DNA of 64,000 nt from an uncultured Desulfobacter sp. (GCA_963665095.1 OY762069.1:2528001-2592000); one strand, 5' to 3'; counted from the stretch's first letter, positions 1 to 64,000 are shown. Made by a program: numbers and translations. Notes: a model not told the origin generated them from the sequence alone.

Positions 1-2
1 AT

Positions 3-2792
3 GCCAAAGGGAATTACCCCTTTGTTGATATGGCCCAAAAAGCCATGGCAGGTCAGGGCAGTTATGTGAACAAGGAGTGCCTGTGGGAGGATGCATCGCA
101 CAGGGTTGCGTCCAAAACATCCTACGTGAAAATATTTCCGGCATGGAACTGGATTGTTGGCACAGGTATTCATACAGATGATATTCATGAGGCGTTAAGC
201 GCCATTCACCAGAAATTTATACAGATTTTTGCCGGCATTCTCACATTTATCATCCTTCTTTCCATTTACATTACAAAACAGGTCTTCAGGATTGAACGGC
301 AGAACAGGCAGGCTGAAACCGAAAAAAAGCTGGATGAACTGCGATTAAAAAAACTGCTTGAATTAAGTCAGATAGCGGAAAAATCCATTAACACACTGAT
401 GGAATTTGCCCTGGAGGAGGCCTGTAAGTTAACCGGGAGTCAGTTTGGATGTCTGGCCTTTTTAAATGAAGACCAGGCTGACCTGACCATTCACAACTGG
501 CCAAAACACCCCGTGAAGGATGGAGAAACAGGCAGCAAAAAAGTGACCTGCCAGATGAAAGAGAGCGGACTCTGGGCAGAAGCCGAGAAATCGCGAGACC
601 TACTGGTAATTAACGATTTTAAAAATTACAGTCCACTTTGCGAACAGGGATTTCCCCGGGACGATGTCACTATTTTACGGGTGATGAGCGCCCCTGTTTT
701 TGCCGGCGGAAAGATGGTGGCACTGATCAGTGTGGGGAACAAAAACCAGGATTATAACGAATCAGATATTCGGCAATTGCAGTTGATGATGGACGGGATG
801 TGGAAAATTCTTCAGGGGAAAAAAAACGACATCGAGTTGCAAAAAAATGAAGAGAGATATCGCCTGCTAGCGGACAACGCCACAGATACCATATGGGTTT
901 TACAGCTTCCGGATTTAGGGTTGCGTTATGCCAGTCCGTCAATGGAATACCTTCTGGGCTATACGCCTTCTGAATTAAGTATGCTTAAGCGTGAGGACTA
1001 TATGACCCCAAATTCATTAAAACAGCTGCCCAGGCTGATATCCGAACAGCTTAGCCAGGACGCCAGCGACACTCCTGAACCCAAACGGTTAAAGACCGTG
1101 GAACTGGAGCTGATTAAAAAGGACGGCACCTGCATCTGGGTTGAAATTACCGCCAGTGTATTAAAAAATGACAAAGGTGAACCTGACCGGATATTGGGCA
1201 TTTCCAGAGATATCTCAGAACGGAAACGTGCCAGTGATGCATTACAACGGACAACAGAACTACTGAGGGAGGCAGGGAGAATCGCAAGGGTCGGTGGCTG
1301 GAGCGCTGATATCAAAAGTCAGACCATCCTATGGTCGGATGAAATGAACGCCATCCATGAAAGGCCGGCCCACACCCCTCCGTCTATTGATGAAATTAAA
1401 AGTTTTGTCGCGCCTGAGTGGAAGGATAAAATCGAGAACGGATACAACCGCTGTATGGAAGAAGGAAAGAGCCTTGATGAAGAGTTCGAGATCATTACGG
1501 CCAATGGGAACCACCGCTGGGTCCATGTCACTGGAGAGGCTGTAAGAGACGGGGCCGGAAACATTATCCGTGTCATAGGGGCGCTTCAGGATATTTCAGA
1601 CCGGATACAGGCAGATGAAGAGAGAAAGAAACTGCAGGAACATCTGGCCCAGGCAAGAAAAATGGAAGCCATCGGGGTGTTGGCCGGAGGGATTGCCCAT
1701 GATTTTAATAATATCCTTTCAGGCCTGATGGGATTTACGGATCTGGCAATGATCGAAGCCGGGAATAATGAAACACTCAAAGGCTATCTGGCCCAGGTCT
1801 CATCTTCAAGCCTGAGAGCCAGGGATCTTGTCAGGCATATCCTGACCTTCAGCAGAAAAACCGATGTAAAAAAACAACCTTTGATCATTAACCCGATTAT
1901 TAAAGAGTTACTAAAGTTTATGCGCGCGTCTCTGCCGGCCAGCATTGAAATCAAATATGATTTAAAAGTTGATCAGGAACAGGTCTTTGGGGATGCCACA
2001 CAGATTTATCAGATCCTTATGGGCCTTTTCACAAATGCCGGGTATGCCATCAAGGACAAAGGCGGGACTCTTGAAGTGACCATGGACAGTGTCACGCGGG
2101 ATGACATTCAGACCGGCTATGCAGGAGAAACACCTGGAAAAAATTTCATTGAACTGGTGATTTCCGATACAGGATGCGGCATTCATGAAAAACATCTTGA
2201 CCGAATTTTTGAACCTTTTTTTACGACAAAAGGACGCGAAGAAGGTACCGGGATGGGACTGGCCACTGTATACGGCATCATCAAAGAGATGGGGGGAACC
2301 ATTTCGGTCTCCAGTGAGGTCGGGGCGGGATCAACATTCACGATCCTGCTGCCAAGGCATGATAAGGCACAAGCCTTAGATAAAAATGTCAATGGTTTAT
2401 TAAAAAAAGGTCGGGGCAACATCCTGATGGTTGACGATGAGATTATCATTGCCGAAAGCACCTGTGAACTTCTGACCATCCTGGGATATACTGTAACAAC
2501 CGAAACAGACAGCATGACGGCCATTGACATCGTAAAAAACAATCCAGCAGGTTATGACCTGGTATTAACAGACATGACCATGCCCCGCATGGACGGCTTT
2601 GAGCTGGCACAACAGATAAAACAAATCAATCCGCATATTCCCGTTGTTTTGAGCACAGGCTTCAGCGACGGGTTAACCAAAGAAAAATGTGAATCTGCCG
2701 GTATTGCAGATATGGTGATGAAACCCTTGACCGTCAGTGAGCTTTCCGTAACCATTGAAAAAGTTATTAACAAAAATAACACAAAAGAATAG
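3..2792 (+). CDS. Hybrid sensor histidine kinase (Cache-TM-GAF-PAS-PAS-HisKA-HATPase-REC), 5' end outside the window
   Basis: LAGGIAHDFNN H-box, DTGCGI and FFTTK..GTGMGL ATPase boxes, C-terminal receiver (ILMVDDE, LTDMTMP). The frame is open back to the window edge (AKGNYPFVDM, Cache-type). Confidence 0.93.
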   Translation, partial: AKGNYPFVDMAQKAMAGQGSYVNKECLWEDASHRVASKTSYVKIFPAWNWIVGTGIHTDDIHEALSAIHQKFIQIFAGILTFIILLSIYITKQVFRIERQNRQAETEKKLDELRLKKLLELSQIAEKSINTLMEFALEEACKLTGSQFGCLAFLNEDQADLTIHNWPKHPVKDGETGSKKVTCQMKESGLWAEAEKSRDLLVINDFKNYSPLCEQGFPRDDVTILRVMSAPVFAGGKMVALISVGNKNQDYNESDIRQLQLMMDGMWKILQGKKNDIELQKNEERYRLLADNATDTIWVLQLPDLGLRYASPSMEYLLGYTPSELSMLKREDYMTPNSLKQLPRLISEQLSQDASDTPEPKRLKTVELELIKKDGTCIWVEITASVLKNDKGEPDRILGISRDISERKRASDALQRTTELLREAGRIARVGGWSADIKSQTILWSDEMNAIHERPAHTPPSIDEIKSFVAPEWKDKIENGYNRCMEEGKSLDEEFEIITANGNHRWVHVTGEAVRDGAGNIIRVIGALQDISDRIQADEERKKLQEHLAQARKMEAIGVLAGGIAHDFNNILSGLMGFTDLAMIEAGNNETLKGYLAQVSSSSLRARDLVRHILTFSRKTDVKKQPLIINPIIKELLKFMRASLPASIEIKYDLKVDQEQVFGDATQIYQILMGLFTNAGYAIKDKGGTLEVTMDSVTRDDIQTGYAGETPGKNFIELVISDTGCGIHEKHLDRIFEPFFTTKGREEGTGMGLATVYGIIKEMGGTISVSSEVGAGSTFTILLPRHDKAQALDKNVNGLLKKGRGNILMVDDEIIIAESTCELLTILGYTVTTETDSMTAIDIVKNNPAGYDLVLTDMTMPRMDGFELAQQIKQINPHIPVVLSTGFSDGLTKEKCESAGIADMVMKPLTVSELSVTIEKVINKNNTKE

Positions 2793-2804
2793 AAAAGGGT
2801 TTAT

Positions 2805-4214
2805 ATGTTTCGTGTTCTGATTATTGACGATGACCCCAACATCTGTCTGTTTTTTGAAACCGTTCTTGCAAAGATGGACTGTGACACATTTACGGCCAAC
2901 AGAATCAAGGACGCAAAGGCATTGAGCTGCCAGAATAATTTTGACATTATCCTGCTTGATCTTGAGCTGCCGGATGGAAACGGTCTGGATATCATGCCGG
3001 ATCTTGTACACCTGCCCTCTTCTCCGGAAATCATTATCATCACCGGCACAGGGGATGCCAGGGGCGCTGAGATTGCATTTAAAAACGGGGCCTGGGATTT
3101 TGTGCAAAAACCATTCCGGCTTGATGACATTACCCTGCCCATTCAAAGAGCCTTAAACTATCGCAAGGAAAAGCTGTCATCCCGGGAACTGATCATCCTG
3201 AAACGCTCAAAGATTATCGGGGAATCCCCTGCCTTAAAAAAATGTCTGGATGAAGTGGGCAAAGCCGCCTCCACCGATGCCAGCATCCTTGTCACCGGGG
3301 AAACAGGGACTGGTAAGGAGCTGTTTTCCAAAGCCATCCATGAAAACAGCAAACGGGCGTCGAACCCCTTTGTGGCGGTTGACTGCGGCTCCCTGACCGA
3401 AAGCCTGATTGAAAGCACCCTTTTCGGACATGAGAAAGGGGCCTTTACCGGGGCTGCATATAAACAGGACGGCCTGATAGTACAGGCAGACGGCGGCACA
3501 TTGATGCTGGATGAAGTCGGCGACCTGCCGCTGTCAATTCAGAAAGCCCTGTTACGGACACTACAGGAGAGATCTGTCCGCCGCATTGGGGGAAAGAAAG
3601 AGATCAAGGTGGATATCCGTCTGATTTCCGCCACCAATCTCTCCCTGGACCAGCTGGTTAAAGAGAACCGTTTCAGGGAAGATTTCCTGTACCGGATCCG
3701 GGCCATGGAAATTCACCTGCCCCCCCTTCGCGACAGGGGGAAAGATATTGAAGACATTGTGTTAAAAAAGGTGCATGAGTTGTCAAACAGGTACAACCTG
3801 ACACCCAAGGCCATCTCCAAGGAGCTGTTTGAAACACTGATGTCAAACAACTGGCCCGGCAATATCAGAGAACTGCTCAATGTCCTGGAGTATACCCTGG
3901 CGTCGGCCGGCAGTGACCCCACGCTGGTGCCCAAACATCTGCCGCCTAATTACCGGCTTTCAACATTAACGTTTGAGACGCCCGCTACCAGGGAAAACGC
4001 CCCGTCGCTGGCAGACGAAATTTTGGACGGTGATTCAGAGCTGCCAACACTGAATGCCTGCCGGGAACAGCTGGAAATAACCTACCTGACCCGTTTAATG
4101 AAAAAAGCGGGCGGGAACCGGAAAACCGCCTGCCGCTTATCAGGCGTTTCCCAGGCCAGGTTGTACGCTCTGCTAAATAAATACAATCTTCCCGGATTTG
4201 GTTCCTACCAATAA
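2805..4214 (+). CDS. NtrC-family sigma54-dependent response regulator
   Basis: N-terminal REC (LIIDDD, LLDLELP), Walker [15 protein letters not shown] loop, WPGNIREL, C-terminal Fis-type HTH. Confidence 0.96.
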
Positions 4215-4247
4215 CAGACTGTTTCATCTCTTATAAAGATCTTCAAG

Positions 4248-4288
4248 TTCTTAGAAACAAGAATGAAAATGGTTCTTGTTTTCAAGAA
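4248..4288. promoter_or_regulatory. Putative upstream activator sequence for a sigma54 activator
   Basis: Imperfect inverted repeat TTCTTAGAAACAAGAA..TTCTTGTTTTCAAGAA about 80 bp upstream of a -24/-12 box; homologous to 9139-9181. Confidence 0.6.
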
Positions 4289-4369
4289 ACCCCGCCCACG
4301 CGAACGCCCTCCCAATGGCCTACAAACACAACTAATTGTTTTTATAGAAATTATTTAATTATCCTCCCT

Positions 4370-4384
4370 TGGCACGACTCTTGC
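4370..4384 (+). promoter_or_regulatory. sigma54 -24/-12 promoter of MCP copy 1
   Basis: TGGCAC-GACTC-TTGC matches the consensus. Confidence 0.85.
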
Positions 4385-4450
4385 CATAATATGAAATGCA
4401 TGCATCCGAAAACAATTAAGACAAATCGGCTCAATAATGGAGGAGATAAC

Positions 4451-6448
4451 ATGAAAAAAATAACATTAAGAACCAAATTAATCCTTGGTGGTGTGGTGGC
4501 TGCAATTCTTCCGCTGGTAGTCGTGGGCTCATTTGCCATAAACAAATCATCATCCGCTCTGGTTTCCATTGCCCAGGGACAGGCAGAACTTGTGGCCCGA
4601 AACTTTGCAAACATGGTGAATCTGTCCATGGAACAGGAGATCGAAAGAGCCCAGACCATGGCTTCGGAGACTTTAATCCGGGATCTGGTGGATAAAGCGT
4701 ATGCCAGTGGTGTTCAAGATCTGTCTGAAGAGGTGTCTGCAGCAGAATCCTATCTTTCAGATGTTTTTAAAAAGATGGATAAAAAATACGAGGACTTTAT
4801 TATTACAGATACCACCGGCCTGATTATCGCGGACAGTAACGGCGGCTACTCCAGACAGAAAAAAATTAACGTGGCGGAAAGAAACTATTTCCAGGCAGCC
4901 AGATCCGGCAGCACCAACATCAGTGAGCCGGTTCTGTCAAAAAAAAGCAACGAGCCTGTCTTTGTTATTGCGCTTCCCTTACAGAACCGCTCAGGTGCCT
5001 TTGCCGGTATATTGGGATCCGTTGTGAAACTGACTGCGTTGTCTGAAAAAATCACACAGGCAAAAATCGGCAAGACAGGTTATCTTTTTATGGCGGGTAA
5101 TGACGGACTATTTATCGCCCATCCGGTGCAGGATTATATTTTCAAGCTCAATATGTCCACGCTTGAAGGCATGGAAGAGATTGCCAGAAGAGCTACGGCA
5201 CAGGAAGCAGGTGTTGAAAAATACCGGTTTAAAGGTACGGATAAAATTGCCGGATTCGCACCGGTCCATGCCACAGGCTGGAGTATTGTTGTTACCCAGA
5301 ATGAATCGGAATTTTTAGCACCTGTGGTGGCCATCCGAAATATAGTACTGGCCGCGGGCGGCATTTTCCTGGTCCTGACAGTGGTGGCGGTCCTGTGGTT
5401 TGTAAAAGGCATTATGGCGCTTCTCGGAAATGACCCCTCTGAAATTGCAAAAGTGGCTGACCAGATTGCCGGCGGAGACCTCACCTATGAATTCACAGCC
5501 AATGGAAAACAGCTTTGTGGTGTATACGCCAGCATGAAGCAGATGACCGATAATCTTAAAAATATGTTTACGGACATTTCACAAGGCGTTCAGACATTGA
5601 CATCCTCTTCCACGGAACTGTCAGCCATCTCCCATCAGATGACGTCCAATGCGGAACAGTCATCCGGAAAAGCCAACAGTGTCTCATCAGCAGCCGAAGA
5701 GATGGCCACGGCCATGAACAGCGTAGCCGCCGCCACTGAACAGACCAGTGCCAACCTGCAGATGATTGTGGCGGCCGCCGAAGAGATGTCTGCCACCATC
5801 AATGAAATCTCATCCAACACTGCCAAGGGAAGCCAGACCACAAGCCAGGCCGTTGAAAAAGCGGAACAGATCTCTGCAAAAGTGGATGCGTTGGGCAGGG
5901 CGGCCACCGAGATCAGCAAGGTTACTGAAACCATTGCCGACATCTCTGAACAGACCAATCTTCTGGCGCTGAATGCCACCATAGAAGCGGCAAGAGCCGG
6001 GGAAGCAGGCAAGGGATTTGCCGTGGTCGCAGGGGAAATCAAAGAGCTTGCAAAGCAGACAGCAAACGCCACGGATGAAATCGGCCAGAAAATAGGCGAG
6101 GTACAGGCATCCACCAGCGAATCAGTGGAAGCCATCAAGGTCATAGTTGAGATCATCGACGATATCAACACCATTGTCACTTCGGTGGCAACAGCTATTG
6201 AGGAGCAGTCTGCAACAACCCAGGAAATCTCCAATAACGTCAGTCAGGCGGCCACGGGTGTTCAGGAGGTCAATGAGAATGTCAACCAGACCTCCACAGT
6301 GGCTGCGGATGTTACTGAAGATGTCCACCAGGTCAGCCGGTCTGCCGACGAAATAACCGCCGGGACCCTGCAGATCAATGAAAGTGCCACGGAATTATCC
6401 AAGCTGGCGGAAAGTCTTAATGAGATGATTGGCAGATTTAAGCTGTAA
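4451..6448 (+). CDS. Methyl-accepting chemotaxis protein (dCache), copy 1, 665 aa
   Basis: Two TM helices and [40 protein letters not shown] before the ATG at 4451. Confidence 0.97.
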
Positions 6449-6489
6449 AGATCAGACACAGGCCTGCTGTCTTAACGGCAGCAGGCCTG
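5086..6489 (+). repeat. 1,404-bp near-identical direct repeat, copy 1 (partner 9979-11382)
   Basis: Direct comparison at constant offset 4893; I saw only two synonymous differences. Includes the downstream hairpin. Confidence 0.93.
6459..6489 (+). terminator. GC-rich hairpin after the MCP (duplicated at 11352-11382)
   Basis: CAGGCCTGCTGTC-TTAAC-GGCAGCAGGCCTG; the U-tract is weak. Confidence 0.55.
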
Positions 6490-6640
6490 GTTACAAAAAT
6501 CAGGGGTAATAGAAGGATAAACTCATTTTCAAGCGTATCAATGATACCTGGCGACATCTCTGCGGAGACGAAGTTCTTTTGCTCACCTCCCAACTTATGC
6601 AAAGACACTTCCAATTGCCCAAATAGGGAAAAGCATAAAT

Positions 6641-8620
6641 ATGAACCAGATTTTTTTCGAACAAAGGGCTGCACTGATTTTAGCAATATTCTGTTGCATT
6701 GCCGTTTTGGTCATCAATATTAGCAATGCCAGGCTACCGAAGCTTTTCCATGATACTCACAGAAAAATTTTTTTAAAAATATTCGGCATAATTTTTCCGA
6801 TCTGGCTTTCATTTATCCTTGTTGTTGCGAGCATCTTTTTCATATTTGTCCCCTCTTTAAAACAAAATATGATGGTCCAAAAAAAGCAAGCTATAAAGCA
6901 GCTGGTTGACAGCCATTTATATTACCTGGGAAGTCTTCAAAACGCAGTTGCCAACGGCGATATGACACTTATTCAGGCACAGGATATGGCGATTAACCAG
7001 TTCAGGGCATTACGATATGGTCCTGAAAAGGAAGGCTATTTCTGGATTAATGACATGTATCCGTTTATGGTCATGCATCCGTATCGACCTGATCTTGAAG
7101 GGAGGGATCTGACTTCTTTCAAAGACTCACAAAACGATTATCCCTTCATTGCAATGGTCTCAAAAGTTATCCAGGACGGGGGGGGATATGTGAACTACTA
7201 CTGGCAATGGAAAAATGACCCGAACAGATCTTCTCCTAAAATATCTTATGTAAAGGGGTTTAAACCGTGGGGATGGATCCTTGGTACAGGGATTTACACT
7301 AAGGATGTTAAACAGGAAATAGATTCTATTTTCATGAAGTTATCAAAAACTTCCATTTTGATTTTAGCGTTAATTCTGGCCATATCATTTTATTTGACCA
7401 TTCAAACAATCCGTATCGAAAAAAAGAGGCTGTCATCGGCGCAGAAGTTGCGAAAAAGTGAAAGCCGGCTTGACACAATTTTGAAAGCAAACCCTGATCC
7501 CATGGTTGTTTATGATTTAAATGGCCATCCGGATTATCTTAATCCGGCATTCACCCATGTGTTCGGATGGACCCTGGAGGACTTGAAAGGAAAGACCATA
7601 CCGTTTGTCCCTCAGGATCAGAAAGATATAACCGTCAAAAAAATAACAGAAATACATCAATACGGATCGGCCCTGACCTTTGAAACAAAACGGTATACCA
7701 AAGATAAAGCCTGCCTTGATATACTTATCAGTGCGGCCTCTCACAAAGATGATAAGGGCAAAGCCATCGGTATGGTTGTTAATCTCAAAGATATTACAGA
7801 ACAAAACCGGAATCGTGAAATAATTATTCAGTCGGAAAAAATGCTGTCACTCGGTGGGCTTGCAGCAGGTATGGCCCATGAGCTCAATAACCCTTTGGCC
7901 GGCATGATACAAAGTGCCAATGTTATGAAATCCAGGCTGAAAAATGTTGATATGCCGGCGAATCTGGAAGCGGCAAAGGAACTTGGCATCTCCATGGAGG
8001 CTGTGGCAGCCTTCATGGAAAAAAGAAACATTTTTAATATGATTGATGCCATCCATTACTCAGGGATACGGGCTACTGAGATTGTCAGAAGCATGCTCAG
8101 TTTTGCAAGAAAATCAAATGTTGAGTATTCCACCCATTACCCCGATCAACTGGTGGATGCAATTCTTGAACTGGCAGCTACGGAGTACGATTTCAAAAAG
8201 CAATATGATTTTAAATCCATTGAAATTATTAAACAGTATGATGAGAATTTGCCGGTGTTGACTTGTGAAGGTGCAAAAATTCAACAGGTGTTACTCAATA
8301 TTCTGCGAAATGGTGCCCAGGCCATGCAGACGGCAAAAACAAAATCACCCAGATTTATACTCAGGCTATACAGCAAAGGACGTCCTGAAATGCTCCATAT
8401 CGAAATAGAGGACAATGGACCGGGCATGGATGAAAATACCCGTTCAAAAGTATTTGATCCTTTTTTTACGACCAAACCTGTTGGCATTGGTACGGGGTTA
8501 GGCTTGTCTGTTTCTTACTTTATCATTACTGATAATCACAACGGTACCATAGAAGTCATATCTGAGCCAGGGAAAGGCGCTAATTTTATCATCCGACTAC
8601 CCATTGACAGAAAGGACTGA
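6641..8620 (+). CDS. Cache-PAS sensor histidine kinase
   Basis: GYFWIND..MVMHP Cache motif, PAS domain, LAAGMAHELNNP, DNGPGM, FFTTKPVGIGTGLGL. Confidence 0.95.
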   Translation: MNQIFFEQRAALILAIFCCIAVLVINISNARLPKLFHDTHRKIFLKIFGIIFPIWLSFILVVASIFFIFVPSLKQNMMVQKKQAIKQLVDSHLYYLGSLQNAVANGDMTLIQAQDMAINQFRALRYGPEKEGYFWINDMYPFMVMHPYRPDLEGRDLTSFKDSQNDYPFIAMVSKVIQDGGGYVNYYWQWKNDPNRSSPKISYVKGFKPWGWILGTGIYTKDVKQEIDSIFMKLSKTSILILALILAISFYLTIQTIRIEKKRLSSAQKLRKSESRLDTILKANPDPMVVYDLNGHPDYLNPAFTHVFGWTLEDLKGKTIPFVPQDQKDITVKKITEIHQYGSALTFETKRYTKDKACLDILISAASHKDDKGKAIGMVVNLKDITEQNRNREIIIQSEKMLSLGGLAAGMAHELNNPLAGMIQSANVMKSRLKNVDMPANLEAAKELGISMEAVAAFMEKRNIFNMIDAIHYSGIRATEIVRSMLSFARKSNVEYSTHYPDQLVDAILELAATEYDFKKQYDFKSIEIIKQYDENLPVLTCEGAKIQQVLLNILRNGAQAMQTAKTKSPRFILRLYSKGRPEMLHIEIEDNGPGMDENTRSKVFDPFFTTKPVGIGTGLGLSVSYFIITDNHNGTIEVISEPGKGANFIIRLPIDRKD

Positions 8621-8663
8621 GACGCTGTAACGGCGTCTATTTGTGTGGTGCCCCTGCTTTATC

Positions 8664-8678
8664 TGGCATGCTTTCTGC
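8664..8678 (+). promoter_or_regulatory. Probable sigma54 promoter
   Basis: TGGCAT-GCTTT-CTGC with GG-N10-GC spacing. Confidence 0.55.
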
Positions 8679-8733
8679 TGAGCTGTAATAGGTATTGAAA
8701 TATAACGGTGCTGACAAAAAGGAATATTCACCC

Positions 8734-9126
8734 ATGAAAATAATTTTATATGCAAATGAAGAGTGTGAATTCAGGGATCGACTGCAAGGGCGAATTATAA
8801 ATGCACTTCCCCAGGTTCAGGTGGATCTGGCAGACTCAGGGCAGCATTTGGTCAAAATCCTGAGCCGACCCTTACACAATATTTCTGTATTGATTGTCTT
8901 TATTTCAGATGCCGAGGACGTCGGTGTCCTGTTATCTTTAAAGACACTGTTCGAAGACATCAAGTTGATACTGATTGGCGGTAAAAGAGGTGACCAGGTC
9001 CCAAAATCCTCACTCCGACTTGAACCATTGTATACAAGCCATTCAGAGACCGACTTCCAGGACGTCATTTCAGTTCTCCAGCGCATCGAACAAAAGCAGA
9101 TGCACCTTGCCCTGTCAATAAAATGA
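8734..9126 (+). CDS. Small alpha/beta protein, possibly a degenerate receiver domain; paralog of 13980-14360
   Basis: Strong similarity to 13980-14360 fixes the MKIIL start. Confidence 0.75.
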   Translation: MKIILYANEECEFRDRLQGRIINALPQVQVDLADSGQHLVKILSRPLHNISVLIVFISDAEDVGVLLSLKTLFEDIKLILIGGKRGDQVPKSSLRLEPLYTSHSETDFQDVISVLQRIEQKQMHLALSIK

Positions 9127-9138
9127 GGAAACCTTTAT

Positions 9139-9181
9139 TTTCCTGGAAACAAGAATGTATATCATTCTTGTTTCCAGGAAA
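9139..9181. promoter_or_regulatory. Perfect 19-bp inverted repeat, putative activator site
   Basis: TTTCCTGGAAACAAGAATG-tatat-CATTCTTGTTTCCAGGAAA, about 84 bp before a -24/-12 box. Confidence 0.6.
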
Positions 9182-9264
9182 TCCCAGTGAGTCAAACAGC
9201 CCGCGAACAATCCACCCACACATAACATACTGTTTTACAACAGCAATATTCAAATCATATCAAT

Positions 9265-9279
9265 TGGCACAGCTCTTGT
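9265..9279 (+). promoter_or_regulatory. sigma54 promoter of MCP copy 2
   Basis: TGGCAC-AGCTC-TTGT, in the position equivalent to 4370-4384. Confidence 0.75.
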
Positions 9280-9343
9280 AATACAAAAAAACGCGGGCAT
9301 TCCAAAAATACGGACAAACGAATCAATAACGAGAGGAGATAAC

Positions 9344-11341
9344 ATGAAAAAATTAACATTAAGAACCAAACTGATCGCTGGCGGCGTGGTAGCGGCGATT
9401 CTTCCGCTGGTAGTCGTGGGCTTATTTGCCATAAACAAATCATCATCCGCTCTGGTTTCCATTGCCCAGGGACAGGCGAAACTTACAGCCCGGAATATCG
9501 CAACCATGGTAGACCTTTCCATGCGCCAGGAAGTTGAAAAAGCCCAGGCCATGGCCTCAGAATCCTTTATTCAGAAAATGGTTAAAAAAGTCCAGAGCGG
9601 CGGCATCCTGGAAGCAGCAGGCGAACTTGCCGCAGCAGAGGAGTATCTGGCTGAGGTGTATAAGAATACCGGCGAAAATTATGTTTTCTTCTTTGTTACT
9701 GATTCATCCGGCCAGATTATAGCAGACAGCGCAAAAGGCAAACACAGGCAGCAAAATCTGAATATAGCAGACAGGAAATATTTTCAGGCTGCGAAATCGG
9801 GGAAAAGTATCATAGGGGACCCTGTTATTTCAAAATCGAGCGGGTTGCCCATTGTGGTAGTTGCCGTCCCTCTGCAGGGCAGCTCAGGATCCTTTGCCGG
9901 TATCTTGGGAGTAACTGTAAAGCTTTCAGCGCTGTCTGATAAAATCACACAGGTAAAAATGGGGGAGACCGGCTATCCTTTTATGGCGGGTAATGACGGA
10001 CTATTTATCGCCCATCCGGTGCAGGATTATATTTTCAAGCTCAATATGTCCACGCTTGAAGGCATGGAAGAGATTGCCAGAAGAGCTACGGCACAGGAAG
10101 CAGGTGTTGAAAAATACCGGTTTAAAGGTACGGATAAAATTGCCGGATTCGCACCGGTCCATGCCACAGGCTGGAGTATTGTTGTTACCCAGAATGAATC
10201 GGAATTTTTAGCACCTGTGGTGGCCATCCGAAATATAGTACTGGCCGCGGGCGGCATTTTCCTGGTCCTGACAGTGGTGGCGGTCCTGTGGTTTGTAAAA
10301 GGCATTATGGCGCTTCTCGGAAATGACCCCTCTGAAATTGCAAAAGTGGCTGACCAGATTGCCGGCGGAGACCTCACCTATGAATTCACAGCCAATGGAA
10401 AACAGCTTTGTGGTGTATACGCCAGCATGAAGCAGATGACCGATAATCTTAAAAATATGTTTACGGACATTTCACAAGGCGTTCAGACATTGACATCCTC
10501 TTCCACGGAACTGTCAGCCATCTCCCATCAGATGACGTCCAATGCGGAACAGTCATCCGGAAAAGCCAACAGTGTCTCATCAGCAGCCGAAGAGATGGCC
10601 ACGGCCATGAACAGCGTAGCCGCCGCCACTGAACAGACCAGTGCCAACCTGCAGATGATTGTGGCGGCCGCCGAAGAGATGTCTGCCACCATCAATGAAA
10701 TCTCATCCAACACTGCCAAGGGAAGCCAGACCACAAGCCAGGCCGTTGAAAAAGCGGAACAGATCTCTGCAAAAGTGGATGCATTGGGCAGGGCGGCCAC
10801 CGAGATCAGCAAGGTTACTGAAACCATTGCCGACATCTCTGAACAGACCAATCTTCTGGCGCTGAATGCCACCATAGAAGCGGCAAGAGCCGGGGAAGCA
10901 GGCAAGGGATTTGCTGTGGTCGCAGGGGAAATCAAAGAGCTTGCAAAGCAGACAGCAAACGCCACGGATGAAATCGGCCAGAAAATAGGCGAGGTACAGG
11001 CATCCACCAGCGAATCAGTGGAAGCCATCAAGGTCATAGTTGAGATCATCGACGATATCAACACCATTGTCACTTCGGTGGCAACAGCTATTGAGGAGCA
11101 GTCTGCAACAACCCAGGAAATCTCCAATAACGTCAGTCAGGCGGCCACGGGTGTTCAGGAGGTCAATGAGAATGTCAACCAGACCTCCACAGTGGCTGCG
11201 GATGTTACTGAAGATGTCCACCAGGTCAGCCGGTCTGCCGACGAAATAACCGCCGGGACCCTGCAGATCAATGAAAGTGCCACGGAATTATCCAAGCTGG
11301 CGGAAAGTCTTAATGAGATGATTGGCAGATTTAAGCTGTAA
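9344..11341 (+). CDS. Methyl-accepting chemotaxis protein (dCache), copy 2, 665 aa
   Basis: MCP signalling motif; the C-terminal two thirds match copy 1. Confidence 0.97.
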
Positions 11342-11382
11342 AGATCAGACACAGGCCTGCTGTCTTAACGGCAGCAGGCCTG
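9979..11382 (+). repeat. 1,404-bp near-identical direct repeat, copy 2
   Basis: Partner of 5086-6489. Confidence 0.93.
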
Positions 11383-11416
11383 ATTGCAAACCCAAGGATA
11401 TTGCAGGAGATAACAT

Positions 11417-13069
11417 ATGGAAAAATCGACTATAAATAACTCGCCGGTTCAGGTCAGCCGCGATCTTCTGGACAGGTTGATCTCCCTGGCCGGAGAACTT
11501 GTACTGGGCCGAAATCAGCTTATCCAGGGAATCAATAATTGCGACATGGCAGTGATTGCAACATCCGGGCAGAGTATTGACCTCATCACATCTGAGATCC
11601 AGGATGCCATCATGCAGACCCGGATGCAGTCCCTTGCCGGCCTTTTTGAAAATATAAGTCATAAATTCGGAGATCAGGTCAGACTTGATAAAAATGGCAA
11701 AGCAGTTTTTCTTGACAGAACCATCCTTGAGGCCATCCGGGACCCCCTATATGCACTTATTGAAATTTTTGTTCAAAATAAGACAGAATCTTTTCAAACC
11801 CAAAGCCCGGATGACAGCCCAATTGTGTTAAAATCACTCCAGGAGACAGGCCAGGTGAATATCGTTGTCTCGGCTGCAAATGTTTTGCTTTCGCCAACCC
11901 ATGTTCCCGGCCATATCACTTCCACCATTGAAGCGTTCGGCGGCATGATTGAGGTGGAATCTTTGAACAATAAAAGTTCAGTTTATATTAAATTGCCTTT
12001 GACGCTTTCAATTATTCCAAGTCAGATGATTTCCATTGGAGAAGAGCAGTTTGCGCTCCCGCAGACAAATCTAAGTGAGCTTTTAAGAATTCCAGCCGCA
12101 GAGGTAAAAAACAGAATTGAAAAAATCGGAGATGCGGACGTGATACGGCTTCGGGGAGATCTGATGCCGCTGCTCAGGCTGTCTGACCTGCTAGGAATTG
12201 AAAAAAGCTATCTGAATTCTGAAACAGGACAACAGACCCCTGACCGCAGAATAAGTGTGGCGGATCGCCGCTCCAGAAAACATTCCACCGACGGCAGCAT
12301 GATGCCCGCCCAAGAAACAACAGATAAGGCAAATACACAAGAACGGGAAAAAACTGACCGGCGGCAGCATCGGTCCAGTGTCACCAATATCGCCATTGTA
12401 TCTGCAGGCAATTATAAATACGGGCTTGTGGTTGATAAATTCCATGATTCCGAAGAAATTGTTGTCAAACCGGTGGGGCGCCACTTGAAAGGGTATAAGG
12501 CATATGCCGGGGCCACCATTATGGGAGACGGAAAAGTGTGCCTGATTCTTGATATTTTGAACCTGGCACAGATGGCGGAACTGTCTACGGTGTCGGAATC
12601 AAAGCAGATCTCAGACAATCTGGCCCCGGACGCCGTATCACAAAAAGATAAAGAAGCCATTGTTCTATTTAAAAATATGGACACTGAATATTTTGCGGCG
12701 TCTTTTGAACATGTCCACAGAATTGAACGAGTCTCGACCGCCGATATTGAACTGGTAGAAAATCAGACGATTATACAATACCGTGGTAAAGCACTCAGGC
12801 TTTATGAAGTTTCTGACATCGCCGATGTCAAGGTCCCGCCAAAAAGGGATCTGCAGGAGGTGATTGTATTTAACGTCGATGGCAAAGAGTTTGGACTCAT
12901 GGTATCGCCGCCTGTGGATATTCTTGAACTGCACCTGGACGTTGATGAAAATAATTTCAAGCAGCTTGGAATTAAGGGCACCATGACTATTCACGGCCAT
13001 ACCACCCTTGTACTGGACATTCCGGAAACCGCTGAAATGCTTTATATGGAGAGGTGCAATTATGTTTAA
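11417..13069 (+). CDS. CheA-like protein: dimerisation domain, degenerate ATPase and two CheW domains, no HPt
   Basis: LLDRLISLAGELVLGRNQL dimerisation helix, KLPLTLSII, EEIVVKP..GATIMGDG..LILD; N and G boxes not recognisable. Confidence 0.85.
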   Translation: MEKSTINNSPVQVSRDLLDRLISLAGELVLGRNQLIQGINNCDMAVIATSGQSIDLITSEIQDAIMQTRMQSLAGLFENISHKFGDQVRLDKNGKAVFLDRTILEAIRDPLYALIEIFVQNKTESFQTQSPDDSPIVLKSLQETGQVNIVVSAANVLLSPTHVPGHITSTIEAFGGMIEVESLNNKSSVYIKLPLTLSIIPSQMISIGEEQFALPQTNLSELLRIPAAEVKNRIEKIGDADVIRLRGDLMPLLRLSDLLGIEKSYLNSETGQQTPDRRISVADRRSRKHSTDGSMMPAQETTDKANTQEREKTDRRQHRSSVTNIAIVSAGNYKYGLVVDKFHDSEEIVVKPVGRHLKGYKAYAGATIMGDGKVCLILDILNLAQMAELSTVSESKQISDNLAPDAVSQKDKEAIVLFKNMDTEYFAASFEHVHRIERVSTADIELVENQTIIQYRGKALRLYEVSDIADVKVPPKRDLQEVIVFNVDGKEFGLMVSPPVDILELHLDVDENNFKQLGIKGTMTIHGHTTLVLDIPETAEMLYMERCNYV

Positions 13070-13511
13070 CAACCAAGAAAAAGCTGCTTCCATGGCAGCA
13101 GATATTTCCACCTTTTTTATAGGTGACGCTGTGCTGGGGATCAACATTCTGGCAATACAGGAAATAAACAAACCTTTAGAGATCACAAAGGTCCCGTTAT
13201 CCACAGACACTATTGACGGGGTCATGAATTTAAGGGGAAATATTGTGACGGTTCTGAATACAGGCAAAATACTTGGACTGCCTGGTTTAAAAGAACGAAA
13301 GGATCAAAGAATTATAATTGTTGACTCAAAGGGGGAGTATGTCGGGCTGATTGTGGATGCGATCGGTGATGTTGTTCAGGCAGATAAAAACGATATAAAA
13401 CCGCCCCCTCCCAACATTGACCATTTAAATAAAGACTATTTTCATGGGGTTCTGGAAAAAACAGATTCCCTGATCGGCATTCTGGACACTGACAAATTAA
13501 TTGGGGCTTAA
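13062..13511 (+). CDS. cheW: Chemotaxis coupling protein CheW
   Basis: ITKVP..GVMNLRGNIV, GLIVDAIGDV; start overlaps the upstream stop. Confidence 0.93.
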   Translation: MFNNQEKAASMAADISTFFIGDAVLGINILAIQEINKPLEITKVPLSTDTIDGVMNLRGNIVTVLNTGKILGLPGLKERKDQRIIIVDSKGEYVGLIVDAIGDVVQADKNDIKPPPPNIDHLNKDYFHGVLEKTDSLIGILDTDKLIGA

Positions 13512-13569
13512 ATATAAATCCGGGCTTTAACTTGGCCTTACTCAGATGGATTTGCTTAATTGGGCTGAC

Positions 13570-13860
13570 TCATTGGCCGGCCCCGGGTTTAGCACCCCCC
13601 GAAAAACGACCTTTAATATAGGCAAAAAACCGTCTCCAATCCTGGAGACACAGGGCAAAAAAGGCCCCTACCCCTCCTGCCGATGCCATGCCCACAGGAC
13701 ACCCCTGCTGCCCGCAGAAGGGGCAGACTGAAAACATGGCATATAGGCCGGTAATACCAAACCAGGAGGCAAAAAACCGGAACAAGTGCCCGAACAAAGA
13801 CAGCTTTAGTTTATCATGACCGCCATGAATCTGTTCAATTTGAGATATCTTTTTTTCCAT
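13570..13860 (-). CDS. Small membrane protein with a CPFCGxxGC motif
   Basis: 96 aa from the ATG at 13860; two hydrophobic segments flank VCPFCGQQGCPVG. Confidence 0.6.
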   Translation of the reverse strand: MEKKISQIEQIHGGHDKLKLSLFGHLFRFFASWFGITGLYAMFSVCPFCGQQGCPVGMASAGGVGAFFALCLQDWRRFFAYIKGRFSGGAKPGAGQ

Positions 13861-13979
13861 TGTAAGGGTCCGCCAGTTCCTGTTTACCGTAAAACTACTA
13901 TGCGTATACTGACAGCAAAAATACCACACCAGACCGCCAATTTGGAGTATAAACTTATATAAAAGAGGAATACCCACCC

Positions 13980-14360
13980 ATGAAAATAATTTTACATGCA
14001 CTTAAAGGGTATGAATTCAGGGATCAGCTGAAAAAAAAGATTGAGCAGGCGTTTCCCCATGGCCAGGTGATTCTGGCAGACTCAGGGCAGCATTTATGCG
14101 AAACACTTGGCCGGCCATTACACAAGGTTTCCGTATTGATTGCGTTTATTTCCGATTCAGAGGATGTCGGTACCCTCTCCCATTTAAAACCACTGCTCGA
14201 AAACATCAAAATGATACTTATTTTCTGTAGACAAAGTGACGAGATTCAAAGGGCTGCGCTCCGGCTGGAACCCTTGTATACCAGCCATTCCGCAACGAAT
14301 TTCCAGGATGTTATTTCAGTTTTACAGCGCATTGAACAAAAACAGATACGCCCAGTATAA
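13980..14360 (+). CDS. Small alpha/beta protein, paralog of 8734-9126
   Basis: Shared LADSGQHL, RPLH, LRLEPLYTSHS and FQDVISVLQRIEQKQ. Confidence 0.78.
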   Translation: MKIILHALKGYEFRDQLKKKIEQAFPHGQVILADSGQHLCETLGRPLHKVSVLIAFISDSEDVGTLSHLKPLLENIKMILIFCRQSDEIQRAALRLEPLYTSHSATNFQDVISVLQRIEQKQIRPV

Positions 14361-14468
14361 AATTGTCAAGATGGTTGGCGCCCGATTGCAGAAAACAAAC
14401 AGGCGCCCTGAAAAAAATATCCAGCGCATCCTAAGGCATATTCATGTGATTTAATCTGATCCCAAGCC

Positions 14469-15227
14469 TTACCCTGGACCGGATATCAAAACCAGCCCGC
14501 AGGCAGGTTTCATTTCAGAGGAGTCCGAAGACCATCCGGCAAGGGCCATAAGCTTTCTTACATTGATGCCGAAACCGGACATGGACTGTCTGGCAACATC
14601 AGGATTTCTGCAGTCTCCTTTACCTGAAATCACATTGCAATTGAGATATTCGCCGCAAAACAGCTTTTTGCAGGATCCGGCCGCATATGCCTTTGACCGG
14701 ATATAACCCATCTGTTTTGCGTTTTCTTCAATGCTGGATCCAATGTGGTGCAGCAACCGGAATATTTCAATCCGCTGATAGGAATACATGATGTCTGAAG
14801 GGACGGTTATTCTAAAAACAATGGCATCTGAACAAGAATTAATTCGTTTGCGAAACCCCTTGGGACCGCTTACATGGGGCGGACAGCTAAGGGAGGCCCC
14901 GTAACCTTCACACTGGGGATTTTCACATAACAAGGCAAGTTCCCGGCTGGTTTCAATTTGGTCCGCTTTAATGCAGGCTGCATCTGATGCGCCAGACTGA
15001 TACGCTGCCTGCAACAGCAATTCAATATTTTTTGGGGTGTGACGCTTGGAAAATTTTTCTTCGGCCCCGTCTGATGCAGACCGGATTGACAGGTATTCCT
15101 GCCAGGGATTGCACACAGGTTCTGCCGTGCAAAGGCTGTCAATATAACAGTCTTCACACATAATTTTATCCATGTGGCTTCGCGCGTCATCTTCTTTGAT
15201 TGCCCTATGGCAGCTTTGACATTTCAT
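14469..15227 (-). CDS. Cys-rich metal-binding protein (DUF2284-like) with an N-terminal zinc finger
   Basis: CxxC..CxxC N-terminus; C..C..YG..LSCPP, GSCKKLFC, SMSGFGINV. Confidence 0.75.
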   Translation of the reverse strand: MKCQSCHRAIKEDDARSHMDKIMCEDCYIDSLCTAEPVCNPWQEYLSIRSASDGAEEKFSKRHTPKNIELLLQAAYQSGASDAACIKADQIETSRELALLCENPQCEGYGASLSCPPHVSGPKGFRKRINSCSDAIVFRITVPSDIMYSYQRIEIFRLLHHIGSSIEENAKQMGYIRSKAYAAGSCKKLFCGEYLNCNVISGKGDCRNPDVARQSMSGFGINVRKLMALAGWSSDSSEMKPACGLVLISGPG

Positions 15228-15360
15228 TAAGGTTTCCCCTTGCCATTGAGATAAAGCAGAGTCACAGCAGCCCCTTTTTCCAATGCTGTTTTGTTAAACA
15301 TCCCGGCCATGGCGGCGGTACTGTCCCTGCGTCTGGGACTGCCAAGCGATGTGACAATAT

Positions 15361-15849
15361 TCATAAGCCTTTTTTTTGTTTCAATCCCTTTTGTATTTTT
15401 TTCATCAACCTGATTGACTCCTTGATTTCAGCATCATTCAGCATGTCAAAATAGCCGTGACTCAACTGGCTCAAAGCCGTTACACACTGTTTCCACAGCC
15501 CTGCCCCCTGGCTTGTCTCCGAAAGAAGGGTGGATCTTCTGTCACCTGGATATACTGTCAAGCCAACCAGATGTCTGTCCTGGAACATCTTGACAATTTT
15601 GGAAATATTGGATTTTTCAAACAGAAGCGTTTCGCATATCATTTTCTGGCTCACCGGCCCGTTCCAGATAATTTCGTCCAGCACAACAAACTGCTGGTAC
15701 TTAAGGCCAAAGGGTGCAAGCACCTGATTGACCTCCCGTTGCAGGAACTGACTGCATTTTAAAAATTCCAGGACCAGCCGAAACTCTTTTCCGGTGCAAA
15801 TTGATCCTGCATTATTCTGTTGTTCATCATGTTCATCAGACAGTGCCAT
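15361..15849 (-). CDS. MarR-family transcriptional regulator
   Basis: FGLKYQQFVVL, EKSNISKIV, DRRS wing motif. Confidence 0.88.
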   Translation of the reverse strand: MALSDEHDEQQNNAGSICTGKEFRLVLEFLKCSQFLQREVNQVLAPFGLKYQQFVVLDEIIWNGPVSQKMICETLLFEKSNISKIVKMFQDRHLVGLTVYPGDRRSTLLSETSQGAGLWKQCVTALSQLSHGYFDMLNDAEIKESIRLMKKIQKGLKQKKGL

Positions 15850-16030
15850 GATCAGAAGTCCCTGAATTAGGTAAAATTCGGTCACCGATAAACTTAGCCC
15901 ATGGATATAGTTTCCATGGAAACCAATAGCTTTATTTGGTTTCCACGTCAACTATTTTTTTATGACAGAAAAAGGAAGGGGAAAAAGGGCCGGCACAGCT
16001 GCCGGCCCCCCAAAAAACGTCAGGAAGGGG

Positions 16031-16990
16031 TTATGCGCTCAGTTCTTTGGTGATGGCCGGCACCACTTTGAACAGATCATCCACAATGCAGTAGTCTGCC
16101 ACCTTGAAGATCAGGGCGTCGGGATCGTTATTTACAGCCACGATGATATCGGAAGTTGACATGCCCGCCACATGCTGCATGGCACCGGAGATGCCGCAGG
16201 CAATGTAGAGTTTGGGGGAGACCACCTTGCCGGTCTGGCCCACCTGGTCGGACTGGGGCCGCCAGCCAAGGTCCACGGCATTTCTGGAAGCGCCCACCAC
16301 CCCGCCAAGGGCCTTTGCAAGGTCTTCAAGGATGGTGAAATCCTCGCTTTCCAAGCCCCTTCCGCCGGAGACGATATAGTCGGCTTCGGTGAGATCGGCT
16401 TTGGCAGATACTTCCACCTTTTCCTCAAGCAGCGTGACATTGGATGCAGGGATGTCCACGGCCACAGCAGCCATGTCGCCCTTGCCGTCACAGGGGGTGA
16501 CCTCAAAGACATTGGGACGGATGGAGACCATCTGGATGTCGCCCTCAATATCCACAGTGGCAATGACCTTGCCGCCGTACAAGGCCCTTCTGGCCACCAG
16601 ACGCCCCTCTTCCACGAACAGATCGGAACACGCCACAGCCAGTCCGCAGTCAAGTTGAGCTGCCACACCGGCGGAGAGCTCCCGGCCCTGACGGGTGGCA
16701 CCGAAAATAACAATGCCGGGCTGTTTTTCTTCGATCACTTTACAGGTGATCTGTTCGTACTCCCAGGGGCGATATGAAGAGAGGGCAGCATCATCAGCGG
16801 TAAGGATCAGGTCGGCACCAAAGCCTGCGAGCGTTCTTGCCGTTGCATATATATTGTTTCCCAGAACCAGGCAGGTCAGGCCGCACCCTTTTTCATCGGC
16901 CAGCCTGCGACCGATGCAGGCGGCTTCCAAAGAAATTTTTCGAAAGTCACCATTCCAGATTTCAGTGACCACCAGTATATCGTTTGACAT
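16031..16990 (-). CDS. etfA: Electron transfer flavoprotein alpha subunit
   Basis: VSGGRG, GASR, QVGQTGKVVSPKLYIACGISGAMQH. Confidence 0.97.
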   Translation of the reverse strand: MSNDILVVTEIWNGDFRKISLEAACIGRRLADEKGCGLTCLVLGNNIYATARTLAGFGADLILTADDAALSSYRPWEYEQITCKVIEEKQPGIVIFGATRQGRELSAGVAAQLDCGLAVACSDLFVEEGRLVARRALYGGKVIATVDIEGDIQMVSIRPNVFEVTPCDGKGDMAAVAVDIPASNVTLLEEKVEVSAKADLTEADYIVSGGRGLESEDFTILEDLAKALGGVVGASRNAVDLGWRPQSDQVGQTGKVVSPKLYIACGISGAMQHVAGMSTSDIIVAVNNDPDALIFKVADYCIVDDLFKVVPAITKELSA

Positions 16991-17007
16991 GGATTGTTTC
17001 TCCTTTT

Positions 17008-17802
17008 TTAAATGATGCGGGCTTCTTCTTTAAGAAGCCTGACCAGCTCTTTGGCCTTTTCTTCCGGGGTGCGGCCCGGTACCACTTTGCCGTCGCCACG
17101 CCGGGCCGGGTATTCCAGGGTACGAATTTTCACTTTGGGGGACAGCGCTTCGGGGTCAAGACCAAGGCCTTCAATATCCCTTGTATCCACTTTTTTCTTT
17201 TTCGCCTTCATGATGGCGCGAAAGTTGGGATAACGGGGGTCATTCAGCCCGCGGTTGGCCGTGATGATGGCAGGACGTGATGCTTTCACAACGGCGGTTC
17301 CGCCATCCACGGCCTGTTCACAGACAATGGCGCCATCTTCAAGGGTCAGTTTGGTGACAAGGTTCACCATGGGCATGCCGCACATCTTTGAAATAAGCGC
17401 CGGGACCTGGTAGTTGTCATCATCCACGGCCCTTGCCCCTGCGATGATCAGGTCACAGGGCATCTCTTTCAGGGCTGTGGCAAGGATGGTTGACGTTGTG
17501 TGGGCATCTGTTGCGGCAAACGTACCCTCATCCACTTCATCATCGATGTGAATGGCAGTGTCAACGCCCATGGCATAGGCCACACGGATCGCTTCCGATA
17601 CCCGTTCCGGCCCCACAGTCAAAACAGTGACCGTCACATCGTCACGGCGCTCCTTGATCAGCAGCGCCTCTTCCAGTGCAAATTCATCGTAGGGGTTGAT
17701 GGCCCATTTTAACTCTTCCGTATCAAGACAGGTGCCGCAGGAAGCGATCTCAACCGGTGCTTCAGTGTCCGGTACCTGTTTCATTAGAACTATGATATCC
17801 AT
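17008..17802 (-). CDS. etfB: Electron transfer flavoprotein beta subunit
   Basis: KQVPDT, INPYDEFALEEA, NDPRYP. Confidence 0.96.
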   Translation of the reverse strand: MDIIVLMKQVPDTEAPVEIASCGTCLDTEELKWAINPYDEFALEEALLIKERRDDVTVTVLTVGPERVSEAIRVAYAMGVDTAIHIDDEVDEGTFAATDAHTTSTILATALKEMPCDLIIAGARAVDDDNYQVPALISKMCGMPMVNLVTKLTLEDGAIVCEQAVDGGTAVVKASRPAIITANRGLNDPRYPNFRAIMKAKKKKVDTRDIEGLGLDPEALSPKVKIRTLEYPARRGDGKVVPGRTPEEKAKELVRLLKEEARII

Positions 17803-17876
17803 ATCTTGGTTTTCCTTTAAAAGGGGTGCCGGCAGCCCCGGCGTAACAGGGCTGCCCATTGTACAAGGGTAAAGTC

Positions 17877-20321
17877 TTACATTTTGGTTCTCAGGTTTTT
17901 GGGGTCATAGGCAGAAGAAAGGTGCAGGGTGGCAGATCTTAGCACCCCTTCCACCATGATCTGGTAAGTGCCCTGGGTCAGCCACTCTTTGGTCACGCCT
18001 TCCGGGTTTTTCAGATACCCTAGGGCACAGGCAGCGCCCACCTCAAATCCGTAGGCACCCGAGGTGCAGGTGCTGTTGAGCTCACCGTTTCTAAAAATGG
18101 GTTCGTTGCCGTAGAGCATGATATCGGGCTCATCCAGGGTGAACATGACAAGTTTGCGTGAAAGGGGTTTTCCCTTTTGTTCGGCCAGGGCAGCCTTGCC
18201 GATGAAATCATCTTTTGAAAGCTTGACGCCAAAGCCCAATCCCGCCTCATAGGGGGTGTCGTCCGGGGTGATGTCGGACTCCCAGTGGCGGTAGCCGGTC
18301 TCAAGACGAAGGGAGTTCACCGCCTGCATACCCACAGGTTTCAGGCCGTATTTCTTTCCTTTCTCCATGATGGTGTCAAAGGCGGCAAGCGTATGGTTGG
18401 TGGGGATGTAAAGCTCCCAGCCAAGTTCCCCCACATAGGACATGCGAACCGCTAAACACCGGGTGTATGCCAGATCCATCTCTTTGGCGGTGGAAAAGGG
18501 AAAGGCCTCATTGGAAAGGTCTTCACTGGTCAAATCGCTTAAAAGATCCCGGGATTTCGGCCCCATCACCGCCAGCATGGCATAGCCGTGGGTCACGTCA
18601 ATAATGGTGCAGATGGCGTCTTTGGGGATGCGGCGCTTGATGTAGTCAAGATCCCGCACAGGGGTGCCGGCTGCCGTGACAATGAAAAAGGTCTCATCGT
18701 CAATTTTTGATACAGTGATATCGGTTTCAAATCCGCCGCGCTCGTTGACCACCGGGGTATAGGTCACGGTGCCGGCAGGGCCTGCGATATCGTTGGTGCA
18801 GATGTTCTGGAGCACGGACTGGGCATCCCGGCCCTGGACCATGAACTTGCCCATGGAGGTAAGATCATAGATGCCCACCCCGTGGCGGACAGCCAGGTGC
18901 TCTTCCTTCTGCCAGGGCAGCCAGTTCGGGGAGCGCCAGTCATATTTATGAACCGCCTTTTCACCCTCGGGGGCAAAGAAGTCGGCCCGCTCCCAGCCCG
19001 CGATCATGGAGAAAGCAGCCCCCATGGATTTGAGCCGGTCATGCAGGGGAGAGCAGATCACAGGGCGGGCAGTGGCGCGCTGCCGGTTGGGATAGTGCTG
19101 CTCATAAAGGATGCCCACGGACTCTTTTACCCGGTCATGCAGGTACTTGGCATTGCGCTGCCAGGGGAACCAGCGGCGGACATCCACAGGCCACAGCTGC
19201 TCTTCGGGATACCCCTGGGCCACCCACTGGGCCAGGGCCCGGCCAACGCCGGCAGACCCTGCAATCCCCACGGAGTTCATGCCGCAGCCCACAAAGAAAT
19301 TTTTCACATGGGGTACTTCACCGATCATAAAGGCGTTGTCCGGGGTGAAACTTTCCGCAGAGATCTGCAGATGCCGGATTTCAGCATCCTCAAGGGCTGG
19401 GAAGCGCTCAAACCCGCACTCCATAAAGGGCTCCAACAGATCCCAGTCCTGGTTGAGTTCGGTGAACTTCCAGCTTTCAGGGATCCCCTTCATGCCCCAG
19501 GGTTTGGCTTCCACTTCAAAACCGCCCAGAAGAATGCCGCCGGACTCTTCTTTGAAGTAGGTCACCCCGTCAAAGTCACGCACCGTGGGAAAGTGTTTTT
19601 TCAAGCCCTTGATGGGCACGGTGATGGCATGCAGATGTTCGGCCGGATGAAGGGGCAGGCATACATTGAGTTTGGCGCCGATGCTACGGCTCCACATGCC
19701 GGCACAGTTGATCAGGATCTGGCAGGAAATGTCACCGTTTTCGGTTTTCACCCCTGTGATCTCTCCGTCCTTGGCAAGGATGTCCAGCACCTTGCAGTTT
19801 TCAATGATGGTGGCACCACCGGTTTTGGCACCCTTGGCCAGGGCCTGGGTGGTGCCGATGGGGTCGACCTGGCCGTCATTGGGCAGGTAAAAGGCGGCAA
19901 TCAGCCCCTCTGTGCTCATGCCCGGCACCATATCCTGGGCCTCTTTCAAGCTGATTTCATGCATATCAATGCCAAAGGCCTTGGCCATGGCAGAGCCCTG
20001 CAGCCACTCCCGGCGGCGGTCCTCGGTCTGGCAGACGCCAATGGCACCGGTGCGGACAAAGCCTGTGTTCACGCCGGTCTCTTCGCCTAACCGGGCATAG
20101 AGCTCGGTGGCGTATTTGGCCAGGTTGGTCATCTCCTGGTTCTGGCGCAGCTGGGCCAGAAGACCGGCTGCTGCAAAGGTAGTGCCCGAGCCAAGCTCTT
20201 TTCTTTCGAGCAGCAGGACATCTTTAAAACCGGCCTTGGTAAGATGATAAGCCGTGGAGCATCCAACAATGCCGCCGCCGATGATCACGATCTGGGCCTG
20301 GGTAGGAAATTGGGAAGTCAT
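17877..20321 (-). CDS. GcvT-family FAD-dependent oxidoreductase (sarcosine/dimethylglycine dehydrogenase-like)
   Basis: IIGGGIVG FAD motif, ESFTPD, GWER, SYVGELGWELY folate-binding domain; 814 aa. Confidence 0.93.
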   Translation of the reverse strand: MTSQFPTQAQIVIIGGGIVGCSTAYHLTKAGFKDVLLLERKELGSGTTFAAAGLLAQLRQNQEMTNLAKYATELYARLGEETGVNTGFVRTGAIGVCQTEDRRREWLQGSAMAKAFGIDMHEISLKEAQDMVPGMSTEGLIAAFYLPNDGQVDPIGTTQALAKGAKTGGATIIENCKVLDILAKDGEITGVKTENGDISCQILINCAGMWSRSIGAKLNVCLPLHPAEHLHAITVPIKGLKKHFPTVRDFDGVTYFKEESGGILLGGFEVEAKPWGMKGIPESWKFTELNQDWDLLEPFMECGFERFPALEDAEIRHLQISAESFTPDNAFMIGEVPHVKNFFVGCGMNSVGIAGSAGVGRALAQWVAQGYPEEQLWPVDVRRWFPWQRNAKYLHDRVKESVGILYEQHYPNRQRATARPVICSPLHDRLKSMGAAFSMIAGWERADFFAPEGEKAVHKYDWRSPNWLPWQKEEHLAVRHGVGIYDLTSMGKFMVQGRDAQSVLQNICTNDIAGPAGTVTYTPVVNERGGFETDITVSKIDDETFFIVTAAGTPVRDLDYIKRRIPKDAICTIIDVTHGYAMLAVMGPKSRDLLSDLTSEDLSNEAFPFSTAKEMDLAYTRCLAVRMSYVGELGWELYIPTNHTLAAFDTIMEKGKKYGLKPVGMQAVNSLRLETGYRHWESDITPDDTPYEAGLGFGVKLSKDDFIGKAALAEQKGKPLSRKLVMFTLDEPDIMLYGNEPIFRNGELNSTCTSGAYGFEVGAACALGYLKNPEGVTKEWLTQGTYQIMVEGVLRSATLHLSSAYDPKNLRTKM

Positions 20322-20384
20322 TTACGTTCTCCTTACATATATATTGATTGTGCGTGGGTTTTTATTCTCTATGTCCGGTGTTGA

Positions 20385-20399
20385 GCAAACCCTGTGCCA
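20385..20399 (-). promoter_or_regulatory. sigma54 promoter of the oxidoreductase-etfBA unit
   Basis: Minus strand TGGCAC-AGGGT-TTGC. Confidence 0.85.
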
Positions 20400-20568
20400 G
20401 GGTGAAAGAATGCTTAATCGGATATATATTATTTCTTTAAAATTCAAATATTTATATTTTTATCATCCTTGTTTTCCACCCCGGTTCCAGCCCTTGTGTG
20501 AATCACTAATTCACAAAGTGATTCACAGGGACGGAATCTGATGCATGGATGAATCATCTACCTTTTCG

Positions 20569-21909
20569 CTAATACCCCATCAGGCTTGGCAGCCACAGGG
20601 AGATCCGGGGGATAAAGGCAATAATAAACACCGCAATTACAGCCACAATGGAAAAGGGAATGGCCTTAAGAGAGATCTCCTCTATGGTCACCTTGGCAAT
20701 GCCCGATGCAATGAAGAGATTTTCTCCCAAGGGCGGGGTCTGAAAGCCGATCTCACAGCAGCAGACCAGCACAATGCCGAAATGAACCGGGTCAATGCCT
20801 AAGTTGAACATCACAGGCAGAAGCACCGGTGTCAGGATCATGATGGTGGCCAGAGTCTCCATGAACATGCCCACAAAAAGCAGGAAAAAAATGATCATGG
20901 TCCAGATCAGAAAGGGATTGCGGGTAAATTCCAGCATGGCTTCGGCCACAATGGCGGGAATGCGGTTCTCCACTAAAAGACGGCCAAAAACCGTGGCGGT
21001 AAAAAGGATGAGAAGCACCCGGCCCGTAAGCCACGTACAGGTTTCAAGGGCCTTCATCACCTGCTTGACCTTCATCTCCTTGTGGATGAAAAATCCCACA
21101 AAAAGGGTGTAGAAGATGGCGATGATGGCCGATTCCGTGGGCGTGAAAAGGCCTGAATAGATGCCGCCTAAAATCACCACCGGGGCCAGGATCGCCCAGA
21201 AGCCGTCCTTAAAGGCTTTGCCCATGGCGGAAAAAGACCAGTTGTCCGTCAGCCCCTTGTATCCGTATTTTTTGCAGAGCAGGTAGTTCATGAGCATCAG
21301 ACTGATGGAGATCACCAGCCCCGGGAAAAAGCCCGCCACAAAGAGTTTGGGAATGGAGGTGGACTGAAAGGCGCCGAATTTTGCCACAGCCTCGGCCGGG
21401 GGCTGGATGCCCATGCTGGAGATCCCGTAAATTACCATGGGAATGGAAGGGGGAATCACCACGCCAAGGCCGCCCGAAGAGGCGGTGATGGCCGAAGCAT
21501 ATCCCTTGTCATAGCCGCGCTTCATCATGGCAGGGATCATGAGCATGCCCACAGCGGCTGTGGTGGCAGGCCCGGAGCCGGAGATGGCCCCGAAAAACAT
21601 GCAGGCAAGCACCGTGGCACACGAAATGCCGCCGGTCATGGGCCCTGCAAAGGATTCAGCCAGATTGACCAGGCGCCGGGAGACACCGGCCGCCTCCATC
21701 AAAGCCCCTGCCAGAATAAAGGCCGGCAGAGCCATTAACGGGAAAGAGCCCACCGAGGTAAAGGCAATCTGAACAAGTTTAATGGGGTTGTCATCCACCA
21801 CAAGGAAGGCCACCACGGCTGATACGCCAAGGGAGATGGATATGGGGGTGCCTAAAAGCAAGAGGGCGATAAAGGTGCCGAACAATATTAAAACGATCGT
21901 GGATTCCAC
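20569..21909 (-). CDS. dctM: TRAP transporter large permease
   Basis: FFGAISGSGPAT, VIPPSIP, TPTES, QTPPLG; GTG start. Confidence 0.96.
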   Translation of the reverse strand: MESTIVLILFGTFIALLLLGTPISISLGVSAVVAFLVVDDNPIKLVQIAFTSVGSFPLMALPAFILAGALMEAAGVSRRLVNLAESFAGPMTGGISCATVLACMFFGAISGSGPATTAAVGMLMIPAMMKRGYDKGYASAITASSGGLGVVIPPSIPMVIYGISSMGIQPPAEAVAKFGAFQSTSIPKLFVAGFFPGLVISISLMLMNYLLCKKYGYKGLTDNWSFSAMGKAFKDGFWAILAPVVILGGIYSGLFTPTESAIIAIFYTLFVGFFIHKEMKVKQVMKALETCTWLTGRVLLILFTATVFGRLLVENRIPAIVAEAMLEFTRNPFLIWTMIIFFLLFVGMFMETLATIMILTPVLLPVMFNLGIDPVHFGIVLVCCCEIGFQTPPLGENLFIASGIAKVTIEEISLKAIPFSIVAVIAVFIIAFIPRISLWLPSLMGY

Positions 21910-21924
21910 AGCAGCAGGCCTCCT

Positions 21925-22446
21925 CTAGGTGGTTTCTTCAATGTCAACGGCGTCGGGATCTTTGATATCCACGCCCTTGATCAGTTTCAGGTAGTTGATC
22001 TGCAGCACCCGCAGGGTCATGAGCACAAACGAGATGGGCAGCACCATATAAAAATATTTCATGGGAATCCCCATGGTCTGGGATTTCCAGAAAAGGTTCA
22101 TCTTCACAAAGACAAACTTCCAGCTCAGATAGACAAAATAGCAGTTGAAAATCACCCAGATCAGGTCGGCCAGGGCCTCCAGGGCAATGCCCACTTTCTT
22201 GGGCAACAGTTTGAACTGAAAGGTGACCCGGTTGTGGGCCCCTAAACGGCAGGCAAAGCAGGCCCCGAAAAAGACAAACCAGACAAACAGGTAGGTGGCA
22301 AGTTCCTCCCCCCAGGAGATGGAGTAGGCAAAGAACTCTCTGAGCAGAATCTGAATAAACAAAAGGACCACGAAAAAGGCGAGCAGGGCCTGACACGCAT
22401 AATTTTCAAAATTATCGATCCACTTCAAAAGCAATTTTAGGTTCAT
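21925..22446 (-). CDS. dctQ: TRAP transporter small permease
   Basis: Four TM helices, WGEELATYLFVW; lies between dctP and dctM. Confidence 0.93.
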   Translation of the reverse strand: MNLKLLLKWIDNFENYACQALLAFFVVLLFIQILLREFFAYSISWGEELATYLFVWFVFFGACFACRLGAHNRVTFQFKLLPKKVGIALEALADLIWVIFNCYFVYLSWKFVFVKMNLFWKSQTMGIPMKYFYMVLPISFVLMTLRVLQINYLKLIKGVDIKDPDAVDIEETT

Positions 22447-22590
22447 GGGGCCTCTCTTTGGGTACAAAAAAACGGCATGCGGCAATGGTCTGCCTTTATG
22501 CCGTTTCTTGGGGTTGCCTTGCACCCCGGCAATGAAACGCCGGGGTGCAAGGTGATTACCAGGGATAAACTTTATGGGGTGCCACGGAAA

Positions 22591-23604
22591 TTACAGGGAG
22601 CGTCCCAGGCTTTTCAGGACTTTTTCCAGTTTTGCCTTGCCGCCGATGCTCTCATAGTATTTGGGCCATACCGCTTTGGTGGCCTTGTCCATCCACTCTT
22701 TTTCGCCGTCAGCCGGAGGGGTGATAACCATGCCCTTTTCCACCAGGACTTTTTTGATATTGGCTTCGGACTTTCTTAAGAACTCAGCACTGTGCAGGGT
22801 GGCTTTGTGGCCGGCAGAAAGGATGATCTTCTGCATTTCAGGGGTCTGTTTCTGGAACAATTCTTCGGAGATGATCAAGGGCTCCAGGGAGAAGATGTAC
22901 CGGATGGGGGTGATGTATTTCTGGATTTCATAAAATTTCATGGCATAGACGGTCATGTAGGGGTTGTCCTGACCATCCACCACTTTTTGCTGCAGTGCGG
23001 TAAAGGTCTCGGACCAGGCCATGGGCGTGGGGTTGATGCCCCAGGATTTGTAACAGTCGATCATGATGGCGTTTTTCGGTACACGAATGACCAGGCCTTT
23101 AAGGTCTTCCAGAGTTTTTACCGGGCGTTTGGAGTTGGTCAGAACACGGAAACCCGTATAGGTCCAGGCAATGATTCTGACACCGGCATCCCGGATGGTG
23201 TTTTCGGTCAGTTCTTTGCCCACCTCGCCCTGGGTCAGCTGAATGGCTTCGTCCAGGCTCTGGATCATATAAGGAAGGGAAAGCACACCCACCGTGGGGG
23301 AGAAAGGGGTGACATTATTAATGGCCAGAAGGGAGAAGTCCAGGGTTCCCATGGAGCAGTCATTTACTGTGTCCTGCTCGGAGCCGAGCTGGCCGTTGAG
23401 AAACAGGGAGGCTTTGTATTTTCCGCCGGTCTCTTTTTCAAGGACTTCGGCAAATTTAAGACCGGTCTGCTCCTGGGGGCTGCCGCCGGAGTCGCCCACA
23501 GCGATCTTCCAGGTTTTGGCAGAGGCCGGCAGGGTTAAGAAAACCACACATGAGAGGATCAGGGAAGCTGCAATACAGTTACGCCAAATACTTTTTTTCA
23601 TCAT
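22591..23604 (-). CDS. dctP: TRAP substrate-binding protein
   Basis: Signal peptide, GQLGSE, DLKGLVIRVP, ALQQKVVDGQDN. Confidence 0.95.
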   Translation of the reverse strand: MMKKSIWRNCIAASLILSCVVFLTLPASAKTWKIAVGDSGGSPQEQTGLKFAEVLEKETGGKYKASLFLNGQLGSEQDTVNDCSMGTLDFSLLAINNVTPFSPTVGVLSLPYMIQSLDEAIQLTQGEVGKELTENTIRDAGVRIIAWTYTGFRVLTNSKRPVKTLEDLKGLVIRVPKNAIMIDCYKSWGINPTPMAWSETFTALQQKVVDGQDNPYMTVYAMKFYEIQKYITPIRYIFSLEPLIISEELFQKQTPEMQKIILSAGHKATLHSAEFLRKSEANIKKVLVEKGMVITPPADGEKEWMDKATKAVWPKYYESIGGKAKLEKVLKSLGRSL

Positions 23605-23710
23605 TTCTCCTTTAAAGTTTAAAACTAACATGTCCGCAAACGGTTTATCTGCAGACGCCAATTTGTTTTCGGCTGTTTTAGCCATTGCTTACAAGTCAAT
23701 GCCTGTTTCA

Positions 23711-23725
23711 GCAAATTGCATACCA
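23711..23725 (-). promoter_or_regulatory. Probable sigma54 promoter of the TRAP operon
   Basis: Minus strand TGGTAT-GCAAT-TTGC. Confidence 0.7.
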
Positions 23726-23867
23726 TCTTTGTGGCAACAGGTGTCATATCGCCCTGCCCGTAAGCGCCCAACCCATGGAAAACCAGTATAGACCCACAGG
23801 AAGAAAAACAGTTTATACAAAAAATATATTTCTAAAATATTTTATTACAAATTCGAATTATTTTTTC

Positions 23868-23913
23868 ATGCAAATATGAATCAATCCAGCATGCCCTATG
23901 CAAATATGAATCA
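23868..23913. promoter_or_regulatory. Tandem 16-bp sites ATGCAAATATGAATCA (30-bp period), putative activator sites
   Basis: Exact copies at 23868 and 23898; related site ATGCATGGATGAATCA at 20541. Confidence 0.65.
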
Positions 23914-24035
23914 CCCGGCCCAGACCACCTGCCAAGTTGACAAAAGGGATTCCCCTGGAATATAAGGGGGTTCACTTAAATTTGGAAGTAACCGCATGAT
24001 TCAACCACCTATACATATTAGAGACGCTGCCAGTT

Positions 24036-25430
24036 ATGTTTACAATTAAGCCGGGGATTGAAAAAAGCCTTAAACCCGAAGATTTTGAGCTGATTTTTGA
24101 TGCCCTTCTCACCCACTCCAAAGATGGTCTTTTCGTGGTGGATCATACGGGCAAAGTGGTCATGGTGAACCGGGCCACGGAAAAGATGTTTGATTTTAAA
24201 ATCAATGATGTCCTGGGTAGAAATGTGCAGGATCTGGTGAAAGAAGGCTTTTACGAGCCATCGGTCTCTTTGCGGGTATTGCGCCAGAAAACGGTGCTCT
24301 CCCTGATCCAGACCACCCGCCGGGGTAAAAAAATTCTCTCCACAGGGGTGCCTATTTTTGACCAGACGGGGGAGATCCGTTTTGTGCTGGTCAATGACAG
24401 GGATGTCTCCCATATCAACCGGTTGGCCCACAGCCTATATCCCGAAGAGTTGCCCGAAGCCTCCCTTCGCATGGCCTTTTCCGATATTGATCTGGCCTCC
24501 ACTGAAATTGAGAAAATGGTGGTGAAAAGTCCTGCCATGATCCGGGTGATTCAAACTGTGATTCAGGCGGCCAAGTTTGATGTGCCCATGATTCTTACCG
24601 GGGATTCAGGTGTGGGAAAATCCATGATCGCAAGACTGATCCACCAGCTCTCCAGAAGACGGGACTATCCGTTTATTGATCTGAACTGCGCGGCCATCAC
24701 TCCGTCATTGATTGAATCCGAACTTTTCGGTCATGAAAGCGGGGCCTTTACCGGGGCCTCTGCCTCGGGTAAAAAGGGGCTTTTTGAAACCGCCCACAAC
24801 GGCACCCTCTTTCTGGATGAGATCGGAGAGATTCCTTTAACCATCCAGGTCAAGCTGTTAAAATTTCTGGAAACCATGGAACTGATCCGGGTGGGTGGAA
24901 CGCTTCCCATAAAAATCAACACCCGGGTGATTGTGGCCACCAACCAGAATCTTGAACAGATGGTGGAACAAGGCACCTTTCGAAGGGATCTCTACTTCAG
25001 GCTCAATGTGGTGCCCATCACCATCCCGGCCTTAGCCGAACGGCCCGAGGACATTATTCCTCTGGCCCACTCTTTTATTGACCGGTTCAACCGGGAGTCC
25101 GGCACCCATAAAACGCTTTCACCGGCCGTCTGCCAGCTGCTCCAGCAGCACCCCTTTCCCGGCAATGTCCGGGAGCTGGAAAATCTCATCCGCCGTCTGG
25201 TGGCCATGACACCTAAAAATCTGATTGACCTAAGCGACCTGCCGCCCATGCCCCACACCAAACCTGCGGCCGGAAGCGCTGCCGGACCAGTGTTTCAGGA
25301 TGAAGTGGCCGCCTTTGAATATGACCGTCTTTCCCGGGCCGTCCTTCATTACGGAAGCCAGAGAAAAGCTGCCAAGGCATTGGGTATCAGCCAGTCCACC
25401 CTGTCCCGCAAATTAAAAAAACCGTTATAA
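24036..25430 (+). CDS. PAS-domain sigma54-dependent activator
   Basis: PAS domain, GDSGVGKS, GAFTGA, FPGNVREL, C-terminal HTH. Confidence 0.96.
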   Translation: MFTIKPGIEKSLKPEDFELIFDALLTHSKDGLFVVDHTGKVVMVNRATEKMFDFKINDVLGRNVQDLVKEGFYEPSVSLRVLRQKTVLSLIQTTRRGKKILSTGVPIFDQTGEIRFVLVNDRDVSHINRLAHSLYPEELPEASLRMAFSDIDLASTEIEKMVVKSPAMIRVIQTVIQAAKFDVPMILTGDSGVGKSMIARLIHQLSRRRDYPFIDLNCAAITPSLIESELFGHESGAFTGASASGKKGLFETAHNGTLFLDEIGEIPLTIQVKLLKFLETMELIRVGGTLPIKINTRVIVATNQNLEQMVEQGTFRRDLYFRLNVVPITIPALAERPEDIIPLAHSFIDRFNRESGTHKTLSPAVCQLLQQHPFPGNVRELENLIRRLVAMTPKNLIDLSDLPPMPHTKPAAGSAAGPVFQDEVAAFEYDRLSRAVLHYGSQRKAAKALGISQSTLSRKLKKPL

Positions 25431-25516
25431 CGGCCACGGGCCGTCCTTGGTCTTTGACCTTGGTTCGAACCACAACAAAGTAAGAAAGTATTTCAGTAGC
25501 TTATTTAGAAAAAATA

Positions 25517-26311
25517 TCACCCTATCGCCTGGACGCCTGCAAAGGGAACACACGAGAACCGCTTAAACACAAGCGGTGTTGAAGAACACGCGGCAACAGA
25601 TACGATTTTTGAAGGGTCAGGCCGCCATTGAAAAAACTGCCACCCGGATTGGGTTTGGCAGCTCCTTTTAAAAGAGATCTGAATATCCGACGGCTGAAAA
25701 TGAAAGGAAAAACTGTCCAGGGGAATGGCCAAGCCCTTCCCCACCGCTTTGATATACGCCTCTTTTAAGGTCCAGATATCAAAAAAGCGCTTTTTTTTCT
25801 CCTCTCCTTCAGCCGTTTCCACACCCCCTGCTTCAAAGGAAGAAAAAAACCGCCGGGCAATGGAAAAGTTCACCTTTCTGTGGATATCCTCCACATCCAC
25901 CCCGACTTCACAGCACCGGGATATGGCGCAGGCCACCATGCCGTGGCTGTGGGAGAGATTAAAACAAAGATCATCCGATATCGAACTTTTGAATTCAGGG
26001 GAGAGGCCGGGCTTGCCATGGGCATTGACTGAAAACCGGATTGATTCCGGGGATTGACCGGTCATTTCAGAGAGCAGAAACCGAATCAAGGCCCGGGAAA
26101 CCAGACTGAGCCGCTGATCGGACGCCTGGCGGTAACGGTCTGCCTTTGCCAGCTCCTCATCAGAAAGAAAGCCCCGGTATTTTGCCATGAGGTCTGCCAC
26201 CGGATCTGAATCAGCCCGGGTATAAAAAAGATGAACCTCGTCCGGTCCCGGGGGCAAAGGAGCTGCCATGGTCCTGTCTGAGTTACTATGTGCCGTCTGG
26301 ATCTTGCTCAT
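25517..26311 (-). CDS. Sfp-type 4'-phosphopantetheinyl transferase
   Basis: GKP, FNLSHS, VGVDVE, WTLKEAYIKAVG. Confidence 0.93.
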   Translation of the reverse strand: MSKIQTAHSNSDRTMAAPLPPGPDEVHLFYTRADSDPVADLMAKYRGFLSDEELAKADRYRQASDQRLSLVSRALIRFLLSEMTGQSPESIRFSVNAHGKPGLSPEFKSSISDDLCFNLSHSHGMVACAISRCCEVGVDVEDIHRKVNFSIARRFFSSFEAGGVETAEGEEKKKRFFDIWTLKEAYIKAVGKGLAIPLDSFSFHFQPSDIQISFKRSCQTQSGWQFFQWRPDPSKIVSVAACSSTPLVFKRFSCVPFAGVQAIG

Positions 26312-26452
26312 GTCATGCCTCTCCCTTTTATCCGGGGATGATAGCACAACTGCCTGCCGGGGCCAAGCACAGGGGATGCCCCCTGGCAACCCTTTCCTAT
26401 CCAATTAAATTAGACGAGGTTTTAAATTCAACGCGGGCTTTAAATGATATCG

Positions 26453-28399
26453 CTAGTACTTAAACCTTCCCACAAGCGCCCCTAATTCTGAGGCCATCTG
26501 TTCTAACTGCCTTGCTTTGACAGCAACGTCATTGCTCTCTTCTGACATTTTGTCGGAGGTGGCGTTAAGGGATGCAATGTCGTTATTAATCTCCTCTATT
26601 CCGCTTACACCACTGGTCACATTCTGCGTTGCGTCCTCTATCCCGCGGGAGGTCTGGGAGACATTGGTGGAGATCTCAGATGTGGCAACAGACTGTTCCT
26701 GAATGGACTCTGCAATGGTTGAAATGATTTCATTGACATCTGTAATGACCCTGGAAATGGCCTCGATCTCATTGGCAGTGCCTGTGGTGGTATTCTGGAT
26801 ATCTGTAATTTTTTCCTTGATATCGTTGGTGGCTTTGGCCGTCTGAAGGGCCAGGTCCTTGATCTCCCCTGCCACCACGGCAAAGCCTTTGCCTGCATCG
26901 CCCGCCCTTGCGGCTTCAATGGTGGCGTTGAGAGCCAGAAGGTTCGTCTGCTCAGAGATGTCGGTGATGGCCTGGGTAAAGGCACCAATGGACTGGGCGG
27001 CCTTGCCTAACTCAGACACTTTGCTGGAGACAGTGGACGCCTGGTGAACCGCTTCACTGGAGATCTGTTTTGCCTTTTCTGAATTACCTGCGATCTCATT
27101 TATGGTTGCCGTCATCTGCTCGGTGGCAGCTGCCACCATGGTGGTGTTTTCCGATGTTTTTTCCATATTTCCGGTGATGGTCTGCATGCTGATGCTGACT
27201 TTCTCAGATGCCGTTGCCAGGGCCTGGGCCCGGTTGGACGACTCCCGGGCCTGGGTTGCAAGATCGCTGGAAATTGTTAAAAAGCCTGAAGACGCAGCGC
27301 CCACCTGATTTGCATCTTCAGCGATATTTTTGATGGTCTGTCTTAAACTCTCAAGAAAGGTATTAAACCATGAAGCCAGGTCTCCAAGCTCATCTTTGGA
27401 GGTTACCACAAGTTTTTTGGTCAGGTCCCCCTCAATGCTCTTAACCCCTGCCACCAGCCGGTGAATGGGCTTAATGACAAAAAAGGAGACAAGAATAATG
27501 ATGGCGATGCACAAAATAGTAGTAATAATAATACCAATAATGATCAGCATGTTACGTATCTTCAAGGCATCTTTAAACGCCTCTTTTTCCAGGACATTGG
27601 CAACCAGAATCCATTCGGTTTTCGGCACCTGTTTAAAGGCTGCAAGCTTTCTATCCCCTTTATATACATATGGCAGTATCCCATTTTTTTTGCTGATGAT
27701 TTCATTTCCAAAGCTAAGATCTCTGATATTAAGATCCATGATCAGTTTATTATCAGGATGAGCGATGATCAGGCCTTCCTGGTTGGTCATGAATACATAA
27801 CCGGTTTCGCCAACCTTAAGGCCGTTTAGCCAGTTATTGGTAAAAGAGTTCAAGTCAATAACGGCATAAAGGACACCGACTATACTATTTTGCTGTTTCA
27901 CCGGTGTTGCGATTACCAGAATCGGTTGTCCTGTGGTCTTGCTTACCAGGGGTTGCGAAATAAATGTCTCCCCCCTCATGGCAGCACTATGATATTGCCT
28001 GTCGCCCACATTCAGGCTGCCGATAAATTTGCTTTCACATGAGGCCTTTACCAGTCCTTTAGGATCGCTCAAACGGACACCGGAAAATATTTTGTTTTTA
28101 TCTACAAAATTTTTCAGCAGCCGGTTCACAGCCGTCTGGTGTTCCACAACGTCCGGCTCGGTCAGTGTGAGCGTCATGATGTCCAGTCCTGCCAGGGTTT
28201 CAACATCCAGTATGTTGCGGTTCAGCCACTCGGAAATCTGGGTTTCACCCGAATCCGCAGTGGCATGAAGACTTTGTAACGCATTCTTTTGAAGGATTTT
28301 TTTTGCGGTTAAATTGGCCATAAAAATAGCGGTGCCAAGGCCAAGAATAATACATCCGGCAAGGGGAAGCAGCAATTTTTGTGTTAATTTAAAATGCAT
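26453..28399 (-). CDS. Methyl-accepting chemotaxis protein (dCache-HAMP)
   Basis: Two TM helices, HAMP (DELGDLA), [17 protein letters not shown]. Confidence 0.96.
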
Positions 28400-28795
28400 T
28401 TTTCGTCCTTAACTAATTATTATGATTTTTGCTCGTGATATCCCAACCTGTCAGCCTGAAAGAATTAGGCATCTGTGCGTCTGTTCATTAAAAATCGGAT
28501 TTTCGTAACTTTTCGTTTTCGCTTTGCAATCAAATAAGACTGAACGGTTTTTAAAGGGAACGTAAGTTGATTTAGCCTTAAAAAAACTATTATAGCAACA
28601 CTTTTTTTACCCCGGAGCCATATAACATGCAACAAGAGTCAGACGCTTTGCAATAACGGCAGATCAAAAAGATCTGAGCTTAACTAAATTTTCCATGTGA
28701 TTCTCTGGCCAAAAGGCCCAGTGGGTTTACAAACCACTGCCCTGCCCTTATATTAACCCAGCATATAAATAATACCGTTATACAAGGAGCTTGAG

Positions 28796-29431
28796 GTGAA
28801 ACAGATCATCGTACTGGCCACGACCAACAAAAATAAAACAAAAGAGTTAAAGGAAATGCTTGAAGGCTTTCCCGTTGACATAAAAAATCTTTCCGACTTC
28901 GGCCCGATTCCGGAGGTGGTTGAAGATGGCGAAACCTTTGATGACAATGCCTATAAAAAGGCATCTTTCACGGCAAGAATGCTTGGATATCCGGCACTGG
29001 CAGATGATTCAGGGCTCTGTGTAGATGCGTTGAACGGGGCTCCGGGGGTTTACTCGGCCCGGTATGCCGGTGAACATGCCACAGACCAGGACAATGTGAA
29101 CAAGCTTTTGGACGCCTTGAAAAATGAAGAAAACCGCAAGGCGGCCTTTGAGTGCGTAATCTCCATTGCAGCGCCGACTGGGGCGGCCCTGACCTATGAA
29201 GGGCGGTGTGAAGGGGTTCTCACCCATGAACCTTGCGGAGAGAACGGGTTTGGATATGATCCGCTCTTTTTCTTCCCGGAATTCAACAAGACCTTTGCCC
29301 AGCTCTCCATGGATGAAAAGGCCAGGGTCAGCCACCGGGGCAAAGCTTTGCAGGAAGTGACCCAGGAGATGAATAAAATCCTTCAGTGGATTGAGATGCA
29401 GATGGAACGGTTTAACAATCAATCGGTCTGA
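28796..29431 (+). CDS. rdgB: XTP/dITP diphosphatase
   Basis: ATTNKNK, ADDSGL, PGVYSARY, GFGYDP, SHRG. Confidence 0.96.
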   Translation: MKQIIVLATTNKNKTKELKEMLEGFPVDIKNLSDFGPIPEVVEDGETFDDNAYKKASFTARMLGYPALADDSGLCVDALNGAPGVYSARYAGEHATDQDNVNKLLDALKNEENRKAAFECVISIAAPTGAALTYEGRCEGVLTHEPCGENGFGYDPLFFFPEFNKTFAQLSMDEKARVSHRGKALQEVTQEMNKILQWIEMQMERFNNQSV

Positions 29432-29555
29432 AATCAGGCGCCCCCTTAAGAATAATTGACCCCAATTTTTTATTTTATAGGGGGGATCGCGCATCTTAAT
29501 AAAGATGCATCACCAGACAAGTTTTTTCACAAATTTTTTTACGGAAAACGCCACA

Positions 29556-30149
29556 ATGGAAAATTTTAAAGATTTAGTAAAATCAAACCGTTCGTGCCGG
29601 CGGTTTGACAACTCGTTTTCATTGGATACCCGGACCCTGACGGGTCTTGTGGAACTGACCCGGTACACGGCTTCCGGCGCCAACAAACAGCCGTTGAAGT
29701 ACATTATTTCCAGTGATCGCGACACCAATGACAAAATATTCTCCTGCCTGACCTGGGCGGCCTATCTTAAAAACTGGAAAGGTCCTGAGCCCAAAGAGCA
29801 GCCCACCGGATACATTGTTATTTTAGGGGATACCTCCATCTCCGAAAACTTTTTCTGCGACCACGGCATTGTGGCCCAGACCATGCTGTTAGGTGCCCGG
29901 GCCCAGGGGCTTGCCGGCTGCATCTTTGCCGCCATCAACATCAAAAAGCTGAAAATCCTTTTAGATATTGACGACCACTTAGAGGTTAAGCTGGTAATCG
30001 CTTTGGGCAAGCCCGTGGAAGAGGCATGCATTGATGATCTGATTGATAATCTGGGGGACGGTGGTGATATCAAGTACTTCCGGGATGAAAACCAGGTGCA
30101 CCATGTGCCCAAACGCAAACTTGAGGATCTGATCCTCAAAACCTGGTAA
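29556..30149 (+). CDS. Nitroreductase family protein
   Basis: RSCRRF, ASGANKQP, DHGIVAQ, HHVPKR. Confidence 0.9.
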   Translation: MENFKDLVKSNRSCRRFDNSFSLDTRTLTGLVELTRYTASGANKQPLKYIISSDRDTNDKIFSCLTWAAYLKNWKGPEPKEQPTGYIVILGDTSISENFFCDHGIVAQTMLLGARAQGLAGCIFAAINIKKLKILLDIDDHLEVKLVIALGKPVEEACIDDLIDNLGDGGDIKYFRDENQVHHVPKRKLEDLILKTW

Positions 30150-30166
30150 ACAAAAAGGCCCTTTTT

Positions 30167-31930
30167 ATGAAGGTCCTGTTTATCAATCCAGCCTGCCTGG
30201 ATGCCAGAATCACCGACGATGATGCCCTTCAGGTTCCCATCGGGCTTTACTATCTTTGTACCCGGCTCCTGGACCAGGGGTTTGCCTCAGGCATTTTGAA
30301 TCTGGCCCCGGCAGGATTAAATTCCCCTGAAGCCCCAGGCAAAGGAGACCAGGGTGCTCTTGAGTTATTCACCCGGGCCATTGCCCAGGAAGAACCGGAC
30401 ATCATTGGATTTTCCGTAACCAACCCCAGCCGGATCAATGCCATGGCCTGTGCAGTCAAGGCCCGTGAGATGCTGCCCGATGCCCTGATTGTCTTTGGCG
30501 GCCCCTGTCCGACCTTCATGGCAGACCATCTGTTTGGGGCCTGCCCTGCCCTGGATGTCATTGTCAAAGGCGAAGGGGAAATCGCAACAACAGCCCTTAC
30601 GGCAAGTGTACAGGCCCTGAAACTTAAAAAAAATAAACGCCATTGCAACCGGGGGCTGGCTGTAGCGCTTACCCGATCCCTTGAACAAATCCCCGGACTT
30701 GTTTTCCAGATGGATGGAACGCTTTGCGACACCGGTCCTGGCAAACTGGTGCAGGATCTTGACACCCTTGTCCACCCCTCCCGGTATTTTGCCTTTCAGC
30801 ATCTGTCCATGTCCAGGGGGTGTCCAGGAAAATGCACCTTTTGCGGATCCCCCAGATTCTGGGGCACATCCCAAGTCCGCCGCCATTCGCCAGAATGGTT
30901 CTTTGATGAAATAAAGGCGCTGGTCCAAAAAGGCGTACGCCACTTTTTCATCAGTGACGACACCTTTACCATGGACAGTGAGGCGGTGTGTGACCTGTGC
31001 CAAAGAATCATCCGGGCAAAGCTTGATATCACCTGGAACGCCATCTCCCGGGTGGATTACCTAGAGGAGAAGATCCTTGGACTGATGCGAAAGGCAGGCT
31101 GCATCCAGATCAGTTTCGGGGTGGAATCAGGGGCTGAGCCCATCAAAAAGGTGCTGGGCAAACCCATTGACAACACGGTTTGTGCCCAAGCCTTTGATAA
31201 GGTAAAAAAATTCGGCATTCTTCCCCGGGCCTATTTTATTTACGGCTCCCCCGGTGAAACCGATGCCACCATCCAGGACAGCATTGACCTGATGCTGCGG
31301 TTAGGGCCTTTGAGCACGGTTTTTTACATGCTGACCACCTTCCCGGGAACAGGGCTCTACACCCGGGCATTAAACAGGGGATGGACTGATGACACCGTCT
31401 GGCACCGGGAAATTGAAGATCTGCCCTGGTGCACCCTGGACCCGCAGTTAAATTTTGCCCGGGTGAAAAAATGGGGAGAGCTTCTCAGACAGGCTTTTTT
31501 CACCAACATAGACACCTTTGCTGACCAGATAGACCTTCATCCGGACAAAGATCTTGCCCCTTTCCATGCCGACTTTTTATCAAGACTTGCCATGACCTTT
31601 TCCCACGGGGAATATGCCAGGGACGAACGGATCAGGAACTCGGAACAGATGGCGGTAAATCTATTTGAAAAGGCCTTAAAATTTTCGCCCTGTGCCAGGG
31701 CCTTCCAGGGTTTGGCCATGATCCGCCAGAAGCACAGGGATTTTTCCGGCGCCCTGACTCTACTTGAAGCAGGTCTGACCCACTTTCCCGACAACAAGGA
31801 CCTGTGTGTATGCAAGGGAGTCTGCCTGATGAACACGGGCAATTTTCACGCCGCTTCGACCTGCTTCGCCCCCTTTGCCAATGATCCGTCCCTGGCACAC
31901 TACATCACCATATGCCAACAGCAAAAATAA
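30167..31930 (+). CDS. B12-binding radical SAM protein with C-terminal TPR
   Basis: SRGCPGKCTFC, GEGE, GVESG. Confidence 0.92.
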   Translation: MKVLFINPACLDARITDDDALQVPIGLYYLCTRLLDQGFASGILNLAPAGLNSPEAPGKGDQGALELFTRAIAQEEPDIIGFSVTNPSRINAMACAVKAREMLPDALIVFGGPCPTFMADHLFGACPALDVIVKGEGEIATTALTASVQALKLKKNKRHCNRGLAVALTRSLEQIPGLVFQMDGTLCDTGPGKLVQDLDTLVHPSRYFAFQHLSMSRGCPGKCTFCGSPRFWGTSQVRRHSPEWFFDEIKALVQKGVRHFFISDDTFTMDSEAVCDLCQRIIRAKLDITWNAISRVDYLEEKILGLMRKAGCIQISFGVESGAEPIKKVLGKPIDNTVCAQAFDKVKKFGILPRAYFIYGSPGETDATIQDSIDLMLRLGPLSTVFYMLTTFPGTGLYTRALNRGWTDDTVWHREIEDLPWCTLDPQLNFARVKKWGELLRQAFFTNIDTFADQIDLHPDKDLAPFHADFLSRLAMTFSHGEYARDERIRNSEQMAVNLFEKALKFSPCARAFQGLAMIRQKHRDFSGALTLLEAGLTHFPDNKDLCVCKGVCLMNTGNFHAASTCFAPFANDPSLAHYITICQQQK

Positions 31931-31991
31931 ATGGGATCAGAGTAAAATTACATTGCGCGCAATTTAATTTTACTCTGACCCCATTTATTTT
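31924..31991. repeat. 68-bp near-perfect palindrome between convergent genes
   Basis: 27-bp arms with one mismatch around a self-complementary ATTGCGCGCAAT centre. Confidence 0.85.
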
Positions 31992-31993
31992 AA

Positions 31994-32974
31994 CTAATAC
32001 ACAATAACCGATTCCGTGAATAGATCTTCTGGGATGCTCAACCCCAATTTTTTAACTGTGGTCATATTGATCAGCAACTGAGGGGCCTCATCAACCAGCA
32101 CAGGGATCTCTTCTATTTTTTCACCCTGCTGATGCCGGTTTACGACTTCTGCGGCAAGTCTTCCTAATTTGTAATAACTTGGCAGCGTTCCTATTGTGAT
32201 ACCAGCCTCCACAAGTTTCCGGTTTGCACCAACACTGACAAGCCTGGCTTTAATCAACGCTTCAGCTATCAGTGATGCATTTGAAATCAGAAAGCCATCC
32301 TGGGGAAGGTAGACTGAGTCCACATCAAGGGACTGACTAATTAATTTTGACAAATTGGATTCAAGTGCAACAGCACTGGAAGCCGTGCGCAACGAGACAA
32401 CTTCAAACCCCATCTCTTTTCCAATCTCCATCAAACTTTCCTGGAAAACCTGTGACTGCGGTTCTATGGGGTTGAAAAAAATACCCATTTTCTTAATTTG
32501 ATGCGTTTTAAGCGCATTCAGAATCTGTAACCGTATTGATACGCCGCTGGCTGTCCCGGCAAGGTTACCGCCGGAGCCATCCATACTTTTGACGATCCCT
32601 GTTTTCACGGGATTTGCCGGAAGATTAAATATTTGCGGGATGTTAATGCGTTTTGTCTCCAGCCACTGTTTGACTTTTAAAGATACAGTGGTACCAAATG
32701 AGTATATATAATCATAATTCTCATACCGGATCTCTTTTCTGATCTGGTAAACCAGTTTGCCAATGTCCTGCTCACCATTAAAAATTTCATACTCAGCAGA
32801 ATATCCCAGCTCGTTTAATCCGTCTTTAAATCCTTTTTCCCCATCCGTTTCTCCCCGCCATAAAACAAGGGCAATTTTCAATGTTTTTGCATTGCCTGTG
32901 GGCAGATTAAAAACCATACCAGCCAAAATAAAAAAGAGACTGAATAAAAAAAATAATATTTTATCTGTTTTCAT
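31994..32974 (-). CDS. ABC-type substrate-binding protein
   Basis: Signal/anchor, FGTT, NPVKTGIV..GGNLAG, INMTTVKKLGLSIP. Confidence 0.85.
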   Translation of the reverse strand: MKTDKILFFLFSLFFILAGMVFNLPTGNAKTLKIALVLWRGETDGEKGFKDGLNELGYSAEYEIFNGEQDIGKLVYQIRKEIRYENYDYIYSFGTTVSLKVKQWLETKRINIPQIFNLPANPVKTGIVKSMDGSGGNLAGTASGVSIRLQILNALKTHQIKKMGIFFNPIEPQSQVFQESLMEIGKEMGFEVVSLRTASSAVALESNLSKLISQSLDVDSVYLPQDGFLISNASLIAEALIKARLVSVGANRKLVEAGITIGTLPSYYKLGRLAAEVVNRHQQGEKIEEIPVLVDEAPQLLINMTTVKKLGLSIPEDLFTESVIVY

Positions 32975-33355
32975 GTAACCTCCTTTTGAACAACTGCCCA
33001 TAGTCAGGTTGGCTGCAGGATAGACGTCTCAAGCATGTTTCATAAACGCCTGGCAGGGAATCGGATTTTGTCGGGATATTAAAACCATGGGGATCAACAA
33101 GTTGCTGCGGTATCGCAACAGTCAGACAGGAGGATTGCCCGCTCAGGGACGCCGTGAAAATACAATAGGACCACCCAACAATAAAACACCCTATGACGAA
33201 AAAATATTTTTTGTCAAGCAGATTTACCCGCCTCTCTGCTTATATCTCCAGGGATATGGTGCGGACAAAAGACATTGACGTATTGCACATCACTGATTAG
33301 TTTAGCTGGTTATGAACCTGAATCAATCAATAATGATATTACATACAAGAAACAT

Positions 33356-35128
33356 ATGAACAACGATTATCTAATTGCCAACAAAATACGAAAAGAACTC
33401 AAACTGCAGGAACAGCGCCGGGATATCCTTTTCAGTGACGGAGAAAAAGCCCTTGACATGATTCTGGAGGCACCCTCCCCGGCTGCCCTGATCCAGTCTT
33501 TTCCAGACCAGGATCTGTATTACCTGATGCATAAAATTGGAATTCAGGATTTTATTCCGGTCCTGGCCATGGCCCAGTCCAGCCAGTGGGAATATATTCT
33601 CGACGTGGAGGTCTGGGATGATGACCGACTTGATCCGCGTATGATGACCCAGGTGTTTTCCCTTATATTTAAAGCCGATCCCCACCGGCTGCTGCGCTGG
33701 GCCATTACAGAGAAGCCTGATTTTGTAGAATACTATCTTTTCCGGAATATGCAGATTGTCATCCGGGAACACGATGAGCTGCCGCCTGAAGATTTTGACG
33801 ACTATATTACTCTGGATGACAAATTCTATTTCAGGTTTCCCGACAAATCACAGGCAAACCAGAATGATGCCCCGGATGAGCTGCTTCCCCAGGAAACACC
33901 CCGGGAGACAACCCTTAATGACGATGCGCCAGAGCTGATTGAACAGATGCTTAAGACCCTGGCAGGCATGGATTTATCCGTACTACACGGCCTGTTGCTT
34001 GAAACATCAGCTCTGCTGCCGGCTGAGGCGGAAGAAGAAGAGTTTCGGCTTAAAAATATCCGCCTGGCAGAAAAGGGATTTCTGCCGGCCCATGAGGCAG
34101 TAGGAATTTACCAGCAGGTCAGGGATCTTGATCTGCGGCAGCGCTCCGGGACAGCAGGTGAGGATCCGGTGACAAATCCGGATATCCCCATGCCCCCAAT
34201 CTACTTTACCCAGTTCACAAAAGACACAAGTCTGTTCGCCCAGGTTCTTGAAAGAATAAGTACGGATGGCGGGCTTTCCGGTCTCGACAGTGAACTGGCC
34301 GCGTTAATCAATAAAATCATCTCTGCCGACCGAATCCAGATCCGGGACAGGGAATCCATTGAGAACCCAGTTAAAAAGGCCATGGCCTATCTGAGTCTGG
34401 GTCTTGAAGTACTGATGCCGAAAGGGGCTTTCCCAATTGAAGCGGGTGCAGACCTTATAAAAAAATATTTTTTCGAAGATATCTTCAGAACCGGAGCCAG
34501 GGAAGGACAGCGCCTTCAGGCCCGCGTGCAGAAGTGGCACCAGACAAGCTTTGTCAAAAAGAAAAACCTGCCGCTGGGATTCCTGGGAGAAAATTATCTT
34601 GGGGTCATTGGCGGGCTTTTGATTCAACGGCCCATGTTTTTTGCCAACTACGCTGACAGGGAACTTTACAGAGACTTTTCAAGCCTCGCCGACATCAAGG
34701 CCACCCGGCGTATCGTGGATGAAATCATCTGCCTGGATGATTTTTTGAAAGGTCTGGACATTGATATCTTTACCCATACATCAGGAGTGCTTACTTATAA
34801 AAGTATGATTCTGACCCTGTGGGCCAGGGATCGCACGGGCCAGAACGCTTCAAATCCATTAAGTCTTGCGCCCATGGATGCCTCTTTGTTCAAAAATTTT
34901 TTTGCACAGCTTTTCAGTGATGCATCCGGGATCGGAGATACCGCTGCAAAGGATATAGCCCTGTGGGCGGCAACAATGTCGGGCGTTCACGAGACAAATC
35001 TGCCGGTTCCTTTCCAGGGTGTTCTGTATGCTTTAATAAGGGAAGTGGAATCAGAATACCAGAACGTCAACACCCGGGATCTGGATCCGAGATTCATGCC
35101 CCTGTTTCTTCTGGACCATCAGGGATAG
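33356..35128 (+). CDS. Conserved hypothetical protein (DUF6178-like)
   Basis: QWEYILDVEVW and RLAEKGF motifs recalled for this deltaproteobacterial family. Confidence 0.7.
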   Translation: MNNDYLIANKIRKELKLQEQRRDILFSDGEKALDMILEAPSPAALIQSFPDQDLYYLMHKIGIQDFIPVLAMAQSSQWEYILDVEVWDDDRLDPRMMTQVFSLIFKADPHRLLRWAITEKPDFVEYYLFRNMQIVIREHDELPPEDFDDYITLDDKFYFRFPDKSQANQNDAPDELLPQETPRETTLNDDAPELIEQMLKTLAGMDLSVLHGLLLETSALLPAEAEEEEFRLKNIRLAEKGFLPAHEAVGIYQQVRDLDLRQRSGTAGEDPVTNPDIPMPPIYFTQFTKDTSLFAQVLERISTDGGLSGLDSELAALINKIISADRIQIRDRESIENPVKKAMAYLSLGLEVLMPKGAFPIEAGADLIKKYFFEDIFRTGAREGQRLQARVQKWHQTSFVKKKNLPLGFLGENYLGVIGGLLIQRPMFFANYADRELYRDFSSLADIKATRRIVDEIICLDDFLKGLDIDIFTHTSGVLTYKSMILTLWARDRTGQNASNPLSLAPMDASLFKNFFAQLFSDASGIGDTAAKDIALWAATMSGVHETNLPVPFQGVLYALIREVESEYQNVNTRDLDPRFMPLFLLDHQG

Positions 35129-35174
35129 AACAGTAGTCTGATGCCTGGACCGGATATTTCCGGGCAGGCACTGC

Positions 35175-35915
35175 CTACTCTTCCGGATCAAAAATATACC
35201 CCACAGACCGCCTGCTTTTAAAATAGACCGGGGACTTTGGATCTGGTTCAAAATATTTCCGGAACCGGACAATAAAATTGTCCACAGTGCGGGTTGTGGT
35301 ATCTTTTGCATACCCCCACCCGGCTTTAAGCAGCATTTTACGGGACAACGCTTTTCCCTTGTGAGCAATGAATATACGCAAAAGGGTCACTTCCTGTTCT
35401 GTCAGGATGACATGGCCTGCGGTACAGGTAGCTTGTGAGGTTTCAAAATTAATGTAATTCTGCCCAAAGGAATAGGTATCGCCCTTAAAAAGCATCCGGT
35501 CGGTCTCTTCCAGCTCTCTTTTGGGGGGGGCATACCACTCCCGGCGTTTTAAAAGCCGCTCCACTCGCAAAAGGAACTCTTCCAAGTCAAAGGGCTTGGA
35601 CAAATAATCATCCACCCCGTATTTCAACCCTTTCACCTTATCCTGGGTGTCTCCCCGGGCCGACAAAATCAGCACCGGAATTTTCTCATCCTCCCGGCGG
35701 ATGGTCTGAAGAACGGAAAATCCGTCCACCATGGGCAGCATGATATCCAGTACAATGAGGTCCGGATGCCAGGCCCGCCAAAGCCTCAACCCTTCCACGC
35801 CGTCCGGGGCCACTGCAGCGTCATGGCCCTGCAGGGTCAGGTTCAGTTTAATGCCCTCAGCAATATGATTTTCATCCTCTATGACCAGGACACGCTTTTT
35901 TTCAGCCGTTTCCAT
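35175..35915 (-). CDS. OmpR-family response regulator
   Basis: LDIMLP, DDYLSKPF, RTVDNFIVRFRKYFE. Confidence 0.96.
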   Translation of the reverse strand: METAEKKRVLVIEDENHIAEGIKLNLTLQGHDAAVAPDGVEGLRLWRAWHPDLIVLDIMLPMVDGFSVLQTIRREDEKIPVLILSARGDTQDKVKGLKYGVDDYLSKPFDLEEFLLRVERLLKRREWYAPPKRELEETDRMLFKGDTYSFGQNYINFETSQATCTAGHVILTEQEVTLLRIFIAHKGKALSRKMLLKAGWGYAKDTTTRTVDNFIVRFRKYFEPDPKSPVYFKSRRSVGYIFDPEE

Positions 35916-36901
35916 AACTCTTTCTCTCTGACGCTGGCAATGCTTGCACGCGGTATGGTAATAGTAAATCTGGAGCCTTTTCCCTTGCCCTCACTGGACA
36001 CGGAGGCCCGCCAGCCATGGATACCTGCAATACTTGACACAAGATAAAGCCCTAAGCCCGATCCAGTGTTGCCTTCGGTATTATTCCGGGCTGCCTGGTA
36101 AAACTTGCGAAATATCTTTCTTGCATCCTTTTTATCCACTCCGATACCATTGTCAATGAAATCAATGGTAATTTTTTGCAGATGGCTTTTGAACCGGATG
36201 GTGAGGCAGGGGTTATCATCCTCATTATACCGAATGGCATTTGAAATAATATTCATCAGAAGAATTTCAAATAAAAACGAATTAACCGGATATTCAAATC
36301 TTGCTTTGGCGGGATTGTCAATCCGGATATCAAGATCCCTGAAAATGGAGGCATTCTTCCGACAAAAATTCTCCACAAATGCCACCATATCCTCCCGTGT
36401 CACCTTTGAGCCGAAATTCTGGCTCTCAATCCTGGCCAGATCAAGTATCCGGTTGATATTCTCGGTGAGACGGTCAATATCCTTAAGCATACTGGTGCTG
36501 TATTTTTTTACGTCTTCCGGATCCATGGGGTGTCGAATAAAAGTTTCAAGGTAAAGCCGCAGGGAGGTAACAGGGGTTTTCAGCTCATGGGTAAAATTAT
36601 AGATAAAATTGTGCTGGAGCCGGAACAAATTCACGGTTTTCTGATAATAAATAAAGGCCAGAAGGATGCCGGCCAGTACCACAGCAATCAAAAGACTTAA
36701 CACCAGAATCGTCATCCCGGTTTTGGAAGGGAATATGGCCTGGGGCGCTATATTGAACTTGAGCATCACCACTTCAAGTGCTGACCGGATCTCCATGTAC
36801 AGGCTGACGGTGAGTACCAGGAATGTGGCCAACGCAAAAATGGAGCAGGCAAAAATAAATACCGGATGAAGATACCAGCGGGAAGGGTTCAGAATCTGCA
36901 T
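35879..36901 (-). CDS. Membrane sensor histidine kinase
   Basis: FTHELKTP, DNGIG, GSGLGL. Confidence 0.95.
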   Translation of the reverse strand: MQILNPSRWYLHPVFIFACSIFALATFLVLTVSLYMEIRSALEVVMLKFNIAPQAIFPSKTGMTILVLSLLIAVVLAGILLAFIYYQKTVNLFRLQHNFIYNFTHELKTPVTSLRLYLETFIRHPMDPEDVKKYSTSMLKDIDRLTENINRILDLARIESQNFGSKVTREDMVAFVENFCRKNASIFRDLDIRIDNPAKARFEYPVNSFLFEILLMNIISNAIRYNEDDNPCLTIRFKSHLQKITIDFIDNGIGVDKKDARKIFRKFYQAARNNTEGNTGSGLGLYLVSSIAGIHGWRASVSSEGKGKGSRFTITIPRASIASVREKELWKRLKKSVSWS

Positions 36902-36904
36902 AGG

Positions 36905-38146
36905 TCAGTGCTCTTCTTTCAGCTCCGGGAAAGTGATGGTAAACTTCACCCCCTTGCCCGGGGCGGATTCCATATCGATTCTGCCCTTCAAGGTCTGGGT
37001 GACCAGGTTGAACAGAATGGACATACCAAGGCCGGTGCCACCTTTACCGCGCATGGTGGTAAAAAAAGGATCAAATATTTTTTCCTTTTGCTCGTCATTC
37101 ATTCCCATGCCGGTATCACTGTATGTGAATACCACCTCCTGGTTCTCAAACCGGACCTTTATATTCATGGCACCATTCTCCATCTGTTTAAACCCATGGA
37201 GAAGAGAGTTATTAATCAAATTACTTATTATCTGGGAAACCGCACCGGGATAAGAGGAAACGCTGATATTGTCAGGACAGTCCACCTCAATGGTATGGCT
37301 GGTTTTTTTGTACTTGGGCCGCAAACTGAGCAGCACTTCATCAATATATTCCTTTACATTGAACCGCCGCAGATTCTGACTGGACTGGTCCACTGCCACC
37401 TGTTTAAAGCTGGAAATCAGCTCGGCTGCCCGCTGCATATTGATCAGGATTGAATTTGAGATCTCCTTTGTTGTGTTCAAAAAGGCCTCAAGCTCACTGC
37501 GTTTCAGCTGTCCTGCCTGATAAGAGGTCATAAACTCTTTGGTCTTTGCATCAAGAAATGACGCTGCGGTTACGCCGACTCCCACTGGCGTGTTGATCTC
37601 ATGGGCCACACCGGCCACAAGCTCCCCTAAAGCAGCCATTTTTTCGGACTGAACCAGCCGGTCCCGCGTTTCCTTCAAGGTGTCCAGGGAAACCTGAAGC
37701 TCTTTATTGGTTATTTCAAGGTCGTTCCGGTATTTTTCCTTTTCCTCAATCAGATTTCTGCGTTCAAACGCTTTATTGACCGCATGAAATAACACATTCA
37801 TGTCCTGGACAGGCTTGATAATGTAATCCCAGGCACCTAAACGCAGGGCTTCAACGGTATCACCAATATTCCCTGCACCGGAAACAATAATGATGGGAAT
37901 GCTGTCATCCAGCTTGGAAACCTGGGACAAAACCTCCAGGCCATCCATCACAGGCATACGCAAATCGCAAAGAATGAGATCCGGATGCTCCCTGGTAACG
38001 ATTTCAAGGCCCACCTTTCCATTTTCTGCTTGCATTACTTCAAAATCATAATCCTCCAGGAACCCAATGATTGAATCCCGGATATAAACTTCATCATCAA
38101 TGACAAGAATTTTTTTCCCTGCATTATCAAACATTTGCTTCGTCAT
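36905..38146 (-). CDS. REC-histidine kinase hybrid
   Basis: ILVIDDE, CDLRMP, LVAGVAHEINTP, GGTGLG. Confidence 0.95.
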   Translation of the reverse strand: MTKQMFDNAGKKILVIDDEVYIRDSIIGFLEDYDFEVMQAENGKVGLEIVTREHPDLILCDLRMPVMDGLEVLSQVSKLDDSIPIIIVSGAGNIGDTVEALRLGAWDYIIKPVQDMNVLFHAVNKAFERRNLIEEKEKYRNDLEITNKELQVSLDTLKETRDRLVQSEKMAALGELVAGVAHEINTPVGVGVTAASFLDAKTKEFMTSYQAGQLKRSELEAFLNTTKEISNSILINMQRAAELISSFKQVAVDQSSQNLRRFNVKEYIDEVLLSLRPKYKKTSHTIEVDCPDNISVSSYPGAVSQIISNLINNSLLHGFKQMENGAMNIKVRFENQEVVFTYSDTGMGMNDEQKEKIFDPFFTTMRGKGGTGLGMSILFNLVTQTLKGRIDMESAPGKGVKFTITFPELKEEH

Positions 38147-38422
38147 CCTTCTGGATCATGAAAGTTAACGGTCAAGGGCTATGACACATCCCTGAACTTA
38201 TTTTGTTATAGAAGTTTTCGCCGTTTTTTAAAGGGGTTAATATCGTCCTTCTTACGAACTTTAATTACATATCAGCATACCATGATTTTATAGGTTTATT
38301 ATTTCTTTAAATGAAAAAAAGTCAAGATATTATTGCCGTTCAGAGCAAAAAGGTACAAAAGAATATCAGGATATGCTTGACCCGGATCGGCCAAAAAGAT
38401 AATACATTTCGCACATCAGTTA

Positions 38423-38665
38423 ATGGAGGAAACTGTGACGGGAAAATATATATTATTTTGTGAATATGTTCATTGCTGTGGAAAACAAAAAGTGATTCTT
38501 GGAGAAACTGACAGTGAACCCAGGGCAGCCGAGTGGGTAAAACTTCAGGAGGAACAAGGCGGAAGGCCCCGACTTCCACAAAATGATCTGGTGCTTAACT
38601 GCCCGGTTAACCATTGTCCGGCAAAGCGCCAGACTCCCCGGTATGACTACTGCCAAGCGATTTGA
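38423..38665 (+). CDS. Small Cys-rich hypothetical protein
   Basis: 80-aa intergenic ORF with HCCG and CPVNHCP. Confidence 0.5.
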   Translation: MEETVTGKYILFCEYVHCCGKQKVILGETDSEPRAAEWVKLQEEQGGRPRLPQNDLVLNCPVNHCPAKRQTPRYDYCQAI

Positions 38666-38707
38666 ACCTGAACCCAAAATCACACTTCATAATGGAGGCG
38701 CACCCTT

Positions 38708-39946
38708 TCAGTTCAGGTTGGACCCGGCTGTTTCCGGAACTATTAAGGCCTGGGTGACAGCAGAAAGACTGGCACTGTTTAGTATTTTTAATTCCTTATT
38801 GTATCTGGAGCAAAGATGTTTGACTTTTAAGCAGGCATTGTGGCTGTTGCAGCTGACAGGACAGACAACAATATCGCACCGTCTGACTTTGGCAGCAAGA
38901 TCTGCATTACTATTTTTCAGATAACCGTCATGATAATCAAACTCACCCCCTGCCTTTTCAACGATCTGTCGGTAATATGATTTCATTTTTGTGATTCCGC
39001 CTATCATAAAAATACGCCTGGCGCAGAGACGGTGATTTGGGCAGTTATCCCTTGAGCAGGCCCCTTGTATCGGACAGGCTGTTAACTCCTCAGGAGACGC
39101 TATCTCGTTAACCCCGGCAGCTGAAAAAACAGAAGAGAGCTGGGTCAACTCTTCCTTAAGCATGGCATTCTCACTCCTGAGACTGAACAGCTGAATTTCA
39201 AGCTGCTTTCTTTCCCGTTCGATACGCAGATTTTCCTCTTTTTGTTGTTCAACGGCCTGTTTAAGGTCGAAAATCTGCCTTCCACCTTCCTGAAGTGCTT
39301 GTGCGGGTTTTCTGGTCTGATTTTGAAATTCGTCTAGTTTGACTTTCAGGCGTGCCTTTTCCATGACTGCGGTCTCTTTTTCCCGGGAGGCCTGTTTCAA
39401 CTCCCTGGCCAGTTCCCGGATACGTTCACTTTTTTCACGGGTTGTCTGCTTTTCCCGAGATAACGCCTGGTCTGCCTTTTCAAGGTGTTTGCGGATGGTA
39501 AACACTTCGTTCATATTTGCATGGGAAAGCATATGGACCTCTCCATGGATATCCTGGAGAAGCTCTATGTCTGTGTCCCTGTGAGAGACAATGGCATACA
39601 TGACAGGACCGATAACGCCTTGTTCCGCATATTTTTCCCAAAGTTTTCTGACGCCCTTTGCATCTTTCTTCTCATAAAGAGCAGCCACCTCTTTCATGTA
39701 TTTCAAGGATTGATGGCGGATATAGTTGTTTGTTTTTCTGGAAACAGCATTTTCATCCCCCACGCATCCCATAAGATAGCTGTGATATTCATAGGGTTTC
39801 AACACGCTGACATCCCATCCGCATTTTTTTAGAATACTTTTATGTTTTTCCACCGTCAGCATGGCGCCTATTACAGGGCATTTAAAATTGCGCTCAATTT
39901 CCCAAATATTTAAGAATTCACTCATGGTGCCCATAGATAACTCCAA
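38708..39946 (-). CDS. DUF2325-domain protein with coiled coil
   Basis: CPVIG, VHMLSH, and C-terminal IGG..YHDG..CPVSCNSHNAC. Confidence 0.8.
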   Translation of the reverse strand: MELSMGTMSEFLNIWEIERNFKCPVIGAMLTVEKHKSILKKCGWDVSVLKPYEYHSYLMGCVGDENAVSRKTNNYIRHQSLKYMKEVAALYEKKDAKGVRKLWEKYAEQGVIGPVMYAIVSHRDTDIELLQDIHGEVHMLSHANMNEVFTIRKHLEKADQALSREKQTTREKSERIRELARELKQASREKETAVMEKARLKVKLDEFQNQTRKPAQALQEGGRQIFDLKQAVEQQKEENLRIERERKQLEIQLFSLRSENAMLKEELTQLSSVFSAAGVNEIASPEELTACPIQGACSRDNCPNHRLCARRIFMIGGITKMKSYYRQIVEKAGGEFDYHDGYLKNSNADLAAKVRRCDIVVCPVSCNSHNACLKVKHLCSRYNKELKILNSASLSAVTQALIVPETAGSNLN

Positions 39947-40080
39947 ACTTTATTATGAATTTATTTTAAGTTAGACAAAACTAATTTTTAGTTAAATATA
40001 TAACTAATTCCAAAATGTCAACAAATAAATATCAATTTGATGTCGATTAATTAGTAACGAGAAAACAAAGAAGAGGGGTA

Positions 40081-40119
40081 AAAAAAATAAAAACCCGGCA
40101 GTCGAAACTGCCGGGTTTT
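40081..40119 (-). terminator. Rho-independent terminator following the tRNA-like 3' remnant
   Basis: 13-bp stem (40090-40102/40107-40119), TTCG loop and T-tract on the minus strand. Confidence 0.85.
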
Positions 40120-40135
40120 ATAATATCTTTTAAAG

Positions 40136-40144
40136 TGGCTCCCC
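40136..40144 (-). other. Putative att core: tRNA 3'-end remnant GGGGAGCCA
   Basis: Ends in CCA 16 nt before a terminator at the composition and gene-content switch. Only 9 bp, so supported mainly by context. Confidence 0.6.
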
Positions 40145-40603
40145 GATTCATCCGCAGAGCGAACCAAGTCAGTTTCAGAGCTAATCCCCTGTTTTTTCAG
40201 GTATAACAGCAAACAGAAAGCCTTACTTAAAGGTGCAAAACCTGACAGTTTTCCGGCAAACAAGGCGATCACAAAGAGGGATTGGGAACAATCATTACGT
40301 CCCCAAAAAAAGCCGGTCAATCCAGTTGCAATAGGTTTGCAGTTCATTGAATACCTCGAAAACAATCCGTCTGCAACATATCAAACCTTAGCTGATGAAT
40401 CCAAAATCACTAAGGCAAGGGTATGCCAGATGGTCGCACTTGTCAGAAGGCTGCCAGCAGAAATCATTGATTTCCTAAAGGAATCGGAAGATCCGCAGAT
40501 CTTGAGCCTGTTTACAGAACGGAAATTAAGGCCGCTTACCTTGATGCCGTCTGATGATGATAAATTATTGAGTTTCAATAAGATGAGGGCTGAATTTGAG
40601 TGA
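40136..40603 (+). pseudogene. Start-less reading frame with an HTH-like segment, possibly the detached C-terminus of a recombinase gene
   Basis: Open from WLP at 40136 to TGA at 40603; in-frame stop at 40121; contains YQTLADESKITKARVCQ. Confidence 0.55.
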
Positions 40604-40624
40604 TTTAGATCCCGGCAATCAACC

Positions 40625-40918
40625 ATGAAAGGAGATATGATGAGACCATACATCCACCACATCCACAAACTGGAAAATGATAATCCAGGCGAACACATCG
40701 CAACCGTTAAGGGTAAGGTTCATTTCAGAAAATGGGTCAAGAGACGCTATTTCGAAAAATGTGGCTCAAGGGTTTGTTTCTGTCTGGATGCAGACAGCCC
40801 ATATTATGGTGTCATTCCGTTTGTGGCCCTGAAAGGCAAGAGCAAGGTGAAGGATCGGATTATTTTTTTTAGGATCGGGTGTGAACCGGACAATCCAGTT
40901 AACGATATCCCGTTTTGA
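40625..40918 (+). CDS. Small hypothetical protein
   Basis: AGGAG RBS suggests the real start is near 40637-40640. Confidence 0.55.
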   Translation: MKGDMMRPYIHHIHKLENDNPGEHIATVKGKVHFRKWVKRRYFEKCGSRVCFCLDADSPYYGVIPFVALKGKSKVKDRIIFFRIGCEPDNPVNDIPF

Positions 40919-41030
40919 TTAATAAAGAAAAGCTTAGGAGGTGAGAGATATGAATGATAATTGTCCGCCATTTTCAAGCTGAATAAATATTTCAAAATTT
41001 TTTTAAATTTTCGTCACAAAGCAGTTCCAA

Positions 41031-41073
41031 ATTTTGCTAAGGACATTTATATTTTGCTAAATTGATTTAGCAA
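41031..41073. promoter_or_regulatory. Putative XRE operator
   Basis: ATTTTGCTAA at 41031 and 41051; inverted repeat TTGCTAAAT-tg-ATTTAGCAA at 41054-41073. Confidence 0.6.
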
Positions 41074-41107
41074 GATTTATATATTAGTTATGAAATACGG
41101 AGTAACT

Positions 41108-41440
41108 ATGGCAAACAAAATCGGAAAATACCTTAAAGATAAACGGTTGCAGAAACGACTCACACTTCGGCAGGTAGAGGAACAGACTGAGATAAAGAAC
41201 GCATATCTTAGCCAACTTGAAAATGGTAAAATTGAGAAACCTTCGCCAAAGTATCTGCACAAGCTCGCAGGGGCTTATGGAGTTCCTTATGCCATGCTGC
41301 TTGAGATGGCAGGATATCCTTCTTTTGATGAAGAGAGCAATATTAAAAGATTTGTTTCAAATGAACTGAACACAATAACATCAGATGAAGAAGAAAAACT
41401 TATTGAATACCTTCGTTTTCTTCGGAGCACAAAAAAGTGA
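41108..41440 (+). CDS. XRE-family HTH regulator
   Basis: LTLRQVEEQTEIKNAYLSQLENG..PS; alternative start at 41090. Confidence 0.92.
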   Translation: MANKIGKYLKDKRLQKRLTLRQVEEQTEIKNAYLSQLENGKIEKPSPKYLHKLAGAYGVPYAMLLEMAGYPSFDEESNIKRFVSNELNTITSDEEEKLIEYLRFLRSTKK

Positions 41441-41447
41441 GAACATA

Positions 41448-42401
41448 ATGGACTGGTCTATTTCAAAAGCAAAGCTGTTTCAATCATGTCAGCGCAAATG
41501 GTACTTCACAAACATTGCCAGATGGAATGCCAAGAAAAAGCCTATCAAACGGGAGGCTTATCTTCTAAAAAGCCTCCAGTCTATTCAAGCTTGGAGAGGG
41601 TCTCTTGTAGATATGGTCATAGAAAAGAGGATACTTCTCCCTATATATTTCGGAAATCCAATACCTAATGAAGATTCAGTGATATCATATGCATTATCGT
41701 TAGCAGATAAGCAGCTAAATTTCGGTATAAATAAACGGCATCTCGAAAAGGGAATGACAAAAAGCAAAGCAGGAGAAGAATTCGCAGCCTTTTTTGATGT
41801 CGAGTACAATGGGGGACTTGATCCTGATAAGATTGAACATGCAAAACAGGAAATAAAGACAGCGATCCAGAATTTCTACAAATTACCTATACTTCCAGAA
41901 CTCACCGACCCTAATACAAAATTGATAATTCAACGTAGCCTAAAGTTCCCCTATAACGGATTCAATGTAACAGCCATACCCGATCTCATAATCTTTAAAG
42001 AAGGCAAGCCTCCTCATATAATCGATTGGAAAGTACACGAAGGAAGATATACAGATTACTGGCAGCAGTTGACTGTTTATGCCTATGTTCTAAACCAAGT
42101 TGCTAATCTTAAGGCGCATAAGGATTTTCCACGATCATTTGTATCTGACATTCCAGACCCTCAGACTTATTCAATTACAGAATATCAGTTGCTGAAAGGA
42201 ATCTCTAAGCCTTATACGATATCACAAGAGGATATCAATCATGTAGAAGATTTGATCCACATTACAGGCGAATGGATGCAGGAATATTCCGAAGAAATAG
42301 AGACTCTTTCTCCAAAAGATTTCCAGACCACTCTTTTCCCTGCTTCATGCGTTGCCTGTAGTTTTAAAAAGCTCTGTCAGGAGGTTGAAAACAATGAATA
42401 G
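41448..42401 (+). CDS. Cas4-like PD-(D/E)XK nuclease, Argonaute-associated, 317 aa
   Basis: IPDL..IIDWK..QLTVY nuclease motifs; one N-terminal Cys (SCQRKWY) plus CxxCxxxxxC; stop overlaps the Argonaute start by 8 bp. Confidence 0.88.
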   Translation: MDWSISKAKLFQSCQRKWYFTNIARWNAKKKPIKREAYLLKSLQSIQAWRGSLVDMVIEKRILLPIYFGNPIPNEDSVISYALSLADKQLNFGINKRHLEKGMTKSKAGEEFAAFFDVEYNGGLDPDKIEHAKQEIKTAIQNFYKLPILPELTDPNTKLIIQRSLKFPYNGFNVTAIPDLIIFKEGKPPHIIDWKVHEGRYTDYWQQLTVYAYVLNQVANLKAHKDFPRSFVSDIPDPQTYSITEYQLLKGISKPYTISQEDINHVEDLIHITGEWMQEYSEEIETLSPKDFQTTLFPASCVACSFKKLCQEVENNE

Positions 42402-42827
42402 GAATGAGATCAATGCATTTGAGATTACCAATCTGAAAGAATTATCATGTGACTATGATTTGTACTCGGTGAAAGGTCTATCACGTGACCCGGATAACCC
42501 TTCTGAATATGAAAAAAGGTTTAATAAGCTTATAACCTCAATGTCGTTTAAGACATGGTCGCCATGCGTTCGTCTAGTAAAAGACGGTGTCCACTATATC
42601 GCCCAACCAACAGGTTCTAAAGAGTTGCCGAAAAAATGGGGAGTCATTGGTGGAAGCAATGTAATAATTGAGAAGCTTCCTGAAAGCTTTCACCTTGATT
42701 TTGATAATCTTGATTCAGACACTATCCATCTTGCGATTAGATTCCTGCAAGCCCAGATAATCAGGACACTTGCAACCCATCCAGAACTCTGGCAGCCAAG
42801 CTCTGCTGGTGGCGCAGTATACCTAAG
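42394..42827 (+). pseudogene. ago: Long prokaryotic Argonaute, 5' fragment (144 codons) before the IS
   Basis: GGAGG RBS, ATG at 42394; joins 46376 in frame when the IS and one CTAAG copy are removed. Confidence 0.88.
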
Positions 42828-42966
42828 GTGAGAATGATCACAAAAAATCATGGAAAAATTAAAGATAATTTGCAAGATATGCCAGGGATGAGGCAGAAGC
42901 TCCCCCGTTTATCTCGCAAATAATCAATGGAACTTCTGCCCCTATTACCCTAACAGGGCAGGAGAT

Positions 42967-43542
42967 ATGCTATCAGAACTTATTAAAAACAAAAATCTTT
43001 TTTTCCATCTTTACGAAATCGATAAAAATACAGCAAAACAGTACAGACAGTTGCCTTGTCCGCATTGTGGAGGCCCCTTATATTTCAGCAATTACATGCG
43101 CAAGCCCCGGGGAGAGCCTGAGGGCGTGCCGGAGGAATTCTTTATTCAGTTCAGCCTATGTTGTGGAACCGAAGGGTGTCGCAAAAGATTGATGCCGCCG
43201 TCCTGCCGTTTTCTGGGGAGAAAAGTCTACTGGTTTGCAGTTATTCTGTGTGTTTTAACAGACTGGCAAAATACCAATGAAAAAATCACCGTTTATGATT
43301 TGTCCATACGAACTGGCATTAGCCGGAACACAATAAACCGCTGGCTTGCCTTTTTTCAGGATACATTTCCAGTGAGCCGAACCTGGCGAAGGCTTCGGGG
43401 GCAGATATCCGCTGGTGTCAGTAACAGCCGTCTGCCGTCAAGTTTCATCAATTATTGCCGGGCGGTGAAATCCAACGCCGAAAACGCACTTGTATCAAGC
43501 CTGATAATCTTATCAGGCGGGTCCAAAATCAGGGCCGGATAA
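42967..43542 (+). CDS. IS accessory protein with a Cys cluster and HTH
   Basis: CPHCGG, CCGTEGCRKR, GISRNTINRW. Confidence 0.8.
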   Translation: MLSELIKNKNLFFHLYEIDKNTAKQYRQLPCPHCGGPLYFSNYMRKPRGEPEGVPEEFFIQFSLCCGTEGCRKRLMPPSCRFLGRKVYWFAVILCVLTDWQNTNEKITVYDLSIRTGISRNTINRWLAFFQDTFPVSRTWRRLRGQISAGVSNSRLPSSFINYCRAVKSNAENALVSSLIILSGGSKIRAG

Positions 43543-43648
43543 TCTCGCGCAGAGGATGAACATAGACAAATATATGCAGGCTGTTTTACCACCTGATTTC
43601 AGACGTTGATCCGAAATTTTAACCTGAAATTAAAAAGGAGCCTGATTT

Positions 43649-45094
43649 ATGAGTGGTAAAACACAGCACCCGGCAGACCTGTGGGCATTATTTCGCTTTT
43701 CGGTTATCGGCGGTTTACTGGCACGCCCTCCGGCAAAGGGAGAGTTGCAAAATGAACTGACCCGGCTCGCAGGTCAAATCTATTCTCATCCTGTGACGAA
43801 CAAACCGACCTGTTTTCATTTTTCCACAATTGAGGCCTGGTATTACAGGGCAAAAAATTGCCAGGACCCAATTCTGGCTCTGGGCCGTAAAGTTCGTTCA
43901 GATATGGGCAAATCCACAGCATTGAATGCTGAATTGATCCGCCTTCTTGGTGTCCAGTACAACACTTATCCGCAATGGAGCTATCAGCTTCATTGCGACA
44001 ACCTGGCAGCTGAAATCGCTGAACAGGGCCTGTGTGAGAATCCGCCGTCCTATGCAAGTGTGAGAAGGCGTATGGTTGAACGGGGTTGGAGAAAAAAGGC
44101 TTCCAAGAACAAAAATCAAACATCCGGACAGAAATCAGCTTTTAAGCGATTAGAAACGTATGAAGTCCGTAGTTATGAAACCGAAAACATCCATGAATTA
44201 TGGCATCTGGACTTTCACGAATGCAGCAGGCGCGTGGTGGACGAAAAAGGTCAGTGGCATACGCCCAAGGCATTGTGCATTCTTGATGATCGCTCCCGTC
44301 TGTGTTGTCATATTCAATGGTATTTGAATGAAACGGCAGAGGTTTTGATCCACGGCTTGTCCCAGGCGTTTTACAAAAGAGGGCTTCCCAGAGCCTTGAT
44401 GACAGATAATGGTTCTGCCATGATTGCTCATGAAACCGGCAACGGACTTAAACGATTGGGCGTCAGTCATGAGACCACGTTGCCATACTCGCCCTATCAA
44501 AATGGGAAGCAGGAAGCCTTTTGGGGTACACTTGAAGGCCGTTTGATCGCCATGCTGAGCCGGATGGATTCTTTGACCCTGGTATATTTAAATCAGGTCT
44601 CCCAGGCCTGGATCGAGATGGAATACAACAAGTCAACCCATGATGAAATTCATATGTCGCCATTGCAATGCGCCCTTGACGGCAAGGATGTGTCACGTCC
44701 TGCACCGGAACCTGAACAGCTTCAATTTTCGTTTACAGCCTGTGAATCCAGAAAACAGCGTCTGTCCGATGGTACCATCTCTTTGATGGGCATCCGGTTT
44801 GAAATCCCTTCACGGTTTAATCATATCCAGCGTCTTCATGTCTGTTTTTGCTCCTGGGATAAATCGGTTGCCTGGCTGATAGATAAACGAACCGGAAATA
44901 AGCTTGCCGCAATTTATCCCCAGGACAAGACAAAGAATGCTTCAGCAATCCGTCGTATCAAATCCACTCCGGATGAAATTAACCCTGGCCATGAAACCCT
45001 GTCCGGATCAGAACCGGCCCTGCTTAAAAAGCTCTTGTCCGATTATGCAGCAACCGGAATGCCTTGTGCCTACTTGCCAATGGAGGAAAAGTGA
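43649..45094 (+). CDS. DDE (rve) transposase, Mu/IS21-like
   Basis: LWHLDF, ILDDRSR, TDNGS, QNGKQE, DGTISL. Confidence 0.94.
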   Translation: MSGKTQHPADLWALFRFSVIGGLLARPPAKGELQNELTRLAGQIYSHPVTNKPTCFHFSTIEAWYYRAKNCQDPILALGRKVRSDMGKSTALNAELIRLLGVQYNTYPQWSYQLHCDNLAAEIAEQGLCENPPSYASVRRRMVERGWRKKASKNKNQTSGQKSAFKRLETYEVRSYETENIHELWHLDFHECSRRVVDEKGQWHTPKALCILDDRSRLCCHIQWYLNETAEVLIHGLSQAFYKRGLPRALMTDNGSAMIAHETGNGLKRLGVSHETTLPYSPYQNGKQEAFWGTLEGRLIAMLSRMDSLTLVYLNQVSQAWIEMEYNKSTHDEIHMSPLQCALDGKDVSRPAPEPEQLQFSFTACESRKQRLSDGTISLMGIRFEIPSRFNHIQRLHVCFCSWDKSVAWLIDKRTGNKLAAIYPQDKTKNASAIRRIKSTPDEINPGHETLSGSEPALLKKLLSDYAATGMPCAYLPMEEK

Positions 45095-45918
45095 TGAACA
45101 GCAAACGATTATTGGCTTATTATGGATTGAAGTACAATCCTTTTTTACCAAATATTCCTGTGGACTCATTATGGCATCCACCCCGGATGGAGGCATTTAT
45201 TACACGCCTTGAAAATATGACCATGAACGGTGGATTTGCATTAATCGCCGGTGAACCCGGTCTTGGCAAATCCAAGACACTACAGGCGATTGCCCATCAG
45301 CTTGGCAAGCTTGATGAAGTCGTTGTCGGCGTTATGGAGCGCCCCCAAAGCAGCGTGGCCGATTTCTATCGGGAAATGGGGACACTGTTTGGTGTCAATT
45401 TGAGTCCGGCCAACCGTTACGGAGGGTTCAAAGATCTGCGGCAACGATGGAAAAATCATATTAAAACAACCCTGTTCAGACCCGTCCTGCTCATTGATGA
45501 GGCTCAGGAAATGCTTACCGGATGCCTGAATGAGCTTCGGTTGCTCAACAGTATGGATTTTGACTCCCAGAATTTATTGACCACCATTATCTGTGGTGAT
45601 ACCCGGCTGCCGGAACGGTTCAGAACCAGTGCATTGGTAGCCCTGGGGAGTCGACTCCGGTTCCGGTTAAAATTGGATCCTTATACCCGGGAAGAATTGT
45701 TGGATTATATAGCGCATTGCCTAAATCAGGCCGGAGCTCCTCAACTCATGACAAAACCTTTAATCACCGCTTTGGTAGAGCACTGTACAGGAAACTTACG
45801 GGTCCTCAATAATATGTCGGCAGAACTGCTTGAAGTGGGCGTTCAAAGAGAGCTGCCGCAACTGGATGAGAAACTTTTCATAGAGCTTTTTTCACTGAAA
45901 CCGTCGCCAACCAGATAA
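45094..45918 (+). CDS. ExeA-type AAA+ transposition ATPase
   Basis: YGLKYNPF, GEPGLGKS, LLIDEAQ, GNLR; coupled to the transposase stop. Confidence 0.92.
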   Translation: MNSKRLLAYYGLKYNPFLPNIPVDSLWHPPRMEAFITRLENMTMNGGFALIAGEPGLGKSKTLQAIAHQLGKLDEVVVGVMERPQSSVADFYREMGTLFGVNLSPANRYGGFKDLRQRWKNHIKTTLFRPVLLIDEAQEMLTGCLNELRLLNSMDFDSQNLLTTIICGDTRLPERFRTSALVALGSRLRFRLKLDPYTREELLDYIAHCLNQAGAPQLMTKPLITALVEHCTGNLRVLNNMSAELLEVGVQRELPQLDEKLFIELFSLKPSPTR

Positions 45919-45929
45919 GAGGTATAAAA

Positions 45930-46172
45930 ATGACAATCAATGAAACACAACTTGAAAAAACAATGGCTGAAATTGTCGACGAGCTGGGCAATCTGGTCAT
46001 GGAGTTGATCCTTGTCAGTTTAAAAAAAATAAACTCGGAAAATCATCTTTTGACAGAATTGCTGGAGATCAAACAAGAGGAACAAAGAGAAAATGAATTT
46101 TATGGTTTTGGTGAAACGGAGCCGGGACATCCTGGGGAGGAAACCCGGCAAGGGATAGCCAAAAGCAGGTAG
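45930..46172 (+). CDS. Small acidic IS-borne protein
   Basis: 80-aa ORF with GAGG RBS inside the element. Confidence 0.55.
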   Translation: MTINETQLEKTMAEIVDELGNLVMELILVSLKKINSENHLLTELLEIKQEEQRENEFYGFGETEPGHPGEETRQGIAKSR

Positions 46173-46370
46173 CATTGAATAATGCGCCGGGGGAAGCGGG
46201 GTTGACCTGCTTCCCCTTTCTGTATTATTCAAGCTTTCCTGCTCATGCCTTAAAAAACCCAATAAAATCAGTCGGAGCGCAGCGACATCTGCTAATCATT
46301 GAAAATACAGTTATGCCTTTCCCTGATTTATCCTGATTGTCGCTCCATTGATTATCGTGCTTCCTCTCAC

Positions 46371-48296
46371 CTAAGAACGCCGGATAGTGAATTCCGAAAA
46401 TATTCTCGTGATATCGACCTGTTCAGGGGGTTCAGCCTAAGAGTGGCACAATTGCCTTATTACAGCATCGGGATAGTTGTCGACCAAAGCTCAAAATATG
46501 TGAAAAGATTCCCTCTTCCGTCCAAAATAAACCATAATGATTTCAGGAAGCTGAAAGGGAAATCAGCTGTTTATGAGTATGGAAAGCATCTTTATGAAAT
46601 CAAACTGCATGAATTGAGTGACCTAAATGTAAGCGAGACTGATATAAATGGCGTAAGCTTGTATGATGATATCATATCAAAATACAAAGATGTTCCTAAA
46701 TCATCACTAGTTGCAGATCTGAAACCGGAATGTGCAGTCTTGGTATATAGGAATAACCGTGATGAGGCAAGAAACATGCCCTCTGCGATGTGCCGATTAT
46801 CTGTGGACACACGAGAAGTCAAAGATGCTCACATATATTCAATCATGCCGCCATATAAAAAACGCCTTGATATAAACGCTATCGTCAATAGATTCTTTCG
46901 TGGATTAAGCTTCAATTCAGTGAAACTACAGATATCCAGAGATATGCATGTCCCGATATTCCAAGAACTGCCTTTCCCTGTCCTGCAATTCGGCAATAAC
47001 AGAACCCTCGACATAAACCATCTTGCCAGAAGAAAAGACTTCGGAAAACAGAAAGAGACGCTGCTGCTATCACCTGAAGCTGGATTCTATGAAAGGAAAC
47101 CGCTTGGCCAGCAATACCTATTATTACCGAAATCGGTCTATGAGACATGGGGAGACAAATTCATTTCAGACCTGTGTGGCACATTCAATCATATCTATAA
47201 AGAGCAGTATTCACCCAAAATCATTCCATATGATGATTCAAAGAAATCGGTGCCACATCTTTCAAAAAGCATACTTAATGCAATAAATGCGAATGGTGCG
47301 ACATCAGGATACTGCCTGGTAATGATACATAGATTCAAAAAGTCTAATTTGAACAAAGAAGATTATCTGGCTAATACTGTAATAAGAAAATTGGCTGAGA
47401 TGAAGCTTAATGCATCAGTGATACACACATCGGTTTCAGAGGATAGCATCCTTCAAAAGACCGATAATAACGGCAACCGAACTTGGGATGTCATTCATAA
47501 GATGAGAGGCAGGTACAAAGGGTATCTCAAGAATGTTGTAATGAATAAGATTCTCCTATTGAATGATATCCGGCCATTTACCCTGAAAGAAAGATTGAAT
47601 TCTGATGTGGTTATAGGTATCGACAGGAAAAGCAACCATGCTGGGTTTGTTTTCGTAACATCTCACGGCGAAAGCATATATTTTACACCACATAAGACCA
47701 AAAGAAATGAGAAGCTACGTCCTGGACTGATCAAGACAGCCATCTCATCATACCTTAAGGATATATATGCCATTGTTGCATCAAATTTACCAAAGAATAT
47801 CCTCATACATCGAGATGGGGCATTATTTGATGAAGAGATTGCTGCAATAAAGCAGACCATTGATGATCTAAAGATCGAGAATGTAGTGCATAAGGATTGC
47901 CAATGTACATTCGTAGAGATAAGGAAAACCCATATGTTGCCTCTCCGTATCTTTAATGTAAGTCCAAACGACGGATCAAATTCAGAGTACGTTTCAAATC
48001 CAAATATCGGCACTACATTCCTTAATGATAATGACGCCTTTATGACTACAACTGGTAAACCATACCATCTCAATGGCACAAGCAATCCGCTTCTGGTTTC
48101 ATACAAAGGCGGTGGATTATCATTCCAGGATGCCCTTAGCGATACTTTCGCTCTGACGCATCTGACATGGACAAAAATTGATTACTGCTCACGTATTCCC
48201 ATCACAATAAGATTTGGTGATATAGGGCTTCGGGATGTTGCCGGGGAATATGATGAGGATGACATTGAATACGGAATTGAAGAGGGAGGTGCATAA
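46371..48296 (+). pseudogene. ago: Long prokaryotic Argonaute, 3' part (probably L1-PAZ-L2, then MID-PIWI)
   Basis: PIWI motifs VIGID, NEK, LIHRDG, VEIRK, GTSNPL, LTHLTW, RIPITIRFGD. Confidence 0.92.
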
Positions 48297-48297
48297 A

Positions 48298-48702
48298 ATG
48301 AGTGACATAGGACTATCAGGAGCACAGTTTGAAATAAACCAAGAAATATTAAGGGCGTTCGATGATGCTGTGGGTAAAATCCAAACACATACTGTATCAA
48401 ACAAGAAATTGATATCAGATGCGTTGTTGAAAATAATGGAACCTATTGCAGAATCTATGCAATTTAAGACAAATACTGTAACCGTGATTGATGAATACAG
48501 TATAATGGAATTCTTAAAGAATAAGGCTGTGTCAAGAGAGGGGAGCAACTGGAATCAATACATCAATGCTTTCCAAAGTATGATAGCACGGATGAAGACA
48601 GACGATATGAATTTCGGCAGTGAAGATATTGAAATCCTGAATGATATTGGTGATGCACTGAATGAAGAATGCAATCGTCATTATCGTAAACTGCGTGGTT
48701 GA
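48298..48702 (+). CDS. Hypothetical helical protein, 134 aa, in the Argonaute operon
   Basis: GGAGG RBS; starts 1 bp after the ago stop. Confidence 0.8.
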   Translation: MSDIGLSGAQFEINQEILRAFDDAVGKIQTHTVSNKKLISDALLKIMEPIAESMQFKTNTVTVIDEYSIMEFLKNKAVSREGSNWNQYINAFQSMIARMKTDDMNFGSEDIEILNDIGDALNEECNRHYRKLRG

Positions 48703-48703
48703 T

Positions 48704-49852
48704 ATGAAAGGATACCTTCAGAAACTGATCCAAGAACTGGAAAGACGGGGAGAAAGGCTCAAGGCGTTAATCAGATGCCCAATCGAAATAACAGAGCTGA
48801 ACTCGCTTGCTGTAAAATGCGAGGAGAAAATAGATGTAAGCATAAAGCAGCTTCAAGAGATAGAGACATATCTGAATCTCCCGGATTGTGATGAGCAGAC
48901 AATCAGATTTATCTATCGGCGATATCATGATGAATATAGAAATATCGATCTTATTGAGCGTTATGGCATCAGCTTACTTAAAGTAGATTGCCCGGACCTG
49001 AAATATCACAACAGACTCATTGCACAAATACAGAAGGAATCAAATATCCCATTGACAATTGCATCAGTCGCAAGCTTCTCTACAGATTCCTTTTTCTATG
49101 CACCAAAGACACATGTCATTTTTGTTCCAGCTGCTGAGCATCTTTTTCTTCAGCTCATCCCTATACTATATCACGAGCTTGGGCATTATGTAAGCGGCCA
49201 TGTTAATCATCTGCGTCTTTCAAAGCTGAAAGAAAAAGTAGCTAATTGTCGTATTAGCATAAATCGACATTATTCTGATATACTGAAGCGTGAACTACTC
49301 GAAACACATTCAAAAGAACATCTGAAAATCACATTTGCCATAATGAACAAGTGGAAAGGTTCATGGTTTGAGGAAATTTTCTGTGATGCCTTTGCGACTT
49401 TTTTGGTCGGACCTGCTTATGCATGGTCATGGGTACATATTGTAACCAAGATGAATGACGATGTATTCTATTTCAATGAGAAAGTATATCTTGAACATCC
49501 ATCTCATGAGGCAAGGTTTAGATTCATCATTCGCTGCTTAACAATATCTGGATTTGAAAAAGAAGTTGAAGATCTAAAGAAAGTATGGAACTCCTTGATC
49601 TTCGTTTCAGGAAAGACAGGAAGTCCAGACTATTTCGTCGCATTCCCAGATAAATTATTTGAAGAGATTTCAAACCTGATAAAGACTGGTCTTGAGGAAA
49701 ATAATTTCGAGCTTGCTTCTCCCAAGAAATTTGAAACCACCAATGGAATCTCAAAATCATTAAATGAAGTATGGAAATATTTCTGGAATTCTCCGGATGA
49801 TTTCCTTCAGTTTGAAGAGAAAATTATAAAAGAAATTCTGGATAAATCTTAA
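48704..49852 (+). CDS. HExxH gluzincin-like metallopeptidase with N-terminal coiled coil, 382 aa
   Basis: YHELGH, EIFCD..GPAY, HPS..R. Confidence 0.75.
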   Translation: MKGYLQKLIQELERRGERLKALIRCPIEITELNSLAVKCEEKIDVSIKQLQEIETYLNLPDCDEQTIRFIYRRYHDEYRNIDLIERYGISLLKVDCPDLKYHNRLIAQIQKESNIPLTIASVASFSTDSFFYAPKTHVIFVPAAEHLFLQLIPILYHELGHYVSGHVNHLRLSKLKEKVANCRISINRHYSDILKRELLETHSKEHLKITFAIMNKWKGSWFEEIFCDAFATFLVGPAYAWSWVHIVTKMNDDVFYFNEKVYLEHPSHEARFRFIIRCLTISGFEKEVEDLKKVWNSLIFVSGKTGSPDYFVAFPDKLFEEISNLIKTGLEENNFELASPKKFETTNGISKSLNEVWKYFWNSPDDFLQFEEKIIKEILDKS

Positions 49853-49861
49853 TGTGATAAA

Positions 49862-50716
49862 ATGGAAACCGCAAAAATCTCAGCGCCAATGATGGGCAAA
49901 AAACTTTACCAAAAGCGTGCCCAATCTGCATTCCCTATTCTTGTCCGACAGGCAGAAGCCGGGAGCCCAATTTTTTATTCTGATCTCGCCGATGAGCTTG
50001 AAATGCCCAATCCTCGGAATCTGAATTATGTTTTGGGCAGTATCGGCCAGACCATGAAAAATTTGTCAAAAAAATGGAAAGTTGAGATACCTCCAATACA
50101 ATGCTTAGTCATCAATAAAAATACTGGCCTGCCTGGTGAGGGCATTGGCTGGTTTTTAACCTCAAAAGATGATTTCCATAAACTATCAAGGGAGCAGAAA
50201 AGGCGTATTGTGGAGGCTGAACTTCAGAAAATATTTTCATTTCCAAGGTGGAACGAGGTTCTTGAAGTTTTGAACTTAACACCTGTCAAATCCGACTATT
50301 CAATAAAATTATCCAGGACATCAAACCTTGGTGGTGGCGGTGGAGAGAGCGACCAGCATAAAAGACTCAAACAATTTATCTCAGAGCATCCTGCTCTTTT
50401 TAATCTCCCCTCCAAATTACAGGGAAACATTGAATACCCTTTGCCCTCAGGGGATGTTGTTGACGTATTTTTTGAAAATTCTGGCGAGTATTTATGCATA
50501 GAAGCAAAATCAGCCATCTCACAAGAGACTGACATTATCCGTGGAATTTTTCAATGCATCAAATATAGAGCTGTAATCAATGCAGTTTTAGTTTCCAAAG
50601 GATTACCTCAAAATGGCCGAGCGATTTTAGCATTAGAGGGGCCTTTCCCCAAAAGTCTCCTGCCGTTGAAAAACATGTTGTCTGTGGAAGTCATAGACAA
50701 TATTAAGCCGCTTTAA
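49862..50716 (+). CDS. Putative nuclease: HTH/ATL-like domain plus PD-(D/E)XK-type domain
   Basis: YSDLA..VLGSI..PPIQCLVINKNTGLPG; EY..VDV..IEAKS..QCIKY. Confidence 0.7.
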   Translation: METAKISAPMMGKKLYQKRAQSAFPILVRQAEAGSPIFYSDLADELEMPNPRNLNYVLGSIGQTMKNLSKKWKVEIPPIQCLVINKNTGLPGEGIGWFLTSKDDFHKLSREQKRRIVEAELQKIFSFPRWNEVLEVLNLTPVKSDYSIKLSRTSNLGGGGGESDQHKRLKQFISEHPALFNLPSKLQGNIEYPLPSGDVVDVFFENSGEYLCIEAKSAISQETDIIRGIFQCIKYRAVINAVLVSKGLPQNGRAILALEGPFPKSLLPLKNMLSVEVIDNIKPL

Positions 50717-52559
50717 AGTAATCTGTCGACCATAGCTGCTCACATATACGTTGGACTAGTTCCTGTCTTTCTTCAAGATCTGCCTTTTTGAATTCAGGAT
50801 GTGCCTTGAAATCCAACTCATTGATTTTTGAGGATTTAAGAAAATTTGGGTTCTTTTCATAATAATCAGGATGCAGTGTTTTTGCGTATGTATTCTCTTT
50901 CAGATAGTGTTTAAGCTTATCTTTGTATTTATCGCTACTGAATGATTGATTCGTCCCATTTGGCAAAAGGATCAATGCACCTATCGAATTCCGCCAGTCC
51001 TGGAAATCACTCTCTTGCTCAAACTCATCTTTGAAATATTCAAATTTATCTGCCCAGATATGCTCAATCTCAAACTGTTTGCCTTTGGGATGCTGATAAC
51101 TCACATAATTGTTTGTCTTTCCTACGAGACTATCAAGATAACTTGAAATCCTTGATAACAGGTGTTTGACAAATTTCCTATTTTGTCCATGAAGGCCGAA
51201 ATCCTGAATACCATCCCATTTGTGTTCTATCTCGTCAATAGCTTCAGTGAGATTCTTACCTAATGTCTCTAAATCGTTGTTTCTTATCCGTTTAATGAGG
51301 TTGAACATTGTGTATTTGATAGTTGTCTGTCCGAATTTTTTGTAGTTGACAGCCCTTCTGACTGTAAATGTCTCGATAAATCTTGCCACAAAATCAAGCT
51401 TCTTTTCAACAGTCTCTTCATCATCTTCAAACTTGATCGATGATAAAAGAAATGGATCTTGCAAGGAATCCGCTATACCCCAATTATAGATGTAGTGCAG
51501 ATGTGGGATCTGATCATCCATATTGTTCCATGAGTTACATGTCCTGATGTACCATTTTACGAAGAAAGGAAATTGATTCTTGAAGAATCCATAGAAATCA
51601 TTTGAATTTTTTAGGCCGAAAAGCTTTCTGTGGTTATCCTTGAACCAATTATGGAACCTCGAACCTATAAGTTCAAAATCTTTATTCTCAGATCCAGCCT
51701 GGCCAGGCCTTATACTGACTGCATATTTTCCCCTGAACCATGCTTGGAAAAAGGCTTGGTCAGCAGTTTCATCATACTCATGCAGCTTTTGTATCTGGGT
51801 CTTCCATATATCGTTAATTTCGTTCCGCTTGTCTGGATCAGTTATCTTCGAAAGGACAAAGCCTTTCAGCATCTCAGAGGGGGTCAGATTAAGTCCTCTG
51901 TCATTCATGGTCTCGAATATTACATATGCATTCTCATCCGAATAAGCCATTATCTCGACTAATACGACATTTTCAATGAACCAATCGACGAAATATGGAA
52001 GAGCTTCATTTGTTAGGTCCTCTGGAAATGAATGATCGATATCAGCGTACCGTTCAACCATGTTTCGGACTGTCTCATCGTCATTATCTTTGACGTCATA
52101 TTTTCCTTCTTCAAATAGTGCCTTGAGACAGGGTTCACGCTGATCATCTGTCATGTTGAATGATTTTTCTCCATATTTCTCAGAGAATATCAGCTTACTG
52201 ATAGAGACCTTATCGTCCCTTTTAGCTTGCAGGTGGTTTAGGTATATAAGAAGCAGAGTGATTGATGTTATCCTCTGCTGGCCGTCAATAATAGATTTCT
52301 TGCCATTTGTCGAATTTACGCTGAAGACGACAGGGCCAAGATAATAGCTTTGGTACTTAGCGACATCTGAACGTCGGTCTTCGGGTTTATAAGATTTCAA
52401 GAAAGTAGATGTCAGGTCCTCGACAAGCAGTTTGATGTGCTTTTCCTGCCAACGGAATTCCCTCTGGAAATAATCAATAAAGAATTTCTGGTCTTTCAGC
52501 AATGAACTGATGCTCTTGTTTATGGCCTCAATCTTGTTAGCCAATGGGTTCGTTGTCAT
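50703..52559 (-). CDS. gmrSD: Fused GmrSD-family type IV restriction endonuclease (DUF262-DUF1524)
   Basis: FQREFRW, IIDGQQRITS, FETMNDRG, IEHIW..GALILL..N. Confidence 0.9.
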   Translation of the reverse strand: MTTNPLANKIEAINKSISSLLKDQKFFIDYFQREFRWQEKHIKLLVEDLTSTFLKSYKPEDRRSDVAKYQSYYLGPVVFSVNSTNGKKSIIDGQQRITSITLLLIYLNHLQAKRDDKVSISKLIFSEKYGEKSFNMTDDQREPCLKALFEEGKYDVKDNDDETVRNMVERYADIDHSFPEDLTNEALPYFVDWFIENVVLVEIMAYSDENAYVIFETMNDRGLNLTPSEMLKGFVLSKITDPDKRNEINDIWKTQIQKLHEYDETADQAFFQAWFRGKYAVSIRPGQAGSENKDFELIGSRFHNWFKDNHRKLFGLKNSNDFYGFFKNQFPFFVKWYIRTCNSWNNMDDQIPHLHYIYNWGIADSLQDPFLLSSIKFEDDEETVEKKLDFVARFIETFTVRRAVNYKKFGQTTIKYTMFNLIKRIRNNDLETLGKNLTEAIDEIEHKWDGIQDFGLHGQNRKFVKHLLSRISSYLDSLVGKTNNYVSYQHPKGKQFEIEHIWADKFEYFKDEFEQESDFQDWRNSIGALILLPNGTNQSFSSDKYKDKLKHYLKENTYAKTLHPDYYEKNPNFLKSSKINELDFKAHPEFKKADLEERQELVQRICEQLWSTDYFKAA

Positions 52560-52761
52560 TTTTATGAGCCTTCATATATTTTGTGATTTATTGCAATCCA
52601 AGATATCTTAAAATGTCTTAATCATTTATAATATTTGCGTAAATGTCATAATCGGAAACAATACCTGGGTAAAACAAACCATCAGAAATTTTTTGGTTCA
52701 ATAAAAATGTTAATTATATATCTAAAAGCATTATTAAATCAAGCATAAGCAAATAATTGAA

Positions 52762-53085
52762 TCAACAATCTCGGATTCTTATCTTATCCAAAAATCTTCT
52801 CAAATACCCGCCAAAATCCCGAACTGTCCCGTAATAGATCTTTTTAAACGGTGTCCTGTAATTTTCCCATGACCCTTTTTTGATCTCTTTGACATGGAAC
52901 ACGATGATCTTGTCATCCCATGACAGGCCATATTCAGACACAAGGATCTTTGGAATTGTCGGGTATGGTTTCAGGAAAGTCTTTACGTGCTTGTTTTTCC
53001 GGAGATTCCTGTATTTTTTCGGGACATTGTCTGAATCCGAATAAATTTTGACAAATTTTTTGACAATCAGGACCATTTTCTTCAC
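52762..53085 (-). CDS. Basic hypothetical protein
   Basis: 107 aa, starts 4 bp after the ATPase stop. Confidence 0.6.
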   Translation of the reverse strand: MKKMVLIVKKFVKIYSDSDNVPKKYRNLRKNKHVKTFLKPYPTIPKILVSEYGLSWDDKIIVFHVKEIKKGSWENYRTPFKKIYYGTVRDFGGYLRRFLDKIRIRDC

Positions 53086-53089
53086 ACCC

Positions 53090-54451
53090 TTAGGGGGATA
53101 CCCTCAAGGACTTTTTCAGAATATCATCTGTCACCTTTCCTTTGATGATTCGGATATGTGGCACATTGATAAGCATCGGTCTTGTGGCCCTTCCTTTCAG
53201 TTTTACGATTGCCTGACCGATTTTCAAAAGATCGATATATTTCATTTCTTCGATCTCAAGCATCATGCATTGGGAAATATCAAGGATATCCTTGCCATTG
53301 CCGAGATTGAAAGTGATTTTGCAATAAGTGTTTGCCTTAATAGAATCAGAGAGTTTGCTTGGTTCCTGATCAATAGCTACGATTGCCTCACCGAACTCCC
53401 TTATCTGACGAAGTGATGTTTCAATTATGGTCTCAGCACCATCCAAATTTTCTTTTTGGTTGGAAAGGATGTGGTGGGCTTCTTCAATCAGGATTGCGTG
53501 CTTGAATAATTCTCGCTTAGATTCATTTTTCCGGTATTCGTATATCCAAAGGATTAAGGCTTCAGTGAAAAACACCTTATCATTGTCACTGACTGAATCC
53601 ATCTCGATGATGATATCTTGTTCCAACAATTTCCCTATATCGATCTTTTCCTTTGTCTCAAACGAAATGCCAAGGCCATACTTATACGTCATACTCTCAA
53701 GTGCTCTCATTGTTGACGCTTTCCAAAGAGACATCCTGCCTGTAAGTGGTAAGCTTAAAACATAAGCTTTTATCTCAGAAAATGTCGGGTATGAACCTGA
53801 CCCTTCAAACACGCCATGCCGTTCATAAACTTTTTCAATTGCGAGCCGCAGTAGATATTCAACCCCGTCACCACAGAAATATGCGTGCTTTATTATATCG
53901 ACAAGCCTTGCAAGCCAAACACCTGGATCAATCTTATCAGGCGGGATAAGTGGATTGAAAAAAAACGCTGATATCCTGCTTCCTATAGTATAAATTTTCA
54001 AATCCTCAAATCTGCTTAGCTGGATCAAGTCCCTGTAATTCCTTTTCCAATCAAAAACCATGAATGGTTTTTTATTCTTTTTAAGCTCTTTTAGGATCTG
54101 GAAACATAGATTTGTTTTTCCGACACCAGACATGCCTGTGATAAGAATATGCTTGAGCCATTCATTCTCTCTAATTCCAAATCTGGCATAACTTTTATCA
54201 GGATAAATGATGGTGCCTAAATGATATTCGCCTTCGCATGCATATGTAGGTTCAGGGTCAAGATGAATATTTTTATTGAAATCCTTTCCGATTTTTTGGT
54301 CAAGTAGAATATCTATCAATTCTTCTGTTTCTTGACGTTCCTCAGAATCTCCTGAAAGATATAGCAACCATAAGAGGTCTGCCTGGTCGTCAACAGATTT
54401 CAGTTTCCGCAGTTTTTCAGAAATCTCAGGCATGGTGATCTTATGTTGCAT
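53090..54451 (-). CDS. HerA/FtsK-superfamily ATPase (DUF87-like)
   Basis: HILITGMSGVGKT, FDWK, ILIEEAH, IREFG, IDQEPSKL. Confidence 0.88.
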   Translation of the reverse strand: MQHKITMPEISEKLRKLKSVDDQADLLWLLYLSGDSEERQETEELIDILLDQKIGKDFNKNIHLDPEPTYACEGEYHLGTIIYPDKSYARFGIRENEWLKHILITGMSGVGKTNLCFQILKELKKNKKPFMVFDWKRNYRDLIQLSRFEDLKIYTIGSRISAFFFNPLIPPDKIDPGVWLARLVDIIKHAYFCGDGVEYLLRLAIEKVYERHGVFEGSGSYPTFSEIKAYVLSLPLTGRMSLWKASTMRALESMTYKYGLGISFETKEKIDIGKLLEQDIIIEMDSVSDNDKVFFTEALILWIYEYRKNESKRELFKHAILIEEAHHILSNQKENLDGAETIIETSLRQIREFGEAIVAIDQEPSKLSDSIKANTYCKITFNLGNGKDILDISQCMMLEIEEMKYIDLLKIGQAIVKLKGRATRPMLINVPHIRIIKGKVTDDILKKSLRVSP

Positions 54452-54458
54452 TGCTCAT

Positions 54459-54731
54459 CTATTTGAATCGTTCTTTGATGCCTTTCATCTTTTCATGGAT
54501 ACTCAAAAGTTTTCGGTAACAATCAATCTCAGCAATTTCACGTTTCTGCCTCAGCTCGGTCAGATACTTCTCATACCATTCCATCTGCTTTTTAATACGG
54601 TACGCCTTCTCTTCAGCATTCTGAATCCGGTAATTGATAATCCGCAATGCTTCATTTTTTTCTTTTATTGCCCTGTCCATTTCATATTTCAGGACTTCGA
54701 TTTGAGTATCCTTGTTTATGTCATTATCCAT
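54459..54731 (-). CDS. Small coiled-coil protein
   Basis: 90 aa, ends 7 bp before the ATPase start. Confidence 0.6.
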   Translation of the reverse strand: MDNDINKDTQIEVLKYEMDRAIKEKNEALRIINYRIQNAEEKAYRIKKQMEWYEKYLTELRQKREIAEIDCYRKLLSIHEKMKGIKERFK

Positions 54732-54891
54732 AAGATGAATCGATCGTTTGGTGATTTATGAATTTTGTAATGCATTTTGCAGTGCCATAATCATTTCTAA
54801 AAAACACGAGGAGCTAAAAAATCAAGATAAACCAATCTTGGTTTATTTCAGGGGTGAAGAGATATATTCTAAACCATCAATAGATAGAGGA

Positions 54892-55134
54892 ATGGTAAAG
54901 ATAAGGACGATCCAGGTCAGGTTGGATAGGCAGCAGTATGACAGGATAAAAACCGATTGCAAAAATCAAGGTTTCAACTCACTATCTGCATATTTCCGAT
55001 TTTTAGCGTTGTACCGGGATCGAATTTTATCAAAAAAGATACTTGAGATCCATGATTCAATCGTCGGTCAAAAATCATCGAAAAATTCATCCTATAAAAA
55101 ATCTCACGATGAAGAACTCAAAAAGGCCTTATAA
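54892..55134 (+). CDS. Ribbon-helix-helix DNA-binding protein
   Basis: TIQVRL..YDRIK..GFNSLSAYFR pattern; GAGG RBS. Confidence 0.72.
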   Translation: MVKIRTIQVRLDRQQYDRIKTDCKNQGFNSLSAYFRFLALYRDRILSKKILEIHDSIVGQKSSKNSSYKKSHDEELKKAL

Positions 55135-55618
55135 ATATTATATTGCGACATTCAATGACTATACTCTCTCGAATATCGAAAACAAAAAGACAAGAGATGT
55201 TGCTGTAACAGGCAATAATGGCAAGCCTGATTTATTGAACAATATCCTAAAAGATAAGTTTGACACGATCAGGGTCTCTTTGTCTGATATAGTATATGAG
55301 ATCCACACCCGGTCGTCACTTGATCATACACTGACTGGCAGAATCAACGATGAAATCTGCGAATTAAGAACCAACCTCATGGAACTTGAAAACTGGCCGA
55401 TCGGCAGCAATATGGCAATCGATAAACGAAGGCAAAATCTTGAAGACAAAATCAATGGACTTGAAAAAGAGCTTCGCAACAAAGATATCCGAAGATGGCA
55501 GGATCTCGTTGTCCTGAAAAAAGAATTCAGAAAAACATTCCGGGAATATAAAGACATAAAAAGGAAATTCCTGATAATCGAAGATGGAAACAAAAAGCGA
55601 ATCGAAAATCGAGAATAG
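55109..55618 (+). CDS. Coiled-coil hypothetical protein
   Basis: 169 aa, overlaps the RHH gene end. Confidence 0.65.
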   Translation: MKNSKRPYKYYIATFNDYTLSNIENKKTRDVAVTGNNGKPDLLNNILKDKFDTIRVSLSDIVYEIHTRSSLDHTLTGRINDEICELRTNLMELENWPIGSNMAIDKRRQNLEDKINGLEKELRNKDIRRWQDLVVLKKEFRKTFREYKDIKRKFLIIEDGNKKRIENRE

Positions 55619-55884
55619 TATCAAGGATCATGATGAAATTGACACTCCAAAATGGATCAAAATTCTGAAGGACAGTTTCATCAAATATGGCTGATTTCTT
55701 TATATAGGTCCATTATCGAAAAGTTTATATAACCAGTTCTACTCAATTCATTCAGTTAGTCAGGTTTTTATCAAAAAAAAGATGGGAGTTGAACAAATCT
55801 GTTCATTGCCCGCCAGGGGCTTATATACATTTTCGTTCAATTCCCTACAAAATATTTAAAGAAACCTGGCTTGAGGTACTTTAA

Positions 55885-57084
55885 ATGAAACACATTGAGG
55901 AAATTGACATCCATAATGCGGAATATAGGTATCAGATTGCAATCAAGAATTTCAGAAATGATCCGGATGCAACTGATGCGAATAAAACATATATTCAGGA
56001 TTTTCTGAGCGACTGTCAGATCGGAAAGACGATTCTCAAGAAGGCCAAGAAAAAAATCAAGGCTAAGAGGCTGATGAAATACTTATACATATTAAAAAAG
56101 GTCGACCTGTTTCTTAAAAAAGATTTCAAAAATGTCACCCAAAATGACATGGAAAATTTTATCAGGAAACTGGAAAGCAATGAGCTGACGACAATGAATC
56201 AGAACGGGACATTGAAAAAGCATCATTATGGAGAATGGACAAAACATGATATAAAAATTGCATTGAAAAAATTCTACAAATGGCTTCTCGGTAATAATTC
56301 TGAGTATCCGTCAATCGTTTCTTGGATTGATACGCATATCAAAGAATCAGACCCACCTGCATTGAATAAAGACGAAATTGATTCTCTATCTGAATACGCA
56401 ATTGGTCCAAGATCGAAAGCTTTGGTCTGGTGCCTCTTTGAAACCGGTGCACGGGCAAGTGAACTTCTCAATGTCCGATTATGCCATGTATCCGATAAAG
56501 GAAAACATTTTATCATCAGAATCGAATTTTCAAAAACATTCAAAAGATCTGTACCGATTTTTGAGGGACATGAATTCTTAAAAGAATGGTTGATTGTGCA
56601 CCCTGACAAAAACAATCCAGAAGCACAACTGTTTCCGATGACATATGGGGCATTAAGGATGTGGTTGAAACGTCTGGGTAAAAAAGCACTCAAAAAAGAA
56701 GTCCATCCCCATTTAATGAGGCATAGTTATGCTACTTGGCTTGCCGGAAAGAAAGTCGGCAGGTATCAAATGTGCAAATTGATGGGTTGGGCAATGAGTT
56801 CAAACATGCCTGACAGGTATATAGACCGTCAAGGTGTAATCGAAGAAGAGACAATTCAGAGCATTAGGGGCGATGAACTCAAAAAAGAACATGCAGTCAA
56901 TCATGAATTGAAAAATGAGCTTAACACCCTTCAAATGAAATATAACCAGATCATCGAACAGCTTGAACGAAAAAAAGGGGTCGACAATCTGATGGAAAAA
57001 TTGGTTGCAGATACCGAAGTCCAACAGATTCTATGCCAGAAGATCAAGGAAATGGGCCTCAAAACAGAGTTTTCACAGCTTTGA
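55885..57084 (+). CDS. Tyrosine recombinase/integrase
   Basis: ETGARASE (R), HLMRHS (HxxR), MGW, DRY (Y); C-terminal coiled coil. Confidence 0.94.
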   Translation: MKHIEEIDIHNAEYRYQIAIKNFRNDPDATDANKTYIQDFLSDCQIGKTILKKAKKKIKAKRLMKYLYILKKVDLFLKKDFKNVTQNDMENFIRKLESNELTTMNQNGTLKKHHYGEWTKHDIKIALKKFYKWLLGNNSEYPSIVSWIDTHIKESDPPALNKDEIDSLSEYAIGPRSKALVWCLFETGARASELLNVRLCHVSDKGKHFIIRIEFSKTFKRSVPIFEGHEFLKEWLIVHPDKNNPEAQLFPMTYGALRMWLKRLGKKALKKEVHPHLMRHSYATWLAGKKVGRYQMCKLMGWAMSSNMPDRYIDRQGVIEEETIQSIRGDELKKEHAVNHELKNELNTLQMKYNQIIEQLERKKGVDNLMEKLVADTEVQQILCQKIKEMGLKTEFSQL

Positions 57085-57294
57085 CTGATTCTGAAAATTT
57101 TATTAATTATTTCAGCCTTTTTCTACTGATTCTGCTGTCTATAAATAAGAGGAAAAGGGATGGAGAATAGCATAAATGAGGGGTCAATTATGGAAATAGG
57201 TATTGGGTAAATAATGGAATAATGCAGTACAAAGTTAATAAGTGCTCCTGCAATTAATTGGTTTAAGAGAGGTTGATTGTGGGGGAATGATACC

Positions 57295-57804
57295 ATGAAT
57301 TCACGGTATGTTGATTGGCAAAAAGAGTATCAGAGAGATACATGGGAATATGTAGGCAGGGATGCCCTTGTAAAAACACATGGTGAGTATTCAAGGGGTA
57401 ATCCTGACGGAGTGGAAGCTGACGATGGTTATCCGATGATGAATTTTGCGTATCCATTGAATAATGATGATGTCAGCCTGGAAAAAATTGTAGAGGTATG
57501 TGAAAAGACGAACTGTACTGTCATATATAATAACGAAGATGACAGATATTACCTTGCCCTTACAGGCGGTGGTATGGATCTTACACAGGATATTGCACTT
57601 GCATACATGATCGCAGACGGCTGCATAGAATGGGACATGCTCCGGGATGTTTATATCGATGCACCTTTAAGCGTAAGCAAGAATGAATATAAAATGATCC
57701 TGACCGAACTTCAAAGACAGCTTCAAATTTCAATCAGCAATTATCAATCACAGCTCAAAAGGGTAAATCAGAATCTGGAATCAATTCTTGATAAAAAAGA
57801 TTGA
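57295..57804 (+). CDS. Acidic hypothetical protein
   Basis: YPMMNFAYPL and LALTGGGMDL; co-oriented with its neighbours. Confidence 0.7.
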   Translation: MNSRYVDWQKEYQRDTWEYVGRDALVKTHGEYSRGNPDGVEADDGYPMMNFAYPLNNDDVSLEKIVEVCEKTNCTVIYNNEDDRYYLALTGGGMDLTQDIALAYMIADGCIEWDMLRDVYIDAPLSVSKNEYKMILTELQRQLQISISNYQSQLKRVNQNLESILDKKD

Positions 57805-57836
57805 GACTGTGAAAAAAGTCTTTTGGAGGACAAAAA

Positions 57837-58145
57837 ATGGATGAAAAAAAGAATTGGGAATACATCGAGACTGAAGTCTGGAAACCGACCAAAGATAAAG
57901 ATCATCTGATCGGCACACTGATTGGCAAGGCAGAAAAAGATGAAAATATCGGTGCCAGGTATTATGTTGAAAACAATTCCGGCAAATTCATTGTGTGGGG
58001 TAGTGCAATCCTTGATAACAAGATGCAGTTCGTAAACATCGGTCAGACTGTCCGGATCTGTTATAAAGGAAAATCAAAAGGCAGGAATGGCCAGGACCTG
58101 AACAATTTCACAGTCGCTGTACAGAAGGCTTCCCTATCCAGTTGA
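57837..58145 (+). CDS. Small beta-rich, possibly OB-fold/SSB-like protein, paralog 1
   Basis: VWKP..LIG..ARY..VWG..ILD..IGQ..GK..GQDLN; GGAGG RBS. Confidence 0.7.
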   Translation: MDEKKNWEYIETEVWKPTKDKDHLIGTLIGKAEKDENIGARYYVENNSGKFIVWGSAILDNKMQFVNIGQTVRICYKGKSKGRNGQDLNNFTVAVQKASLSS

Positions 58146-58419
58146 CAGTATGATCTGAACCATTCTGATGTTTGAGGCGGCATTGATGACTCTTGCAGTC
58201 CATGATGCAGATACAGATTCGAATTTGAAATAGCTTTTATAGACTGACATCCAAATCAAATTTTCATTTTTAAATTTAAATGTATCATCGCTAAAAAATT
58301 CTTCATCAATATCAATCCAGTTGAATTATCTATCAGCTAACATCTTCCTGGGACATGAATCTATGTGACTTTCCCGCCCAACTTTCCGGGGCGGCAAAGA
58401 TCCCCGGAGGTAGATATGA

Positions 58420-60009
58420 ATGGAAATCGATACGGAAAAAATAATTGTTAAAAACAATCCAAGAAAAGATTTCGGTAACATGGACGAACTGGTTGCATCT
58501 GTCAAGGAAAAAGGTGTCATTGAACCGATTGTCGTAAAAAATCTTGGAAACGGAAATTTTGAACTGATAGCTGGCGAACGACGGCTTCGAGCTGCCAAAT
58601 CCGCAGGTTTGAAAACAATCCCTTACTGCCAATATTCTGAACAAAATGATACTGACATTGAAGAGGTCAAGCTTGTTGAGAACATGCACAGGAAAGGTTT
58701 CAATCCTGTTGAAGAAGCCGAAGCGTTCAATCAATACCTGGACATTACAAAACAAAGCATCGATACTCTGGCCCAAAAGATATCTAAGCCGAAGATGTAT
58801 ATCCAACGACGCCTTGAACTTCTGGCTCTTCCTGATGAGATAACAATTGCATTATCTGAAGGAAAAATCCAGCTTGGCCATGCCTTGATGCTTGCCCGGA
58901 TAAAAAATGTATCTGACCAGAAAAAGATGTTCAAGATGGTTGTCAGCGAAAAAATGGGTGTGCATGAAGCTGAAAAGAATATGAGATACGCAGATTCATC
59001 CGCACAACTCAAAAATTCTGTCTTTGACACTGCATCATGCAAAGGTTGCAGGCATAACGGCGGCGAACAGTCACTTTTATTTGAATCCGGGACTGGATTG
59101 AAAGACCTCTGCCTGAACAAGAGATGCTTTATCTCAAAAACTCTTGCCTGGAAAGAACAGGAAATAAAGAACCTGAAAAAAGACGGCGTCAAGGTTCTCT
59201 CCCCTACTAACCTTGAAAAGCTCAAGACCAAGCAACATGTCTCAGAATATGACGATGATTATAAATCGGTCGTACAGAAACTGTCCAAAGAGCCAGAAAA
59301 CTATGCAGTGGTGTTTGATGAAGATTATCGTGGTGTGCCCATAAAACATATCTATTGCACCAACCCAAAAGCGAGACGAGCAGCATCCAGACCTCAGACA
59401 GTCAATGATGAAAAGGAAAGATTGCAGAATGCAAATGACAAACTTAAATCCAGGGTCCATGAATTCAGAAGGAATTTCCTGATTGAAAAATCAAGACAGC
59501 TGATTGCCACTGGAAAAAAGGAATCAAAAGCCATGACATTGTACTCATTGTTAAGAGAGGGGTGTGACTGGAAGGATCGGGCCAAACGGGACCTTACCCA
59601 GGACATCATCAAATCTTCAAAGACCGGTGTTGAAATCTACGGTTGCATCGAGCCAAACTTCAGCAAGATTCTATCCCTTGATGAAAACGAGATTGACAGG
59701 CTTATAACTGAGGTCTCATCTTTGTGGATAAAAAACCTTGGCAATGAACTCCAAAAAGCTTCAGCGGTTTTCGGTGTCGATATAAAAAAGCATTTCGTCA
59801 TCACTGAAGATTATCTGAAACTTCATACAAAAGACCAGCTGATATCCCTTGCAAAAGAGATAGGTCTTGACAGACATCTGGATAAAAAAGGCATTGAGAA
59901 ATGGGACAAGGCAAAACGTTCAGAACTGATAGATAATTTCCTTGACTCCGGTTTTGACCTGAAAGGCAAAGTCCCGGTCATTATGAAAAAAGGAGTAGCT
60001 AATCAATAG
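58420..60009 (+). CDS. ParB/Spo0J-family protein with a long C-terminal extension
   Basis: GVIEPIVV, LIAGERRLRA, ENMHRK, HTH, then a Cys cluster. Confidence 0.92.
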   Translation: MEIDTEKIIVKNNPRKDFGNMDELVASVKEKGVIEPIVVKNLGNGNFELIAGERRLRAAKSAGLKTIPYCQYSEQNDTDIEEVKLVENMHRKGFNPVEEAEAFNQYLDITKQSIDTLAQKISKPKMYIQRRLELLALPDEITIALSEGKIQLGHALMLARIKNVSDQKKMFKMVVSEKMGVHEAEKNMRYADSSAQLKNSVFDTASCKGCRHNGGEQSLLFESGTGLKDLCLNKRCFISKTLAWKEQEIKNLKKDGVKVLSPTNLEKLKTKQHVSEYDDDYKSVVQKLSKEPENYAVVFDEDYRGVPIKHIYCTNPKARRAASRPQTVNDEKERLQNANDKLKSRVHEFRRNFLIEKSRQLIATGKKESKAMTLYSLLREGCDWKDRAKRDLTQDIIKSSKTGVEIYGCIEPNFSKILSLDENEIDRLITEVSSLWIKNLGNELQKASAVFGVDIKKHFVITEDYLKLHTKDQLISLAKEIGLDRHLDKKGIEKWDKAKRSELIDNFLDSGFDLKGKVPVIMKKGVANQ

Positions 60010-60181
60010 CTGACAGATATTTTGGGTATCCCCCTTAATCCTGAAGGGGAATTACCCTTTTGGAGCGTGAGATGCAAGATGAAAAAAGACAGCTTGAATG
60101 ACAAACTGTGGTATGACGCATGGATAGAATCCTTTGAAGATGACTATCCAATGAATAAAAACAAGACCGAGGTGGCAAACA

Positions 60182-60550
60182 ATGTCAGGAAATGAATGGC
60201 AAAAGATAGAACCAGGTGTCTGGAAACCTGAAAATAAAGGTGACTCAATAATCGGTGTTCTTATCAGTAAAGAGCCAAAAACTGAAGATTCAAGCGCTAG
60301 ATACAATATCGAGAACCAAGACGGCATATTCCTTGTCTGGGGAACGACCATACTTGACGACCGGCTCCGGCATGTCCAGATAGGCCAAAAATTAAAGATT
60401 GTTTTTAATGGCAAGACTAAAAATAAGCGTGGCCAGGACCTGAACCTTTATGAAGTTGCTGTCGCAAAAAATCCGAAGAACAACCAAGTATTGACGGATT
60501 TGAAATTTAAAAATGGCAACGAGCTTATCCCTGCCGGAGATATCCTTTGA
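60182..60550 (+). CDS. Small beta-rich, possibly OB-fold/SSB-like protein, paralog 2
   Basis: Collinear with 57837-58145. Confidence 0.7.
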   Translation: MSGNEWQKIEPGVWKPENKGDSIIGVLISKEPKTEDSSARYNIENQDGIFLVWGTTILDDRLRHVQIGQKLKIVFNGKTKNKRGQDLNLYEVAVAKNPKNNQVLTDLKFKNGNELIPAGDIL

Positions 60551-60623
60551 TTTCTTTTGTTATGATTTTTTCTTTTTCAGTCCAATGCCTTGAGGCCTAA
60601 AAGACCATTCGGAGATGAAATAT

Positions 60624-60776
60624 ATGTCAAAAGATAGCAGATGCGTATGTATGGAATGCCCTAAATGCAAATGTATGGCCCTTGTGATTCATAGTGAGGG
60701 TATATTATCAGACGGCAGGCATTATCCAATGGAACGTTGCATTAATTGCGGATTTGAACCAACAGATTTCGAATAA
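60624..60776 (+). CDS. 50-aa zinc-ribbon microprotein (not in the ORF track)
   Basis: Hand translation gives CPKC and CINCG; GGAG RBS. Confidence 0.6.
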   Translation: MSKDSRCVCMECPKCKCMALVIHSEGILSDGRHYPMERCINCGFEPTDFE

Positions 60777-61051
60777 ATTTCTAAGATTTCTTTTTTTATA
60801 TTGAGATTTTCCTGTCAATTTACTGCTAAAGCTTTAAAAGCGATTTGCCATTGAGGGAAAATCGCCAATTTAAATCTTTCCCCTTCGGGTCGCTTATGAC
60901 AGCGATTGTCCTTTCTGAACCAACCTACACTAAATTTTCATTCTCCGATTTATTGTCACGGTTCGCTATCTGATATCTAGTTTGGCCCGCTCTCATTTTT
61001 CTGTTGAATGAGAGCGGACGCAAAGACGCCCGTTCTTGGAGGCATATAAAA

Positions 61052-61621
61052 ATGAACCGAGAACAGATAAGTTCAGAAGTTGATGCATGGATTGCAGAAG
61101 AAGAATTACCGACCTGCTTAAAACCGGTAAAGATGTACGACAGCCTGTATCCTGGCAATGATGAAGAAGAAAGAGAAGCGTACCTGGATTTCATGCACTG
61201 GCATTTGACCAAAGATTGGGAATTATTGAACCTGATACCAGACAACAGGAACACGGACTATTTCCAGAATCCAATATCAGCAAATGAAGACAGTGCCTTT
61301 TACACGATGGATTATCGGAAAAAGGCTGGATACAGCTTCAGCGGGTATTACTTAAGATTAAAGAAAATATACGAAAGAATCAAAGACCTTGCCATATTGC
61401 ACAGCTCTATAAGCCATGAGGAAGGCAGAGCAAATATCAGGCAGAGGTACAACAATCTGGTCGATGATGAATTTCGGACCCAGAGAAACGAGATTCTTGA
61501 CACATTGAGGAAAAATCCTCAGTTGATAGACAAAGGTAAGGCATTAGAGCGATTGTCAGAACTCAATATCAGAATCAGCAAAGCATACAGCATCTGGAAT
61601 CAATATGCGGACTGGAAATAG
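61052..61621 (+). CDS. Hypothetical protein
   Basis: GGAGG RBS before the ATG at 61052; 189 aa. Confidence 0.7.
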   Translation: MNREQISSEVDAWIAEEELPTCLKPVKMYDSLYPGNDEEEREAYLDFMHWHLTKDWELLNLIPDNRNTDYFQNPISANEDSAFYTMDYRKKAGYSFSGYYLRLKKIYERIKDLAILHSSISHEEGRANIRQRYNNLVDDEFRTQRNEILDTLRKNPQLIDKGKALERLSELNIRISKAYSIWNQYADWK

Positions 61622-61698
61622 GTGCATCCGGAACAGGATGCCTTCTTGATGATTCCCATTACTAAGCAGATGGGAATCATCCCGGAGGTAAACTGAAA

Positions 61699-62505
61699 AT
61701 GAACAAAAACATCCAGCAGATCCTGAATTCAATATTATCAGCCTTTGAATCAGGCGATATTCCAGAGGCAGTTGCAGTGGCAAGCTTCCCTATCCCGGAT
61801 ATTCCAAGCGCTCAATGGAGCTTTACGAATCGGACCATCCAGTTCATTAACAGGACCGGAGATGCACGAGGCTTCCGACAATGGAAAAATGCCGGTCGTG
61901 GCGTGAAAAAGGGTTCTAAGGCCATCTATATCCTTGTCCCCTGCTTTAAATCCCAAAACGATGATGAAACGGAGGATGAAGAGAAAATGGTGAAATATTT
62001 CAAAGCGACGCCTGTGTTCAGAGCAGAAGACACTGATGGGAAACCGTTGGATTACCAAAATATAGAGCTGCCTGATCTGCCATTAATCGAAAGAGCGAAT
62101 GACTGGGGGATAAATGTAAAAGCTGTTCCAGGCAATTACAGGTATTATGGATATTTTGACCCTGAGCAAAAAGAGATCGCTCTTGCCACATCAGCAGAAA
62201 AGACTTTTTTCCATGAACTGGCGCATGCAGCAGATCATATCATCAAGGGCGATCTTAAGCCTGGACAAAACCCGCTACAGGAGATCACAGCAGAGCTAAG
62301 TGCCCAAGCCCTTGCCCGTATTGCAGGCAAAGAAACAGGGGACACCATGGGCAACAGCTATCAGTATATCAAACGCTATGCGAAACAAATCAAGGTGAGT
62401 CCTCATAAAGCCTGCCTCAAAGTCCTTTCAGACACCGAGAAAATCTTGAATCTGATTATATATGGCAAGATTGACGGTTTCAATGATTTTCAAGATTCGG
62501 CATAA
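61699..62505 (+). CDS. ardC: ArdC-like antirestriction protein (ssDNA-binding domain plus zincin)
   Basis: GFRQWKNAGRGVKKGSKA; FHELAH..EITAE. Confidence 0.82.
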   Translation: MNKNIQQILNSILSAFESGDIPEAVAVASFPIPDIPSAQWSFTNRTIQFINRTGDARGFRQWKNAGRGVKKGSKAIYILVPCFKSQNDDETEDEEKMVKYFKATPVFRAEDTDGKPLDYQNIELPDLPLIERANDWGINVKAVPGNYRYYGYFDPEQKEIALATSAEKTFFHELAHAADHIIKGDLKPGQNPLQEITAELSAQALARIAGKETGDTMGNSYQYIKRYAKQIKVSPHKACLKVLSDTEKILNLIIYGKIDGFNDFQDSA

Positions 62506-62571
62506 AATTGTTTCTTATCCGTATTTTCCTTTGGCAAATAACCTCACCAACGCCTTCGAGGTGAGGTTATC

Positions 62572-62982
62572 ATGGAACTAAATGAACTTGAAGAAATGTT
62601 TGTATGTGATGTCGTTGTGGAAAGCAGCACTCAGGTGTATCACGAAATGCGTGATATCAAATCCTGGTCAAAGGAAGCCTTTGTCGCTTTTTATTTGGAT
62701 ACAAGGAACAAGGTCATTTCCCGTGAGATTATCAGTGTCGGCACACTGGATGCAGCCATTATCCATCCTCGTGAAGTTTTCAGGACAGCGATAATGCGTA
62801 ATGCAGCATCAGTTGTGATTGCCCACAACCATCCATCAGGCGGCCTCAGTCCAAGCAACGACGATATCGAAATCACAAAGCAGCTAACAAAGGCCGGTGA
62901 ACTAATCGGCATCCAGCTCATAGACCATGTGATTGTCTCAAGGGATGGATTCTATAGTTTCTGCGATAAGGGCGAAATATAA
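62572..62982 (+). CDS. radC: RadC-like JAB-domain protein
   Basis: IHPREVF, AHNHPSG..PSNDD, DHVIV. Confidence 0.93.
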   Translation: MELNELEEMFVCDVVVESSTQVYHEMRDIKSWSKEAFVAFYLDTRNKVISREIISVGTLDAAIIHPREVFRTAIMRNAASVVIAHNHPSGGLSPSNDDIEITKQLTKAGELIGIQLIDHVIVSRDGFYSFCDKGEI

Positions 62983-63219
62983 CAGCTCTGAGATTTATTA
63001 ACAGCTCAGGATTATACAGTTGACTGACTCTGATCGATTCTGGGCATGGCAGGTCTTTTTTACTTCACCGTCGGTGCACCCCCAAGATCCCCCCCTATGG
63101 AGGCGGTTTTCGGGCATTTCTGGCGAAATGAACACCCTAAATCAGCACCTTAATAGAACTGCGATAGATAGATGGTTAGGGTGTTTACACCTCATAATTC
63201 AACTATAAAAGATATGTCT

Positions 63220-63450
63220 CTACCATATTTTTTGCAACAAAAAGAAGCCACCTAAACTCAAAATAATCCCAAGGACATATGTATAAAGAGTATAAAATTT
63301 TTTTAACATTTGTGTAGTCTTTTTATTCATTCTTTTTTTCCCAATTACTATCTCATTTAATAATAAAAAATATCTCACAAAAAATTTGTTTAATGAAATC
63401 AGTGATAAACCAAGTAAAATTAAAAACATACTAAAAAACTTTAAATTCAT
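63220..63450 (-). CDS. Small two-TM protein, candidate immunity protein
   Basis: Start overlaps the RHS-tip stop by 4 bp; very AT-rich. Confidence 0.55.
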   Translation of the reverse strand: MNLKFFSMFLILLGLSLISLNKFFVRYFLLLNEIVIGKKRMNKKTTQMLKKFYTLYTYVLGIILSLGGFFLLQKIW

Positions 63451-63980
63451 TTTTCTTCTCCTCCATCAGATGTCTTATGACTATCAGATTTGCTACTTGA
63501 ACCTGTTGGAAAACTAATCATTTGATAAGATATTTTGTCAGATGTTCCAACATCATTTGATCCTACATCTTCAAATAAATCTAAATCATCTGATGCAGAT
63601 GCAGTTGCATGAGCTTTGCCTGTATTATCAAACACTTTTGGGGTGACTTCCGCAAATTCAGATAAAGTTTTATCAACTTTAGATAATTGCTTCTCTGACA
63701 ATAAATCTGTCCTTCCCATCCTATACATCGCACCAGATGGACCTGGATTGCTTATTGGACCAGACAAGGCATCAGCAATATCCAATTCCAAAGCAATTCT
63801 ATTGTCAATGTTGGTTGGATCTTGATAAGCATTAATCATACTTATTGTTAGACTAACTGCGTCAATTGTTGCTTCCAAGGCCGAATATATTACTGCGATA
63901 GCCACCACTGAGTTTGGTTCACGACCATCAGGATCTGTATACTTATAAGGATTGTCTTCTTGAGGGTATTCTGCTAACAT
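63447..63980 (-). CDS. Orphan RHS C-terminal tip
   Basis: NPYKYTDPDG core-end motif near the N-terminus; in-frame TAA directly before the ATG. Confidence 0.7.
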   Translation of the reverse strand: MLAEYPQEDNPYKYTDPDGREPNSVVAIAVIYSALEATIDAVSLTISMINAYQDPTNIDNRIALELDIADALSGPISNPGPSGAMYRMGRTDLLSEKQLSKVDKTLSEFAEVTPKVFDNTGKAHATASASDDLDLFEDVGSNDVGTSDKISYQMISFPTGSSSKSDSHKTSDGGEEK

Positions 63981-64000
63981 TTACTATCATTTCTCCGAGT

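Follow-up and report, generated by a model that had tools for sequence, protein, structure and literature searches.

The closest described counterparts of the locus analysed here are the D-R prokaryotic Argonautes (pAgos) of the PliAgo group (Lisitskaya et al., 2022, Nat Commun 13:4624, PMC9360449; PDB 7r8f-7r8k). According to the part of that report available to us, these proteins use DNA guides and cleave RNA, with a cleavage register shifted by one nucleotide, and they carry RHSY in place of (Y/H/R)KQK, with the H and Y absolutely conserved. The same part states that K759 is conserved in D-R pAgos, that the K565 position is His in the PnyAgo group, and that a PD-(D/E)XK nuclease gene lies before the pAgo gene, accompanied by an HTH regulator. 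A long pAgo and a nuclease also make up BPAN (long-B pAgo plus the bAgaN nuclease; Song et al., 2023, PMC10620215), for which the accessible sections describe a catalytically inactive pAgo and RNA guides that sense DNA, leading to release of a collateral DNase. Insertion of a mobile element into a pAgo gene is on record, in the excerpts at hand, for Thermus thermophilus HB27EC (ago::ISTth7; PMC6352166; strain table in PMC5365140). For Tn6049 of Cupriavidus metallidurans CH34, the available portion of the source gives a length of 3.5 kb and 12 copies, every one with a gspA-like ATPase gene, and describes the element as often residing in genomic islands and able to insert into genes (pbrU) (PMC2864759).

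The window, a 64,000-nt stretch of the genome of an uncultured Desulfobacter sp. (GCA_963665095.1, OY762069.1:2528001-2592000), contains an Argonaute operon interrupted by such an element (Table 1). Our analysis makes it highly probable that a Tn6049-type transposon of 3,541 bp interrupts codon 145 in the gene for a PliAgo-group Argonaute, where it likely arrived recently, and that the protein would thereby be lost, probably along with expression of the two genes downstream.

Table 1. Features of the interrupted Argonaute operon and of the inserted element (positions counted from the first letter of the window).
Feature	Position	Strand	Basis or remark
XRE-type helix-turn-helix regulator, gene 1	41090..41440	+	Pfam HTH_3 E 6.9e-11; PADLOC HTH_VI, capH
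Cas4-like PD-(D/E)XK nuclease	41385..42401	+	Pfam PDDEXK_1 E 1e-13; PADLOC Aga_Cas4-like_Nuc E 9.9e-86, profile 1-307/308
pAgo 5' piece	42394..42827	+	144 codons + 2 bases; pAgo_II E 2.5e-27
Left CTAAG, 5-bp target duplication	42823..42827	.	sequence at junction
Tn6049-type transposon core, 3,541 bp, TGAGA...TCTCA	42829..46369	+	13 copies compared
Element gene 1, 191 aa, Cys clusters (CPHC, CCGTEGC) + weak HTH	42967..43542	+	Pfam HTH_26 E 0.0012, below cut-off
Element gene 2, 481-aa DDE (rve) transposase	43649..45094	+	Pfam rve E 4.1e-10
Element gene 3, 284-aa AAA+ ATPase (AAA_22, GspA/ExeA-like)	45064..45918	+	Pfam AAA_22 E 2.4e-19
Element gene 4, 80-aa ORF	45930..46172	+	position in element
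Non-coding element tail	46173..46369	+	12-pair hairpin 46189-46217, terminator-like by consensus match only
Right CTAAG, 5-bp target duplication	46371..46375	.	sequence at junction
pAgo 3' piece	46376..48296	+	1 base + 639 codons + stop; MID + PIWI; pAgo_II E 7.2e-171
Small protein, ~134 aa, gene 4	48298..48702	+	ATG 48298 with GGAGG-type site upstream
HExxH protein, 396 aa, gene 5	48662..49852	+	likelier start 48704

An earlier note on this DNA had proposed that a transposon splits the gene, and both boundaries read in the window as it gave them: ...GCA GTA TAC CTAAG followed by GTGAGAATGATC on the left (between 42827 and 42828), and ...CTTCCTCTCAC followed by CTAAGAACGCCG on the right (between 46370 and 46371). 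CTAAG stands on both sides as a target duplication, and the proposal is supported. G42828 and C46370 are absent from the other copies, so that the window copy is flanked by the CTAAG repeat plus one extra base per side. Splicing 42394-42827 to 46376-48296 by script, which removes the 3,548 bases from 42828 to 46375, gave 784 codons and a stop with no internal stops. The single 784-aa frame (144+640 aa) that had been foreseen is thereby recovered, and it is open throughout, free of any further stop or frameshift in either half, as had also been claimed. Across the joint it reads ..AVYLRTPDSEF.., where the closest relatives have ..GVFLRTPDSEF.. (P0002) and ..AIFLRTPDSEF.. (P0003), and 123 of the 144 residues of the 5' piece are identical to P0002.

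Alignment of the joined protein to full-length pAgos, which the note had suggested as a check, places the two pieces collinearly. Among 12 full-length relatives, the 144-aa piece falls on the first 154 columns and the 640-aa piece begins at the overlapping Leu column; on the PADLOC pAgo_II profile (782 positions), they cover positions 3-137 and 145-775, respectively. The full-length relatives collinear with both pieces are 778-805 aa long. Judged by these alignments, the fit of both pieces to one pAgo exceeds chance, because they are collinear with the relatives as well as with the profile. The suggestion that annotation would give the 3' half a false N-terminus derived from the element was right for the mechanical ORF (46299-48296), which starts within the element, but not for the public call (P0001, 617 aa), whose GTG start at 46443 lies downstream of the junction.

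That the gene encodes an Argonaute, as the note had held, is supported by Pfam Piwi on the 3' piece (35.3 bits against a cut-off of 28.9), by PADLOC pAgo_II and by the PliAgo structure 7r8f, which matches residues 146-780 with an E-value of 3e-90. The DEDD tetrad is intact, with PliAgo D563, E592, D626 and D762 corresponding to D (IGIDRK), E (KRNEKL), D (IHRDG) and D (RFGDI), and the RHSY pocket of the MID domain is present, with PliAgo R467, H498, S501 and Y530 aligning to R, H, S and Y. Residues were mapped on the 7r8f alignment counted from chain residue 451, in the numbering of the accessible part of PMC9360449, and the mapping was verified at A479 and C483. PliAgo K565, two residues past the first catalytic Asp, is K in the window as well (IGIDRK versus IGIDVK), whereas the K759 position is Arg (TIRFGD versus TIKLCD), a conservative change, but one away from the Lys described as conserved in D-R pAgos. 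In place of a single uninterrupted protein (N, L1, PAZ, L2, MID, PIWI) there is a coding sequence split at codon 145. On sequence grounds, the window gene is a PliAgo-group long Argonaute of the predicted DNA-guided, RNA-cutting type. Each piece has a single tblastn hit in the genome, which contains no second copy of the pAgo gene.

The pAgo gene is the third of five closely packed genes with a GC content of 39-41%, the others encoding, in order, an XRE regulator, a Cas4-like nuclease, a small protein and an HExxH protein. This operon recurs across phyla, and wherever all four neighbours occur together they follow this order (42/42 loci). Of 55 related loci, 49 have an HTH homolog upstream of the pAgo gene, 47 have the nuclease and 53 have an HExxH homolog downstream. 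For the nuclease, the ATG at 41448, right behind the HTH stop, is a likelier start than the ORF start at 41385, and the 3' end of its gene shares 8 nt with the start of the pAgo gene. The mechanical ORF of the small protein begins at 48235. An ORF of 116-166 aa occupies the corresponding gap in 50 of 51 related loci, and a profile built from the window protein recovers all of these gap ORFs (50/50) in three search passes. The HExxH protein is predicted to be a zinc metallopeptidase: the HE..H motif occurs in 49/49 ORFs examined, H171, E172 and H175 are invariant across 35 sequences, and the structural model has a pLDDT of 93.5, with weak structural matches to M48-type proteins. Within the collection of literature searched, no paper names both 'PliAgo' and 'metalloprotease'.

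The genome carries 13 full copies of the element, 12 of them with 0 mismatches over 3,541 bp and one at 96.67% identity. Their flanking repeats measure 3 bp (three copies), 4 bp (two), 5 bp (two, including the window copy), 6 bp (five) and 7 bp (one). Families related to Tn7, Mu and Tn5053, which combine a transposase with an AAA+ ATPase, typically produce a fixed 5-bp target duplication; the 3-7 bp range among the 13 copies spoke against placing the element with them. Nor was it assigned to the IS481 family, whose members have a single gene and are ~1 kb long: it has four genes in 3.5 kb, and its transposase scores 89.9 bits against an NCBIfam IS481 cut-off of 224. 'IS481 family' is also the label that PGAP attaches to the Tn6049 transposase. 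Element gene 4 has no Pfam or NCBIfam match and the tail belongs to no Rfam family; the stretch 46095-46291 recurs at 80% identity in 14 other places in the genome.

The other copies break genes for a PAS protein, two rve/Mu-C transposases, an IS200-type transposase, an ORF6N protein, a methyltransferase, an RHS-repeat protein and a CBASS E1-E2 protein (cap2, in a type II CBASS operon); one copy sits between CRISPR repeats and three are in short or no frames. All 13 copies lie in low-GC accessory DNA, several of them within other mobile elements. GC around the sites, at 0.449 within +/-500 bp and 0.444 within +/-2 kb, is below the genome mean of 0.487 (resampling P 0.0026 and 5e-5, respectively), whereas no difference is seen within +/-50 bp (P 0.24).

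The insertion is likely recent, because the copies are identical and the pAgo sequence is undecayed. Of 139 columns that show no variation among 10 intact relatives, the pAgo retains 137, the two changes being V to I and D to E; in the same count with one sequence left out at a time, each of the 10 intact relatives breaks 1-9 invariant columns. Together with the identity of 12 of the 13 copies, this count lends indirect support to the recent knockout that had been claimed. Identity among the copies could reflect gene conversion in part, rather than youth. A search for a sister genome with an unoccupied site gave none, and the state before insertion is read from the relatives' proteins, at 70-85% identity.

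The interrupted 5' piece ends ...AVYLR and then TGA, formed by the first bases of the element; translation would stop there, so that nothing beyond a stub of 145 aa and a product truncated at its N-terminus could be made, and the insertion would be polar on the genes downstream of the pAgo gene. We infer RNA cutting by this Argonaute, its loss of function and the polarity of the insertion. The event would be part of a recent transposition burst, with copies surviving at places that can bear a loss, namely in accessory DNA of low GC; such sites would include other mobile elements as well as the CRISPR array and the type II CBASS operon. No selection for loss of the Argonaute need be invoked, because a burst followed by survival at such sites accounts for the insertion.

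A mis-join of the element at this place, with the true gene intact, would give a similar picture, and a long repeat in 13 copies is of the type that misleads assemblers. The reads that bear on the question are from a single sample, possibly the one from which the assembly was made, so that support for the junctions is not independent of it. In its short-read contigs (three runs), one contig of 10,894 nt extends from the nuclease gene as far as 42855 and another, of 14-17 kb, begins at 46342; they enter the element from unique flanking sequence by 28 and 29 letters, consistent with both junctions. These overlaps are below the 31-letter bridging rule, as expected of a k=31 graph at a 13-copy repeat, and the depth of the element is ~11-13x that of the flanks. 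The earlier note had also suggested looking for empty-site reads; in the contigs of this one sample, an empty site (42827 joined to 46376) is seen at none of the joints or loose ends, although a minority of empty-site cells may exist, since contigs drop rare variants. The insertion has, moreover, its own 5-bp duplication and the frame-closing TGA of the element, neither of which a mis-join would create, and we give almost no credence to an assembly artefact. It is also very improbable that the 3' piece serves as a ~617-aa Argonaute that has no N domain, with translation beginning at GTG 46443 or upstream of it and transcription coming out of the element, and with some guide-dependent activity and the downstream genes preserved. 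The element genes do point the same way as the pAgo gene, the MID and PIWI domains and every catalytic and pocket residue are in the 3' piece, and the 617-aa form has a public gene call. However, the tail of the element contains a GC-rich 12-pair hairpin followed by a T-rich run, promoter-like sites are not in excess (27 versus 25.2 +/- 4.7 in shuffles), and the N part is kept in 47/47 relatives where it is detectable.

A different question is whether loss of the Argonaute was itself favoured. The note had tentatively named an autoimmune cost, an idea that the data do not support. The protein might have been costly, for example by targeting the transcripts of the multicopy transposon or of resident elements, or by blocking useful incoming DNA, and the CRISPR and CBASS insertions would then belong to the same selected disarmament. 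Three of the 13 copies are in defence loci (pAgo, CRISPR array and CBASS cap2), which could be more than survival bias; in another genome (L058), the nuclease gene and the pAgo gene of the homologous operon each carry an IS element, the two elements being different; and in T. thermophilus HB27 an IS knock-out of ago raised transformability, according to the accessible parts of the reports (PMC6352166; PMC5365140). Against this, the other ten copies are in non-defence targets, including three transposase genes, the low-GC accessory surroundings are common to all sites, such that survival bias alone suffices, and the CRISPR insertion divides the array without removing it. The order of the insertions is also unreadable, because all 12 copies are identical. 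We therefore regard adaptive loss as unlikely. A bolder form, which we hold to be quite doubtful, is that a single burst struck three unrelated immune systems (the RNA-targeting Argonaute operon, the CRISPR array and the type II CBASS operon) and that selection kept these insertions: an Argonaute loading guides from multicopy DNA would cut transposon transcripts as copies rose, so that the survivors of the burst would be lineages with the system disabled.

With a recent burst and tolerated loss as the preferred reading, the locus can be set beside the known systems. The element resembles Tn6049 in size (~3.5 kb) and copy number (12 there, 13 here), and its gene order equals that of the Tn6049-region element on pMOL28 (NC_007972.2): small protein, rve transposase, AAA ATPase, small ORF. 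Its transposase is 48.6% identical to the Tn6049-region transposase over 95% of the length (E 2e-147), its ATPase 50% identical to the pMOL28 counterpart (E 9e-94), and its gene 1 product 38% identical to the 181-aa 'transposase' of the pMOL28 element (E 8e-27); BLAST finds no similarity between gene 4 (80 aa) and the 71-aa ORF in the same position. The two elements differ in that their proteins are only about 50% identical and the fourth small ORF is dissimilar.

The Argonaute shares with the PliAgo group its length (~780 aa), DEDD, RHSY, K565 and the upstream Cas4-like nuclease and HTH genes. It differs in being split by a transposon and in having Arg at K759, and its operon adds the small protein and the HExxH protein, which the available part of the PliAgo report does not mention (PMC9360449). 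BPAN likewise places a long pAgo beside a nuclease of the PD-(D/E)XK superfamily, and PADLOC gives a class II pAgo and a Cas4-like nuclease for both systems. Membership in BPAN was rejected, however, as the window pAgo has the full DEDD tetrad and a PliAgo-type pocket, and for the same reason the BPAN mechanism should not be assumed.

As in Thermus ago::ISTth7, an active insertion sequence lies in a pAgo gene, which here too would be inactivated, whereas the Thermus protein, as far as the accessible accounts go, is a DNA-targeting long-A pAgo, hit by another IS and with a measured gain in transformability, and the window pAgo is of an RNA-targeting group. Swarts et al. in 2014 reportedly gave the original account of that insertion. 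An IS knock-out of a pAgo gene is thus a known type of event, and the transposon that likely switched off an Argonaute immune gene here recently is notable mainly for its presence in two further immune loci of the same genome.

The Argonaute gene of the window is interrupted by a transposon, and the split is real and cleanly resolved. A scripted join of the two flanking pieces gave 784 codons plus a stop with no internal stop, and its translation across the joint reads ..AVYLRTPDSEF.., so that the anatomy of junctions and rebuilt frame described in the earlier note was right. As the gene now stands, the 5' piece runs to ...AVYLR and then meets a TGA built from the element's own first bases. 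The same note had expected annotation to give the second half a false, IS-derived N-terminus, a guess that was only partly right: of the ORFs in a mechanical list at this position (42352-42831 and 46299-48296) the second does begin 24 codons inside the element, but the public call starts at a GTG at 46443. What the public record gives as a 617-aa 'protein' is the end of a gene of 784 aa, and surveys that separate short Argonautes from long ones will be misled by it.

Positions of the operon, the inserted element and related features (window coordinates unless a contig of the host genome, G000:C1, or a related locus is named)
Feature	Position	Detail
HTH regulator	41090-41440	HTH_3 (Pfam); matched in 49/55 related loci (tblastn)
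Cas4-like nuclease	41385-42401	PDDEXK_1 (Pfam), Aga_Cas4-like_Nuc (PADLOC); overlaps pAgo start by 8 nt; matched in 47/55 related loci (tblastn)
pAgo, 5' piece	42394-42827	joined by script to 3' piece
Left junction	42827/42828	...GCAGTATACCTAAG / GTGAGAATGATC
Element proper	42829-46369	TGAGA...TCTCA, 3,541 bp
Element gene 1		191-aa Cys-rich protein
Element gene 2		481-aa rve transposase
Element gene 3		284-aa AAA_22 ATPase
Element gene 4		80-aa ORF
Recurrent part of element non-coding tail	46095-46291	element positions 3268-3464
Right junction	46370/46371	...CTTCCTCTCAC / CTAAGAACGCCG
pAgo, 3' piece	46376-48296	joined by script to 5' piece
Small protein	48298-48702	between pAgo and HExxH genes
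HExxH protein	48662-49852	396 aa; matched in 53/55 related loci (tblastn)
ORF after HExxH gene	49862-50716	284 aa
GmrSD-type restriction gene	50703-52559	GmrSD_N and GmrSD_C; minus strand
Element copies (examples)	C1:328973-332515, 1462586-1466128, 3464860-3468402
Transposon sites L068, L070, L071	C1 around 947470, 1462586, 1972372	two rve/Mu-transposase-C genes and one IS200-type transposase gene; nested mobile elements
Transposon site L076	G000:C1:3461860-3471402	identical copy inside a CRISPR array, between repeats
Transposon site L078	G000:C1:6067728-6077270	identical copy, antisense, at 3' end of E1-E2 (Cap2-like) gene of a type II CBASS operon
Related locus L058 (Latescibacterota)	L058:2876-4276 and L058:6293-7610	DDE_Tnp_1 element in nuclease gene, Mutator/IS256-type element in pAgo gene

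Both pieces belong to one Argonaute. The 3' piece matches Pfam Piwi at 35.3 bits (cut-off 28.9), and the PADLOC pAgo_II profile is covered at positions 3-137 by the 5' piece (E 2.5e-27) and at 145-775 of 782 by the 3' piece (E 7.2e-171). Used as a query against a large protein collection, the 3' piece found 16 proteins, namely the window's own gene call (P0001, 617 aa), 14 full-length proteins of 778-805 aa and one form of 632 aa; its closest full-length relatives, P0002 (780 aa) and P0003 (788 aa), share 77% and 70% identity with it. When aligned with 12 full-length proteins, the 5' piece occupies columns 1-154 and the 3' piece starts at the overlapping Leu column, where P0002 and P0003 read ..FLRTPDSEF.. 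across the joint. Identity to P0002 is 123/144 positions for the 5' piece and 489/636 for the 3' piece. The 144-aa fragment and the 3' part, whose collinearity the earlier note had named as a test, line up in order with full-length relatives, and each is present once in the genome.

The reads agree with this arrangement. Four sequencing runs contain the unique flank, three from one sample and a fourth (X4) from a second; none of the runs listed was of RNA. Contigs from the three runs approach the element from both sides, one of 10,894 nt that takes in the nuclease gene and the 5' piece and ends at 42855, and one of 14-17 kb that begins at 46342 and continues past 49000; the element itself, on contigs of its own, has a depth about 11-13 times that of the flanks. 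The flanking contigs enter the element by 28-29 letters, against a bridging rule of 31 letters, as is expected of a k=31 graph at a 13-copy repeat, and neither a joint nor a loose end corresponding to an empty site (42827 to 46376) occurred in the contigs of these runs. Because the sample may be the source of the assembly, we take this as consistency with both junctions rather than as independent proof. Run X4 holds scattered pieces of the locus, with zero cover at 42335-42601. Looking for relatives in metagenomes with P0002 returned one 1,248-nt contig that spans residues 515-780 only and leaves the insertion site outside it. With the query used, this pAgo was absent from 60 related genomes (24 of the same genus), and we therefore regard it as accessory DNA.

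The element is present in 13 full-length genomic matches to 42828-46370, 12 of them without mismatch or gap and one at 96.67% identity, besides one 350-bp fragment. When the copies were lined up, the outermost bases of the 3,543-bp unit delimited in the earlier note varied, and the element proper is therefore 3,541 bp. Part of its non-coding tail recurs alone at 14 other places at 80% identity, and seems to be a module common to other transposons; Rfam found no family at gathering score anywhere in 40800-50900, the tail included. Sigma-70-like sites that might form an outward promoter were at shuffle level (27 versus 25.2 +/- 4.7). The window copy is flanked by a 5-bp repeat with one extra base on each side, and the flanking direct repeats of the other 12 copies measure 3 bp (n=3), 4 bp (n=2), 5 bp (n=1), 6 bp (n=5) and 7 bp (n=1). 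DDE transposases do not usually leave repeats that vary so widely (3-7 bp) between copies that are otherwise identical. A fixed 5-bp duplication with offsets of 0-2 bases at all 13 copies fails to fit several of them, and no hybrid copies, in which left and right flanks would match across copies as a sign of recombination, were found among the 13.

How old the insertion is can be approached from both the element and the gene. That 12 copies are identical over 3,541 bp points to a recent burst, although gene conversion may account for part of this identity. Of 139 columns that never vary among 10 intact relatives, the pAgo retains 137, with a V replaced by I in one of the others and a D by E in the second; when each intact relative is left out in turn in the same count, it breaks 1 to 9 columns. 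The gene shows no decay, and the neighbouring nuclease likewise covers the full length of its PADLOC profile. The knock-out is probably recent, as had been proposed from the sequence.

Insertion sequences constantly enter dispensable genes. Besides the sites listed in the table, copies lie in a PAS-domain gene, an ORF6N gene, a methyltransferase gene, an RHS-repeat gene (the diverged copy) and three short or non-coding stretches. GC content around the copies is 0.449 within +/-500 bp (P 0.0026) and 0.444 within +/-2 kb (P 5e-5), with a genome mean of 0.487, and is no different at +/-50 bp (P 0.24); the pAgo operon has a GC content of 39-41%. These sites are most simply explained by a burst of which the surviving copies lie in dispensable DNA acquired horizontally. 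Selection for loss, perhaps through an autoimmune cost as the earlier note supposed, would be a less likely alternative. On either side of the element at L076, the CRISPR array shows a 32-nt repeat that begins GTTTCAATCCACGCCCC and recurs with a period of about 66. At L078 the copy stands with the cyclase and E1-E2 genes on one side and the genes for JAB and the endonuclease effector on the other. With the pAgo, 3 of 13 sites fall in defence loci, a figure that is suggestive as a raw count. IS insertion into this operon also recurs, as one of 55 related loci (L058) carries different elements in its nuclease and pAgo genes. The same active element in a pAgo gene, a CRISPR array and a CBASS operon thus offers a case for weighing chance against the selected erosion of immunity by bursts.

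The operon itself is well conserved. A scan built on full-length pAgo sequences only gave 55 related loci, which span many phyla and take in archaea, and we compared them by tblastn with the window proteins. Gene order was identical in 42/42 loci possessing all four genes, and missing matches mostly correspond to contig ends or to five Dehalococcoidia loci without the nuclease. These five (L045, L046, L047, L048 and L050) have an HTH gene directly 5' of the pAgo and no detectable Cas4-like nuclease gene, and retain the small protein and the HExxH protein. An ORF of 116-166 aa lies between the pAgo and HExxH genes in 50/51 loci, and profile searches begun with the window's small protein recover all 50. 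Three related loci (L033, L064 and L065) have a pAgo broken into several frames without inserts; these breaks may be sequencing errors rather than pseudogenes, since at least one of the assemblies is nanopore-only. The 284-aa ORF that follows the HExxH gene has no family and was found in 0/55 loci. A GmrSD-type restriction gene adjoins the operon and shares its low-GC stretch, so that the two may form part of a defence island.

The 396-aa protein carries HE..H in 49/49 examined ORFs, and H171, E172 and H175 are invariant among 35 sequences. Pfam, NCBIfam and PADLOC place it in no family. AlphaFold models it with confidence (pLDDT 93.5, pTM 0.92); a Foldseek comparison of the model with the PDB gave nothing at E <= 0.001 (best ZMPSTE24, E 0.15), and in a VIA structure search the N-terminal helical bundle dominates the matches listed, which include BepA/YfgC (Z 8.3, rmsd 4.2, 144 residues). 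Atlas hints pointed to Peptidase_U49/M48 at only 0.78-0.79. The invariant motif, together with the weak M48-type matches, is the basis for calling it a predicted peptidase. Main-text passages of PMC9360449 on PliAgo operons make no mention of the small protein or the HExxH protein, and our literature search found no paper pairing 'PliAgo' with 'metalloprotease' and no in-vivo role for an RNA-targeting operon of the PliAgo group. The strain and an intact operon would be a ready-made pair for testing which threats the system counters and at what cost, if any.

The element resembles a known transposon of Cupriavidus metallidurans. Genes on plasmids of that species share 48.6% identity with its transposase, across 95% of the protein, and the Tn6049-region element of pMOL28 has the same four-gene order, with the small protein 38% and the ATPase 50% identical. 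In strain CH34 of that species, Tn6049 is described as a 3.5-kb element present 12 times, with a single copy on each of pMOL28 and pMOL30 and a gspA-like ATPase gene in every copy (PMC2864759). PGAP names the Tn6049 transposase 'IS481 family'; the window protein reaches only 89.9 bits with that model, below its cut-off of 224. Among solved structures, the transposase has only retroviral-integrase-type core matches (E about 1e-4) and the ATPase none.

The best solved structure for the window pAgo is 7r8f (E 3e-90, chain residues 146-780), which is PliAgo (Lisitskaya et al. 2022, PMC9360449). Read through this alignment against the published numbering, the catalytic tetrad of PliAgo (D563, E592, D626, D762) corresponds to D, E, D and D in the window, the group-specific MID-pocket motif (R467, H498, S501, Y530) to R, H, S and Y, and the lysine after the first Asp (K565) to K; K759, stated to be conserved in D-R pAgos, corresponds to R. 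Because its DEDD tetrad is intact, the gene is not one of the inactive, BPAN-type long-B pAgos, and their mechanism was set aside. PliAgo-group operons are described as having a PD-(D/E)XK nuclease gene before the pAgo and an HTH regulator gene (PMC9360449), and the window has the same pair upstream. On the strength of these residues and genes, we infer that its pAgo belongs with the PliAgo group, members of which use DNA guides and cut RNA in vitro (PMC9360449); DNA-guided RNA cutting would be predicted here as well. What we see is a natural and probably recent predicted knock-out, in which an active Tn6049-type transposon has entered a PliAgo-group operon. As an event it is nothing unusual: in Thermus thermophilus HB27 an ago gene inactivated by an IS has been reported, and its phenotype measured (PMC6352166, PMC5365140).
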